Shown in pieces: positions 1 to 64,000 of a DNA stretch of 64,000 nucleotides; position 1 is the stretch's first letter; the number at the start of each line of letters is the position of its first letter. The notes under the pieces are model-generated. The model had not been told where the DNA came from, did no database searches, and worked only from the letters and a program-made list of their open reading frames with translations. Source of the stretch: Azolla caroliniana (taxonomy: Eukaryota > Plantae > Polypodiophyta); the NCBI GenBank assembly GCA_043228905.1, contig JBHGNT010000012.1, forward strand, positions 4,588,001 through 4,652,000, in the 5' to 3' direction. The translations under genes and the position numbers were made by a program.

Positions 1-179
1 GCCATTGAGGCTCTTGAGTTGACATTGTAAATAGGGGTACCTTTTTCCATAAGTGAAGAAGCTTTTTCCTTTTCTTGTTCACAGTATTTGGGGAACCCTG
101 CATATTATCCTACTAGCCACGGACTACTGCCAACAAGTTTTCCCATATCTCAAACAGCACATCTAAGAGATGAATGTCT

Positions 180-1330
180 ACCGCATCATAAAGTCGGTTA
201 CATCGATATTTCCGTAATGTCCATAACGTTATTGTGGTCACTATTTTCCAAATTTGGACTGATCACACATGCTTTCGAGGTTGCTCTAAGGGACTGACTA
301 ATATCAATCTTCTATTATGTATTGTCATTGCCTCATGAACATCGTTTGCCTCATACAACATCAAGCTAGAATGTAATACTCCCCACATTGCTAATCCCCA
401 TAAGAATAGGCAACCTACATTGATTGTTAGGAATAAAGACATGACTTTCTTCCATTCTTGTTGAGCAAAAGAACAAGACCATAGGACATGCTTGGTAGTC
501 TCCTGAGGTTCATGGCAAAAGCCACATTGCCGCAAATTGGGTGCTACATTCCCTTTCAATGAGTGACCAACTGGTAGTGCCATATGCATTAATAACCATC
601 GAAAGAGAATAAATTTAGTTGGCCCCTTGAATGACCAAATCCATTTCTAGTAGGTTCTCAAATGCAAATTTGAGACACCCCAATTGGTCCAATGTTTCTG
701 AGTTGCTGGTATCGTTACATTCCTAGACAACAATAATGATCTTTCAATTTTTACTAAGTACTAAAAGAAGGGGACCTTTACGATCTTTTCCCCGAAGGAG
801 TGTGACCAAAGCCAACCCACCAGATCCCATGTTAATCTTGCAACAAGATCTTTTGTGTGTAACCATAGGATATCACACATATGAGCAATTGACAGATAAG
901 GATCAAGGATCCATTTCTTTCCAGTTTTAGCAACCACGCTGACTGGTGCACTTCACAAGTCCTGTAGATAACTGCAATCAAAGGTATAAGATTGCAATCT
1001 ATTGTTGTCGATGACCTCAAAATAAGAAACGCACCCATTAGGTGAAACGCCCTTAACAACCATCAATGTATCATTTGTGAAGCATCCAAACCATAGATGT
1101 TCTTACCTAGGTTGGAAGGTTATAAAAAACGAAGAATATGTTGTTGATAAGGTAGTCATCATTATCTTGGCACCATGAACTAATTGTAGATGTGCAAGTC
1201 GATCTTCTAGTGACATTTGTTGAAATTGAGTCCAAGTTCTTACAGATGCAGCTGGCCCATTATCCAATTTACCCCAAGCAAGGTGAGTTCGCAAGCCCAA
1301 TAATTTTCCTGCATTATCCCGAAATAGAGA
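180..1330 (-). mobile_element. Degenerate L1-type LINE ORF2 3' fragment
   Basis: ORF 263-589 contains CGFCHEPQETTKHVLWSCSFAQQEW, the C-x2-C...ET..H...C zinc finger (zf-RVT) typical of plant L1 ORF2. Neighbouring broken minus-strand ORFs lie at 832-1300. Boundaries approximate. Confidence 0.65.
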
Positions 1331-3520
1331 ATTTACCTTGATCTAGTAAGGTTCATCTTGCTTTTTATTTTCATTGCTTAAAGAATAGTATGGGTGGTTT
1401 GACACCAAATGCCCTCCAATCTAGTATGCAAATGTCTAATGCATTGAATATGTGAAAACTAAAATACCAAATATTGAATCATTGGGAGAAAAATTAGATA
1501 CATTATGTGTCTTGTCATTTGTTCAGTTAATGTATTACACTCTTCAAATATTCTCAAACAATTTATTATAAATCATACTTTCATTCTCAATATTAATATT
1601 TTTCATAACACACCTCCCAATCCTTGTAGTAGTTTTGCCTCACTTCTGAATACATCATCACCTCAATAGATAGCTATTGGCTCCTAGACATGGAAAACAA
1701 ATTTCTCTTTGATTATCATCCAATAATGTGAAAAGTTGGTATGTGAGAAACTTGTCTATGATGTACATTCAATAAAGTAAAAAAGAAAGAGGGAAGTACA
1801 ATGTGCTCAATATGTTGAAGATGTTGATGGTGTTTAATATACTAGAAATGTGCGAAAAGAAGAAAGCAATCAATCTACAAGTCACATAGCTTGGCATAAA
1901 AGCATAGCCTCAATCATGTGTGTGGAGCGTAGTCATAAGATTGTGCAAGATGATGTATAAAAATGTAACAATTGCAATATGCAATGATGTTGAAACTCTA
2001 CTTTAACTTAGTAATTTTTAAAAAAAATTAGATACTTATTATCAAGTAAAAAATGTAAACAATTCTTGATAGCAAAGTAAGATTATAGAAGGAAACCATG
2101 TAAACATTGTGATAGTAGCTTCAAATATCAATTAGCGATATGTTACCCTCATGGGCATGGTTTTTGCCAATGGGCACATATACATCGTCCAATATCCCTT
2201 GGTGAATCAAAACTTAGCGCTTAGATTGATAAACAGAATACTAATTACTTCATGCTACTATCGCTTTCTTGTTTGGAGAGAAAGTGGTGGATAGTCGTTG
2301 AAAGAAAAGTATGATCACCTTGTTCTATGTACCCTATAAAAAGTTGGGCTCACGTGGGCCATACAAATTAAAGGACGTGTGGTTAGGTTGCGAAATTCTC
2401 GATTAACTCACATTTAAATGTCAGGTTAAAATGTCACCTCTACTTCCATCTCTATTCATCGTGAAATGACTTGAATTTTCATAGAAATGATACTTTTTGT
2501 TATAATAAAATATCATTTTAAGCATCTCCTTTTTTCAACAAGTAGAGCATATAAAAATCTCTTTTGAGAACAGTAGGGATACAATGTCGACGCGACAAAT
2601 TTCACATTTTTCCATGAAATATACTCAATAATATACTTGATACCATACTCTTTCCTATTTTACAATGAATATACTTCATAATATACTCTTCCTATTTCAG
2701 AAAATGCGATCAATAATTATAGATAACCATTGAAAGTAGCTCATTATTGTCCCATTGTGTATACCATATGGCATATATATATGTCGGAGTTCTATGTTCA
2801 CATGGGCAATACAAAAGAGTGCTTGTGACACATTGTATATTGTGTATACTTTCAGCATTTCAAATCGGTTTCGCTAATTATTATAAATAATTGTCAAACA
2901 AAGGAATCACCTTTTTGTTGCTTGTTTGATGTATTGTGTAAACACATAGTAAAAAGATGTTTTCTACGATGTTTGGAGTGCATGATGATCAACAGATGGT
3001 TTTTGTGACAAACTTGTGTAGATTGTTTGGGTTCGCATGGGAGTTACACGAGCATAACCAAGGGTGGCTAAACCAATAGTTGGAGAGGAATCTTAAACGG
3101 GGAGTAAAACAAAGAAGATGATTCAATTCTCGAACATCTCCGGAATAGACCGGCTGATTAAAAATACAAGCTTGGTAGGAGAAAACCCTAATGTGAAACA
3201 CAGGAAATCTTATGTTACGATATTCAATCAAATCGTGCGGCCCTAGTCGGCTTCAGGTCCATCATTACATGTAACAGACGGGGCCGGGCCAAATAGTACA
3301 ATAAAAGGAAAAAAGTAAAGAAGGCTTTGCCTAGACATTGAATCAAAGCACTCAAAATCAAAACCATATGGGAGTGGGGGGGATACAAAACATCATGGGC
3401 CATGGCCATGCTAAAGAGATATTAGCCTCATGGGGCCATGATGATTTCTAAGAGCTACTATTCTAGTCAACCAAAAACACAAGCACCAAAAGAAGAATAA
3501 AGCAATCCTCTTCTCTTCCT

Positions 3521-6500
3521 TTAGAGAGCAGCCTCCAACACTGAATTTGGAGAGGTGGAGTGGAGCTTGGGATCTTCATTAGTTATAAACTCATGATGTT
3601 GTTGAGACCAGGAGGGAAGCTTGATTGCATAGGGTGAGGCACTGCCAGCGCCAGCCCGGATACCCACGTAAAAGCTCGCATACATATTCACTCTGTCCAT
3701 GTACTTCTCACTGGTACTTAATCTCACCACTGCCAAAGAGCATAGCATATACAATGAGTGACCATGATCTTTGATTGACACATGCCACATATATACATGC
3801 ATACATATGCCAGAAAGCATATACAAATGAGTGAACATGATCTTTGATTGACACACCACATACATACATGCATACATATGCCAAAAAGTGAGTGACCATG
3901 ATCTTTGATTCACACATACCACATATATACATGAATACGTACATCATACACAATACTACACACTCTCCAAACTATGAGAGAAAATGAGTGATAATGAAGT
4001 TGATCCACAGTATATAAACACACATATGATGTGGCATGAATCTTTGGTATGAGAGTGGAACTATTTCATTTTGTTACCGTGGAAGCCAGATTTCTCTATG
4101 CATCTGGCATAATCTGGACATCTCGAAGCACTCCTCCAAATCACGCGACCACCCGGCTGTGATCCCGACAATGCAATATAAGAGAAATAAGAACAACCAT
4201 GGCATGCCCTCAAAAAAGGAACAAACATTGATAGCTTATTTGCTTACCAAAACTTGGTCCTTTAATGCAGAACAGAGGATATCGATGTCTTCTTGATCCA
4301 ACCAGTCAACATGGTCCATCAAAATGACCTGGTCAAAATTACAAAGATTCCCTTTGATAAGGGTACTGGAAAATGGCTCATTTATCTATCTACCGCAGCT
4401 TTGAATAAGAAAAATAGCAATTTGGGTTCTACCTTCGTGTATTTGCGCTTCCTCAGCTCATCGACAAACGATCCAGTACAGATCAACAGTCTCTGATCCT
4501 TTGCTAACTCCTCCTATGAATACATAATGTAATAAGTATGAACATAAAAGGTGTGTTAGATAAAAGCAAGTATGAAAATAAAAGGTGTCGTCGATAAAAG
4601 CAATTCACACCTTGAGTTTGTTAAAGCAATCTTCTTCCAAGAATCGAGGGCAACAAGTTCGTGCAAATTTTCCCGTCAAGCAACAACGATAGAAGTAGTT
4701 GCTGCATGCGATTATAATTTTTACCACAATTAGGATTCAACACACAAATAAATACCTTTCAAAACGGTGATCTTGTCATTATGTAGATTTAGAAAAGACT
4801 TATCATATGAATCCATTATCACCTGTCCCGTAGATGAGAATGCTCCGCTGTAGAGTTGAGACATCGAACCACATAGCTGTCCAAGGTCATCAAAAGACAT
4901 GAACTCCATTCTTCTCAAGGCATCCGAATTTAATGAATAGTGCATGCATGTCTAATACATTGACTAGGTTTGCTGTTAGTCAAGCCTTTTTTTGAAGTGC
5001 ACAGTAAGAAAAATTTGTAGTATATTGATATTTCTCCAACAATGAGGGTTCAAATTCAAGCCTATACGGATGATACTATGAAGCACTAACTTGTATATGT
5101 TATCTTCTTTTTGGATTAGCTTAAGTTGACCCCGGCATACTCCAGCACAAAACCACAGGACAAGGCGATTGGTCACAAGGAACGCAAATAATCTAGTAAT
5201 GATGCTTGCTTGTAACAAAAGTCTCCCAACAGTTGCAAACCTACAAAATTTTCAGGGATCAGTCAGCTCCAGAAAAAACTGAAGAGACAGGAATTAAAGT
5301 TTTGAATTATTGGGATTATATATAAATATACCAGAGCTCCTTTTGCTTCTCCAAAGAGGGAGCATTGACCAAGCTTTCTATCCAATGCTCCTGTAAAAAT
5401 TTGGACATGTTAAGAAATCAAGATAAAGGTTTGGGAGGATTTACATAGGAAATAGAAACCACCAGTCACCTGGCGCATCACCCTTGCAAGAAACTTCACA
5501 GCTCGAATCAAGCGTCCCATTCCTCCTGTACAGTTTCAATATGAATCAGTAATTGTGTGCTGGACCATTATCCCCCCCAAAAAGCATTTACTTTAAACAT
5601 CATATAAGAGACCCAACCAATATCTAACAAAAGTATTTTCTTACTTCACTGAAGAACTTCATAGATCTCACATACTTAAAATAAAATTCTTAGGTTTAAA
5701 ATATATGTGAACATGAGGAAGTGGTGAAGAGCTTGTGCTTTGTTGTGCTGAACAAACTGGTATAAGTAGAATCTTAAAAAAAGGTAAGTATTCAAATATA
5801 GGTGTTGGGAGTTACCATGATAGTAGAGACCATTTTTGAAGTAATAAGCCTTGGTGTGCCTGAGGAAATGTTGAAACCATTAGTAGTGAAGAACTATTAT
5901 CTTATCTACTGCCTGTGGAAGGAATAAAAGAAGAAGAAGAAGATAAATTACCAAAAGTTAGAAGCTCCTTGACTTAAAAATGGTGCCAGCTCTGTGTCTA
6001 GCAGCTTTCCAAACTTGGGGTGAATTCCCTCACCAAACATAGACCACACATCTGCAAATGGCAACCTAACAAGAAATTTGACAGTCTATTAGCAAATACA
6101 CAAAGATTTCAATTTCTGAGTGATCTAGGAATATCTATAGCATCATGATTTACCTCAGAATAGCTACCCTTTTGAGTTCAAGAAGGTAGCTTTGAGCAGG
6201 GTTGATATCAACAGAAACCACCAAACCAGCTCCCTGTAGAGAGAGCATTTGCAATTTCTAAATACTAGTTCATGTTCTGCATCTACTGTATACACACAGA
6301 TACATACACATATGCATACATACACATACTTGCGTATGTATATACACATATATACCTACACCATAGGGTTATATATATATACATGTGTGTGCGTGTGTGT
6401 CACACCTGATTAATGAGATCGAGGGCATTGCAGCCTCCTGAAGTCAATGTGAGGACAGTATCATGAGGTTGAACTTCCAAGACACCTTCATCTACTCGAG

Positions 6501-7844
6501 GATCTTCCCATGACAAGGAATAGAGGAAAGTAGGGGGGAATTGAGCTGGCCTTCGAGCATCAAATTCATCAGAGGCTCGAGCAGGGAACCGAGATAAATC
6601 CGTTCCTAAAAGATGGAATAAATCTCACAATGACAAAAGTGTTTTTTCTTCTCGACCAATAATCGGCAAAGAAGAACAAGGTAAGAGAAATGAGAGATTC
6701 TTCACACACTTGGATAGTCATGGCGATGTCCGATCCAGACATAGAAAGGAGCCTCCACAATAGGAAGATACGCTAAGTGCTCAGAACCATTATATTCGAA
6801 TGCTAGGAAGAAATAGAGGAAGAAGAAAATGAATGAGACCCACCACCAAAGATAAACTGTCTTGTTAGTAGAAAAGAAACTAGATTAACTTTAACTATCG
6901 CTCACCTGCTTCGAGCTTATGCTCGAGGTATTGCCTTCTTTCTGGACCCACATCATAACCAGTGTAATCAAATGCTGCCCTCCATAGCCATCGGCAAACA
7001 TAGGAATGCTGCCTATTTTGCAGATCATACTTCAAAGAAGTGAAGTAATCCACAACTCCAACGAATCCATCCTTGGAAAGCATGGAAATGGTGCTATCAA
7101 TGACATACATAAAGTCTCGGATTCCTGAAAACATAAAAATAAAAAAAAACTTATTTTAGACCCTCAATGATGGATAATTTTGCTATGATTATAGTGCTTC
7201 TACATGTCCTTCCCTTATGTGCAAAAGCAAATGCACATAAAAGAATTTAGCTACAATGAATCATATGAAGCTTATTAGACTCATAACCAAGGTAAATTAA
7301 TTATGTAATGCTCACAAACCTAACCCAGGTTAATTAATTCTATTAACACAGACATACTTGAGAGCGAGTAGGAGAAAGTGACAAGAGTCACCGGGGAGCC
7401 CGAACGAAAATCTGAAGGATGGCTATCGACTTTCTCAACATTACTCCACCGGGTTCTCTCTGTGCTTATGAATTTCTTATTTGAGTTATTCGTCTTCTTG
7501 ACAAAGCAATTGACGATGTAGATCTTGGAGAAGCAAGAGATGTCCATGAATTGGGACATTGCGAGCACATTTTTCTCGGACCCATCTCCATAGTCCACCC
7601 AAACAGATCCGGGCCCGCAGTTCCTCTTCAGGCGAGCAGCACAAGCTGCGAAGAGACAGTCGGATGCGAGCAAGGACTTCTGAGCTGAAAACAAGAAGAA
7701 AAGATATCAATGTCATTAGAGATCCATCTCTATCTCTCTTTATCCCTCCAGGCATAGTGTAAGTAGTGGGATTCATTCTTTTTCCCCCTAACTAAATTCA
7801 TAGTAAAGAGAAAACAAGAAAGACTCCATCTCTAAAGATATCAT
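3521..7844 (-). CDS. BTA1: Betaine lipid (DGTS) synthase BTA1-like: N-terminal BtaB-like methyltransferase fused to BtaA/DUF3419, ~662 aa
   Basis: GT-AG exons read by hand, all phase-compatible: 7793-7844 (tentative first), 7358-7684, 6906-7124, 6710-6802, 6406-6605, 6154-6233, 5952-6065, 5816-5859, 5470-5525, 5332-5390, 5091-5240, 4823-4876, 4611-4701, 4433-4513, 4248-4328, 4078-4156, 3521-3729 (1989 nt). Motifs matching algal BTA1 as recalled: TFSYSL, GPERRQYLEHKLE, FPPTFLYSLSWEDP, DTVLTLTSGGCNAL, VDINPAQSYLLELK, NYFYRCCLTGKF, VILMDHVDWL, PGGRVIWRSAS, YMDRVNMYASFY. Start codon uncertain. Confidence 0.92.
3745..3942. repeat. Intronic minisatellite, ~3 units of ~65-73 bp
   Basis: Repeated core GAGTGACCATGATCTTTGATTGACACA...ACATATATACATGCATACATATGCC in the last BTA1 intron. 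Confidence 0.85.
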
Positions 7845-8020
7845 CCAGGCTCGATCTTTGAGTTCCGGAATCTTTAAGCTCCTGAAGTGAAAAAGAGCAG
7901 TACATTGCTATACACTAAGAACAAGTGGAAGCAGGAATTGATCTCCCCAAAGGAAACGCAGGAATTAAACAAAGGCTTGATCCGTGAAGAGAGCACAGAA
8001 GAAACAGAGAATTAACTTAC

Positions 8021-8283
8021 AGCGTTTATGGCTGGAGAACATATTGCTTGGATTGGGGTTAAAAAGTTGTAGCAGAGAAGAGCGCCCCTTTCTCTGCTAC
8101 AACTCCTTTCTTCTACAACTACCACTTCTTCTTCTTCTTCTTCTTCTTCTAAGAATGAGATTGCAGGGTGCAGAGCTAAGCCGAAGCTGAGCTGAACTAA
8201 ACTCAACGAATGCTGAGCTTCAGAATCAGCTCTGTCGATCGGCGAGTGGAGTATTTTTTTGGCTATGGCGACCTTCTTATATA
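8021..8283 (-). promoter_or_regulatory. BTA1 TATA box and non-coding first exon
   Basis: TATATAA on the minus strand at 8277-8283. GAA-repeat leader ends in a strong donor (gct|GTAAGT at 8020); acceptor ttcag at 7882. Confidence 0.6.
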
Positions 8284-8382
8284 AAAAAAAAGAAATTAGA
8301 AGAAAGCAATAGCAGACAAACGAAAGAAGAAAGGAGAAAGAAAAGGGAAAGCAGAAAAAGCAGAGAGAGACAGAGACAAGAG

Positions 8383-8508
8383 AAAACCGCTTTCCTGACT
8401 GAAACCGCTTCTGTCTTGGAGGGGAAATGTAGTTTAGTTTAGTTGAGACTGGGAGACATAGAGATAGAAAAAAACCGCTTTCCAAGTGGACGTATGGAAA
8501 GCGGTTTT
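8383..8508. promoter_or_regulatory. Cluster of four AAACCGCTT motifs, including a perfect 14-bp inverted repeat
   Basis: Copies at ~8384, ~8402 and 8471, plus an inverted copy at 8495-8508 (AAAACCGCTTTCCA-N10-TGGAAAGCGGTTTT). Confidence 0.55.
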
Positions 8509-8614
8509 GCGTTTGCGTTTTGCTTTTGCTTTTTCCCCTCTTTTCAATATAATAATTAATAAAGTAAATAATAATAATAATAATAATTAAAGAACGGCTT
8601 CCTGACGCCACGGA

Positions 8615-8622
8615 GAATATCC
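8615..8622. promoter_or_regulatory. Candidate P1BS (PHR1-binding, GNATATNC) element
   Basis: GAATATCC about 330 bp upstream of the BTA1 TATA box. Short motif; function inferred only from context. Confidence 0.4.
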
Positions 8623-9689
8623 ACCTCTTTATTCAATTAAAATTAATTAACAAGATAAAGCACGATGCTACTACTACTACTCCCCAAGCAAAAATAAAAA
8701 GATTTGAGATTGGAAAAAAGAAAAAAGAAAAAGATCCCAACTTTTTCTTTTTCTGTTTGCTTTTGCTTTTAATTCTGATTTCTTTTTGAGTTTTTTATAT
8801 TATTATTTTACAAATAAATTAGGGTTTTTATTTTTATTTTTTAGTTTTAGTTTTTAGGGGCTGAAAGGGTATCTTGGAGAAGATTCCATCGTCAAGATGC
8901 GGAATCCAACGTTTTTGGATTCGAACCAATTCCCATCATTTGGCCTCCTCTTCACAGCATATCTCCCATAATATACCCAACTATACAAACCAACAAACAA
9001 TAATAATGATGAGACTCTCGCTCTCTGTCCCATCCATTGCCTCCTTAGGGCCACACGGCCCTTCGCCACAAAAAAGCACCATAAATGAAATGGCACTAGA
9101 AGCACGAGCTCAATCAGACACACACTCATCCCATTATCACTACTATTCGTATAAGGCACACACACTCTTACACCACATGTACACACACCATACCCCCCCC
9201 CCCCCTTCCTCCCCTCCCTCACACTCACACCCAATCTCTTGATTCCCAATCCATCAGATTGACCAGCTTGCTGCTATATGTTCGATCCTTCATCTCCAGA
9301 AGCTCCCCCCACTCTTTATGGTGCTCGACTGCCAGGATCCTTTGCAGTTTGTGTCCTCTTCGGAATTTCGAGGGATTGTGTAGGACACTGCTTCTTTGGG
9401 TTGAGTTTGCAATTGATTCTTTTGACATTCGTCGAGAGTATGCAATGAAAATGTTTTGCTCTGTTTTTGAGCTTTTGGTGAATCGTGTGATGAAAACGAC
9501 ATCGGTCAATAATCAAACACGGTGGGGATAACTTCTATTTCTTGATGATATTGTGTTATTCTTACAAATTTTGGATGATATGCAACACTTACTTGATGTA
9601 TTAGAAACATTTTATCGAATTAGGGAGCTAATTCGTCATGTGGACAAAATAAAATGATGGTAATAAAGGCAATACAACCAAGACACTAC

Positions 9690-10400
9690 CCCACATACAA
9701 GGCAGAACCAATACAAGTGGTGCAAACCTTCAAATATCTTGGTATTAATGTTCCATAGACAAATAGGTGGAATGTATGTTACGAGTCTAAACTTCAAGCA
9801 GGTTGGAATAAGCATTACATGTTTGAGAATCAAGGCAACCATAGTGATAATAGAGTATGGGAAATGAGATTGATGTTATTCAATGCTATTGAGTGGAAGT
9901 GTGGGGTGGCATTATCTCACTTAGTACATGGAATGAAATAGACAAAATCCAAAAGTTGTTCTTACATAGACAATCGGTTGTAAAATCCTCAACATTGTAC
10001 CTTGTCATGCTAATAGAAATAAGTGATCCGTTCATAGAAGTAGCCACTCAAAGAGTATACAAGTATAAAGCAAAAGCCAAAAATATGCTTCATTGTATAT
10101 TGCCCAAACTTACTTGGAACATAGGATGCAAGTTACAGAAAACTAAAAAGAGAAAAATCTTCTCAGGTATGAAGTGTGTTATCATTGAGGAAAGATTAGT
10201 GGAGCATGATGCTAAAATGTCAAAATTGGAATATTACATTGAAGACAAGGTAAAAACTCCAAAATGTATCCAATCACATCTTACTATCCCCATAAGACTT
10301 GGCTATCAAAGGGCCTTAACACTTCGTCGAATTCATAGTGGGGAATGTTGTTACAAGTCAAGATGACAAAGATGTTAAATTTGTACTTATCAACCAGTCT
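9690..10400 (+). mobile_element. Degenerate RTE-like LINE 3' fragment
   Basis: Broken reading frame with post-RT LINE-like text (KYLGINVP..., EVWGG...TWNEIDKIQKLFL...) including ORF 9893-10366. Boundaries approximate. Confidence 0.55.
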
Positions 10401-10657
10401 CAGTCCTTGTCCATGAGCCGATACCCATGAATCTACCCCTCCTTACCAATCCTAGGATAGACTCTAAGAAGGTTCCACACCTCCTTAACATTTTCCCCTG
10501 TTTTTACCACAATTACATTACACACCCCACCCAACCCCCTTATTTTTTCTTTAGCTTTCCACCCTTACAGAATCCCTATTTCCTTGAGTCTAAAGCCTAT
10601 GTTTTCTCTCTTTTCCGTCGCCCTCATGTTCTCCATGTTGTGGGGCTCTCTTTCCGT

Positions 10658-10740
10658 TGTCGCGGTAATCCGTGAGTACGTGTCGAAAAGGGGCGGGACC
10701 ACGGGGGTCTTGGACTAGGGAGTAGGAGAAGGGAGAGAAG
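10658..10740 (-). mobile_element. 3' end fragment of a gypsy (tRNA-Trp family) LTR
   Basis: Reverse complement reads ...AGACCCCCGTGGTCCCGCCCC...GGATTACCGCGACA, the LTR-end module also seen at 23193 and 26598. Flanked by CCGT. Confidence 0.75.
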
Positions 10741-10769
10741 CTTGGGAGTTCAACCGAGAAGGAAGAGAA

Positions 10770-13700
10770 AACAACGTGACCATCAATGAGGAAGAAATGG
10801 TGCAGGTCTATCTAAGAAGGCTAGCGTCTAGATTCAGATCATTCCAAATGGTGGTTTGCACGAGAGAGATATAAGTCGTCCTTCTTCAAGTTGTAGTCAA
10901 TGCTTCTTGTTGAAGAAAATCATGCGTGTGCATCGACAAGCACGCACGCACGGAGGCGGATCAGCCCCATGGTCATGTAGGACGAGGAAGGTCGGCAGGC
11001 AATGGAGGCGGCCGATAGGAGCCGAACTAAAGGCATAATAGAAATGCCAACAACAGTTCCAGACCCTAGACGAGTAAGGGGAGTCAAGGCGGCACTGAAA
11101 ACTGGCAAGGGAAGACCGCGACGAACTACTAGTACTATGGGTGAAAGGGCCACACATAGAGCGAGTGCTGGAAGAACGCGCCCATTTGGACCGAGCCTGA
11201 TCGAGTCAGGGAGACGCAGATAGGCATCAAAGTTTGCACTACATTGAAGGCTCAAGGCAAACTGGAACAGGCCCAACCTTCATGATGAAGCACAAAGCCA
11301 ACTCGATGGCGACGAGCACCTCGAAATCAAAGTAGGTATGATATGTGGATTCTGGCGCATTGAACCATGTCATGATGAACCATGAATAATGGTTCTCTTA
11401 TCTCGAGAAGCCAGAACAGTCGGGGGTCGTCGAAACCAGTGATGACACCCCTCATCCCATATAGCACATAGGAGATGTCCCTCTGAGCCATATCAGCCAG
11501 AGAGGAATAATGAGGAACTTCCTGCACTTCTTGACGATCACCAAGAACCTGGTGTCAGTCAGAGAGATCATCGACCAGGGGATGCAAGTTACGTTCACTC
11601 ACCTAGGGTGCTTCATCGAAGAAGAAGGTCGAATTATTGTGCAAGGGCACCGAGAAGGGAGGATGTTTATCCTCGAGATGAACACTATCAACACCCCTAT
11701 GTTCATCAGAGGGTGGAAGGTCGAATCAGATATCAACCTGTGGCACAAGCAGATCAGCCACGTGAACTTCCCACGGTCTCATGAGATGTAGACAAAGAAC
11801 ATCACTTTCGACTTGCCGAAATTCAATGGTCGGAGGGGCTAAGTCTGCGAAGCCTGTCAGCTTAGGAAGCAACACCGACTTCTATTCCCCAACGAGCAGA
11901 ATCAGAGCCGAAATAAGCTCGATTTGATCCATTCAGATGTGTGGGGATCGGTGTAGAACATGAGCATCGGTGGTAGTCGTTTCTTTGTAAGCTTCATCAA
12001 TGACTACACTTAGCATACTTGGGCATCCCTGATCAAGAAGAAGAGTGAAGTCTTGTCTTGTTTCTTGAAGGTGAAGATCCTTGCCAAACGAGAGACTGGT
12101 CGAAAGATCAAATGCCTCAGGACCAATGGCGGAAAAAAGTACTTTTCCGATCAGTTCTTAAGCTATCTATAGAAGGAGGGAATTCAATACAAATTCTCCT
12201 AGACTTACATGCCAGAGCAGAATGGGGTGGCTGATCAGAAGAATCGAACCATTGAGGAAGCGGCAAGGGCAATGCTTCAGGAGAAGCATATGTCGAAGTT
12301 TTACTGAGACAAAGTGGTCAGGATGGCTGTTTACTTGTAGAATCAGACATCTGCAAATGGAGGAGTGTCTCCACATGAGCTGTACTTTGGGAAGAAGCCG
12401 AATCTAGCACACTTGAGGGTATTCCAAAGCATGGCATACGTGCATGTGTTGAAGGAGAAGCAGAGGAAGCTGGACAACAAAGCCAAGAAATGTATCTTGG
12501 TTGGCTACTTGGATGAACAAAAGGGTTATAAATGCTATATAACCCTCGAACGAAACAATTTCGAGTTAGTCGAGATGTTGTATTTGATGAGTCAGCTTTT
12601 GTGGTACTTGCCTCCATCTCTGACCCCCATTAACTCCATTCCAAATTCTGAGGATGAGGCAAGTGATGCAGAGATGCCCTGGGATGAAGAAGAAATTTGG
12701 AACTCTAGAGGAGAGTCTGATCTCATTTCGGCTAAGTGGACCAAATGAGGAGCTAAGCTGGAATGGCTAGCCGAATGAAGAATCAGCGAGTAGTGGAGAC
12801 TCGGTTGTGCAATCCCTGCACCAAAAGTCAAGGAGACGACTTTCGTGCAATGAGAAGGGGAAAATGAAGATGTCGGAATACGGTGTCGTGTAACTACGCG
12901 TACGTGTAAGGAACGAAGGTAGGACCGTAGGGGTCCTGGACCAAGGTGTGTGTGATAAGGGGAAAGGTGAAACAACGAGTGCGTGTCGAGCAAGCGTTGT
13001 ATGCCAGCAAGCACAGAACTCGACCGCAAGCGTTGGATGCCGGCTAGCATAGAGCTTGACCGGCTCAATCGAGATTAGATCGATGCTAGAGACAATTAGA
13101 AAAGGAAGAAACCCTCAATCAATTAAGAACGGATTACAACCGGCTCGCCGGTAACCAAGCCACTACTCAATTGACAACACACACACACACACACCAAATA
13201 CGAGATACAACGTGGAGCCTCTGTCGGGAGCACCCGGGCTTCCCACATGAATAGGGGCGTCCGACAAAAGAACTCCTGCAGAGAACACCGATACAAAACG
13301 AGCGCTCGGTCCCCAGCCCGACAACACTCCGTTCTCCCCAAAAACGCGATATAATCTGAGCCCTCTCTACCAACTTTTATAGGTCCCCAAGGGAGGATTC
13401 ATCACATCCTGTAATTACCTCATCTTTATTCTCTATCACTTCGGACAAAGATTCGTTTTGATTTGTTAATGTATTTAATGTGTCTATATCAAAGTTTGTC
13501 CACATCACGCCGACCTATTCTTAGACTATGTGCAAATAATTTACAACCGTGTGCATCCGTGTATGTTGTGGTTCATGCGCTCCGGTCTTCTTTTCTGCTC
13601 GTAGCTAGTTTCCCTTACGACAACGACACAAAGGCCGACGCATCGGACCAGAGTGAATCCAATGCGGCCAGGAGCGAAGATGGACATCCGGAAATGAGGT

Positions 13701-14040
13701 CGTAGTCGGCCAAGAGGGCCATGAAATCGGTGAATCAGAGGTTGCACCGATCCACCTGCCAAAATAACCTCGTAATACAATATGGGTACAATGAATATAT
13801 GGTGCACCACTATGCGTATATGGCGAAGGTGGCAGAAGTGCCAAAGCCGGCGAGCTACATAGAGACGACGAAGGACGCAAAGTTGGCAAGCCGCTATGGA
13901 GGAAGAGATGCGCGCATTGGCGGAGAATGAGGTATGAGACTTGGTTGATGCCCCCAAGGGAGTGAAGCCGATCGGATGCCGGTGGGTGTACAAAGTGAAA
14001 TACAATGTTGATGTCTACGTCAGCCGGTACAAGGCCCGAT
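10770..14040 (+). mobile_element. Degenerate Ty1/copia internal region (family A: gag end, protease, integrase, start of RT)
   Basis: WYVDSG-like protease, LWHKQISHVN, IHSDVWG, KKCILVGY, KPIGCRWVYKVKY, with many stops. Homologous to 17124-21152 and interrupted by a solo LTR. Confidence 0.9.
12884..13622 (-). mobile_element. Solo LTR of the gypsy tRNA-Trp family
   Basis: TGTCGTG...TACGACA termini; flanks ACGG/ACGA (4-bp TSD, 1 mismatch). The copia frame resumes after it. Confidence 0.85.
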
Positions 14041-14661
14041 TGTGTTTTAAAAACCATGGGGTTGACACATGAATGTCTTTCCTTGATCTCTATATCGATT
14101 TTTTCATGGCGGCTCCTCGAGGCTCAACCATGTATGTGTCATGAATAGTTTATACACGAAAAAAATGTTAACACTAAACTATGTTTCTGTGCCCACGTAT
14201 TTGGTTTCGGCTCTATGAGGACCTCGAAGTGCACTTAGACCTAAAGTCTAGACATGTATTATAGTCATATGTATCAACAATGTTGTATGGTCTTGGTCAT
14301 ATTTGAACTCAAGACCTCGAGAACAAATGCATTAAACACTTGAGCTAACCAAATAGGTTGCTCGTGTTGAATGTTTAACATTTTATGTGTATAAGAAATA
14401 TGTGAGGCATTTGCCGATATATGTTTTTTTAAAAGAAACATATATGTCTAGAGTCCTTATTTCCCTCTTGTTTACCACAAACTATGTTGGTACGTTACCT
14501 AACCTCAAGTCTCATGATTACGATGGCATACGCCAAAGTGCAACCTAATGGTCAAGCCAAATGAGCCCTCTTTTCGTAGTAGGCCCACGTGGCCCATCAC
14601 ATGGTTACGTCATTACGAATGTCTTTCGTAAGAATGATCTCATGGTGGCATCGTATCCATA

Positions 14662-15739
14662 TGTTGAGAATCAAGCTCAACTTGGTCTAGTGTGTGAACT
14701 CACCTTGAGAGTGAATAAACACTCCAACGGTGTCGCGTTGTTACGCGCGTGCGTGGAGAACAAGGCGGGACCACTGGGGTCTTGGACCGAGGAATAGGTG
14801 AGGAAAGAGAGAGAGAGAGAGAGACGCTCACTCACGTATAGACAAAGAAGCGCACGAGGACGCGGCACAACAACACAGGAGACACGAGTTGAGAACACTA
14901 GAGTATGTATGTAAATATAGGCATGTATTTGTATGTATGCAGACGACTCAAACGGTTACAGCCGATCAGGTCGGCGAGGTGGATGCCAACGCCTGATCAC
15001 CCACGCACACAGGAGAGCAAGATGGAGATTCTGCCGGAAGCACACGGGCGTTCCACGGAGCAGAATCAGCCTCCTGAGAACCTGTGCAAAAGAAAGCTAT
15101 GGAGAACGACAGAGAAGAAGAGCTCGGTCCCAGTCCGACAGCACTTCGTTCCTTCTAGCGCGCGCTATCTTCTCTCCCCCGTCTCCCTCTCTTTTATAGC
15201 TCAAGGAGGGAGGTCGTTTCACCCGTTTACATCACATTAATTCTCTGTCCTTTCAGACAGAGATACTCCTCGATTTCCCCTATAGAATATTGCTACCTAG
15301 GATTTATCCTTTGTGCCTACCTATCTACTATACGACAAGGGATGTGCCCACGTGTAAGGGCCGGTTCACACACACTATACACGGTTTGCGCCTGGGGACG
15401 GTTTTCTTCACGACAACGGTCAAGAGTCACCATTAAGTCACCTCTTTGTATTCTAGCATTTAGTATGAGTCATAGAATCATATTCTATGACACATAACTT
15501 ATGAGCTTTCACATTCCCCATGCTCCATGAGTCTCGTAGTTAATGAAGAGAGAGGGTGACTACATAAAGCACCCTCCTCCCACCTTGTATAATGTTTTTA
15601 AGTCTTTCTCCTTTGTTAATATACTCAACCTTGCGTATACTTTGTGTGTGTCTCTCTCTCTATCTCATACACACACACACACACACACACAGTTCACACC
15701 TATTCCGCTTCACAAGAATCCATCTCTTGATTCTTTACA
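14662..15739 (+). mobile_element. Solo copia LTR (family C)
   Basis: TGTTGAGAATCAAGC...CTTTACA with 5-bp TSD CCATA. Homologous to the LTR at 55173-60925. Confidence 0.9.
14731..15415 (-). mobile_element. Solo LTR of the gypsy tRNA-Trp family nested in the copia solo LTR
   Basis: TGTCGCG...CACGACA with perfect 4-bp TSD ACGG. The empty site CACTCCAACGGTCAAGAG is visible at ~55232. Confidence 0.92.
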
Positions 15740-16119
15740 CCATATAATGAGGGAGGGATGTTGGATATGTGTGTCCTAGGAGCGACCTCACATGAAGTGG
15801 GTCAACCCCTACATTATCAACATCATTGTGGCTATAAGCATTTCATTACATAACGAAATCGAAGTGACCAACGGGGATGTCAAAAGAAAAATTGTTGAAA
15901 AAAGGATGGTGACTACGCCATTCTCACAAAAATGTGAGGACGGCCACCAAGATCCTTTCCCCGAATATACACATACAATATAGAAATCACATAATAACTA
16001 ATATACACATGTGTATATTTATCACATATATATGATCAAATACGTATACATGTGACCGCATACGCATATAAAAAAAAATCATAATATCAAATAGCCAACA
16101 ATGATGTAATCAAGATACG

Positions 16120-17123
16120 TAATCAAGGCATATAGCCTCTACGCACACAAAACATCCAAAAATAAGGGTTAATCATAATACGAAATTGAGGTATTGACCT
16201 CTTACGCATACGACACTAAACACATATCATTTACATAGAAATCGAGGTATTGACCTCATACGCATATGTAACATTTGCATGTGAACGTAATATGCAATTG
16301 AGGTATTAACCTCGTATGCATACGACATGAATCACATATCAAATATATATCAAATGAGGTATAGATCTCATACACATATGAATATGTTTCATACAATCAA
16401 TCCATTACCACTACAACATCATTGAATCAATAAAGAAAAAACATATTGACTATACATGATTAGATTGGGAGAAGAAAGAATAGAAAAAAAACAAGAAAGA
16501 GTTACCGAAGTTCGTTTGTCGATAGCTATCTGGATCAAGGTCGACCGCACGTCGATTGATCACCATCCATCAAGAAGACAAAAACCAACAAAAGAAACAT
16601 TAGAAACAATAGCTCTGATACCAACTATTAGAGTGATGTTCTAATGTAAGCATATGATAAGGAAAAAATATATATGAAATAAGAAAGGAGGGAGAGAAAG
16701 AAGGGTGTTGATCCACTCGACCACCCCCGAGTGAAGGGATCGAGATGGACTCGAGCCTCGATCAGCGTCCCATACCACCGTTGTGGCATCGAGTTGTACC
16801 TGGTGTTGGCATGCTCGCTACGAGAGTTGACCCACCACAAGAACAGAGTCTCGACGTCTAGTCAAGAGATGATGAAATGAGGGTAGCTAGGCCTCATATT
16901 TATAGTGATACCCAAGGCCCCCAGGCAAGTTCACACTTGGCCTAATGGGTTGTCTCAATCCCGAGGATTAAAAGTAATCCTCCCCTTCTTTACACTCTTG
17001 TTTAACCCTCACACTTATCCACGTGTATAGAATACTACGTGTATAGAATACTACGGTCGTGCTAATTGTCTCCGAAGGTTTTGAAACCAAATAATGAATT
17101 GTGGAATAGTCTGATGGGCTTCT
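16120..17123 (-). mobile_element. 5' end of an old minus-strand LTR element (partial LTR, tRNA-iMet PBS, repeat-containing leader)
   Basis: GCTCTGATACCA (reverse complement of TGGTATCAGAGC) at 16612-16623 abutting an LTR-like end. ~57-bp tandem units with GAGGT-N4-ACCTC at 16183-16380. Confidence 0.6.
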
Positions 17124-20100
17124 TGTTGAGAGACAAGCTCAACATTCGGTGCGAAGTACGTAGCGTAACCCAGTGCGTAGACTGGGTGCGTGAAAAAGTA
17201 CGCACAATAGGGCCGCATCGGTGTGAAAACCGAAGAGGCTGTTAGAGCGTTATTCCTCGTAAGGGAATAATTTTGGGAGTTTTTGTAGTCGGCTCATTTA
17301 TGAGCATTCAAGTACTATCAGTACTTGTGTTAGCCCGATTGTCAGGGCTTGTATATAAGGTGCTCACTGAGCATGAAGTATGTATAGAACAGAGTCATTA
17401 TTTTTGAATATGATCTTTCTGTTGTTTGCTCTCCATCTCCATCTCCATCTCTGCGTTTTCTGTGTTTTACCGAATTGTCTTATTCCTCCGAACTGTGTAC
17501 TCTGTGTTTACACACACGCTTCTGCACAACTTATTACTTTACATGGTATCAAAGCGTGAGGGTTGAAGTCCTCTGCAGCTGACAAGAAAAGTTAATGACG
17601 AAATAGAGTTGAAGTTGTTCGTGTTCGGAGAAGAAAAAGATAGTACTATGGACAGAGGAATGGGAAGCTCACTTCCGTTTGAAAAGCTTGACAGAAGCAA
17701 CTACGCATCTTGGTCTTACAAGATGCACCAGTACCTGCTCGGCCATGGCTACTGGAGTTATGTCAAAGGGGCAAACGATGTGGCACCCGACTCGACACAC
17801 CGGGACTATCCGGCTTGGGAATAGGCGGCAAGCAGAGTGTTGTACTGCTTCGCGTCCTGTGTGAGCGATCAGCTTTTGAGCTATATTCAGGATGCCAAGA
17901 CGTCGAAGGACGCATGGGCGAATCTCAAAAGGATTTTTGCCACCAGCACAACGGCTAGAACGCTGCAGCTTAGACAGGAGCTCAACAATGTACGACAAAG
18001 AGATATGTCGGTGGCTGATTACACCACCAAGATCAAAGAAATCTGCGACTCTCTCACCTCTGTCAACGTGAACGTCGAGGAAGATGAAATGGTACAGGTT
18101 TTTCTTGGTGGTTTGGCGTCAAAGTTCGGACTTTTCCGAACGACAGTTTGCACGAGGGAGATTACGCCTTCATTTTTCGAGCTTCAGTCAATGTTGCTCG
18201 TAGAAGAAAACCACGCGGGTGCGTTGACGAGTGTGCACGCCGATGGCAAGATGCTTTACATGGAGGATGATAGGCCCCGTGGTTGTGGTGGACGAGGCGG
18301 ATTGGCACGCAATGGAGGCGGCCGAAAAGAGCAGAATGTATGACATAATCGAGATGCCGGAAGCAATTCCGATCCCTTCGCAAGCAGGGGGAGTCATGGC
18401 GGCGCCGGAAGACGACAAAAGAAGACAACGCTAGATTGCTGGTACTGTGGCAAGAAAGGCCACAAGGAGAGCGAGTGCTGGAAGAAACAAGCTAACTTGG
18501 ACAAAGTTGGACCAAGCGGAAGAGACGCAGGAAGGTGTCAAAGATCGCACTACGTTGAGGGCTCCGAACGAGCCGGAAATGGAATGGTTCTTGTACTTGG
18601 AGAAACCGGAATCACAAGGAGTGGTCGAAACAGGGGACGACACTCCGCATACCATCGAACATGTCGGCGAAGTTCCTCTCAACCATGTCGGGCAGAAAGG
18701 GAAACTCATGAACGTGTTGCACATTTCGACAATAATGAAGAACCTTGTGTCGGTCAGTCAGATCGTCGACCAGGGAATGTAGGTTCGATTCATGCATCTC
18801 AGTTGCTTCATAGAAGAGCAAGGCAAAGTAATCGGGCAAGGGCGTCGTGAAGGGAGGATGTTTATCCTCGACACTAATCAAGCTGGAATTGCGTTGTACA
18901 CGAAAGGACAAAAGGTCGAATCGGATATCGACCTGTGGCACAAGCGGTTTGGCCACGTAAATTTCCCATGGCTTCGTGAAATGCAGACGAAGAACATTGT
19001 TTTCGGGTTGCCGAAATTTCGTGGCCGGAATGGCCAAGTCTGTGAAGCCTGTTAGATGGGAAAACAACACCGACTTCCATTCCCTAATGAGCATAATCGT
19101 AGTCCAAGTCCGTTGGATTTGATCCATTCGGATGTGTGGGGTCCGACACAGAACGTGAGTCTCGGTGGAAGCTGTTACTTTGTAACCTTCATCGACAACT
19201 TCACTCGACACATGTGGGCATGCATGATTGAGAAGAAGAGCGAAGTCTTCACATGTTTCATGAAGGTGAAGAGCCTTGCGGAAAGGGAAACGGGGCATAA
19301 GATCAAATGCCTACGGTCTGATGGCGGGAAGGAGTACTTCTCCGACTAGTTCACAAGTTATCTACAGAAGGAGGGAATTCGGCGCAAATTCTCATGTAGA
19401 TACACACCGTAGTAGAACGGTGCGGCCGTGCGGAAGAATCGGACGATTGAAGAAGCGGCCAGGGCAATGCTTGAAGAGAAGCATATGCCGAAATTCTATT
19501 GGGCTGAAGCCGTGAAGACAGTTGTCTACATGCAGAATCAGACTTTTGCTAATGGAGGAGTGTTGGCACATGAGCTGTATTTCGGGAAGAAGCCGAACTT
19601 GGCACACTTGAGGATCTTCGGTAGCATTGCATATGTGCATGTGCCGAAGGAAAAGAGGAGGAAGCTGGACGCCAAAGCCGAAAAGTGCATCTTAGTCGGC
19701 TATCCAGACGAATAGAAGGGGTATAAATGTTATAACCCCCGAACAAAGGAAGTACGCGTAAGTCGAGAGGTCGTGTTCGACAAGTCCGCTTCGTGGTACT
19801 TGCCTTCACCTCCAACTCCTCATGACTCCATTCCAAATTCTGAGGACGATGTTCGCGAGGCCGAAATGCCTCAGCACGATGAAGAAATTGGAGCTCTGAG
19901 AGAGAGTCCGATCTCATTTTGGCTAAGCGGGCCGAATGAGGGGTTGGGCCGAGATGACCAACCAGATGATGAGACGGTGAGTAATGGAGACTCGGCTGTG
20001 ATGTCCCCGTGTAAAGAACCGTGGAGACGGTTTATGTGCAAGGAGAAGGGGAAGAAGAAGACGTTGGAATACGATTTCGGTAGTGCTGAGTCAGTTCGAA

Positions 20101-21152
20101 GCGAATCTGACCTTGAGCCAATCGAGAAGGAACCTCCACGGAAGAGGTCAAAATTGACCGAAAAGGTCACGAAATCGGGTAATCACGAATTACGCCGATC
20201 TACCCGCCAGAAGAACCCCGTAAAGAGGTACATGTATAATGAGTACATGGTGCACTATTACGCGTACATGACGCGAGTGGCGGAAGTGCGTGAGCCGGAG
20301 AGCTACGCAGAAGCGGCGAAAGACGCAAACTGGCGTGCCGCAATGGAGGAAGAGATGCACGCATTGGCGGAAAATGAAACCTGTGACCTGGTTGACGCAC
20401 TGAAAGGTGTGAAGCTGATCGGATGTAACTGGGTGTACAAGGTTAAGTACAACACCGATGACTCGATCAACTGATACAAGGCCCGTTTAGTAGTGAAAGG
20501 CTACGCGCAGAAGCACAACGTGGACTATGACGAGACCTTCGCGCCTATCGCGAAGATGACGACCGTCCATGTTTTGCTCGCGGCTGTTGCGGCGAAGGGG
20601 TGGCATTTACATCAGATGGATGTAAAGAACGCGTTCCTGCAAGGTGATCTTGAGGAGCAGGTGTTGGTATAGACCCCCGAATTTCTATCCGAACAAAACA
20701 CCTCAGTAGTTTGCCAATTGAAGAAATCCTTATATGGACTAAAGCAAGCCCTGCAAGCTTGGAATGCAAAGATTACGCAACAGTTGCATAGGATGGGGTT
20801 TGCGCCGTCGAAATCAGACTCTTCTCTATTTGTTCGGCAAGGTCAATATGGACCGGTCAACCTGCTATTGTATGTTGATGATTTAGTCATCGCGGGTGCC
20901 GATCTAGAAGAAATCCGCCGTGTAAAGTCTCAACTTGTGGCATCATTCGAAATGAAGGATCTCGGAGACTTTCATTACTTCCTCGGCATCGAAGTGATCT
21001 GCAACCCCGAAGGCATATTCATTAGTCAACGTCATTACCCATTGAATATGCTCTTCAAGTTCGGGATGGAAAATTGTAAGTCCATCTTGACCCCTCTGGA
21101 CAGAAACGTAAAGCTTCGCTGAGATTCGGGAAAGGCGTGCGATCCGACAAGG
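17124..21152 (+). mobile_element. Truncated, stop-riddled Ty1/copia element (family A)
   Basis: 5' LTR 17124-17543 (TGTTG...TTACA) and PBS TGGTATCAAAGC at 17544. Gag (EKLDRSNYASW), zinc knuckle CWYCGKKGHKESEC, integrase (IHSDVWGP), RT (LLLYVDDLVI). Cut off at 21153 by a gypsy LTR end. Confidence 0.93.
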
Positions 21153-23193
21153 TGTCGTGGAGAAAACCGTACCTAGGCGGAATCAGAGAATGATGTGCGT
21201 GAACCGACCCTTACACGCTGGCACAAGTTTTGTTGTAATGTACGTGGAGTGTGCAAAGGCGAAGCTACATGCGGTGAGGGAGAGGAACAAAAGCTGGTTC
21301 GATTGGACGCACCGGCTGCGGCCAAAGAAGGTCGAGGAAGGCGATTGGGTGTTGGTGTATGACAACAGCCTTGAAACCAACACAAGGTAAACTGCAAATT
21401 CACGAGGAGGTGGTTCGGGCCCTACGCCGTAACGAGCTCGAACGACAACGGGACGTATCATCTTGTAGAGCTCGACAGGACGCGACAACGGGACGTATCA
21501 TCTTCCGACAAGAAACAAAGGGAGATTCGGGAACCGACCCAGCCGGAAGACGAGAGGAGAGAAAGGAAGACGGTTCTATGGGATCCTCACACCGATCCGG
21601 AGACACCGGCAGTTCAAGCCGACCTGGCAACGTGAGACCAAGTGAGAAGGATGGTGGCGGCAGGAAACGGGAACCGGCGATGCGGGAAGAGCGGACTGGG
21701 AGCCAGCAAACCGGGAGTCGGCGAGGCCGGAGTTGACAAAGGCCAAAACCTTATTGGCCAATTACAATTTCGAAGGAAAGCCGATGAGGGGTAAGGAGGT
21801 GTTAGGATCTCGGTCCCTCCGGATGGGATACGAAGGCCCAACATCGGAAGACCCGGTGAGAACTGGATGACGAGTACCTAGCAACGGAAGACTCGGTGAG
21901 AACCGGATGTGGAGTACCCGACAACCGAATGATGCAGACCCGGTGAGCACCGGATGACGAGTACCCGGGAAGGAAGATCCGGTGAGAACCGGATGCTGCA
22001 GGCTCCGAACCGGTGGTAGCAGAGCAAGACGAAAGTGTCTAAGCGGGCTACTACGGGGTGCTCCTCGGACAGAGGAAACTGCGTATCTGAAGGAACGAGA
22101 AGCGTGCATACGGTCGAAAGAAGGGCCAACGGGGAAGCACGTGCACTACAGGATTGTAGTGAATGACCTATTGACGGGTCGAACGAGCCTACGGAGAAGG
22201 AATCGGAGCAGACGGTTCGGACCGGCAAGGCCAACACGGCAATTGGAATGCGGGTTACGGAAGACTAGTTCCTCACCTGCCGGAATCTCTCACCCTTCTC
22301 CAGATTTGGCACGTACCGATGGACGTGCAATTTGGTCGGGGTGGATGTCATTAAGATTCGGGGCTACAATGAGAAACCAAGAGATATTGGAGGAATCGGC
22401 TGAGTGCATCACGTGCACTTACCCTTGTATAAACATGTGAATAATAGGGATGCCTTTATGGCGCCGAGTAGGAGTTAAGTCGGGACAGAGAATCCCATGT
22501 AAATCGGGATTTATCCCACATTGTAACGCATCCCTCTCCTTGTTCTATAAAAGGAAGGGAGGGTCCCTTGTAGAGGGGTTGCCCATTTTGAGTTAGGAGG
22601 GTATACCATTAGGTCCAAGGTATGATAATTCTTCTTCTTCTTCTTCTTCTTCTTCTTCTACTTCTTCTTCGTCATCGTGTGGGTTGAGAGTTCGTGTCTG
22701 TTCAGGGTTTAGTCCGGTTAGGAGCGCGTATGTCTAAAGGAGTTTAGGCTTCTACCATGTCTCCTATGCAAGACCCCGCTCGGCGCCACGAGCCCGAGAG
22801 CTCCCCGATCGGCAGCTTGGCAGCGGACTGCTTTTGGAACCTAACCTACCTTTGTCCGGCTCGAGCCAAAGTTGTATCTTGCTATTGTATTTATATATAT
22901 ATAAGGTTGTGCATATTTATGTCTTTGTTGGTGTCGGGTGCGTTTCTTTCCCTTTGTTCCCTGTACATAAGAGGTGTGCGTGTGTTGAGCCGGTGTTGCA
23001 CGCATGGTCTCTCTCACTCTCTCCCTCTCTCGTGTTCGGTAGCCTCTAATACGCTTTCGGAATCACTTCAGTTTGCGCCACAATTGGTGCAGCTGGGACC
23101 GGAGAGAGTCGGCTTCTCAACATCCATCTCATCCTCGTCCGAGATCTCCGTGGTCTTGCCCCTTTCGGCACGTACTCGTGGATTACCGCGACA
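21153..23193 (+). mobile_element. Rearranged gypsy remnants: LTR start, integrase tail, non-autonomous internal repeats, copia-B LTR piece (~21800-21990), PPT and 3' LTR (22346-23193)
   Basis: TGTCGTGGAGAAAACCG at 21153; HRLRPKKVEEGDWVLVYD; segments homologous to 33000-34130 and 41900-42270; LTR ends CCGCGACA. Confidence 0.8.
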
Positions 23194-26100
23194 CCGGTAC
23201 AAGACTCGGTTCAGACCAAAGAAGAACGATGCCGGTAATCCTAGCATACCAGACAAAACGAAGCTGGCTGGTTACCGGCTAGGCACAGAGATTGAGAGAT
23301 CAACGGACTTGCGGAAGGTCCTCGAAGAACGGATCCTCGACAACAAGGTGGAGCTGTCATTGAGAGAAGTGCTCGGAATCATGAAGAGGGAGTTCCACGA
23401 TTCCATCATGGACTTGGTAAAGCATAAACGGTTATCGACGGAGCTAGAACCAGAGAAGCCCGTGGAGGTGCGGACGACGCACCTAGAGGACGAGACCTTG
23501 GAGGATGAGTTGGCGGAGAGCCACTACTCGAAGTTGCACTAGGCAAGAGCTACTACGGACACCTTGGTCCGGATCGGGAATGTCCAGGAGCCGGTGGTAG
23601 CATTGATAGACTAGGGCTTCGAAATAAACCGGATGTCCATGGACTTCTACAAAAAGGGAAAATGGCCGATCAACACCAAGCACGGGTGGAAAATGCAACG
23701 GCTACACGCACTATGGAGGAGCTACACGGAGCCTGCCCGAATGTGCGCGTGAAGATCAGTGACGTAAAAATAGACTAGCACTTCTTCGTGCAGGAAACAT
23801 CCTCACACTCGGTTATTCATGGCGAACCTTACATTACGGTAGCCCGTATGGAGACCAAGGTGTTGGACAATGGTTTGGGGTACGCAAGGGTAAAAAGCCA
23901 AGATAGACATCACTCCGTCTAGTTGTTGACACTACGACCGAACCACAAGCGCAACTGAGAGACCCTCGGCAACGACGGCCGAGGGGATTTTTAGAGAGGG
24001 CTATCAAGGCGTGGGGCCGCGATAGTCCGAACACTACGGAGGAACCCCACACGTGTACCATAGGCAGAAAATTTTGGTTCTCCGATAACAAAGGTTGTAC
24101 GATAGACGGCATCGGCGTCCTAGAAAGAAGAAGGGTCGAGGAGCATCTCAGGGTGTGCAGAGCCCTCAGCCCCGATGAAGCGATTAGCGGAGCCGTGGAG
24201 GCGGTCTCTTTTGACGACACCCTAGGAGAGATAGGAAAGGTGTTTGATGAAGGCCTCCGTGAAGACTGAGTGATTCCAGTTAGTTCCTTGGAAATGTACG
24301 AAGTCATTGCCGACTTCGGGGAGAAGGTCGGGTCGGGTCGGACGGCCTACGTAGACACGAGGTACAAGACTCCGGACTAGAAGGTGAGGCCAGGGGCAGT
24401 GAAGAACGGATAAAGGGGGTCGGGTTGAGCCAAGTTTGCGGAATCCGGCTGACATAGGGCACCGGTTCACCAATATAACACTACGGGAGCTGAAGATCGG
24501 TGAGGGTGGCTTTCTACTACCGGCGGGGGATCGGTTTCGGAGGATGCTCAGGAGGCACGGGAAGGCCTTCGCATTCTCGCCGGAGGAGATCGGGTGTGTT
24601 GACTCCATGATCGTGGAACCAATGGTTATCTTCAAGGTACCGCATGTGTCGTGGAACCTGAAGCCGATTTTGGTACCTAGAGCTCACATCCCGAAGTTGA
24701 TGGAGCTGCTGAAGCAGAAGGTGGAGATGGGCATCCTTGAGCCATCGAGGATCCCGTATTCGAATCGGTAGTTTACGGCGCCGAAGAAGAACGACACATT
24801 GCGCTTCGTTCAGGACCTGCAACCGGCCAATAAGGTGACCATTCGAAACGCAAGAATTGGGCCGACCATTGACTAGTTCGTGGAGGCCTTCACAGGATGG
24901 TTGATCTATTGAGTTGGCGACTTGTACTCAGGATATGACCAATTCCAACTAGTCGTAGAGAGTAGGGATATTACGACAATGCGGACTCCTCTCGGTTTGG
25001 TGCGGATGTGTACCCTACCGCAAGGAGGGACCAACTCGGTGGTGCACATGGTGAACGCAATGAACAAGGTGCTAAGCGACTGCATCCCAGACATCACCAT
25101 GCCATTCTTGGACGACATCTCGATCAAGGGATGTCTGGTGGAAGATAAGGATGATTCGGTCAGGCCATATGGATGCCGGAGGTTCGTGGTGTATCACATC
25201 GACAATTGCGAGAAGATGCTACAAAGGCTCGAGGGTGCGCGGCTCACCTTCTCTGGGGAGAAGTCGGCTTTTGGGCAGTCCGAAATCTTGGTGGTTGGGT
25301 ACTTGTGCAGGCCTTACGGCCGGAAACTGTCTCCGACGAAGGTGGAAGCCATCTCCGTAATAAAAGAAGAATGCAAGTCGGTTACGGAGGTCCAAAGGTT
25401 CCTGGGCACGTGTGCATTCTACCACATCTGGATTTCGCACTACGCACACGTCGCGGAACCAGTCTACGGGTTGTTCAAGAAGGGGCGTAAGTTCGAATGT
25501 AGTGAACAACATGCGGAGTCGGTCTAAAGGTTGAAGGAAGCGCTAACCATGGCACCGACACTCTAGAAAGTGGTTTATGAAAAGGGAGTCCCGATTTATG
25601 TGACCGTGGATACGAGTCCGACCGGGATCGTATGGGTGGTCAACCAAGAGGACGAGAACGGGACAATGTTTCCCTTCCGGTTCAGAGCGAAGCTACTAAG
25701 CGAGCGGCAACGAGGATACGCCCAGGTTAAGCATGAACTCTGGGGTATCATTTCGACAGTCAAGTCCAACAAAGACTATCTACTCTTGATAAAGGTATTA
25801 ATCGAGACAGACTGCCTACTGATCCTTGGTATAGCTTCCGAATCTGCGACATTGGACCTGGCAATGCTCAGGTGGATCCCGTACATTAAGTCCTTGAATC
25901 TGGATATATGACATATCTCAGGATAATGCCATGGCGGACATGGTTTCAAGAGCACGGTTCGATGACGAGGACGATATGGTTTCTGAGGACAAGGCAGTCT
26001 GTGTGGACTTCTTCGGGTCGGCTCGCAGAGCGCCACGGGAGGGGAGCACTCCGGCACTTAACGAATTTAATGAGGACAAGTATAACGGGGAGTGGCTCCA

Positions 26101-29100
26101 GATCAAAAGGTTCCTAAGAACGTTGGCACCAGACCCCGCTCCTAAAGGGGTTTAGCCTTCTACCCTGTCTCCTGTGCAAGACCCCGCTTGGTGCGACGAG
26201 CCCGAGAGCTCCCCGATCGATGGTTTGGCAGCGGAGTGTTGTTGTAACCTAACCTACCTTGGTCCGGCTCGAAGCCGGAGTTGTATCTTGCTCTTGTATT
26301 TATATATATAAAAGGTTGTGCATATTTGTGTCTTGGTTGGTGTCGGGTGCGTTTCTTTCCCTTTGTTTCCTGTACATAAGAGGCGTGTGTTGAGTCGGTG
26401 TTGCGCGCATGGTCTCTCTCACTCTCTCCCTCTCTCGTGTTCGGTAACTGCCGGTACCCATCCGGAATCGCTTCAATTTGCGCCACAACTGGTGTAGCCA
26501 GGACCGGATAGAGTCAGCTTCTCGACATCCATCTCGTCCTCGTTCGAGATCTCCGTGGTCCCGCCCCTTTCGGCACGTACTCGCGGATTACCGCGACACC
26601 GATACAAGACTCGATTCGGACCAAAGAAGAACGATTCGAGTAATCCCAACATACCAGACAAAACAAAGCTGGCTGGTTATCGGCTGGGCATGGAGGTTGA
26701 GAGATCAACGGACTTGCAGAAGGTCCTCGGAGAATGGACCCTCGATAGCAAGGTGGAGCAATCCTTGAGAGAAGTGCTCGGAATCATGAAGAGGGAGTTC
26801 CACGATTCCATCGTGGACTTGATAAAGCATAAACGGCTATTGACGGAGCCGGAACCAGAGAAGCCTGTGGACGTTTGGATGACGCATCTAGAGGACGAGG
26901 CCTTGGAGGATAAGTTGGCGGAGAGCCACTACTCGAATTTGCACTGGGCAAGAACTACTACCGACACCCCGATCCAGATCGGGAATGTCTAGGAGCTGGT
27001 GGTAGCATTGATAAACTAGGGCTCCGAAATAAACCTGATGTCCATGGACTTCTAAAACAAGGGAAAATGGTTGATCAACACCAGGCACGGGTGGAAAATG
27101 CGCGCAACTACACGCGCTATAGAGGAGCTGCACAGAGCGTGCCCGAATGTGCGTGTGAATATCGGGGACGTCAAAATAGACCAACACTTCTTCGTGCAGG
27201 AAACATCCTCACACCCGGTTATCCAGGGCGAACCTTACATTATGATAGCCCGTTTGGAAACCAAGGTGCTGGACAACGGTTCGGCGTACGCAAGGGTAAA
27301 AAACCAAGATGGACGTCACTCCGTCCAGTTCTTGACAGTACGACCGCACCACAAGTGCAACTGAGAGACCCTCGGCAGCGATGACCGAGGGGATTTTTAG
27401 AGAGGGCTATCAAGGCGTGGCGCCGCGATAGTCCGGACACCCCGGAGGAACCCCACACGTGTACCGTAGGTAGAAAATTTTGGTTCTGCAACAACGGAGT
27501 TTGTACGATAGCCGGCATCGGTGGCCAGGAAAGAAGAAGGATCGAGGAGTATCTCAGGGTCTGTTGAGCCCTCAGCCCCAATAAAGAGATTAGCGGAGCC
27601 GTGGAGGCAGTCTCTTTCGACTACACCGTGGGAGAAATAGGGAAGGTGTTGGATGAAGGCCTCGGTGAAGACAGGGTGAATCCAGTTAGTTCCTTGGAAA
27701 TGTATGAAGTCATTGCCGACTTCGGGGAGAAGGTCGGGTCGGCCCAGACAGCCTACGTAGACACCAGGTACAAGACTCTGGACCAGAAGGTGAGGCCAGT
27801 GGCGGCTCCCTTGCCGGAGGGCAGCGAGGAATGGATGAAGGGGGTCGGGTCGAGCCAAGTTTGAGAAATCTGGCTGAGATAGGGCACCGGTTCACCAATA
27901 TAACGCTACGGGAGCTAAAGATCTGTGGGGGTGGCTTTCTACTGCCGGCGGAGGACCGGTTTCGGAGGATACTCAGGAGGCACGGGAAGGCCTTCGCATT
28001 CTTGCCGGAGGAGATCGGGTGTGTTGACTCCATGATCGTGGAACCAATGGTTATCTTCAAGGTACCGCATGTGTCGTGGAACCTGAAGCCGATTTTGGTA
28101 CCTAGAGCTCACATCCCGAAGTTGATGGAGCTGCTGAAGCAGAAGGTGGAGATGGGCATCCACGAGCCGTCGAGGACCCCGTATTCGAATCGGTAGTTTA
28201 CGGTGCCGAAGAAGAACGACACATTGCGCTTCGTTCAGGACTTGCAGCCGGCCAATAAGGCGACCATTCGAAACGTAAGAATTGGGCCGACCATTGACTA
28301 GTTCGTGGAGGCCTTCGCAGGAAGGTCGATCTATTCAGTTGGCGATTTGTACTCAGGATACGACCAATTCCAACTTGCCGTAGAGAGCAGGGATATTACG
28401 ACAATGCGGACTCCTCTCGATTTGGTGCGGAAGGGACCAACTAGGTGGTGCACATGGTGAACGCAATGAACAAGGTGCTAAGGGACTGCATCCCAGACAT
28501 CACCATGCCATTCTTGGACGACATCCCGATCAAGGGTTGTCTGGTGGAAGATAAGGATGATTCGGTCAGGCCATATGGATGCCGGAGGTTCGTGGTGCAT
28601 CACATCGATGATTGCGAGAAGATGCTACAAAGGCTCGAGGGTGCGCGGCTCACCTTCTCCAAGGAGAAGTCGGCTTTTGGGTAGTCCGAAATCATGGTGG
28701 TTGGGTACCTGTGCAGGCCTTACGGCCGGAAACCGTCTCCGACGAAGGTGGAAGCCATCTCCGTAATAAAAGAAGAATGGAAGTCAGTTACGGAGGTCCA
28801 GAGGTTCCTGGGCGCGTGTGCATTCTACCACATCTGGATTTCGCACTACGCACACCTCTCGGAACTAGTCTACGGGTTGTTGAAGAAGGGGGCGTAAGTT
28901 CGAATGGAGCAAACAACACGTGGAGTCAGTCTAAAGGTTGAAGGAAGCGCTATCCGTGGCACCAGCACTCTAGACAGTGGTTTACGAAAAGGGGTCCCCG
29001 ATTTATGTGATCGTGGATATGAGTCCGACCGGGATCGGATGGGTGGTCAACCAGGAAGATGAGAACAACATGAGGTTTCCCATCCGGTTCAGAGTGAAGT

Positions 29101-29545
29101 TACTAAGCGAGCGACAACGAGGATACACCTAGGTTAAGCATGAACTCTGGGGTATCTTTTTGGCAGTCAAGGCCAACAAAGAATATCTACTCTTGACAGA
29201 GGTAATAATCGAGACGAACTGCCTATTGATCCTCGGTATGGTTTCTGAATGTTCGACGTTGGACCTGGCAATGCTCAGGTGGATCGCGTACACTAAGTCC
29301 CTGAATCTGCTGATACGACATATCTCCGGAATGGATAATGCCATGGTTGACAGACTTTCGAGAGCACTGTTCGATGACGAGGACGACATGGTTTCTGAGG
29401 ACAAGGAAGTCCGCGTGGACTTCTTCGGGTCGGCTCGCATAACAGTATGGGAGGGGAGCACTCCGGCACTTAACGAATTTAATGAGGACAAGTACAACCG
29501 GGAGTGGCTCCAGATCAGAAGGTTCCTGAGAACATTGATGCCAGA
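22734..29545 (+). repeat. ~3.4-kb tandem segmental duplication (about 22734-26140 and 26141-29545)
   Basis: Both copies contain the same LTR-end/gag junction and share the same premature stops (AATCGGTAGTTT, GACTAGTTCG, GTCTAAAGG). Confidence 0.88.
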
Positions 29546-32500
29546 CGCGGCATGGACGAAGGACGAGGCAAGCTGGATTCGGAAGAAGGCATACCGATTT
29601 TTCCTATAGAACGGGAGAATATGGAGGCTCCCGAAGAAGCGAAACAGCGTCCCGCTCTGTGTTGTAGTGGGAGGGGAGGAGCAGAGGGCGTTGCTATCGG
29701 CGTACCACGAGAGCCCTTGGGCCGGGCACCACGGGACATGGGCCACATTTGAAAAGTTGAAGGAGAAGTATTGGTGGCCAAGAATGTACCGGGACATGCA
29801 TCAGTTCGTGAAGACTTGTGAGAGCTACTAGATGTATTCTGTGAACCAACACCAAGACGAGCTCCACCCGACCTACCCGTCGACAGTCCATTTCAAGTGG
29901 ATGGTAGACTTTGTGACGATGCCGATGGGGGTAGGGCAGATGCGGTAACTCGTGCTTGCACGAGAAGACGTAATGAACTAAGTGGAGGGTCGTGCACTGC
30001 AAAACAAGAAGATTGCGGTTGTGTGCTAGTTTCTTATCGACGAGGTGATATGCCAGTACGGGTGCATAGGGAAGATCGTGGCTAACCGGGGAGATCAGGA
30101 TGCGCAGGAAGCCGAAGAACTGTTCAGATTGTTAGGGTTTTAACTCTCCCTCACTACGGTGTACAATCCAGAGGCAAACGGACAATCATGAAGGCGTCAG
30201 TACGGACCTGCGAAGGACAAATCGGGAACTGGCCACGACTCCTACCTTACGTTGTCGTGGAGAAAACCGTCCTTAGGCAGAATTGAAGAATATCGGGAGA
30301 ATCGGTGGTGTGCACCATGTGCACTTACCCTTGTAAAAACGTGTGAATAATAGGAGTTAAGTAGGGACAGAGGATCCCATGTAAATCGGGATTTATCCCA
30401 CATTGTAACGCATCTCTCTCCTTGTTCTATAAAAGGAAGGGAACGCCCCTTGTGAAGGGGTTGCCCATTTTGAGTTAGGAAGGTATACCGTTAGGTTTAG
30501 TATTCCGTTTATCTTTTCTTCTTCTTCTTCTTCTTCCCCTTCGTGTTTGTTTAGGGTTTGCTTCCGCTCGGCCTCTTGTGCAAGACCCCACTCTGCGCGA
30601 CGAGCCCGAGAGCTCCCCGACGGCGGCTTGGCAATAGGAGTTAAGTAGGGACAGAGGATCCCATGTAAATCGGGATTTATCCCACATTGTAACGCATCTC
30701 TCTCCTTGTTCTATAAAAGGAAGGGAACGCCCCTTGTGAAGGGGTTGCCCATTTTGAGTTAGGAAGGTATACCGTTAGGTTTAGTATTCCGTTTATCTTT
30801 TCTTCTTCTTCTTCTTCTTCCCCTTCGTGTTTGTTTAGGGTTTGCTTCCGCTCGGCCTCTTGTGCAAGACCCCACTCTGCGCGACGAGCCCGAGAGCTCC
30901 CCGACGGCGGCTTGGCGGCAGACTGCTGTTGTAACGTAACCTACCTTGGTCCGGCTCGAAGCCGGGGATGTATTCTTTCCCTTGTAATATACATATTTGC
31001 ATCTGTCTGTGCATATCGGTGTATTTGGTGGTGTCGGAAGCACAACCCCTTGCTTCCTGTGCATAAGATTCGATGTCGCGCGCACGCTGTCCCTCTCCTT
31101 TGTCTCTCTCTCTCGTGTTCGGTTGCCTCTGGAGCGCATCCAGAGTCGGTTTCTCGGCACCCCCCCCCTTTTTTCCTTAGTCCGAGACCCCTATGGTCCC
31201 GCCCTTCTCCACGCACGCGCGTAACAACGCGACATATTTGGTTAACCAGACGTGAAGGGCAGCAAGGGAGGATGGAGCTGGAAGAAGACGACTTCGCGCA
31301 ACTTTTTGTTGAAGAGGTGAGGAAGTTTGGACGAGCAATGACAAGACGAGAGACGGCGCAGCAAGCAGTTGAGCGAGTGGTCGAAAGAGTCGGCCATTTT
31401 AACGGTGACAAAGTCCCATCTTACTTGGAAGCCTACAATGCGAAAATGGAGGAGCGAGACGTAGAAGAGGCATTGAGGCTAGAGTTCTTCTATCGGGTTG
31501 TCGTCGTCCGTATGCACGCGGAAGTGAAGGAGCTCCGAGAAGCTCATAGTTCGTGGGAGGCCTTCGAAGAGGCGCTCCTGCAGGCATATGGAGGACGTCG
31601 GAAGAGCCGGGGACGACACGACTTCGACCAGTGGGTTGCATCGGCGAAAACCCACTGGGGTGCAATGAAGGCATTCCGAGAGTTCGAGCGGCGGCTTGCT
31701 CGGCTCCCAGAGCGGGAACAAGGTTTGGTGGGTGCAGACAAAGTCCTGTTGTTCGTCAGGTCGATCAACCGGGCAGAACGGGCGGTCATCGGGATTGAGC
31801 TCGAAGACGAAGACGGAGCGAATGGACGTACGGAGGACTAGTTGAAGGTCGGCAAGGTATGCCAACGGCTAGATGACGAGCGAGCCGAGAAGGCTAAGAG
31901 GAAGGCGCGCGACGGTGTGCAATCACAGCGGGAAGAGGCCGAACGGCAAAGAGCGTCGACAAGGGTCGGCATCGGGGCCAGGATTGCGGAGGCGTACGCA
32001 GCTCTTGAGGCAATGCTCGAGGAAGAGGAAAGATCAAGGTCGCGAGCTGAGACCGAGGAGACGAGCTTGCCCCACGAGATGACAGAAGGTCAGTACCATG
32101 GTACCACGGGAGAGGGTGCGAAACAAAACGCCCTCTCGACTTTCGGAGATAGAACGGCCGAGGACGAGGCCAAGACACCGATCGCGGAATCGGAATGTTG
32201 GGATAGGCGGTTTCGGGCACGTCAGCCCGAAACTCCGGACATTGGAGAAGCAAGCCTAGGCGGGGCTTGCGTGATCGGTAAGAAGACGACCACCGACCGC
32301 GAGGAGCCGGTGGCTGCGGATAAGGGCATAAATAGGACAAACGATTCTACGTGTCTTCCCACACTTGCTCCCGAGACGATGGCAGTCGGGCCCGAGTGCC
32401 CACATGAGTCCCAAGAGGAGGAAGGTGGCGGCGAGAAACCGAGAATCACCAGCGAGACGATACGGGGAAGGAGCAGACAAGAGCCCTCGGAACTGATTCC

Positions 32501-35199
32501 GGAGAACTCGACATTCGGGCCCTTACGCCCATGTGAGACCGAGGAGATGGATGACGGTATCGAGGAGTCCTGGCACGATGCCAACGAAGTTGGATGGGAA
32601 ATGGCTCACAAGAAGGTCGACGAAGAGACCATGAAACGATCCGACCGGGGACCGACCCGTGTGGCACTCCGATTCGGGTGGGGCGCAATCCGGTCGTGGA
32701 TTATTCGACGGGGGCCAGAATCGGCATGAAGGTGCCGATACGGAAGAGGGTGCGGAACGAGCCACCCTCTTTAAGATGGGGAGAAAGACCGACCGAGCGA
32801 AGGTCGAGAATCGGGAAGAAGATGATCAAGGGTTCAGAACAAGTCCGGTTGGATCGGCATCGAAGCCGAAACTCCGGACATTGGAGAATCAAGCCTAGGC
32901 GGGGCTTGGTTGATCACAAAGCGGATGCTTTCCACTGACACCACTAAAAGGGTCGGTGGCCCCGGAGGATTCGCCGAAAGACGTTGCGAAATTGGTTACC
33001 CCACATCTTGTCCGGAGACTTCGGCAGTTCGGCCGACATGGCAACGTGAGACCGAAAGAGATGGAAGATGGAGGCGGGAGCATAGCGAGGAGAGTGATGA
33101 CGAGTCTAGGAGAAGTCCAAGGGATGAAGCGGAGAATGAAGACCGGTCCTCTGGAGATCCTCACACCGATCCGGCTGTCGGCCCGAGTGCTGGCGTGAGT
33201 CCTATAGGAGAGACCGGTGGCGACAGGAGAATGGAACCCGGCAATCTAGGTAATGACGGACAAGCCCGGACGAGAACCGGACGGAGCGGACTTCCGGACA
33301 ACCGATCCGGAAGAGGGGAGAGAGCAGGCCTACGAAGAGGCCAGGAACACGGTACGTCGGTACCACGGGAGAGGGTGTGGAGCGAGCCACCCTCTTGAGT
33401 TGCGGACAAAGACGACCCGGGATAAGGGTTTGGGATACAACAAGCCCAAGGAGGATCCTTCACACCGGTTCCAGAGACTCTGGGAGTCGGCCTGAGACCC
33501 GACGTGAGACCTAGAGTGACGATCGGTGGCGGCGACGGAACGAAGGCAAAGAACTGCGGATGGGCGGTCTACGGAGATCCTCACACAGAACCGGCTGTCG
33601 GCCCAAGTGCCGGCGTGAGTCCTATAGGAGAGATCAGTGTTGACAAGTGAACGCGACCAGCCGAGGAGGCCGACACGGAGGTTGGGAAGACGACAAGCGG
33701 TGCTGCAGCGACCTTACACACACCGGTTCTAGACACTCCGGAAACCGGTAACGAGGTCTGGCGTGAGACCTAGAGGGAAGAACGGTGGCAACGACAAGGC
33801 GGGCAACCAAAGACCGAGACGGCAAGTCCCACGGAGATCCTCACACCGATTCAGTGGATGGCCTAAGTGCCGGCGTGAGTCCTATAGGAAAGGACGGTGG
33901 CGGCTGGTGATTGTGATCGGACGGCGAAAAGCAGAGCGAAAGAAGGTATGAGGCCGGAGAAGCGGCCGCGAACCGAATACGGGCCGGACCGATAGGGCCG
34001 GAAAGACAAAGATCGGACGCGCTTGATACACAAGTCGGTGACCCAACAAAACGGAGGCCCGAGAAGGATCCTTCACACATGCCCGGAGACCCCGGTTGTT
34101 CGGCCAACGTGGCAACGTGAGACCAAGGGTAATGGAAGGTGGCGGAAAGGGGACAAAGGTGGTGACGGTAGAGTCACCGACCAACCAAGCAGTTACGAGA
34201 AAGAAGGAGGTTGTGTGGACCAGGACGCGGCAAGGGTGATCTTCTAGTGAGCTATTGGGGACACCCAGTTAAGGAGCGGTGTGCCGAGCCGAAAAAGGGG
34301 CACACCCGAAAGAAGAACAGAAGACATGCGTGTGGCCATTGAGGGCCAAAGCAAGCACGTGTGCGGGATAGTGTTCGGTACAGACAGTGCCGGACAAGGA
34401 GGGCGGACGACGGTGTCGTGAAGAAAACCGTCCCTAAGCGGAATCGGCGCACCGAGGCGTGGGAACCGGTTCTTCACACGCGCACGCTCCAAGTTGTACA
34501 TAGAATCGAATTAGGAGGATAATCGGAGGAACGGGCCCTAACACGAGTAAAGACAATGACTGCGCGAACAGTCTTTTCGATCACGCGCGAACGGTACGAG
34601 TCGGCGGCGTAACTACGCGGATGCGTGCAGAACGGAGCGGATCCCTGTTCGAAAGGGACAGGGAATAAAGCTGACGTGACGGCCTGCTCGTCGGCCTATA
34701 AAAGGGGCAGGAAAGAGCTGTTGCGATTATCTCGCGCAGAGAGGACGAAGTGCTGTCGGACCGTTTCTGGACGCTTCTCTCTCTCTCTGTTCCTTCCTTC
34801 CTGAGCTCCATAGCTTTTCTGTGCAGGGTTCCGAGGAGGCTCGCGCTGTTTCGAGGAACGCCCGAGTGCTTCCGGCAGCACCTCCGACCTGCTCCCCTTT
34901 GTGCGTCGAAGCGAACAGGCATCGGCATCTGTTCGCCGGCCTGTTCGGTTGTAACCAACCTGCGCCCCATCGAGGGTTGTAGTCGTGCTAGCCATTTTGT
35001 TAATATACATATTTAGTCATTCGCATCTGTCTGTGTCGGTGTCTGTCGCGTTCTCCGTGCTGAAGGGCCGTGTCCCTGCGTATCCCCGGTCCTGCGTAGC
35101 CGGTTCTCTCTCTTTCTCCTCCCTTGCTTGCTCTTTGGTTCGAGACCCCCGCGGTCCCGCCTCGTTTTCACACGCACTTGCGTAATATCTCGACATCTT

Positions 35200-35217
35200 T
35201 GGTGAACCCGACGTGAA
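35200..35217 (+). promoter_or_regulatory. Primer-binding site complementary to tRNA-Trp
   Basis: TGGTGAACCCGACGTGAA is the reverse complement of the plant cytosolic tRNA-Trp 3' end (...UUCACGUCGGGUUCACCA, recalled). It sits 4 nt after the LTR. Confidence 0.85.
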
Positions 35218-37366
35218 AGAGGCGGCAGAAGAGCAGAAGATGAGGGGGTCGGATCTTGCAGAGGCCATGGCTTCGGCCGTGGATCGGATTGTAAACACGC
35301 GCGAGGGCGCCGGTGCCCTCGACAGAGCTATTGAGGCGGTCGTCGGCACGATCGGCCGGTTCGATGGGAAGGATGCCACGAAGTATTTGGCGGCCTACGG
35401 TGCAGAGATGCTGATGCGGGACATTCCGGAAGAAAGGCGTCTTGCCGGATTTCCCCGAGTGGCGATGCCGAGCATCCATGCGGAGGTGCTCGAGGTGCGG
35501 GCGGAGAGCCGTACCTGGGAGGAGTTCGAAGGTCGGCTCCTAGAGAAATACGGGCTGGACGACGCGCTCCGGCTTTCGAAGCGAAGGTTCATGGAATGGG
35601 TGGAGTCCCCGGGGAAGGGAAGAAACGCGTCAGCGCTCCTCCGGGAGTTCGAGGAAAACTTTGCGCGCCTTTCGGCGCTCGACCGAACCATTCTGGACAC
35701 GAGCCGGGTCTTGCTGTTTGTCAAGTCGGTCGACGAGCGGGATCGGGAGCAAGTGGGCCTCTTGCTGGAAACCGAAGACGGGCTCACTACCGACTGGGCG
35801 GCTGTCAAGAAAGTCTGTGGCCGTTTCGACAAACGGCGAGAATGGGCGGATAACGGGGCAACCGGGTCGGGCTCAGTCGCAGCGAGGAAGCTCGAACCGG
35901 CGCCACAGGTGCGAAAGGAAGAGACCCGGGAGTGGTCGGAAACCGGTTCGGCTTCGACCGGTGTAGTCAGAGGCTCGACCGGAGGAGCGGCGTTGGAGGA
36001 ATTGACGAGGGCGATAAAGGACCTCCAAATCGCGCAAGCCCGAAGGGAAGGTGGCGAACCGGCTCGTGACCGACGGCCGGCGGCAGGAAACACGTGCATG
36101 TGGTGCGATGAAGTTGGCCACATTCGGAAGGACTGCGGCGACTTCGCGGAGGCGCTGAGGGACAGGGTGGTGTACCTGTGGGAAGGTCGGGTGCATGCCA
36201 GCGACACCCGAAGGGCCCTGAGCCGAAATGACGGGCGAGGTGGTATGAAAAGGTTGATGGAAGAGGCGGCGGCCCGACATGCGGAAACCGTCCACTACTC
36301 GGCGTCGGCCGGCATTCGAGTCGGGGGCGGCGAGGCCCGAAGGGAAAGCAAAGCCGGATTCTGGCCGACGATGCTGGAAGGCCTTGCCGGTGCAAGGCTT
36401 AAAGGGGAGGAATCGGACCGTGCGGAGAAACGGGTACGGGAGATGACCGGGTGGAGCGACCCTGTCGAGGAAAAGACGGGCTTCGTGGAAGCCGCTTGCC
36501 AGAACTACGAGGCTCTGGTAGAAGAGAAGCGGGTGGGGAAACCCGGGACGACCGGGCCCTCACAACGATACGATACCCGGTCCGGGCCACGGCGGGACGA
36601 AACCAGCGGGGCCGGTACACAAGATAAACCCCAGAAGGGCGGGTACCGTCTGGGGACGGAGATAGAAAGGACCACGGACTTACGAAAGGTCCTGGAGGAA
36701 CGGATCCTCGACAGCAAGGTGGAGCTGTCGTTACGAGAGGTGCTGGGAATCGCCAAGAAGGAGTTCCACGACTCCATCGTGGACTTGGTGAAACGGAAGA
36801 GGCTGTCAACGGAGACAGAACCGGAAAGACCGGTGGAAGTGCGAACGACGCACCTAGACGACATGGCGCTGGAAGATGAGTGGGCGGAAAGCCACTATTC
36901 GAGACCACACTGGGCCCGAGCGACCACGGAAACCCCGGTGAAGATCGGCGACGTCCAGGAACCGGTGATAGCTTTGGTGGACCACGGATCGGAGATCAAT
37001 TTGATGTCCATGGACTTCTATAAGAGGGGCAAATGGCCGATCAACACCAAGCACGGGTGGAAAATAAGGGCAGCAACGCGCGCCACCGAGGAACTGCACG
37101 GGGCCTGCCCGAATGTGCGAGTCAAGATCGGCGACGTCGAGATTGACCAGCACTTCTTCGTGCAGGAGACGTCTTCGCATCCGGTCATACTGGGAGAGCC
37201 GTACATCACGGCGGCGCGAATGGAGACCAAGGTGCTGGACAATGGTTCGGCTTATGCGAGGGTCAAAAGCCAAGACGGGCGCCATTCGGTCCAGTTTCTG
37301 ACGGTACGGCCGAACCACGAACGTAACCGCGACTCCCTCGGTTCCGAAAACCGAGAGGATTTTTAG
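35213..37366 (+). CDS. gag: Gag-protease polyprotein (first ATG at 35240)
   Basis: 717-codon ORF with CCHC knuckle CMWCDEVGHIRKDC and aspartic protease motif ALVDHGSEINLM...VILGEPY. Confidence 0.93.
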   Translation: MKEAAEEQKMRGSDLAEAMASAVDRIVNTREGAGALDRAIEAVVGTIGRFDGKDATKYLAAYGAEMLMRDIPEERRLAGFPRVAMPSIHAEVLEVRAESRTWEEFEGRLLEKYGLDDALRLSKRRFMEWVESPGKGRNASALLREFEENFARLSALDRTILDTSRVLLFVKSVDERDREQVGLLLETEDGLTTDWAAVKKVCGRFDKRREWADNGATGSGSVAARKLEPAPQVRKEETREWSETGSASTGVVRGSTGGAALEELTRAIKDLQIAQARREGGEPARDRRPAAGNTCMWCDEVGHIRKDCGDFAEALRDRVVYLWEGRVHASDTRRALSRNDGRGGMKRLMEEAAARHAETVHYSASAGIRVGGGEARRESKAGFWPTMLEGLAGARLKGEESDRAEKRVREMTGWSDPVEEKTGFVEAACQNYEALVEEKRVGKPGTTGPSQRYDTRSGPRRDETSGAGTQDKPQKGGYRLGTEIERTTDLRKVLEERILDSKVELSLREVLGIAKKEFHDSIVDLVKRKRLSTETEPERPVEVRTTHLDDMALEDEWAESHYSRPHWARATTETPVKIGDVQEPVIALVDHGSEINLMSMDFYKRGKWPINTKHGWKIRAATRATEELHGACPNVRVKIGDVEIDQHFFVQETSSHPVILGEPYITAARMETKVLDNGSAYARVKSQDGRHSVQFLTVRPNHERNRDSLGSENREDF

Positions 37367-40300
37367 AGAGGACTGCCAAGGCGTGGGGCCGCGACAGTCC
37401 GGATGCTCGGGAAAAACCTCACATCTGTACGATAAAACCGTGTACAACAGGTAGGGAATTTTGCTTCTCCGACAGCGGAGCATGTACGATGGTCGGCATC
37501 GCCGGCCGAGAGAAAGCAAAGACGGAGGGGAGACTTCGAGCGTGCGGAGTTCTCGGCCCTGACGAGGAAATCGACGGAGCCGTGGAGGCAGTCTCCCTCG
37601 ACGACACCTTGGGAATGCTGGGGAAGGTAGTCGAAGAAGACCTTAACGAAGACCGGACGATACCGGTATGTTCCGTAGAGATGTACGAAGTCATCGCGGA
37701 CTTCGGTCGAGGGTTCGAGTCGGGACCAACGGCCCGAGTTAGCACCAAGTACAAGACTGTGGACCGGAAGGTGAGGCCAGTTGCGGCACCCTTACCGGAG
37801 GGCAGCGAGTCCCGAATCAAAGGGGTTGCATCGGACCCCAGCTTACGAGATCCGGCCTGCATAGGACACACCTTCACCAACGAGACGCTCCGCGAGCTGA
37901 AGATCGGTGGGGGCGGGTTCCTACTGCCGGTGGAGGAAGACCGGTTTCGGAGAATGCTCGGAAGGCACGGGAAAGCCTTCGCATTCTCACCGGAGGAAAT
38001 CGGGTGCGTAGACCCGACGATCGTAGAGCCAATGGTGATATTCACGGTACCGCATGTACCGTGGAATCTCAAGCCAATTCCGGTTCCGAGAGCTCACATC
38101 CCGAAGTTGATGGAGCTGTTGAAGCAGAAAGTTGATATGGGCATTCTCGAGCCGTCGAGCGCCCCGTACTCAAACCGATGGTTTACCGTACCAAAGAAAA
38201 ACGGGTCATTACGCTTCATTCAGGACCTGCAACCGGTCAATAGGGTGACCATTCGGAACGCAGGGATCGGACCGACCGTAGACGAGTTCGCGGAGGCCTT
38301 CGCCGGAAGGTCGGTTTACTCGGTCGGTGATCTATACTCAGGGTACGACCAGTTCCAGCTAGCCGTGGAGAGCAGAGACATTACGACGATGCGAACTCCC
38401 CTCGGGCTAGTGCGGATGTGTACGCTGCCACAAGGAGGGACCAACTCGGTGGCCCACATGGTGAATGCAATGAACAAGGTGCTGAGGGACTGCGTCCCGG
38501 ACATCACCATGCCGTTTCTAGACGACATCCCGATCAAGGGATGCCCGGTAGAAGAGAAGGACGAGACGATCGGGCCGGACGGATGCCGACGATTCGTGGT
38601 GACACACATTGACGACTGCGAGAAGGTGCTGCAAAGGCTAGAGGATGCGAGGCTCACCTTTTCGGGGGAGAAGTCAGCCTTCGGGCAGTCGGAAATCATG
38701 GTGGTCGGACATTTATGTGGACCATATGGCCGGAAACCGTCTCCGGCAAAGGTAGAAGCCATCTCCGCGATGAAGCCTGACTGCAGCTCGGTCACGGAAG
38801 TACGAAGATTCTTGGGAGCATGCGCCTTCTACCACATATGGATCCCGCATTACGCGCACGTCGCAGAGCCGCTGTACGGATTATTGAAGAAAGGGCGAAG
38901 ATTCGAATGGCTAGACAAGCACGCGGAGTCAGTCCGGAAGCTGAAGGAGGCTCTTTCGGCAGCACCGGCGCTCCGAAAGGCTGTCTACAGGAAGGGCACC
39001 CCAGTGTACATAACGGTTGACACGAGTCCGACCGGAATCGGGTGGGTCGTCAACCAAGAAGACGGGGACGGCAATCGGTTTCCAATCCGATTCGGCGCGA
39101 AGGTCCTCAGTGAGCGGCAACGGGGATACGCCCAGGTTAAACGCGAACTCTGGGGTATCGTTTCGGCGGTGAAGGCCGACAAGGACTATCTGATCGGGAC
39201 AGAGGTAATCATAGAGACGGATTGCATGCCGATTCTCGGCATGGTTTCCGGATGCGCGACGCCGGACCTGGCAATGCTCAGGTGGATAGCGTACATCAAG
39301 TCCCTGGACCCGGAAATACGACACATTTCCGGGAAAGACAACGCCATGGCCGACATGCTTTCAAGGGCGAGATTCGATGACGAGGGCGCCATGGTTTCGG
39401 AGGACGAGGAGGTCGGCGTGGACTTCTTCGAGGCAGCATACGTAACAACCGGCGGGCCGAGCACTCCGGCGCTTAACGACTTCGACGCGAGCAAGTACGA
39501 CGGGGAGTGGCTGCAGATCGGCGGGTTCTTGAGGACAATGGCGCCGGATGCGTCGTGGACGAAAGACGAGGCCAACCGGATACGGAAGAAAGCTTACCGA
39601 TTCTTTCTACGGGATGGATACTTGTGGAAGCACCCGAAGAAGAGGAACGGCGTCCCGCTCCGGGTGGTGGCAATGAAGGAAGATCAGGAGGAACTGCTAG
39701 CGGCCTGCCACGACAGCCCTTGGGCTGGACACCGTGGGACATGGGCTACGTTTGAGAAACTGAAGGGGAAGTATTGGTGGCCGGGGCAGTACCAGGACGT
39801 GCATCGGTTCGTGGCAACTTGCGAGAGCTGTCAGACGCACTCCATAGTCCGACACCGGGACGAGCTTCACCCTACGTACCCTCCGACCATCCACTTCAAA
39901 TGGATGGTAGATCTCGTGACGATGCCAATGGGGGTAGGACAGATGCGTTACCTGGTCCTAGCACGGGAGGATCTGACGAACCAGGTGGAAGGACGAGCCC
40001 TCCCGAACAAAACAACCGCGGCCGTATGTCGGTTCCTAATCGAGGACGTGATATGCCGGTACGGGTGCGTCGGGAAGATCGTGGCGGATCGAGGGGAGTT
40101 GGACACCGAAGAAGCCGCGGAGCTGTTCGACCGGCTCGGAGTTAAGCTCTCGCTCACCACTGCGTACAATCTGGAGGCGAATGGGAAGGTGGAGCGTGGT
40201 CACGGGCCGATAGTCAAGGCGTTGGTTCGGGCATGCGGAGGCCGAGTCAGTAACTGGCCGCGGCTGCTACCTTATGCTTTGTGGGCAGACCGGACCACGC

Positions 40301-40845
40301 ACAGTTCGGTAACCGGGTACATGCCGACGGAGCTCATGTTCGGCCAGAAGCCGATCATGCCGATTGAACGGACGATCTCCTCGTGGGCAACGGTCGACTG
40401 GAGGGACGAGATGAGCCGGGAGGAGTTGTTGGCCGCGCGCATACGACAGCTCGAGCGGAGACCGGAGGACGTGGAACTGGCTGCGGAGAAGCTCCGGGTG
40501 GCGAGGAAAAAGAACAAAGCCAGGTTCGACCGAACGCACCGGCTCCGACCGAAGAAAATCGAAGAAGGTGACTGGGTGCTCGTCTACGACAGCAGCCTCG
40601 ACAACCAGCACCGAGCTACACGGAAGTTCGCACGAAGGTGGTTCGGGCCGTACGTGGTACGGAGCGCCAATGACAACGGGACATATCACCTGGCGGAACT
40701 CGACGGCACGAGAATGGCGATACCGGTTGCAGGGAAGCGGATCAAAGCGTTCAAGAAGCGACACGACGACGAGCCCGACCCGGCTCTCCTGGTCAGCAGT
40801 GACGAACGATCCGGAAACGAGGAAGAACCGACGGGCGAGGAATGA
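37327..40845 (+). CDS. pol: Pol: RT - RNase H - integrase, in the -1 frame relative to gag-PR; no chromodomain
   Basis: Frame is open from the TAA at 37324-37326 to 40845. RT (DLYSGYDQF, LPQGGTNS, PFLDD), RH (TVDTS, ETDC, NAMADMLSR), IN (H...H...CESC, VDLV, ADRG, NGKVER), and a GPY motif. Confidence 0.95.
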   Translation, partial: PRLPRFRKPRGFLERTAKAWGRDSPDAREKPHICTIKPCTTGREFCFSDSGACTMVGIAGREKAKTEGRLRACGVLGPDEEIDGAVEAVSLDDTLGMLGKVVEEDLNEDRTIPVCSVEMYEVIADFGRGFESGPTARVSTKYKTVDRKVRPVAAPLPEGSESRIKGVASDPSLRDPACIGHTFTNETLRELKIGGGGFLLPVEEDRFRRMLGRHGKAFAFSPEEIGCVDPTIVEPMVIFTVPHVPWNLKPIPVPRAHIPKLMELLKQKVDMGILEPSSAPYSNRWFTVPKKNGSLRFIQDLQPVNRVTIRNAGIGPTVDEFAEAFAGRSVYSVGDLYSGYDQFQLAVESRDITTMRTPLGLVRMCTLPQGGTNSVAHMVNAMNKVLRDCVPDITMPFLDDIPIKGCPVEEKDETIGPDGCRRFVVTHIDDCEKVLQRLEDARLTFSGEKSAFGQSEIMVVGHLCGPYGRKPSPAKVEAISAMKPDCSSVTEVRRFLGACAFYHIWIPHYAHVAEPLYGLLKKGRRFEWLDKHAESVRKLKEALSAAPALRKAVYRKGTPVYITVDTSPTGIGWVVNQEDGDGNRFPIRFGAKVLSERQRGYAQVKRELWGIVSAVKADKDYLIGTEVIIETDCMPILGMVSGCATPDLAMLRWIAYIKSLDPEIRHISGKDNAMADMLSRARFDDEGAMVSEDEEVGVDFFEAAYVTTGGPSTPALNDFDASKYDGEWLQIGGFLRTMAPDASWTKDEANRIRKKAYRFFLRDGYLWKHPKKRNGVPLRVVAMKEDQEELLAACHDSPWAGHRGTWATFEKLKGKYWWPGQYQDVHRFVATCESCQTHSIVRHRDELHPTYPPTIHFKWMVDLVTMPMGVGQMRYLVLAREDLTNQVEGRALPNKTTAAVCRFLIEDVICRYGCVGKIVADRGELDTEEAAELFDRLGVKLSLTTAYNLEANGKVERGHGPIVKALVRACGGRVSNWPRLLPYALWADRTTHSSVTGYMPTELMFGQKPIMPIERTISSWATVDWRDEMSREELLAARIRQLERRPEDVELAAEKLRVARKKNKARFDRTHRLRPKKIEEGDWVLVYDSSLDNQHRATRKFARRWFGPYVVRSANDNGTYHLAELDGTRMAIPVAGKRIKAFKKRHDDEPDPALLVSSDERSGNEEEPTGEE
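37357..37422 (+). promoter_or_regulatory. Predicted -1 ribosomal frameshift signal
   Basis: G GAT TTT immediately before the gag TAG, 6-nt spacer, stem GGACTG/CAGTCC, and loop GTGGGG complementary to CCTCAC at 37417. Confidence 0.75.
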
Positions 40846-40879
40846 AGACGGGCCGGTATTCTCTGTCCCAACTCTCTTG

Positions 40880-40916
40880 GCGCATACCGGAGGATGCGCG
40901 GTTAGGTGGGGGCGGA
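40880..40916 (+). other. Conserved hairpin plus G-rich polypurine-tract equivalent
   Basis: GCGCAT-N8-ATGCGC followed by GGTTAGGTGGGGGCGGA, directly before the 3' LTR. The arrangement recurs before the LTRs at 22346, 42275 and 43580. Confidence 0.75.
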
Positions 40917-43900
40917 TGTCGTGAAGAAAACCGTCCCTAAGCGGAATCGGCGCACCGAGGCGTGGGAACCGGTTCTTCACACGCGCACGCTCCAAGTTGT
41001 ACATAGAATCGAATTAGGAGGATAATCGGAGGAACGGGCCCTAACACGAGTAAAGACAATGACTGCGCGAACAGTCTTTTCGATCACGCGCGCGAACGGT
41101 ACGAGTCGGCGGCGTAACTACGCGGATGCGTGCAGAACGGAGCGGATCCCTGTTCGAAAGGGACAGGGAATAAAGCTGACGTGACGGCCTGCTCGTCGGC
41201 CTATAAAAGGGGCAGGAAAGAGCTGTTGCGATTATCTCGCGCAGAGAGGACGAAGTGCTGTCGGACCGTTTCTGGACGCTTCTCTCTCTCTCTCTGTTCC
41301 TTCCTTCCTGAGCTCCATAGCTTTTCTGTGCAGGGTTCCGAGGAGGCTCGCGCTGTTTCGAGGAACGCCCGAGTGCTTCCGGCAGCACCTCCGACCTGCT
41401 CCCCTTTGTGCGTCGAAGCGAACAGGCATCGGCATCTGTTCGCCGGCCTGTTCGGTTGTAACCAACCTGCGCCCCATCGAGGGTTGTAGTCGTGCTAGCC
41501 ATTTTGTTAATATACATATTTAGTCATTCGCATCTGTCTGTGTCGGTGTCTGTCGCGTTCTCCGTGCTGAAGGGCCGTGTCCCTGCGTATCCCCGGTCCT
41601 GCGTAGCCGGTTCTCTCTCTTTCTCCTCCCTTGCTTGCTCTTTGGTTCGAGACCCCCGCGGTCCCGCCTCGTTTTCACACGCACTTGCGTAATATCTCGA
41701 CAACGGCGCATGGCGGTGCCGGGAACAAAAACACGCACGCGCAAAGACGGAGTACGTGGGATGGAGACCGGAAACAAGATTGAGGTCCGAAAGAGGATCC
41801 TCCACACCTGCTTCGGAGATCTCAACAGTTCGGAAGGAGTGGCAATGACTGGCATAGCGTACCAGACCCAAGACAACAAGTTAGTGGGGGCAAGGGGACG
41901 ACGGCAAGCGGAAGGCTCCAAACCGGTAGCAGCAGCGCGGGACGAAAATGGCCAAGCGGGCTACCACGGGGTGTTCCTCGGACGCGGAGGACACCGGTAC
42001 GCGGAGAGCGGAGCGTGCATACGGCCAAGGGAAGGGCCAACGGTGAGGCACACGTACTATGGGGTCGAAGTGAACGACCTATTGGCGGGATGAATGAGCC
42101 TCCGGAGAGGCAAGTGGCATGAGGATGAACTGGATCTGGGCAACATGGATAGTGAGGACGACCGGTTCGGAGCAATCGGTGACCCGGAGGACGAAGGGTA
42201 AGTGTGGGCCGGTCTTCTCCGGCAAGAGTCTATTTTGGCGCATACCGGTGGATGTGCGGTTAGGTGGGGGCGGATGTCTTGGAGAAAACCGTCCCTACGC
42301 GGAATCGAAGAATATCGGGGGAATCGGTGGTGTGCACCATGTGCACTTACCCTTGTAAAAACGTGTGAATAATAGGAGTTAAGTAGGGACAGAGAATCCC
42401 ATGTAAATCGGGATTTATCCCACATTGTAACGCATCTCTCTCCTTGTTCTATAAAAGGAAGGGAGTGCCCCTTGTGAAGGGGTTGCCCATTTTGAGTTAG
42501 GAGGGTATACCGTTAGGTTTAGTATTCCGTTTATCTTTTCTTCTTCTTCTTCTTCCCCTTCGTGTTTTCTTAGGGTTTGCTTCTGCTTGGCCTCTTGTGC
42601 AAGACCCTGCTCTGCGCGACGAGCCCGAGAGCTCCCCGACGGCGGCTTGGCGGCAGACTACTGTTGTAACGTAACCTACCTTGGTCCGGCTCGAAGCCGG
42701 GGATGTATTCTTTCCCTTGTAATATACATATTTGCGTCTGTCTGTGCATATCGGTGTATTTGGTGGTGTCGGAAACACAACCCCTTGCTTCCTGTGCATA
42801 AGAGTCGGTGTCGCGTGCACGCTGTCCCTCTCCTTTGTCTCTCTCTCTCTCTCTCGCGTTCGGTTGCCTCCGAAGCGCGTCCGTAGTCGGTTTCTCGGCA
42901 CCCCCCATTCGAGACCCCTGTGGTCCCACCCTTCTACACACACGTGCGTAACAACGCGACAATGTGTTATGGACAGACCGAACTATGCACAATTCGGTAA
43001 CCGGGTTCATGCCAGTAGAGCTGATGTACGGGCAAAAGTCGATCATGCCAATGGCGCGGACGATTTCCTCATGGACAATGATGGAATGGAGAGACGAGAT
43101 GAGCCGGGAAGAGCTGTTGGCAGCGCGGATTCGCCAGCTCGAGCGAAGACTGAAGGACCTGGACTGGGTGAAGGCGAAGCTGCACGAGGCAAGGGTGAAG
43201 AATAAAAGCTGGTTCGATAGGACGCACCGGCTATGACCGAAGACGATCGAGGAAGGCGACTAGGTGCTGGTTTACAACATCAGCTCGACAATCAGCGCAA
43301 AGCGATGCGTAAGTTCGTGAGGAGATGGTTCGGGCCCTATGCCGTAACGAGCGCAAACAACAAGGGCACCTACCATCTCGCGGAGCTCGACGGAACATGG
43401 ATAACGGTACTGGTGGCGGGGAAGAGGATCAAGGTGTTCAAGAAGCGGCACGAAGACGAGCCGGACTTGGAGAGAGCGGACGATGATTAGAGAGCGACGG
43501 TTGACCACGGACCGGTTTTCTCTCGGTATTTGTCTCTTTTCGGCGCATAGCGGTGGATGTGTGGTTTGGTTGGGGTGGATGTTGTGAAGAAAACCGGTCG
43601 TGGGAGGAATCAGGAGTCTAAGCGCATGAACTAGTGCTACACGGATCAACATTTAAATTGATTAACTTTGTGCATAGTTAGGGATAGGTCGGTGTGATGT
43701 AGGCGGATTAAATTGAATAGGTTAGCAAGTCGATGCGTATCTCTGTCCGAAGGGACAGAGAATAAAGATGATGTAATTGGATGTGACAGCTCTCCCTCGC
43801 CCACTTATAAAAGGTGCGAGAGAAAGACTAAAAGATATTGTGTTTTGGGAGGAGGAATTGTTGTTGGACTAGGAACCGAGCACCAATCTCTGTTTTTCTT

Positions 43901-44143
43901 TGTATCAATCCTTGTTATAGTCTCTATTTGGTTGTAATCGATTCTTCCTAAGTGTAATTTCTGTCTATCTTTGGTGTGTTGTCGAGTCCTTGTCTGAACT
44001 AGCAAGTGTTGTGCTTGCCAGTACCCGGCGTCCGCCGTTCTATCTCTTTCTTTTCTCTTTTCCTTCTATCTTCAAACACTCCTCGGTCCAAGGCCCCCGA
44101 GGTCCCACCTTAGTTTCCTATGCGCACGTGCGACAACATGACA

Positions 44144-47100
44144 ACGTCCAATACAGTGACCGACGAGACGATTATGACCGGGACCAGAGCGAGAGAAGTC
44201 GCGACTATAACGGCGCTTGTTATGATCGAGATTACTCCCTGGCTATAATTGGAGAAGAAAGGATCAACGGGGAGACTATGAAGACCGGCATCGGCAAGGA
44301 TACCGGAACAACTGACGCTATAATAAAAAACGGAACGCTCGGAAAGAGGATGGTCGGGAACCGGCAAAGAATTACCAACGAGAGTCGGATAGAAGCATAA
44401 TTAGTGCTCAAACGGAACAAAGAAGAACAGAGGAGCCTAACCGAGCAGTATCTGGATTTCAACTGGGTAACATGCAAAAAGAAGAGTCTAGCAATACACG
44501 GAAGGCGTATTGCAACTATTGCTGCTAGGAGGGACACTACAACAACCAATGTCCGGTAAAGAGTATTGAAAAATGACCGGAAGTCAACATGGTGGTCTTG
44601 GAAGTGGCGGACATCTAGCAAGTCACCACTAGATCGAAGGGAAAGATGGGTGAATGGGAGGCTCAGGAAGCTATCCGCAAACAAGCTATTGAATGGATTG
44701 AAAAGGCAAACGAACGGAATGTCACCGAATGAAGGAGCAAAGGAACGCATTGGAGGAACCTACAGAGACAACGCAACAGGAGAACCCCACGTCGTAGGCA
44801 TTACAGGAATGCCAGATCATGCTACCATTGGGTCGGTTACTGCAATTGGTGCCCCGATTCACCGATGGCTTAAAATTGGCATTGGCCCCACCAAGCCCCA
44901 CACCAACTCCGACGTTCTTTTCAAATCTAGAGGAAGGGTCGGTAGGGGTGGATACCAGCAGTCCTGCAATCACCACCATTATCAAAGGACAGGAAGTACC
45001 GGGGACGATCGTCAATGGCGGATCGGGAGTAAACGTAATAAGCCTCCGAACATGCAACACTCTTGGAATCCAAGAATGGGAACCATGCCCGTTCTGGCTC
45101 CAGATGGCGGACACTAGCTTAGTACAACCGGCCGGATTGATCCGGGATTTGGAGGTGACAATTGGAGGCCATGCCTTCCGGATTTCTGCCATCGTCCTCC
45201 AGTTGAACACACAAGGAGCATATCCACTATTGCTGGGACGACCATGGTTATGGACCGCCCACATCAAACAAAACTGGAAGAAGAACAACATTACGTTCCG
45301 AAGGGGGAAAACTAAGGTAAGAGTACCCATGCACCCTCAAGTGGGCCCAGGCAAGGAAGTAACACTGTTATCAAAAGCGTGAACATGCTGGAAGGGCTTG
45401 CCGATGAGGAGGTAGATCGCTACCTTGATGAAAACCCAAGGATAGTTCCTCTATTCAAAGTGGACGTTATAGAGGCTGTCTCCCCATATATTGTGCAACA
45501 GGAGGATGCCAGTGAGGAGCCGGATAGGGACACGATCCGAGAACTCCGACAAGCACAAGAGGGCCTAGAGTGGGAGATGGCGGTATCACAACGGGTGAAA
45601 GCATCACAATTGGAAGAAGTGAATTTGGGAACCGACGAAGAAACAAGATCGATGCATGTGGCGAAAGAAATGCCACCGAAGGAGAAATCGGCAATGGTCA
45701 CATTATTGAAAGAATTCCGGGACGTATTTGCGTGGTCATATGAAGACATGGAGGGACTGGACCCGCATTATATCAGCACCAAATTCATTAAAGCAAGGAT
45801 GCGAAACCGGTAGCGCAGAGACGTTATCAGATGAATCCGAATTACGCGGCTAAAGTAAAAGAAGAGATCGACAAGTTGCTGCGGGTTGGGTTCATCCAGC
45901 CGGTGAAGAAAGCCACCTGGCTAAGCCTGATTATGGTGGTACCAAAGAAGAACGGAAAGATCCGGGTCTATGTGGATTACCGAAAATTAAATGTTGCCAC
46001 TGTCACCGATGCATTTCCGCTCCCATTCACGGATGGAGTCTTGGATGCGGTAGCAGGCCACGAGGTGTATAGCTTCCTCAATGGATTCAGCAGGTATAAC
46101 CAAATGAGGATGCACCCTGACGATCAGGAGAAAACAACATTCGTCACCGAATGGGGAGTCTTTGTAGCGGTCGTGATGATGTTCGGACTGAAGACGGCAC
46201 CAGCAATGTTCCAACGAATCATCATGGAAATTTTTGGGGAATTTATTCCAACGTTAATGCAGGTGTTCTTGGATGACTTTGCGGTGTACAACAGGAAAGG
46301 AGAACATCTTGACCATCTCCAGTTATGCTTGGAGAAATGCAAAGTTTACCGGCTACTTGCTGGAACGGAAATTCTCATTCCACGTGGATCATTCGGCATT
46401 ACTGTACTTGGTCTCTAAGGCATCGCTAACCGGCAAACTAGCACGATGGGAACTACTTCTATAGGAGTTCGAATTCGAGATTTACCACAGACCAGGAGTA
46501 CAACATGCAATGGCGGATTACTTGAGCCGGTTAGAATCCTGAGAGGCAGGCGTCGGCGTCAAAACCGACCTTCCAGATGCGCAGCTATTTAGAATAACAA
46601 AGGAGAATATAGTGGACGGGACGGTTGCCGAGGAGGAGAAATGGCCGACGAACATGCATAAGTTTTTAAGTACCGGATTGACCCCGGAAGAACTGAACTG
46701 GGACGAAGAGCGGTTCGGAGCGACGAAAAGGAGACAATTTTACGGGAAGCTCACTGTGGAGTCGTTAGAGGACATTATGCTAGACACGCAACGGCAAGGA
46801 AGATATGGCAAAGTGGATTGTGGTGGCCTATTGTAGAGAATATGCGGAATAATGCTCAGTCACAACCGAGTCTTCGATTACTTCGTTGAGAATTACAAAC
46901 ACAGAAATGGGAATGTGGAGATAGATGCACGTATACACAGAAAACACTGAAAGAGAGTACACAGTATGTTTACGTGGAAAACCCTAAGCGGGAAAAAACC
47001 ACAGTAGCCCACAAGCTTCAAACTATCACTATGTCTAAGAGGAATACAACAGGGGAACACAGAGGCAACGACCTCGTGCTCACAATCTTCACTTGACGGT

Positions 47101-50100
47101 GGTTACAGCAGAGACTCTCTCTCTCTCTCTCTCTCTCTCCCTCTCTCTCTCCCTCTCTCTCTCCCTCTGCTATGCTCTGTACAGTGGTTACACCAAAAAT
47201 AACCAACTCTCTCTATCATACTATTTGCCCTAGGTCATATTTATACTAATATGACTTTCAGGTTATTTACAAACATAGCCACAATGGGCGAACAGAAACA
47301 TATTTACATATATGTCCCTTCATCTAGTGAGAGGTTCTCACCGGGCCTACGTCATCCGGTTCTCACTGGGCCTTCATCATCCCATCCAGAGGGACCGAAA
47401 TCCTAACAAACTCCCCCTTCACTTCGGCATGGGATGCCTCGTCAATCCAATTCGCTTTCGGCATGCGTCCAGCTTGTCGGGTGTCAGCACCTTGGTCAGC
47501 ATATCCGACTCTTCCACTCGCTCCCGGATCCAGTGGTACCTCCGTTGGATGTGCTTCATCCTGGAATGATACGCCGCGTTCTTCGCAAGGTGGATGTCAC
47601 TTTGACTATCGCAATAGAGCCGGTATTCCTCTTGTTAGATCCCTAGCTCTCTGATGAAGTCCTTCATCCATAATATTTCCTTGCCTGCTTCCACGGCTGC
47701 CATGTACTTTGCCTCTGTGGTTGACAACGCAACCGTCTTCTGCAGCCTCGACTGCCACGAAACAGCTCCCCCTGCATATGTCATAACATATCCCGATGTT
47801 GACCGGCTAGTATCCGCATCAGCCGACATATCTGAATCGGTGAAACCGTCAAGTTGGGGTTTACCAGAGCCAAATCGGAGACACATACTTGAGGTGCCCT
47901 TCAAGTATCGAAGTATCCATTTTACCGCATTCCAGTGCTCCTTGCCGGGATTGCTCATAAACCGGCTCACCACTCCGACTGCATATCCGATATCCGGTCA
48001 GGTACACACCATTGCGTACATTAAGCTCCCAACGGCAGATGCATATGGTATCTTCATCATATCTGCCTTCTCTACCTTTGTCTTCGGGCTTTGCTTACCG
48101 GATAACCTGCAGTTTGCCGGAAGTGTCGATCCAACCGGTTTCGCATTTGACATGTCAAACCGCTGAAGCACCTTTGTCACGTACTTCTCCTGTGACAGCC
48201 ACAATTGCTTCGTTGGCCGGTCCCGGATGATATGCATCCCCAGCATCTGTCTTGCCGGACCCAAGTCTTTCATTGAGAAAGTCTGGTTCAGGGCCTTCTT
48301 CAGCATCTGTATCTTGACTTGGTCTCATCCGACAATCAACATGTCGTCCACGTACAAAAGGAATATCAAGAAGTCTCCACCTTCAAACTTCTTCACAAAT
48401 ACGCAGTGATCGGCCTGCGTCTTGTGGTACCCTTGATCGGTCATGAAGGAGTCGAACTTCCGGTACCATTGCTGGGGAGCCTGCTTCAAACCATAGAGGC
48501 TCTTCTTCAACCGGCAAACCAGGTGCTCCTTCCCTTTCTTCACAAATCCCTTCGGTTGTTGCATGTAGATCTCCTCTTTGAGGTCGCCGTGGAGGAATGT
48601 CGTCTCCACGTCTAGTTGCTCTACCTCGAGGTCCATGCTTGCCGCTATGCTCAGCACCGTCCGAATGGAAGTCATCTTTACTACCGGGGCAAATATCTCG
48701 TGAAGTCCACGCCCTTCTTCTACTGGAACCCCTACACCACGATCCTGGCTTTGTACCTTGGGGGGTTTCCAGCATCTCCCAGTTTCAACTTGTACACCCA
48801 CTTATTCCGGAGTGCCCGCTTTCCTTTCGGCAACTCCACCAGTTCATACGTGTGGTTCTCATGCAGGGAATCCATCTCGTCCTACATGGCACTCAACCAC
48901 TTGTAGCTATGGATGTCATCCTTCGCTTCTTCGAACCTTTCCGGCTCCCCCTCATCGGTTAGCAACACGCGCTCTGCATCCGGAAATCTCTGGGGGGCTC
49001 TTCTCTCTCTGAGAGGATATCTCCGTATTTGGTTTTCGGCAACAGGCTCCTCTCTTTGTTTTTCATCCGAATCCGATTTGGGGTCTTGGCCGGTTCCGAT
49101 TTCAGCTTCCTCTTCTTCTTCTTATGCCGGTTCGGTATCCTCACCGTAACCGGCCGGTTCTTCGAGTGTCAACCGGATCTTAGCCGGGTAGGTCCGAATC
49201 TCATCAAACCGATCCTTACTGGTCGACTCAGAGTTCATTATCTTCTTCTCCGACTCCCAGTCAGCAAGGGTCTTGTCCTCCATGAAGATAATATCTCAAC
49301 TCCAGAAAACCTTCTTGTCGACCGGATCCCACACTCGGTAGCTGAACTCATCATCACCGTATCCGAGGAATATGCAAGGCCGGGATTTTGGATCCAACTT
49401 AACTCTCTAGTCCTTTGCAACATGCACGTAAGCGAGACACCCAAATACCTTCAGGTGCCGGTAAGACACTTCTTTACCGGTCCATACTCTCTGTGGCATG
49501 TCTCCATCCAAGGGCACTAAGGGTGATTTGTTTATCACATACATCGTTGTCAACAGCACCTGAACCCAAAATTTCTTGGGTAGCTTAGCATGTGCTAGCA
49601 TGCTCTGGACCCTCTCCATTATGGTTTGGTTCATCCTCTCGGCCAGCCCGTTTAGTTCTGACATCTTCGGCATGGTAAATTCGAGTCGGATTCCCTTCGA
49701 GCGGCAATACTCCTCGAACTGCCCCCGGTATTCTCCTCCGTTGTCCGCTCGAACCACCTTCAACTTCCAGCCGGTTTCTCTTTCCACTCTCATGTGGAGC
49801 TCCTTGAAGATGGATAACACCTGATCCTTCGTCTTCAATGGTGTGGCCCACATCTTCCGGCTGTGGTCGTCTATGAACATCACGAAGTATTGCAATCCGG
49901 CATGTGACTTCGTGTCCACTTGACACACATCGGTATGCACCAGCTCCATTGGTGCATTACGTCGCATCGGTGGCATTGAGCGGAAGGAGGTCCGGTTTTG
50001 CTTACCGGCCAAGTAGTCGGTGCACTTCTCAAGATGCACGTCTTTCACCGGAATGAGGTTGTCATCGGCAAGCCTCTTCATCTCCTTCTTGCTCATGTGA

Positions 50101-51734
50101 CACAGTCTCTTGTGCCATAGCTCACCGGCAGTGTCGGATGCAACGTTCACTTCTTCCAGGCATAACCGGGCATTCATCAGGTACAGTGTGTTGACTTTTC
50201 AGGCCCTAGCCACTATTAGGCTCCCTTTACTGAACTTCATTACTCCGTTCTGGATGCTACCCGTGTAGCCTTCATCAACTAGCCGACCGACTGTTATTAG
50301 GTTCAGTCGAACCTCCAGAACGTGTCGAACATCCTTAAGCAGCAACTTGCATCCAGTTGGTGTTGTCAACCACACGTCTCCAATGCCAACCATTCGGCAT
50401 GTACCTTCATTCCCCATCCGGACACAGCCATGATCACCGGTTGTGTAGGATGAGAAACATTTCCGGTCCGGGGTCAGGTGGAACGACGCTCCAGAATTGA
50501 CAACCCACGTTGTCTCGTCACCGACAAGGTTCAACTCACTCTCCTCGGTGATGAACATCAACTCCGCTTTACTTGCCGCGATTGCCGTCATTCCCTTTCG
50601 GTCCAGTCCTCTCCGGTCTTTGTCGTTCCGGTCCGGTGACAGCTTCGAATCGGTATTGTCGGTTTCCTTGTCTTTCCGGAAATGCCGACAATTCTTCTGG
50701 AAGTGTTCCGGCTTGCCGCAATAGAAGCAAGTAGGCCTCCCCCTTGACTTTGACCATGTCTCCGACTTTTCCCAATTCTGGGGACTACGGTTCATTTGTC
50801 TTCCGTGTTCCGATTCGGTAAGGAGCGCTTTGGAGTCGGAGATCACCTCTTTGTCTGTCCGACGCGCCTCCTCATCTAGCAAGCTCGACTTGACTCTAGC
50901 TAGGGATAGATGTTTACCTTCCAGCCCGGCGTTGCCGAAAGTGACAACTAACGTCTCCCAGCTATTTGGGAGGGAACCGAGCAGGAGTAATGCTAGTACC
51001 TCATCAGCGAGAGGTACTTCCAATGATGTTGCCTAGTGAATCAGCCCCTGGAAGGCATTCATGTGCTCCTCCATACTGGAGCCATCTTGGTACCGGAGCC
51101 TCACTAGCTTCCGAAATACCGAAACCCGATTTATAGCATTTTTGTTCTGAAACATAATGTTGATCTTCTCCCAGAGCTCATGAGCCTTGCTCTCTTCATT
51201 GAAGTTGTTCTACAGGCTCATGTCGATGAAGCACCGTATGTACGGCGTTGTCTTCATGTGCATCACCTCCCATATCCTGGCATCGATCTTGTCCAGTCTC
51301 TTGTCCCCGAACTGAACCGGCAGCCAAAGATCTTTAACCACGAGCATGTCCCTCATCTTCGACTTCCACACTGAGTAGTTGGAGTCGGTGAGCTTGAACA
51401 TGCCTCCCAACGAATCTTCCATTTTTCTATGTCGTTTCGCTCTTATACCAGTTTGTAGAGAATATGCAGAATAATGCTCGGCCACAACCGAGCCTTCGAT
51501 TACTTCATTGAGAATTACAAACACAAAAATGGGAATGTGGAGATAGATGCACGTATACACAGAAAATACTGAAAGAGAGTACACAGTATGTTTACGTGGA
51601 AAACCCTAAACGGGAAAAAATGACGGGAGTGCACAAGCTCCAAACTATCACTATTTCTAACAGGAATACAACAGGGGAACACAGAGGCAACGACCTCGTG
51701 CTCACAATCTTCACCTGGCTGCGGTTACAACAGA

Positions 51735-51785
<51 letters not shown>

Positions 51786-53480
51786 TCTGCTATGCTCTGT
51801 ACAGTGGTTACACCAAAAATAACCAACTCTCTCTATCATACTATTTGCCCTAGGTCATATTTATACTATTATGACTTTCGGGCTATTTACAAACATAGCC
51901 ACAATGGGCGAACAGAAACATATTTACATATATGTCCCTTCATCTAGTGAGAGGTTCTCACCGGGCCTGCGTCATCCGGTTCCCACTGGGTCTTCCTTAC
52001 CGGGTATTCATCATCCGGTTCTCACTGGGTCTGCGTCATCCGGTTCTCACCGGGCCTTCATCATCCGGTTCTCACCAGGCCTTCATCATCCCATCCGGAG
52101 GGACCGAAATCCTAACACCTAAAACACTTAAGGACTCGATTCGGTATGCAAAGGAATGCGACTTATGTCAATGGATGGGCCAACCAACAGAACAAGCAAG
52201 GATGCCACACCAACCGGTGTTACCACTGGAGCTGTTTCAAAAATGGGGATTGGACTTCGTCGGACCTTTCAAACCTCCGGCAATGTGGAGCGGGAACTGG
52301 TATATCATTGTAGCAACAGACTACTATACCAAATGGGTGGAAGCAAAGGCACTCCGGGATAATAGCGCGGCCTCAACGGCCAAGTTCCTATACGAGTACA
52401 TTTGGTGCCAATATGGATGCCCGATAGAACTGATCAGTGATCGAGGACATTTCCTCGGTCAAGTAGTAGAGAGCTTAACGACATTTTATGCGGTCATACA
52501 CAAGCGGAGTACACCTTATTATCCGAAAGCCAACGGATTGGCCAAATCCACCAACAAGACCTTGCAGAACATCCTCCGGAAAATAGTCAATGAAAACCAC
52601 ACCGACTAGGACATGAAGCTGCAGAGTGCATTGTGGGCTTACCAAACTGCGTACAAAACAAGTATCCGGACAACACCATTCCAGTTAGCTTTCAGATTAG
52701 AAGTGGTCATGCCGATAGAGTTTCAAATTCCGAGTTTGCGGATTCAAGTACAGGAAAGGTTAAGTGAGAAGGAATCGGAAAAAATCCGACTAGCGACATT
52801 GTGTGAATTAGAAGAACACCGAATAGCTAGCATTATGCAGTTGGAACTCGAGCAACGACGACAGAAAGTGTTCATCGACTAGCACCAGAAAGGGAACGAG
52901 AAAATGTTCAGAATCGGCAAGCCGGTATTAGTAATTCAGACCCGGATGAGCAAAATGCCGAGGAAGCTACAGTTCCAGTGGAGCGGACCGTACTGGATAA
53001 CACGAGAGTTTAAAGGCTCGTATAAGCTAGGAACGTTGACCGGCGAAGTCGTGGAAAAGTGGGTAAACGATTTCCGACTAAAACCATATTACGGACAAAT
53101 GCCGCAGAACCCATTCAAACAACCGGATGCCAAAGCAGAAATCGAGAACGGCAAGCGGATAACCGGCAACCAAGAGGAACATACAACGGATCCGGTGTTG
53201 CCGGATACAAGGGTTTGGAATACCACGCATGTGAAAAAAAAAAACCATCATGCAAGGGCAAGGAGTACAAACGTGGAGTAAAGCCATCATGCAGGCAGAA
53301 AAAAAAAGAGAAAAATGAAGGCCATTAAAAAATGAACAGACACCTCGAAACAATGTGACGTCAACCATTTAAAGCACACCACGCGTCACACAACCACTAC
53401 TAAAGCACACGACGTGCATGCGAGGGAATCGAGAAAAGGCGGCAAAGATGGGAACACAGCCTCTGCATAACAGAGTCTCT
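44144..53480 (+). mobile_element. Degenerate Ty3/gypsy of a different lineage (PR, RT, partial RH, IN), interrupted by a copia element
   Basis: IVNGGSGVNVIS, LLLGRPWL, VDYRKLN, MMFGLKTAPA, VFLDDF, KWGLDFVGP, ISDRG, WSGPY. The integrase WWP|KTLKD is split by 46832-52117. Ends uncertain. Confidence 0.88.
46832..52117 (-). mobile_element. Full-length degenerate Tnt1/Tork-like copia element (family B)
   Basis: LTRs 46832-47408 and 51454-52117; TSD CCTAT/CCTAA; degenerate iMet PBS at 51439-51450; PPT at 47409-47420. Gag, CFYCGKPEHFQKNC, IN (VHTDVC), RT (LYVDDML) and RH (FTDSDM), with stops and frameshifts. Confidence 0.95.
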
Positions 53481-53486
53481 TTGTTA

Positions 53487-55172
53487 TGTTATCGAGTAGA
53501 AATTAGGGGAAGATTGGTTGAAATCAACTAGAGAAATTAGTGGTCAAGTAACTAGAGGAATTAGTGGTCAAGTAGCTAGAGAAATTGGTGGTGAAGTAGT
53601 TGAGTCCATGGGTATTTAAGTAGGTTGTGTGCATAGAGAAGGGCAGGCTGGTTTTTGGGAAATTAGGGGGATACCCCCAATGTAATACCTTCTCTTTAAT
53701 ATAGAAAATACTCTTTCTTCTTATTGAACTGAATATGTACTCGACCGACAACATACCTACTCGACCGGCCACACCCTCAGGCAGGAAATTTCTGAAAATA
53801 TGTTGAATAATAGAAGGAGAATGGATAGGGAACCACGCCCTCTTCGACAAAGGGGAAATATGGAAATTGTGGATGAATTTGAATCAAGAGAAATATTAGA
53901 GCATGGTATTGACCAAATGGAACAACCAAGAGGGCAAACCTCACATGATTTGGAAGAAGCGGCGGGGATCGAATTCGGATCTCTCCATGAAGCGTTGGAA
54001 ATAGAAGGGCAAGAGTCATGAGAAGAGACAACTAGAAGACTCGTGGAGACGGATGTTGGCCACAACCAAGCCCCACCGAAGGATCGATTAGAAATTTTAG
54101 TAGATCTCCTTCTCAGAAATACAAATAGGGGCATAGAAGGGGGAAGCGGAAGGTTCACACCAATCAAACCTCGGACGCATTCAGGCGAACGAAAATCACT
54201 AGTCTTGAATAGGTGGGTTCATGAGGTAGAACACTTTCTTCGGCAAAGTGGTATATCTCAAGACCAATGGACCATATCTGCAACAAACTTTTTAGAAGGG
54301 ACGACCTTAAATTGGTATCTGGCTGGAGAGAACACATATCAGTTCATGGGATGGCAAGCCTTCACAACTTGAATGCAGCACATATTTTATCCCACCAAAT
54401 GAAACAACTCGTTTGATGGATGAATGGAGGAAATTAAGGCAAGGAGAGGGGAGTTTGTCGACATATGTCGACCAGTATAGACAACTCATGCTTCAACTCC
54501 CGCATTTTCATGAAGTGACTAAAATTCATGGTTTTTTGTTTGGTTTAAGATCCAAAATTAGGATGGAGATTGAAAAGCAACAACCGATGAATTTGGAGAT
54601 GGCGGTTCAACTAGCTGAACGAATTGGTGATTTTGAGGAGCTTCAACAACCATTTCGAGCCATGAAATCGTCCATCAACTTCCCTATGAGACGCGATTTT
54701 AGTACTCAAGGGCAAAGATTCTTCAACAGATCACCTGCTATGTCCCAAGATAATTGGGGGGGTAGTAATGGAGCACGGAAAATCATGGCATCCACATCAA
54801 ATGGGGAAAGGCTCCCAAATCTTCGAAGGGGTTGTTTTGAATGTGGCGGTCCACACTTAGCATCTAAATGTCCCCGAAGGAAATCACCAAAAGTCATTGT
54901 GGCCCAAGCCAATGTTAGGGATCTTGATGAGGGATTGGACAACAACAACTATGAACCTCTTGACATTCTTGATGAGGTGAAGGATGGGTTAATGGAGGTC
55001 GCGGCAAGGGCAGCAAAGGTAAAACCCCTTTGTTTTGTTGTGGGTATCTCTCACATTGATCATTTGTACTTGGCATCCAAGATCAACGGCCATGCTTGCA
55101 ATGCTATGATTGATAGTGGAGAACCACATAACTTTATCAATCCCGAGTGCGTCACTAAATTTGGATTGAAAC
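53487..55172 (+). mobile_element. 5' part of a chromovirus-like gypsy element (short LTR ~53487-53753, gag, knuckle, protease start)
   Basis: Retrotransposon gag (WVHEVEHFL...FLEGTTLNWY, KLRQGEGSLSTY), CFECGGPHLASKC, AMIDSGEPHNFI. Truncated by a copia LTR. Confidence 0.8.
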
Positions 55173-58100
55173 TGTTGAGAATCAAGCTCAACTTGGTCTA
55201 GTGTGTGAACTCACCTTGAGAATGAAGAGACACTCCAACGGTCAAGAGTCACCATTATGTCACCACTTTGTATTCTAGCATTTAGTATGAGTCATAGTGT
55301 TGGGATTACGGTCCCTCCGGATGGGATGGTCGGATGTCCGGGAATCGGGAATGAAGACCCGAATGAGGAGTACCCGGTATCGGAGCCGGATGATGAAGAA
55401 CCGGTTCCGGAGCCGGATGATGAAGACCCGGTTCCGGATCCGGATGATGAAGACCCCGGCTACGGAGCCGGATGATGAAGACCCCGGCTACGGAGCCGGA
55501 TGACGAATGTACCCGGAGAGAGATCCGGATGCGGGGACATATTTGTGAATATGTTTGCCAAGGGCCCTTGAGGCTATATTTGTAAATAGCCCGAAAGTCA
55601 TATGTGTATAAATATGACTTAGGGCAAACAGTTTTGGTGGTTGTTGCTCATTTTTCTGTTTTCCACTTAGAGGGAGCGAAGTGAGAGCAGCAGAGAGTGA
55701 GAGAGAGAGAGAAAGGAAGAGGTCGACGCCTCTGTGTAATACCGCCGCCTGTGGCGAGGACAGCGAGCTCAAGGTTGTCGCCCTGCAGCTCGCCATTGTC
55801 CATTCCCTGCGTATAGTGATAGTTGGAGTCTTGCACTCCCGTGGTTTTTCCCGTCTAGGGTTTTCCACGCTAAACCCTGTGCATTCAAGTCTCTCTCTGT
55901 GTTATCGATTTTCTGCTGCATTGATTCGTGTTTCCTCGGTTGTGGTCGAGAGGTGAAGAAATTGAAAGCGTCAATTCCTAACAATCTGGTATCAGAGCGA
56001 CTGCAGTGCAGAAAATGGAAGGCGGCAGCAGCGGGCAGCCGGGGATGATGGTGCTGAATGCGCAGAACTACGCCGACTGGAAGATAAAGATGGAGGATCT
56101 GCTCATTGTTCGGGACCTGTATGAACCGATCGACAGGTCGGAAATACCCAAGGGGGTACTTGAGACGGAATGGAGGCTTCTGAACCGGAAAGCCGTTGCA
56201 ACCATTCGGCAATACGTCGACGTGAGCGTTCTACAACATGTGGCGAACGACACCAACGCATATGAGATGTGGCAGAAGCTGTCGGGCCTCTACGAGAGGA
56301 AGAATACGTTGAACCGGACCTCCCTGATGAGGAAGATAGTGAACCTCAAGTACCGGGACGGCGAGAGTATGGTGGAACACGTAAGCACGTTCATGGGATT
56401 CGTGAACCAACTTGCGGCGATCAAGTTCCCGTTGGAGGATGCAATGCAAGCCATCATCCTGATGTGTACATTGCCGGCAAGCTGGGAGAACTTGGTGGTG
56501 ACTCTCAGCACCTCCTGCACCGAAGATAACTTGTCCTTACAAACGGTAAAGACAAGCATTTTGAACGAAGAAGCGCGTCGGAGAGATAAAGAACCGGCCT
56601 CCGATCCGAAGATGCTGCTTACCGAATCGGATCGGGGAAGACAACGGAACCGGAGTCCGCAAAGACGGGAGAAGTCGGGGACCCGGTCGCAGTCAAGAGG
56701 AAGGCCCACATGCTTCCACTGTGGGAAGCCGGGGCACTTCCGAAAGAATTGTCGGCATTACCGAAAAGACAACGGAGCCGACGACACCGATTTGAAGAAG
56801 TCTTCGGAACGGAACGGTGCTTACCGGGGAGCCACGGACCGGAATGGTTCGGATCGGCGAGAGCAGGACCAGAAAGGAACGACGGCACTCGTGGCAAGTG
56901 AAGAGGAGATCATGCTCATCACCGAAGAAGGTGAACTAAACATTGCCGGCGATGAGACTACCTGGGTGGTCGATTCCGGAGCGTCGTTCCACCTGACCCT
57001 GGAAAGAAGATACTTCTCATCCTACACAGTCGGTGAGCATGGCTGTGTTCGGATGGGAAATGAAGGTACGTGCCGGATTGTCGGCATAGGAGACGTGTGG
57101 TTGACAACCTCGACCGGATGCAAAATGTTGCTGAAGGATGTCCGACACGTTCCGGAGGTTCGATTGAACCTGATTTCGGCCGGGAGGCTAGACGATGAAG
57201 GCTACACAGGTAGCATCCGGAACGGCGTAATGAAGTTCAGCAAGGGGAGCCTGATAGTGGCTCGGGCCCGGAAAGTCAACACACTGTACCTTATGAGTGC
57301 CTGGTTGTGTCCGGAGGAGTTGAACGTGGCAGCCGACACTGCCGGTGAGCTGTGGCACAAGAGACTGTGTCACATGAGTGAGAAGGGGATGAAGAGGCTT
57401 GCAGAAGACAACCTTATTCCAGTGAAGCATGTGCAACCTTATTCGTGACATTCATTGATGACCACAGCCGGAAGCTGTGGACGGCACCGTTGAAGACAAA
57501 GGACCAAGTGTTGTGCGTCTTCAAAGAACTCCACGCGAGAGTGGAAAGGGAATCCGGCAAGAAGCTGAAAGCGATACGAGCAGATAACGGAGGGGAATAC
57601 CGGGGGCAGTTCGAGGAGTATTGTCGCTCGAAGGGAATCCGGCTCAAGTTTACTGTGCCGAAGACGCCGAATCTGAACGGGCTGGCCGAGAGGATGAACC
57701 GGACCATAATGGAGAGGGTCCGGAGTATGCTGGCGCATGCGAAATTACCCAAGGGGTTTTGGGCTGAGGCAATGTCGACGGCGACATACGTGATAAACAG
57801 ATCACCCTCAGTACCTTTGGACGGAGACACGCCGCAGAGAGTGTGGACCGGTAGGGAAGTATCCTACCGGCATCTGAAGGTGTTCGGGTGTCTCGCATAT
57901 GTGCATGTGGCAAAGGACCGGAGAGGAAAGCTAGATCCAAAGACCCGGCCATGCATATTCCTCGGTTACGGCGATGACGAGTTCGGCTACCGAGTATGGG
58001 ACCCGGTCGACAAAAAGATATTCCGGAGTCGTGATATCATCTTCATGGAGGACAAGACACTCGCCGACTGGGAGTCGGAGAAGAAGATGAAGAGCTCCAA

Positions 58101-60806
58101 GTCGACCGGTGAGGATCAACTCTACAAGGAGCAGTCCCGACCGGCAAGGGACCGGTTAGCACTCGAGGATCCGGCCGAAGACGGTGAAGAAACAGAACCG
58201 GCCGAGGAAGATGAAACTGATCCCGGAACCGGCCCCGATCCTGAAATGGATTCGGATGAAGAGGAAACGGAGGAGCCGGTTACCGAAGCTCCGGAACGGA
58301 GATATCCTCTAAGAGAGAGAAGGGCCCCCCGGAGATTTCCGGAACCAGAGCACGTGCTGCTAACCGACGAAGGGGAGCCGGAGAGTTTTCAAGAAGCAAA
58401 GCTTGACACCCATAGCCGCAGGTGGTTAAGTGCCATGCAGGAGGAGATGGATTCCCTGCATGAGAACCACACATATGAATTTGTGGAGTTGCCGAAAGGA
58501 AAGCGGGCACTTCGAAACAAGTGGGGGTTCAAGCTGAAACCGGGAGATGCCGGAAACCCCCCGAGATACAAAGCCAGGATCGTGGTGAAGGGGTTCCAGC
58601 AGAAGAAGGGCGTCGACTTCGACGAGATATTTGCCCCGGTAGTGAAGATGACCTCCATCCGGACGGTGCTAAGCATAGCGGCAAGCATGGACCTCGAGGT
58701 AGAACAGATGGACGTGAAGACGGCATTCCTTCACGGTGACCTCGAAGAAGAGATCTACATGCAGCAACCGGAAGGATTCGAGAAGAAAGGGAAGGAGCAC
58801 CTGGTATGCCGGTTGAAGAAGAGCCTTTACGGACTGAAGCAGGCTCCCCGGCAATGGTACCGGAAGTTCGACTCTTTCATGACCGACGAAGGGTACCACA
58901 AAACGCAGTCCGATCAGTGCGTGTTTGTGAAGAAGTTCGAAGGAGGAGACACTCTAATACTCCTCCTGTACGTGGACGACATGTTGATCGTCGGACGGGA
59001 CCAGGTCAAGATACGGATGCTGAAGAAAGCGCTTCACCGAACCTTCTCAATGAAGGACCTGGGTCCGGCGAGGCAAATACTAGGGATGCACATCATCCGG
59101 GACCGGAAGAAGAAGCAGTTGTGGCTGTCACAGGAGAAGTACGTGACAAAGGTGCTTCACCGGTTCAACATGTCGGAAGCAAGACCGGTCGGGTCAACCC
59201 TCCCGGCAAACTGCAAGTTGTCCAGCAAGCAAAGCCCCAAGACAAAGGCTGAGAAGGAGGACATGATGAAAGTACCATATGCCTCTGCCGTCGGAAGCTT
59301 GATGTACGCAATGGTGTGTACAAGACCAGACATAGGATATGCAGTCGGAGTGGTGAGCCGGTACATGAGCAATCCCGGCAAAGAGCACTGGAACGCGGCC
59401 AAGTGGATACTCCGATACCTGAAGGGCACGGCAAACGTGTGCCTCCGATTCGGCTCCGGTAAGCCCGAACTCGACAGCTTTACCGATTCGGATATGTCGG
59501 CTGATGCAGATACCAGCCGGTCCACATCAGGGTATGTGATGACGTATGCAGGGGGAGCTGTTTCGTGGCAGTCGAGGCTGCAGAAGACGGTTGCATTGTC
59601 AACCACGGAGGCGGAGTAAATGGCGGCTGTTGAAGCCGGCAAGGAAATGATATGGATGAAGGACTTCATTAGAGAGCTCGGTATCCGGCAGGAGGAGTAC
59701 CGACTCTACTGCGACAGTCAGAGTGCCATCCACCTTGCGAAGAACGCGGCCTATCACTCCCGGACGAAGCACATCCAGCGAAGATATCACTGGATCCGGG
59801 AAAGGATAGAAGACCAGGAGTTCGTGCTGACGAAGATCCACACGGACGAGAACGGGTCAGACATGCTGACCAAAGTGCTCACACCCGACAAGCTGGAAGC
59901 GTGCCGGAAGAGGGTCGGACTGGAAAGACATCCCATGCCGAAGTGAAGGGGGAGTTTGTTGGGATTACGGTCCCTCCGGATGGGATGGTCGGATGTCCGG
60001 TAATCGGGAATGAAGACCCGAATGAGGAGTACCCGGTATCGGAGCCGGATGATGAAGAACCGGTTCCGGAGCCGGATGATGAAGACCCGGTTCCGGATCC
60101 GGATGATGAAGACCCCGGCTACGGAGCCGGATGATGAAGACCCCGGCTACGGAGCCGGATGACGAATGTACCCGGAGAGAGATCCGGATGCGGGGACATA
60201 TTTGTGAATATGTTTGCCAAGGGCCCTTGAGGCTATATTTGTAAATAGCCCGAAAGTCATATGTGTATAAATATGACTTAGGGCAAACAGTTTTGGTGGT
60301 TGTTGCTCATTTTTCTGTTTTCCACTTAGAGGGAGCGAAGTGAGAGCAGCAGAGAGTGAGAGAGAGAGAGAAAGGAAGAGGTCGACGCCTCTGTGTAATA
60401 CCGCCGCCTGTGGCAAGGACAGCGAGCTCAAGGTTGTCGCCCTGCAGCTCGCCATTGTACATTCCCTGCGTATAGTGATAGTTGGAGTCTTGCACTCCCG
60501 TGGTTTTTCCCGTCTAGGGTTTTCCACGCTAAACCCTGTGCATTCGAGTCTCTCTCTGTGTTATCGATTTTCTGCTGCATTGATTCGTGTTTCCTCGGTT
60601 GTGGTCGAGAGGTGAAGAAATTGAAAGCGTCAATTCCTAACACATAGAATCATATTCTATGACACATAATTTATGAGCTTTCACATTCCCCATGCTCCAT
60701 GAGTCTTGTAGTTAATGAAGAGAGAGGGTGACTACATAAAGCACCCTCCTCCCACCTTGTAAAACGTTGGGTCTTTCTCCTTTGTGAATATACTTTAACC
60801 TTGCGT

Positions 60807-60875
<69 letters not shown>

Positions 60876-61509
60876 TAACTCACATCTCTTCCGCTTCACA
60901 AGAATCCATCTCTTGATTCTTTACATGGTATCAGACCGAGGTTGGTAGCTCGATCTAGCCCATTCGCCTCATCGTGATCGTGTGTTGTGCTCCACGCCGA
61001 CGACCAAGAACTGGCTCATCGCTATTGTAGCTTTGCTACATAGCTCGCATTCGAAGAGAGAAGAACAAGAAGAAGAATCGACATAATGAATACTCAAATG
61101 GGGAACGCTCTCCCTACCGAGAAGTTGGATCAAAACAACTTCGCATCTTGGGAGTACAAGATGCACCAATACCTTGTCGGACAAGGCTATTGGAGCTACA
61201 TCAAAGGAGCGCATGAAGACCAACCCGCCGAAGCGGCTCCCAGATACGCGACATGGGAGCAAGCCGCAAGCCGCGTGATGTATTGCTTGGTGACATGTGT
61301 TCATCACCACATGCTCGGTTACATTCGAGAAGCCAAGACGCCTAAGGAAGCGTGGGAAAATCTACGAAAGATTTTCGCCGCCAACACGACCGCGAGGAAG
61401 CTTCAACTCCGCCAAGAGTTGAACAACATTCAACAAAGGGACGTGTCCATCACGACATACACCTTGAAGATCAAGAAGATTTGCGACTCGCTCGGCTCAA
61501 TAAGCGTAA
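55173..61509 (+). mobile_element. 5' part of a copia element (family C LTR 55173-60925, PBS at 60926, gag from 61086), interrupted twice by family-B copia
   Basis: LTR matches the solo LTR at 14662. PBS TGGTATCAGACC. Gag EKLDQNNFASWEYKMHQYL is related to family A. Confidence 0.9.
55298..60642 (+). mobile_element. Young full-length Tnt1/Tork-like copia element (family B) with an integrase deletion and an RH nonsense codon
   Basis: 686-bp LTRs 55298-55983 and 59957-60642 (4 substitutions seen), TSD CATAG, PBS TGGTATCAGAGC at 55987, PPT GAAGGGGGAG. ORFs 56006-57448, 57445-59619 and 59620-59946. Confidence 0.97.
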
Positions 61510-64000
61510 TGTTGGAAACAGCGCTCGGCCACAACCGAGGAATAGGATCAACTCACAGAAAACGGGAAAATACAAAGTGCACGAGGACAATAGAGAGAAG
61601 AGTACGCAGGATGTTTTACGTGGAAAACCCTAAATGGGAAAAAACCACGGGAGTCCTCAAGCTCCAACTATCACTATACACAGAGATGTACAATGGTGAA
61701 GCTACAAGGCAACAACCTTGAGCTCACTGTCTTCGCCACAGGCGGCGGCAGTACACAGAGGCAACGACCTCTTTGTCTCTCTCTCTCTCTCTCTCTCGCG
61801 GCTGCTCACTTTTCTCTCTCTCAGCTGAAAACATAAAAATGAGCAACAACATCAAACTGTTTGCCCTAAGTCATATTTATACACATATGACTTTCGGGCT
61901 ATTTACAAATATAGCCTCAAGGGCCCTTGGCAAACATATTCACAAATATGTCCCCGCATCCGGATCTCTCTCCGGGTACATACGTCATCTGGCTCCGTAA
62001 CCGGGGTCTTCAGCATCCGGCTCCGTAACCGGGGTCTTCATCATCCGGATCCGTAGCCGGGTACCCTTCATCCGGCTTCATGCCGGGTACTCTTCATCAC
62101 CCGGTTCCGTAACAGCCTCCGGGCTTGCCGTCATTCATCTCCGGACATCCCATCCGGAGGGACCGAAATCCCAACAAACTCCCCCTTCACTTCGGCATGG
62201 GATGTCTCTCCAACCCGATCCTCTTCCGGCATGCTTCCAGCTTGTCGGGTGTGAGCACCTTAGTCAGCATATCCGACCCGTTCTCGTCCGTGTGGATCTT
62301 CGTCAGCACGAACTCCTTGTCTTCTATCCTTTCCCGGATCCAGTGGTATCTACGCTGGATGTGTTTCGTCCGGGAATGGTAGGCCTCGTTCTTCGCAAGG
62401 TGGATGGCACTCTGACTATCGCAGTAGAGTCGGTACTCCTCCTGCCGGATACCGAGCTCTCTAATGAAGTCCTTCATCCATATTACTTCCTTGCCGGCTT
62501 CAATAGCCGCCATGTACTCCGCCTCCGTGGTTGACAACGCAACCGTCTTCTGCAACCTCGACTGCCACGAAACGGCTCCCCCTGCATATGTCATTACATA
62601 CCCTGATGTAGACCGGCTGGTATCCGCATCAGCCGACATGTCCGAATCGGTAAATCCATCGAGTTCGGGCTTACCGGAGCCGAATCGGAGGCACACGCTT
62701 GCCGTGCCCTTCAGGTATCGGAGTATCCACTTGACCGCGTTCCAGTGCTCCTTGCCGGGATTGCTCATGTACCGGCTCACCACTCCGACTGCATATCCTA
62801 TGTCTGGTCTTGTACACACCATTGCGTACATCAAGCTTCCTACGGCAGAGGCATATGGTATCTTCATCATATCCTCCTTTTCAACCTTTGTCTTGGGACT
62901 TTGCTTGCCGGATAACTTGCAGTTTACCGGGAGGGTCGATCCGACCAGTCTTGCTTCCGACATGTTGAACCGTTGAAGCACCTTTGTCACGTACTTCTCC
63001 TGTGACACCCACAACTGCTTCTTCTTCCGGTCCCGTATGATGTGCATCCCTAGTATTTGCCTCGCCGGACCCAGGTCCTTCATTGAGAAGGTTCGGTGAA
63101 GAGCTTTCTTCAGCATCCGTATCTTGCCCTGGTCCCGTCCGACGATCAACATGTCGTCCACGTACAGGAGGAGTATTAGAGAGTCTCCTCCTTCGAACTT
63201 CTTCACAAACACGCAGTGATCGGACTGCGTTTTGTGGTACCCTTCGTCGGTCATGAAGGAGTCGAACTTCCGGTACCATTGTCGGTGAGCCTGCTTCAGT
63301 CCGCAAAGGCTCTTCTTCAACCGGCATACCAGGTGCTCCTTCCCTTTCTTCTCGAATCCTTCCGGTTGCTGCATGTAGATCTCTTCTTCGAGGTCACCGT
63401 GAAGGAATGCCATCTTCACGTCCATCTGTTCTACCTCGAGGTCCATGCTTGCCGCTATGCTCAGCACCGTCCGGATGGAGGTCATCTTCACTACCGGGGC
63501 AAATATCTCGTCGAAGTCGACGCCCTTCTTCTGCTGGAACCCCTTCACTACGATCCTGGCTTTGTATCTCGGGGGGTTTCCGGCATCTCCCGGTTTCAGC
63601 TTGAACACCCACTTGTTTCGAAGTGCCCGCTTACCTTTCGGCAACTCCACAAGTTCATATGTGTGGTTCTCATGCAGGGAATCCATCTCCTCCTGCATGG
63701 CACTCAACCACCTGCGGCTATGGGTGTCAAGCTTTGCTTCTTCAAAACTTTCCGGCTCCCCCTCGTCGGTTAGCAGCACGTGCTCTGGTTCCGGAAATCT
63801 CCGGGGGGCCCTTCTCTCTCTTAGAGGATATCTCCGTTCCGGAGCTTCGGTAACCGGCTCCTCCGTTTCCTCTTCATCCGAATCCATTTCGGGATCGGGG
63901 CCGGTTCCGGTATCAGTTTCATCTTCCTCGGCCGGTTCTGTTTCTTCACCGTCTTTGGCCGGATCCTCGAGTGCTAACCGGTCTCTTGCCGGTCGGGACT
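61510..64000 (-). mobile_element. 3' half of another family-B copia element (RT-RH, PPT, 3' LTR 61510-62176), continuing beyond the window
   Basis: Uninterrupted ORF 62187-63887 nearly identical in protein to 58246-59946; PPT at 62177-62188. Confidence 0.95.

Follow-up and report, generated by a model that had tools for sequence, protein, structure and literature searches.

A fern betaine-lipid synthase with a degenerate methyltransferase domain and a stand-alone methyltransferase as its candidate partner

Results

The 64,000-nucleotide stretch of Azolla caroliniana DNA analyzed here (the window) carries on its minus strand a fused BTA1 gene, in which a pseudo-BtaB methyltransferase domain precedes a BtaA (DUF3419) domain. 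The coding sequence (3521..8042, 17 exons, 652 amino acids) shows full-length homology to an ortholog, P0001, and runs from an ATG at 8042-8040 to a TAA at 3523-3521. Its frame contains no stops and no frameshifts, and all 16 introns are of the GT-AG type. The coding part of exon 1 (8021..8042) comprises 7 codons and one base. Exon 2 (7358..7684) encodes the degenerate SAM-binding half of the methyltransferase, including Asp41 (7586-7584), Asn66 (7511-7509), and His96-Pro97 (7421-7416), and exon 3 (6906..7124) encodes the C-terminal half of the fold; Arg117, a Met in canonical proteins, is split over these two exons. Exon 4 (6710..6802) contains the end of the methyltransferase fold (the beta-6/7 hairpin) and the start of the linker, and exon 5 (6406..6605) the linker and the start of DUF3419 with the motifs YSLSWEDP (6522-6499) and LTSGGCN (6447-6427). 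The remainder of DUF3419/BtaA is encoded by exons 6 to 17 (3521..6233), which were assigned by homology: exons 6 to 11 at 6154-6233, 5952-6065, 5816-5859, 5470-5525, 5332-5390, and 5091-5240, and exons 12 to 17 at 4823-4876, 4611-4701, 4433-4513, 4248-4328, 4078-4156, and 3521-3729, with the motifs VDINPAQ (6212-6192), ILMDHVDW (4325-4302), and DRVNMY (3697-3680).

An initial annotation of this DNA had reported an N-terminal domain with intact frame and splice sites and six motifs, all of which were recovered on the minus strand: AACAARL (7649-7629), VDYGDGSEKNV (7598-7566), IYIVNCF (7523-7503), VDSHPSDF (7430-7407), TFSYSL (7379-7362), and GPERRQYLE (6948-6922). Four of 20 runs (X1, X2, X5, and X6) were aligned to window positions 6420-8125. 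Contigs from X1, X2, and X6, which belong to three studies, are spliced, extend to position 6420 in exon 5, and confirm introns 1 to 4, including the 8021/7684 joint between exons 1 and 2, so the reads of these three runs represent transcripts; the X5 contig over the same region is unspliced. The other 12 introns (5 to 16) are based on GT-AG boundaries and homology to P0001. X2 differs from the window at 5 positions in all, 4 of them coding and all 4 synonymous, and hence the aberrant codons are present in transcripts and do not stem from misassembly. X1 contains two transcript versions of this region, one nearly identical to the window and the other close to X6, which suggests homeologs, a hybrid, or a mixed sample. 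A cryptic exon within intron 1 was ruled out because the contigs jump from 8021 to 7684, and a tblastn search for a remnant of a lost N-terminal exon, using five N-termini against window positions 7685-20000, returned chance matches only (best E 0.21).

Two to three imperfect direct repeats of ~60 bases each lie in the last intron of the fused gene (about 3760-3910). Inspection by eye revealed a broken reverse-transcriptase/zinc-finger remnant at about 1-1350 on the minus strand, presumably LINE-like, and decayed integrase-region remnants with stops at about 11300-12600 on the plus strand, which we take to be Ty1/copia-like. A weak site, GNATATNC (8615..8622), which we take to be P1BS-like, lies 573 bases upstream of the ATG at a background of 0.3 per kb; another P1BS-like site (L004:5568-5575) lies at -144 from the ATG of the stand-alone gene described below. 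As a signal, these two sites were discarded, being near background (0.3 to 0.4 per kb).

In both domain trees the window protein is nested among fused streptophyte BTA1s, that is, it is a land-plant BTA1 ortholog of the fern group. In an alignment of 65 proteins it belongs to a group of nine fern-clade fused proteins, together with two from Adiantum nelumboides, one each from Adiantum capillus-veneris and Ceratopteris richardii, and four Logan proteins (three clusters). The named fern orthologs thus come from three Pteridaceae species, and the four Logan rows were placed by the tree alone. No further fern lineage appeared among 32 matches in a search of 50%-identity representatives, and no fused BTA1 of Psilotum was found among the matches listed. 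P0047, a canonical fused protein with no firm place among land plants, could be from a hornwort or an early fern; for this reason we limit the claim of degeneration to the ferns examined and do not extend it to all ferns.

The lesions of the methyltransferase domain are not specific to the Azolla gene. About 40 N-terminal residues, which form the N-terminal helices of the family, are absent from all nine fern-clade fused proteins. The first coding exon of the fused gene, with its 7 codons and one base, compares with 118 bases, including the equivalent of a catalytic Tyr, in a stand-alone paralog elsewhere in the genome, and in both genes this exon ends in a phase 1 intron. Within the remaining domain, eight substitutions (G79D, T81S, D131H, A132P, M152R, F178Y, I208Y, and G232E in Marchantia numbering) occur in 9/9 fern-clade rows and two more (D104N and P154R) in 8/9; the Asp at the end of beta-2 is kept in one fern-clade ortholog cluster (P0001, P0203, P0204). 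The changes at mapped sites occur in none of the 28 other fused green-plant BTA1s. The canonical forms that the initial annotation had given for the three altered motifs (VDLGGGTGENV, IYVVDLC, and VEADACQF) agree with the alignment. Its description of the SAM site as degenerate needs one qualification: in motif I of the window protein the middle Gly is replaced by Asp41, the Thr by Ser43, and the next Ala/Gly by Glu, but G40 and G42 of the G-x-G are both retained, so the loop is altered and not abolished. Asp38 and the FSYSL strand are also retained. Two further lesions, the missing N-terminal helices and a Met-to-Arg replacement following beta-4, had not been noted there.

Conserved columns lost in all nine fern rows amount to 15/89 in the methyltransferase and 0/135 in DUF3419 (Fisher p=4.5e-7). 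The remnant keeps 54 of the 89 methyltransferase columns, and the window protein itself 62. Exon 2 of the window had no methyltransferase Pfam match at E<=0.1, while the corresponding exon of the stand-alone paralog matches PF13649 at 5.7e-6. The DUF3419 half of the window protein, which had been described as highly conserved, retains all 135 conserved columns and is 78% identical to that of Marchantia (287/369). It is the only DUF3419 locus that the genome search returned, all six PF11899 matches lying within this gene, and the intact domain likely still makes DGHS.

The lost residues were interpreted with the bacterial phosphatidylethanolamine methyltransferase PmtA. AlphaFold models were obtained for two stand-ins, the fused ortholog P0001 (pLDDT 88.9, pTM 0.91) and the stand-alone protein P0005 (pLDDT 88.1, pTM 0.85). 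Among 48,161 chains, the best match of the P0005 model is PmtA 8YS9 (Z 21.5, rmsd 2.6, 199 aligned; next 19.9). The degenerate domain of P0001 is modeled with a class I methyltransferase fold over residues 9-212, in the BtaB-BtaA order, and aligns to 8YS9 with Z 16.9 (rmsd 2.8, 177 aligned), a score within 1 of those for other methyltransferases; the helix after beta-2, present in the P0005 model, is missing. A direct search of PDB sequences with the stand-alone protein gave no match, but the family profile aligns to 8YS9 starting from residue 4 (E 2e-7). The residue map given below rests on this profile alignment (13% structural identity) and on motifs rather than on a ligand-bound model, and the position of Asp99 was set by motif since there is a two-residue offset there.

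In PmtA, Tyr10 is essential to catalysis, Tyr17 and Arg29 bind the SAM carboxylate, Asp73 contacts the ribose, Asp99 and the Ala100 backbone contact the adenine, and Trp13, Phe21, Val121, and Trp172 form the head-group pocket (PMC11446283). The equivalents of Tyr10, Tyr17, and Phe21 are deleted in all nine fern-clade fused rows and present in all 28 other fused rows, and that of Arg29 is found in 0/9 versus 28/28. The equivalent of Asp73 is Asn in eight of the nine fern-clade rows, those of Asp99 and Ala100 are His and Pro in all nine, and the Val121 position, occupied by Met in the family, is Arg in all nine. In the window protein, Ser15, Asn66, His96, Pro97, and Arg117 replace Arg29, Asp73, Asp99, Ala100, and the family Met, respectively; Gly53, the His117/Ser120 positions, and Trp172 are retained. 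The intact SAM-binding and catalytic residues that characterize the BtaB domain of type-B BTA1s are therefore missing from it. From these replacements we infer that methyl transfer has probably been lost in the N-terminal domain of the window protein, with the fold predicted to be kept.

Rates estimated on one fixed topology (LG+G4) set the fern domain apart. The methyltransferase/DUF3419 rate ratio is 1.0 outside ferns, compared with 4.7 on their stem and 3.1 in their crown, and the SAM-binding half is the fastest part (6.2 and 4.2 on the stem and in the crown, respectively). The polymorphism count used 40 of 78 difference rows, of which 8 intronic and one 5' UTR difference were removed to leave 31 coding differences. 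Of these, 26 are synonymous: 17 synonymous versus 4 nonsynonymous in the methyltransferase domain (146 and 478 sites) and 9 versus 1 in the linker/DUF part. The resulting pN/pS of about 0.07 for the methyltransferase domain is a rough figure and not a codon-model value, since the counted rows were selected by support and combine four related runs. The pseudo-methyltransferase remnant is under purifying selection and does not evolve neutrally. The N-terminal domain of the window protein thus has the properties of a pseudo-enzyme domain, a fold kept under purifying selection whose catalytic residues are gone. An unexpressed gene with both domains evolving neutrally, which the initial annotation had considered, is at odds with this selection and with the spliced transcripts.

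A genome search with exon 2 of the window revealed one clear paralog (E 1.6e-13), a stand-alone BtaB-like gene on another contig, C2 (G000:C2:16569712-16574357). Its four GT-AG-joined exons (C2:16569712-16569829, 16570096-16570431, 16573539-16573760, and 16574239-16574357) encode 264 amino acids, a single methyltransferase domain (class of ~240 to 275 amino acids) that ends in a stop without DUF3419. The intron phases match those of the fused gene, and the canonical SAM motifs and the N-terminal helices are present. The protein keeps 101 of 108 conserved columns and has the canonical residue type at every mapped PmtA site. When exon 2 of the C2 gene is compared with L019, genomic DNA from a close relative (about 90% DNA identity), 15 codons differ synonymously and none nonsynonymously. 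Stand-alone and fused domains differ by at least 75% fixation in each group at only four columns.

Searched with the canonical Marchantia BTA1, the genome yielded two loci only (17 matches), C2 (residues 10-251) and the window (56-676). A canonical full-length paralog, for which the initial annotation had advised looking, was not found in the PF11899 and Marchantia BTA1 searches; what the genome contains instead is the C2 gene, an old streptophyte paralog and not a recent duplicate. Because the genome search scored first-look candidates only, a further BtaB or BTA1 copy could be missed. A weak match on contig C8 (E 0.8, with a stop inside) was rejected as a further paralog, as tblastn showed nothing. 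No DUF3419 was found in the 80 kb around C2, and NCBIfam yielded no BtaA/BtaB model. A GT at the ancestral donor position might join the C2 gene to DUF3419 exons, but this is improbable: no such exons were found within ~60 kb downstream, and the orthologs read through with the same tail. Stand-alone orthologs with this short tail are present in Pteridium, Psilotum, Adiantum, and Ceratopteris, with transcripts in Pteridium and Psilotum, the Ceratopteris gene being KP509_1Z048000, and Ceratopteris richardii and Adiantum capillus-veneris each possess the same pair of a degenerate fused and a stand-alone gene.

Stand-alone methyltransferases of ~250 to 275 amino acids were found in Pteridium, Psilotum, Adiantum, Ceratopteris, Marchantia, Riccia, Calypogeia, Sphagnum, Ceratodon, Mesotaenium, and Chara. 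In a careful 31-row tree they form one clade (96/89) that is sister to the fused streptophyte domains (96/88), and the fern pseudo-domains are nested in the fused streptophyte clade on a stem of 0.95 (100/100). A quick 64-row tree agrees, with support of 83 for the stand-alone clade with Chara and 93 without it. Since the stand-alone gene thus belongs to an old streptophyte clade that extends from Chara to ferns, it did not arise by a fern-specific fission. A fern-specific duplication or fission, enforced by grouping fern fused with fern stand-alone domains, was also rejected by the AU test, although only modestly (p-AU 0.035) and with a long branch in play. The position of the stand-alone clade and the AU result together indicate that the redundancy is old and that, among the named land plants examined, only ferns exploited it. 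Mosses, liverworts, and Zygnematophyceae contain a complete BTA1 together with the stand-alone copy. The 120 matches listed include no stand-alone copy from a lycophyte, a weak indication that the group lacks one; in Diphasiastrum complanatum, two fused BTA1 paralogs (P0036 and P0051) were seen, both with canonical motifs.

Eroded or truncated proteins were also observed elsewhere. Three Logan/JGI proteins (P0144, P0166, and P0170) are fused BTA1s in which erosion of the N-terminal methyltransferase domain has gone much further; in the DUF3419 tree they make up a separate, apparently algal clade (SH-aLRT 100) that falls outside the Klebsormidium-to-land-plant group, and their erosion is therefore independent of that in ferns. 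In Chara braunii, whose stand-alone enzyme is P0043, a DUF3419 protein of 468 amino acids (P0137, CBR_g36906) lacks the first ~150 methyltransferase residues; of the 39 conserved columns in the remainder it retains 33. P0137 could represent another split or an incomplete gene model.

Discussion

DGTS is a phosphorus-free membrane lipid that is found, among other ferns, in Adiantum capillus-veneris. In the sources consulted, BtaA is described as making DGHS and BtaB as methylating it three times, while eukaryotes use one bifunctional BTA1, and this bifunctional DGTS synthase is described as inherited by mosses and ferns (PMC10685587, PMC8752610, PMC9892843). The type-B BTA1, with an N-terminal BtaB and a C-terminal BtaA domain, is known from Chlamydomonas, Chlorella kessleri, and Marchantia (PMC8752610; bioRxiv 10.1101/2024.07.11.603045). 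According to the latter preprint, the Marchantia fused BTA1 alone yields DGTS in tobacco, and the primers it gives correspond to the two ends of P0128. Both PMC8752610 and PMC10685587 report DGTS from ferns, and a title cited within PMC12524838 concerns DGTS in Salvinia natans. Among the searchable supplementary sequences of PMC8752610 are those of Selaginella and Physcomitrella and none from Ceratopteris, Adiantum, or Azolla. A literature search, mostly without subscription papers, turned up neither a degenerate fern BTA1 nor a plant stand-alone BtaB.

We consider it probable that the two Azolla genes divide the pathway, the fused protein making DGHS as a BtaA whose N-terminal domain is folded but dead, and the stand-alone C2 protein methylating DGHS to DGTS. 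DUF3419 of the fused protein would transfer the aminocarboxypropyl group from SAM to diacylglycerol, the attached methyltransferase domain is predicted to be catalytically dead, and the C2 paralog would carry out the three methylations. The initial annotation had envisaged an N-terminal pseudo-enzyme that needs a partner methyltransferase, and hence a split pathway in a land plant. This proposal gains support from a candidate partner in the same genome, an intact BtaA domain, and a remnant that is transcribed and constrained. The split is likely a conserved subfunctionalization of the fern clade, by which ferns would have returned to a bacteria-like two-enzyme pathway. As the trees suggest, a duplication among streptophyte algae would have turned the methyltransferase half into an additional, stand-alone gene, and bryophytes and Zygnematophyceae would have retained both the complete BTA1 and the copy. 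In a fern ancestor, a burst of change may then have stripped the redundant fused methyltransferase of its N-terminal helices and SAM contacts, after which it would have been kept as a structural domain.

The stand-alone protein may have another main job, since it coexists with a complete BTA1 in mosses, liverworts, and Zygnematophyceae, and it resembles PmtA as much as BtaB does. It is conceivable, if unlikely, that the fused N-terminal domain is dead while the stand-alone enzyme acts mainly on another substrate (phosphatidylethanolamine, its methyl forms, or a lyso-lipid) and some other enzyme methylates DGHS. The retention of the paralog alongside complete BTA1s since before Chara, as well as PmtA being its closest solved fold, would fit such a role. 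However, the stand-alone proteins are nested inside the BTA1 methyltransferase tree with only four group-fixed differing columns, nearly all conserved columns (101/108) are retained, and the genome search found no other BtaB-like locus.

That the fern N-terminal domain is still active with a rewired SAM site, so that the fused protein makes DGTS alone, appears quite improbable. The G-x-G core, Asp38, and the fold are retained, the domain is under purifying selection, and the substitutions are fixed across ferns. However, the stretch that carried the catalytic Tyr together with the two residues anchoring the carboxylate is missing, and the aspartates for ribose and adenine have been replaced; the Pro abolishes a backbone NH, an Arg occupies the head-group pocket, the model has no helix after beta-2, and the domain evolves 3 to 5 times faster than DUF3419 in ferns only.

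DGHS as the sole end product, which the initial annotation had also entertained, becomes less likely given an intact, strongly constrained BtaB paralog and the DGTS reports from ferns (PMC8752610, PMC10685587). A pathway that ends at, or accumulates, unmethylated DGHS as a functional lipid would suit a fused enzyme predicted to make DGHS only, and separate genes would permit separate regulation, but against the constraint on the intact partner and the fern DGTS reported in PMC8752610 we regard it as very unlikely. A decaying pseudogene or a sequencing artifact, for which the lesions themselves and nothing more would speak, is scarcely credible for an open 652-residue frame with 16 GT-AG introns, spliced contigs in three of the four runs, 26 of 31 coding differences synonymous, and the same lesions in named fern proteins.

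If the pathway is divided between the fused and stand-alone proteins, the question is why the dead domain was kept. Packing against BtaA is the plain reading, and lipid hand-over or docking the bold one. The substitutions fixed in all ferns examined (G-to-D, D-to-H, A-to-P, and M-to-R) could mark a new function rather than decay. Tentatively, the pseudo-domain might have been repurposed beyond scaffolding, as a module that holds DGHS or serves for docking and passes this intermediate on to the stand-alone enzyme, with the DGHS-to-DGTS step as a control point. Under such repurposing the SAM side would have been lost and the lipid-facing half kept (the RQ..RW.WR..FD helix, the PmtA Trp172 equivalent, and the terminal hairpin), the pseudo-domain would have gained the residues that are fixed in all ferns examined, and the split would be a step on the path by which seed plants, the sister group of ferns, lost betaine lipids.

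If the two-gene reading is true, ferns, the last DGTS lineage to precede seed plants, rely on two genes, and an overlooked stand-alone BtaB has long been present in streptophytes. This would change how DGTS capacity is read from plant genomes. It would also supply a synthase that naturally makes only DGHS, and a methyltransferase separable from it, as tools to dissect or engineer membranes that spare phosphorus, and the stepwise loss of betaine lipids in seed plants would become testable.

Bacterial PmtA 8YS9 (PMC11446283) is the closest solved fold for both the stand-alone protein and the pseudo-domain, and the functional residues described for it map onto the family; since PmtA acts on phosphatidylethanolamine and not on DGHS and shares 13 to 14% identity, it serves here as an active-site map only. 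With the type-B BTA1s the window protein shares the domain order, and it is orthologous to them by both domain trees, but it lacks ~40 N-terminal residues, has its SAM and substrate residues replaced, and is predicted to be monofunctional instead of bifunctional. Comparable in organization are BtaA and BtaB of Rhodobacter sphaeroides, described in PMC10685587 as two polypeptides for two steps, as predicted for ferns. Unlike the bacterial pair, the fern split would be secondary, derived from a fused gene and an old paralog; the two Azolla genes lie on different contigs, and the BtaA partner still carries a vestigial BtaB domain.
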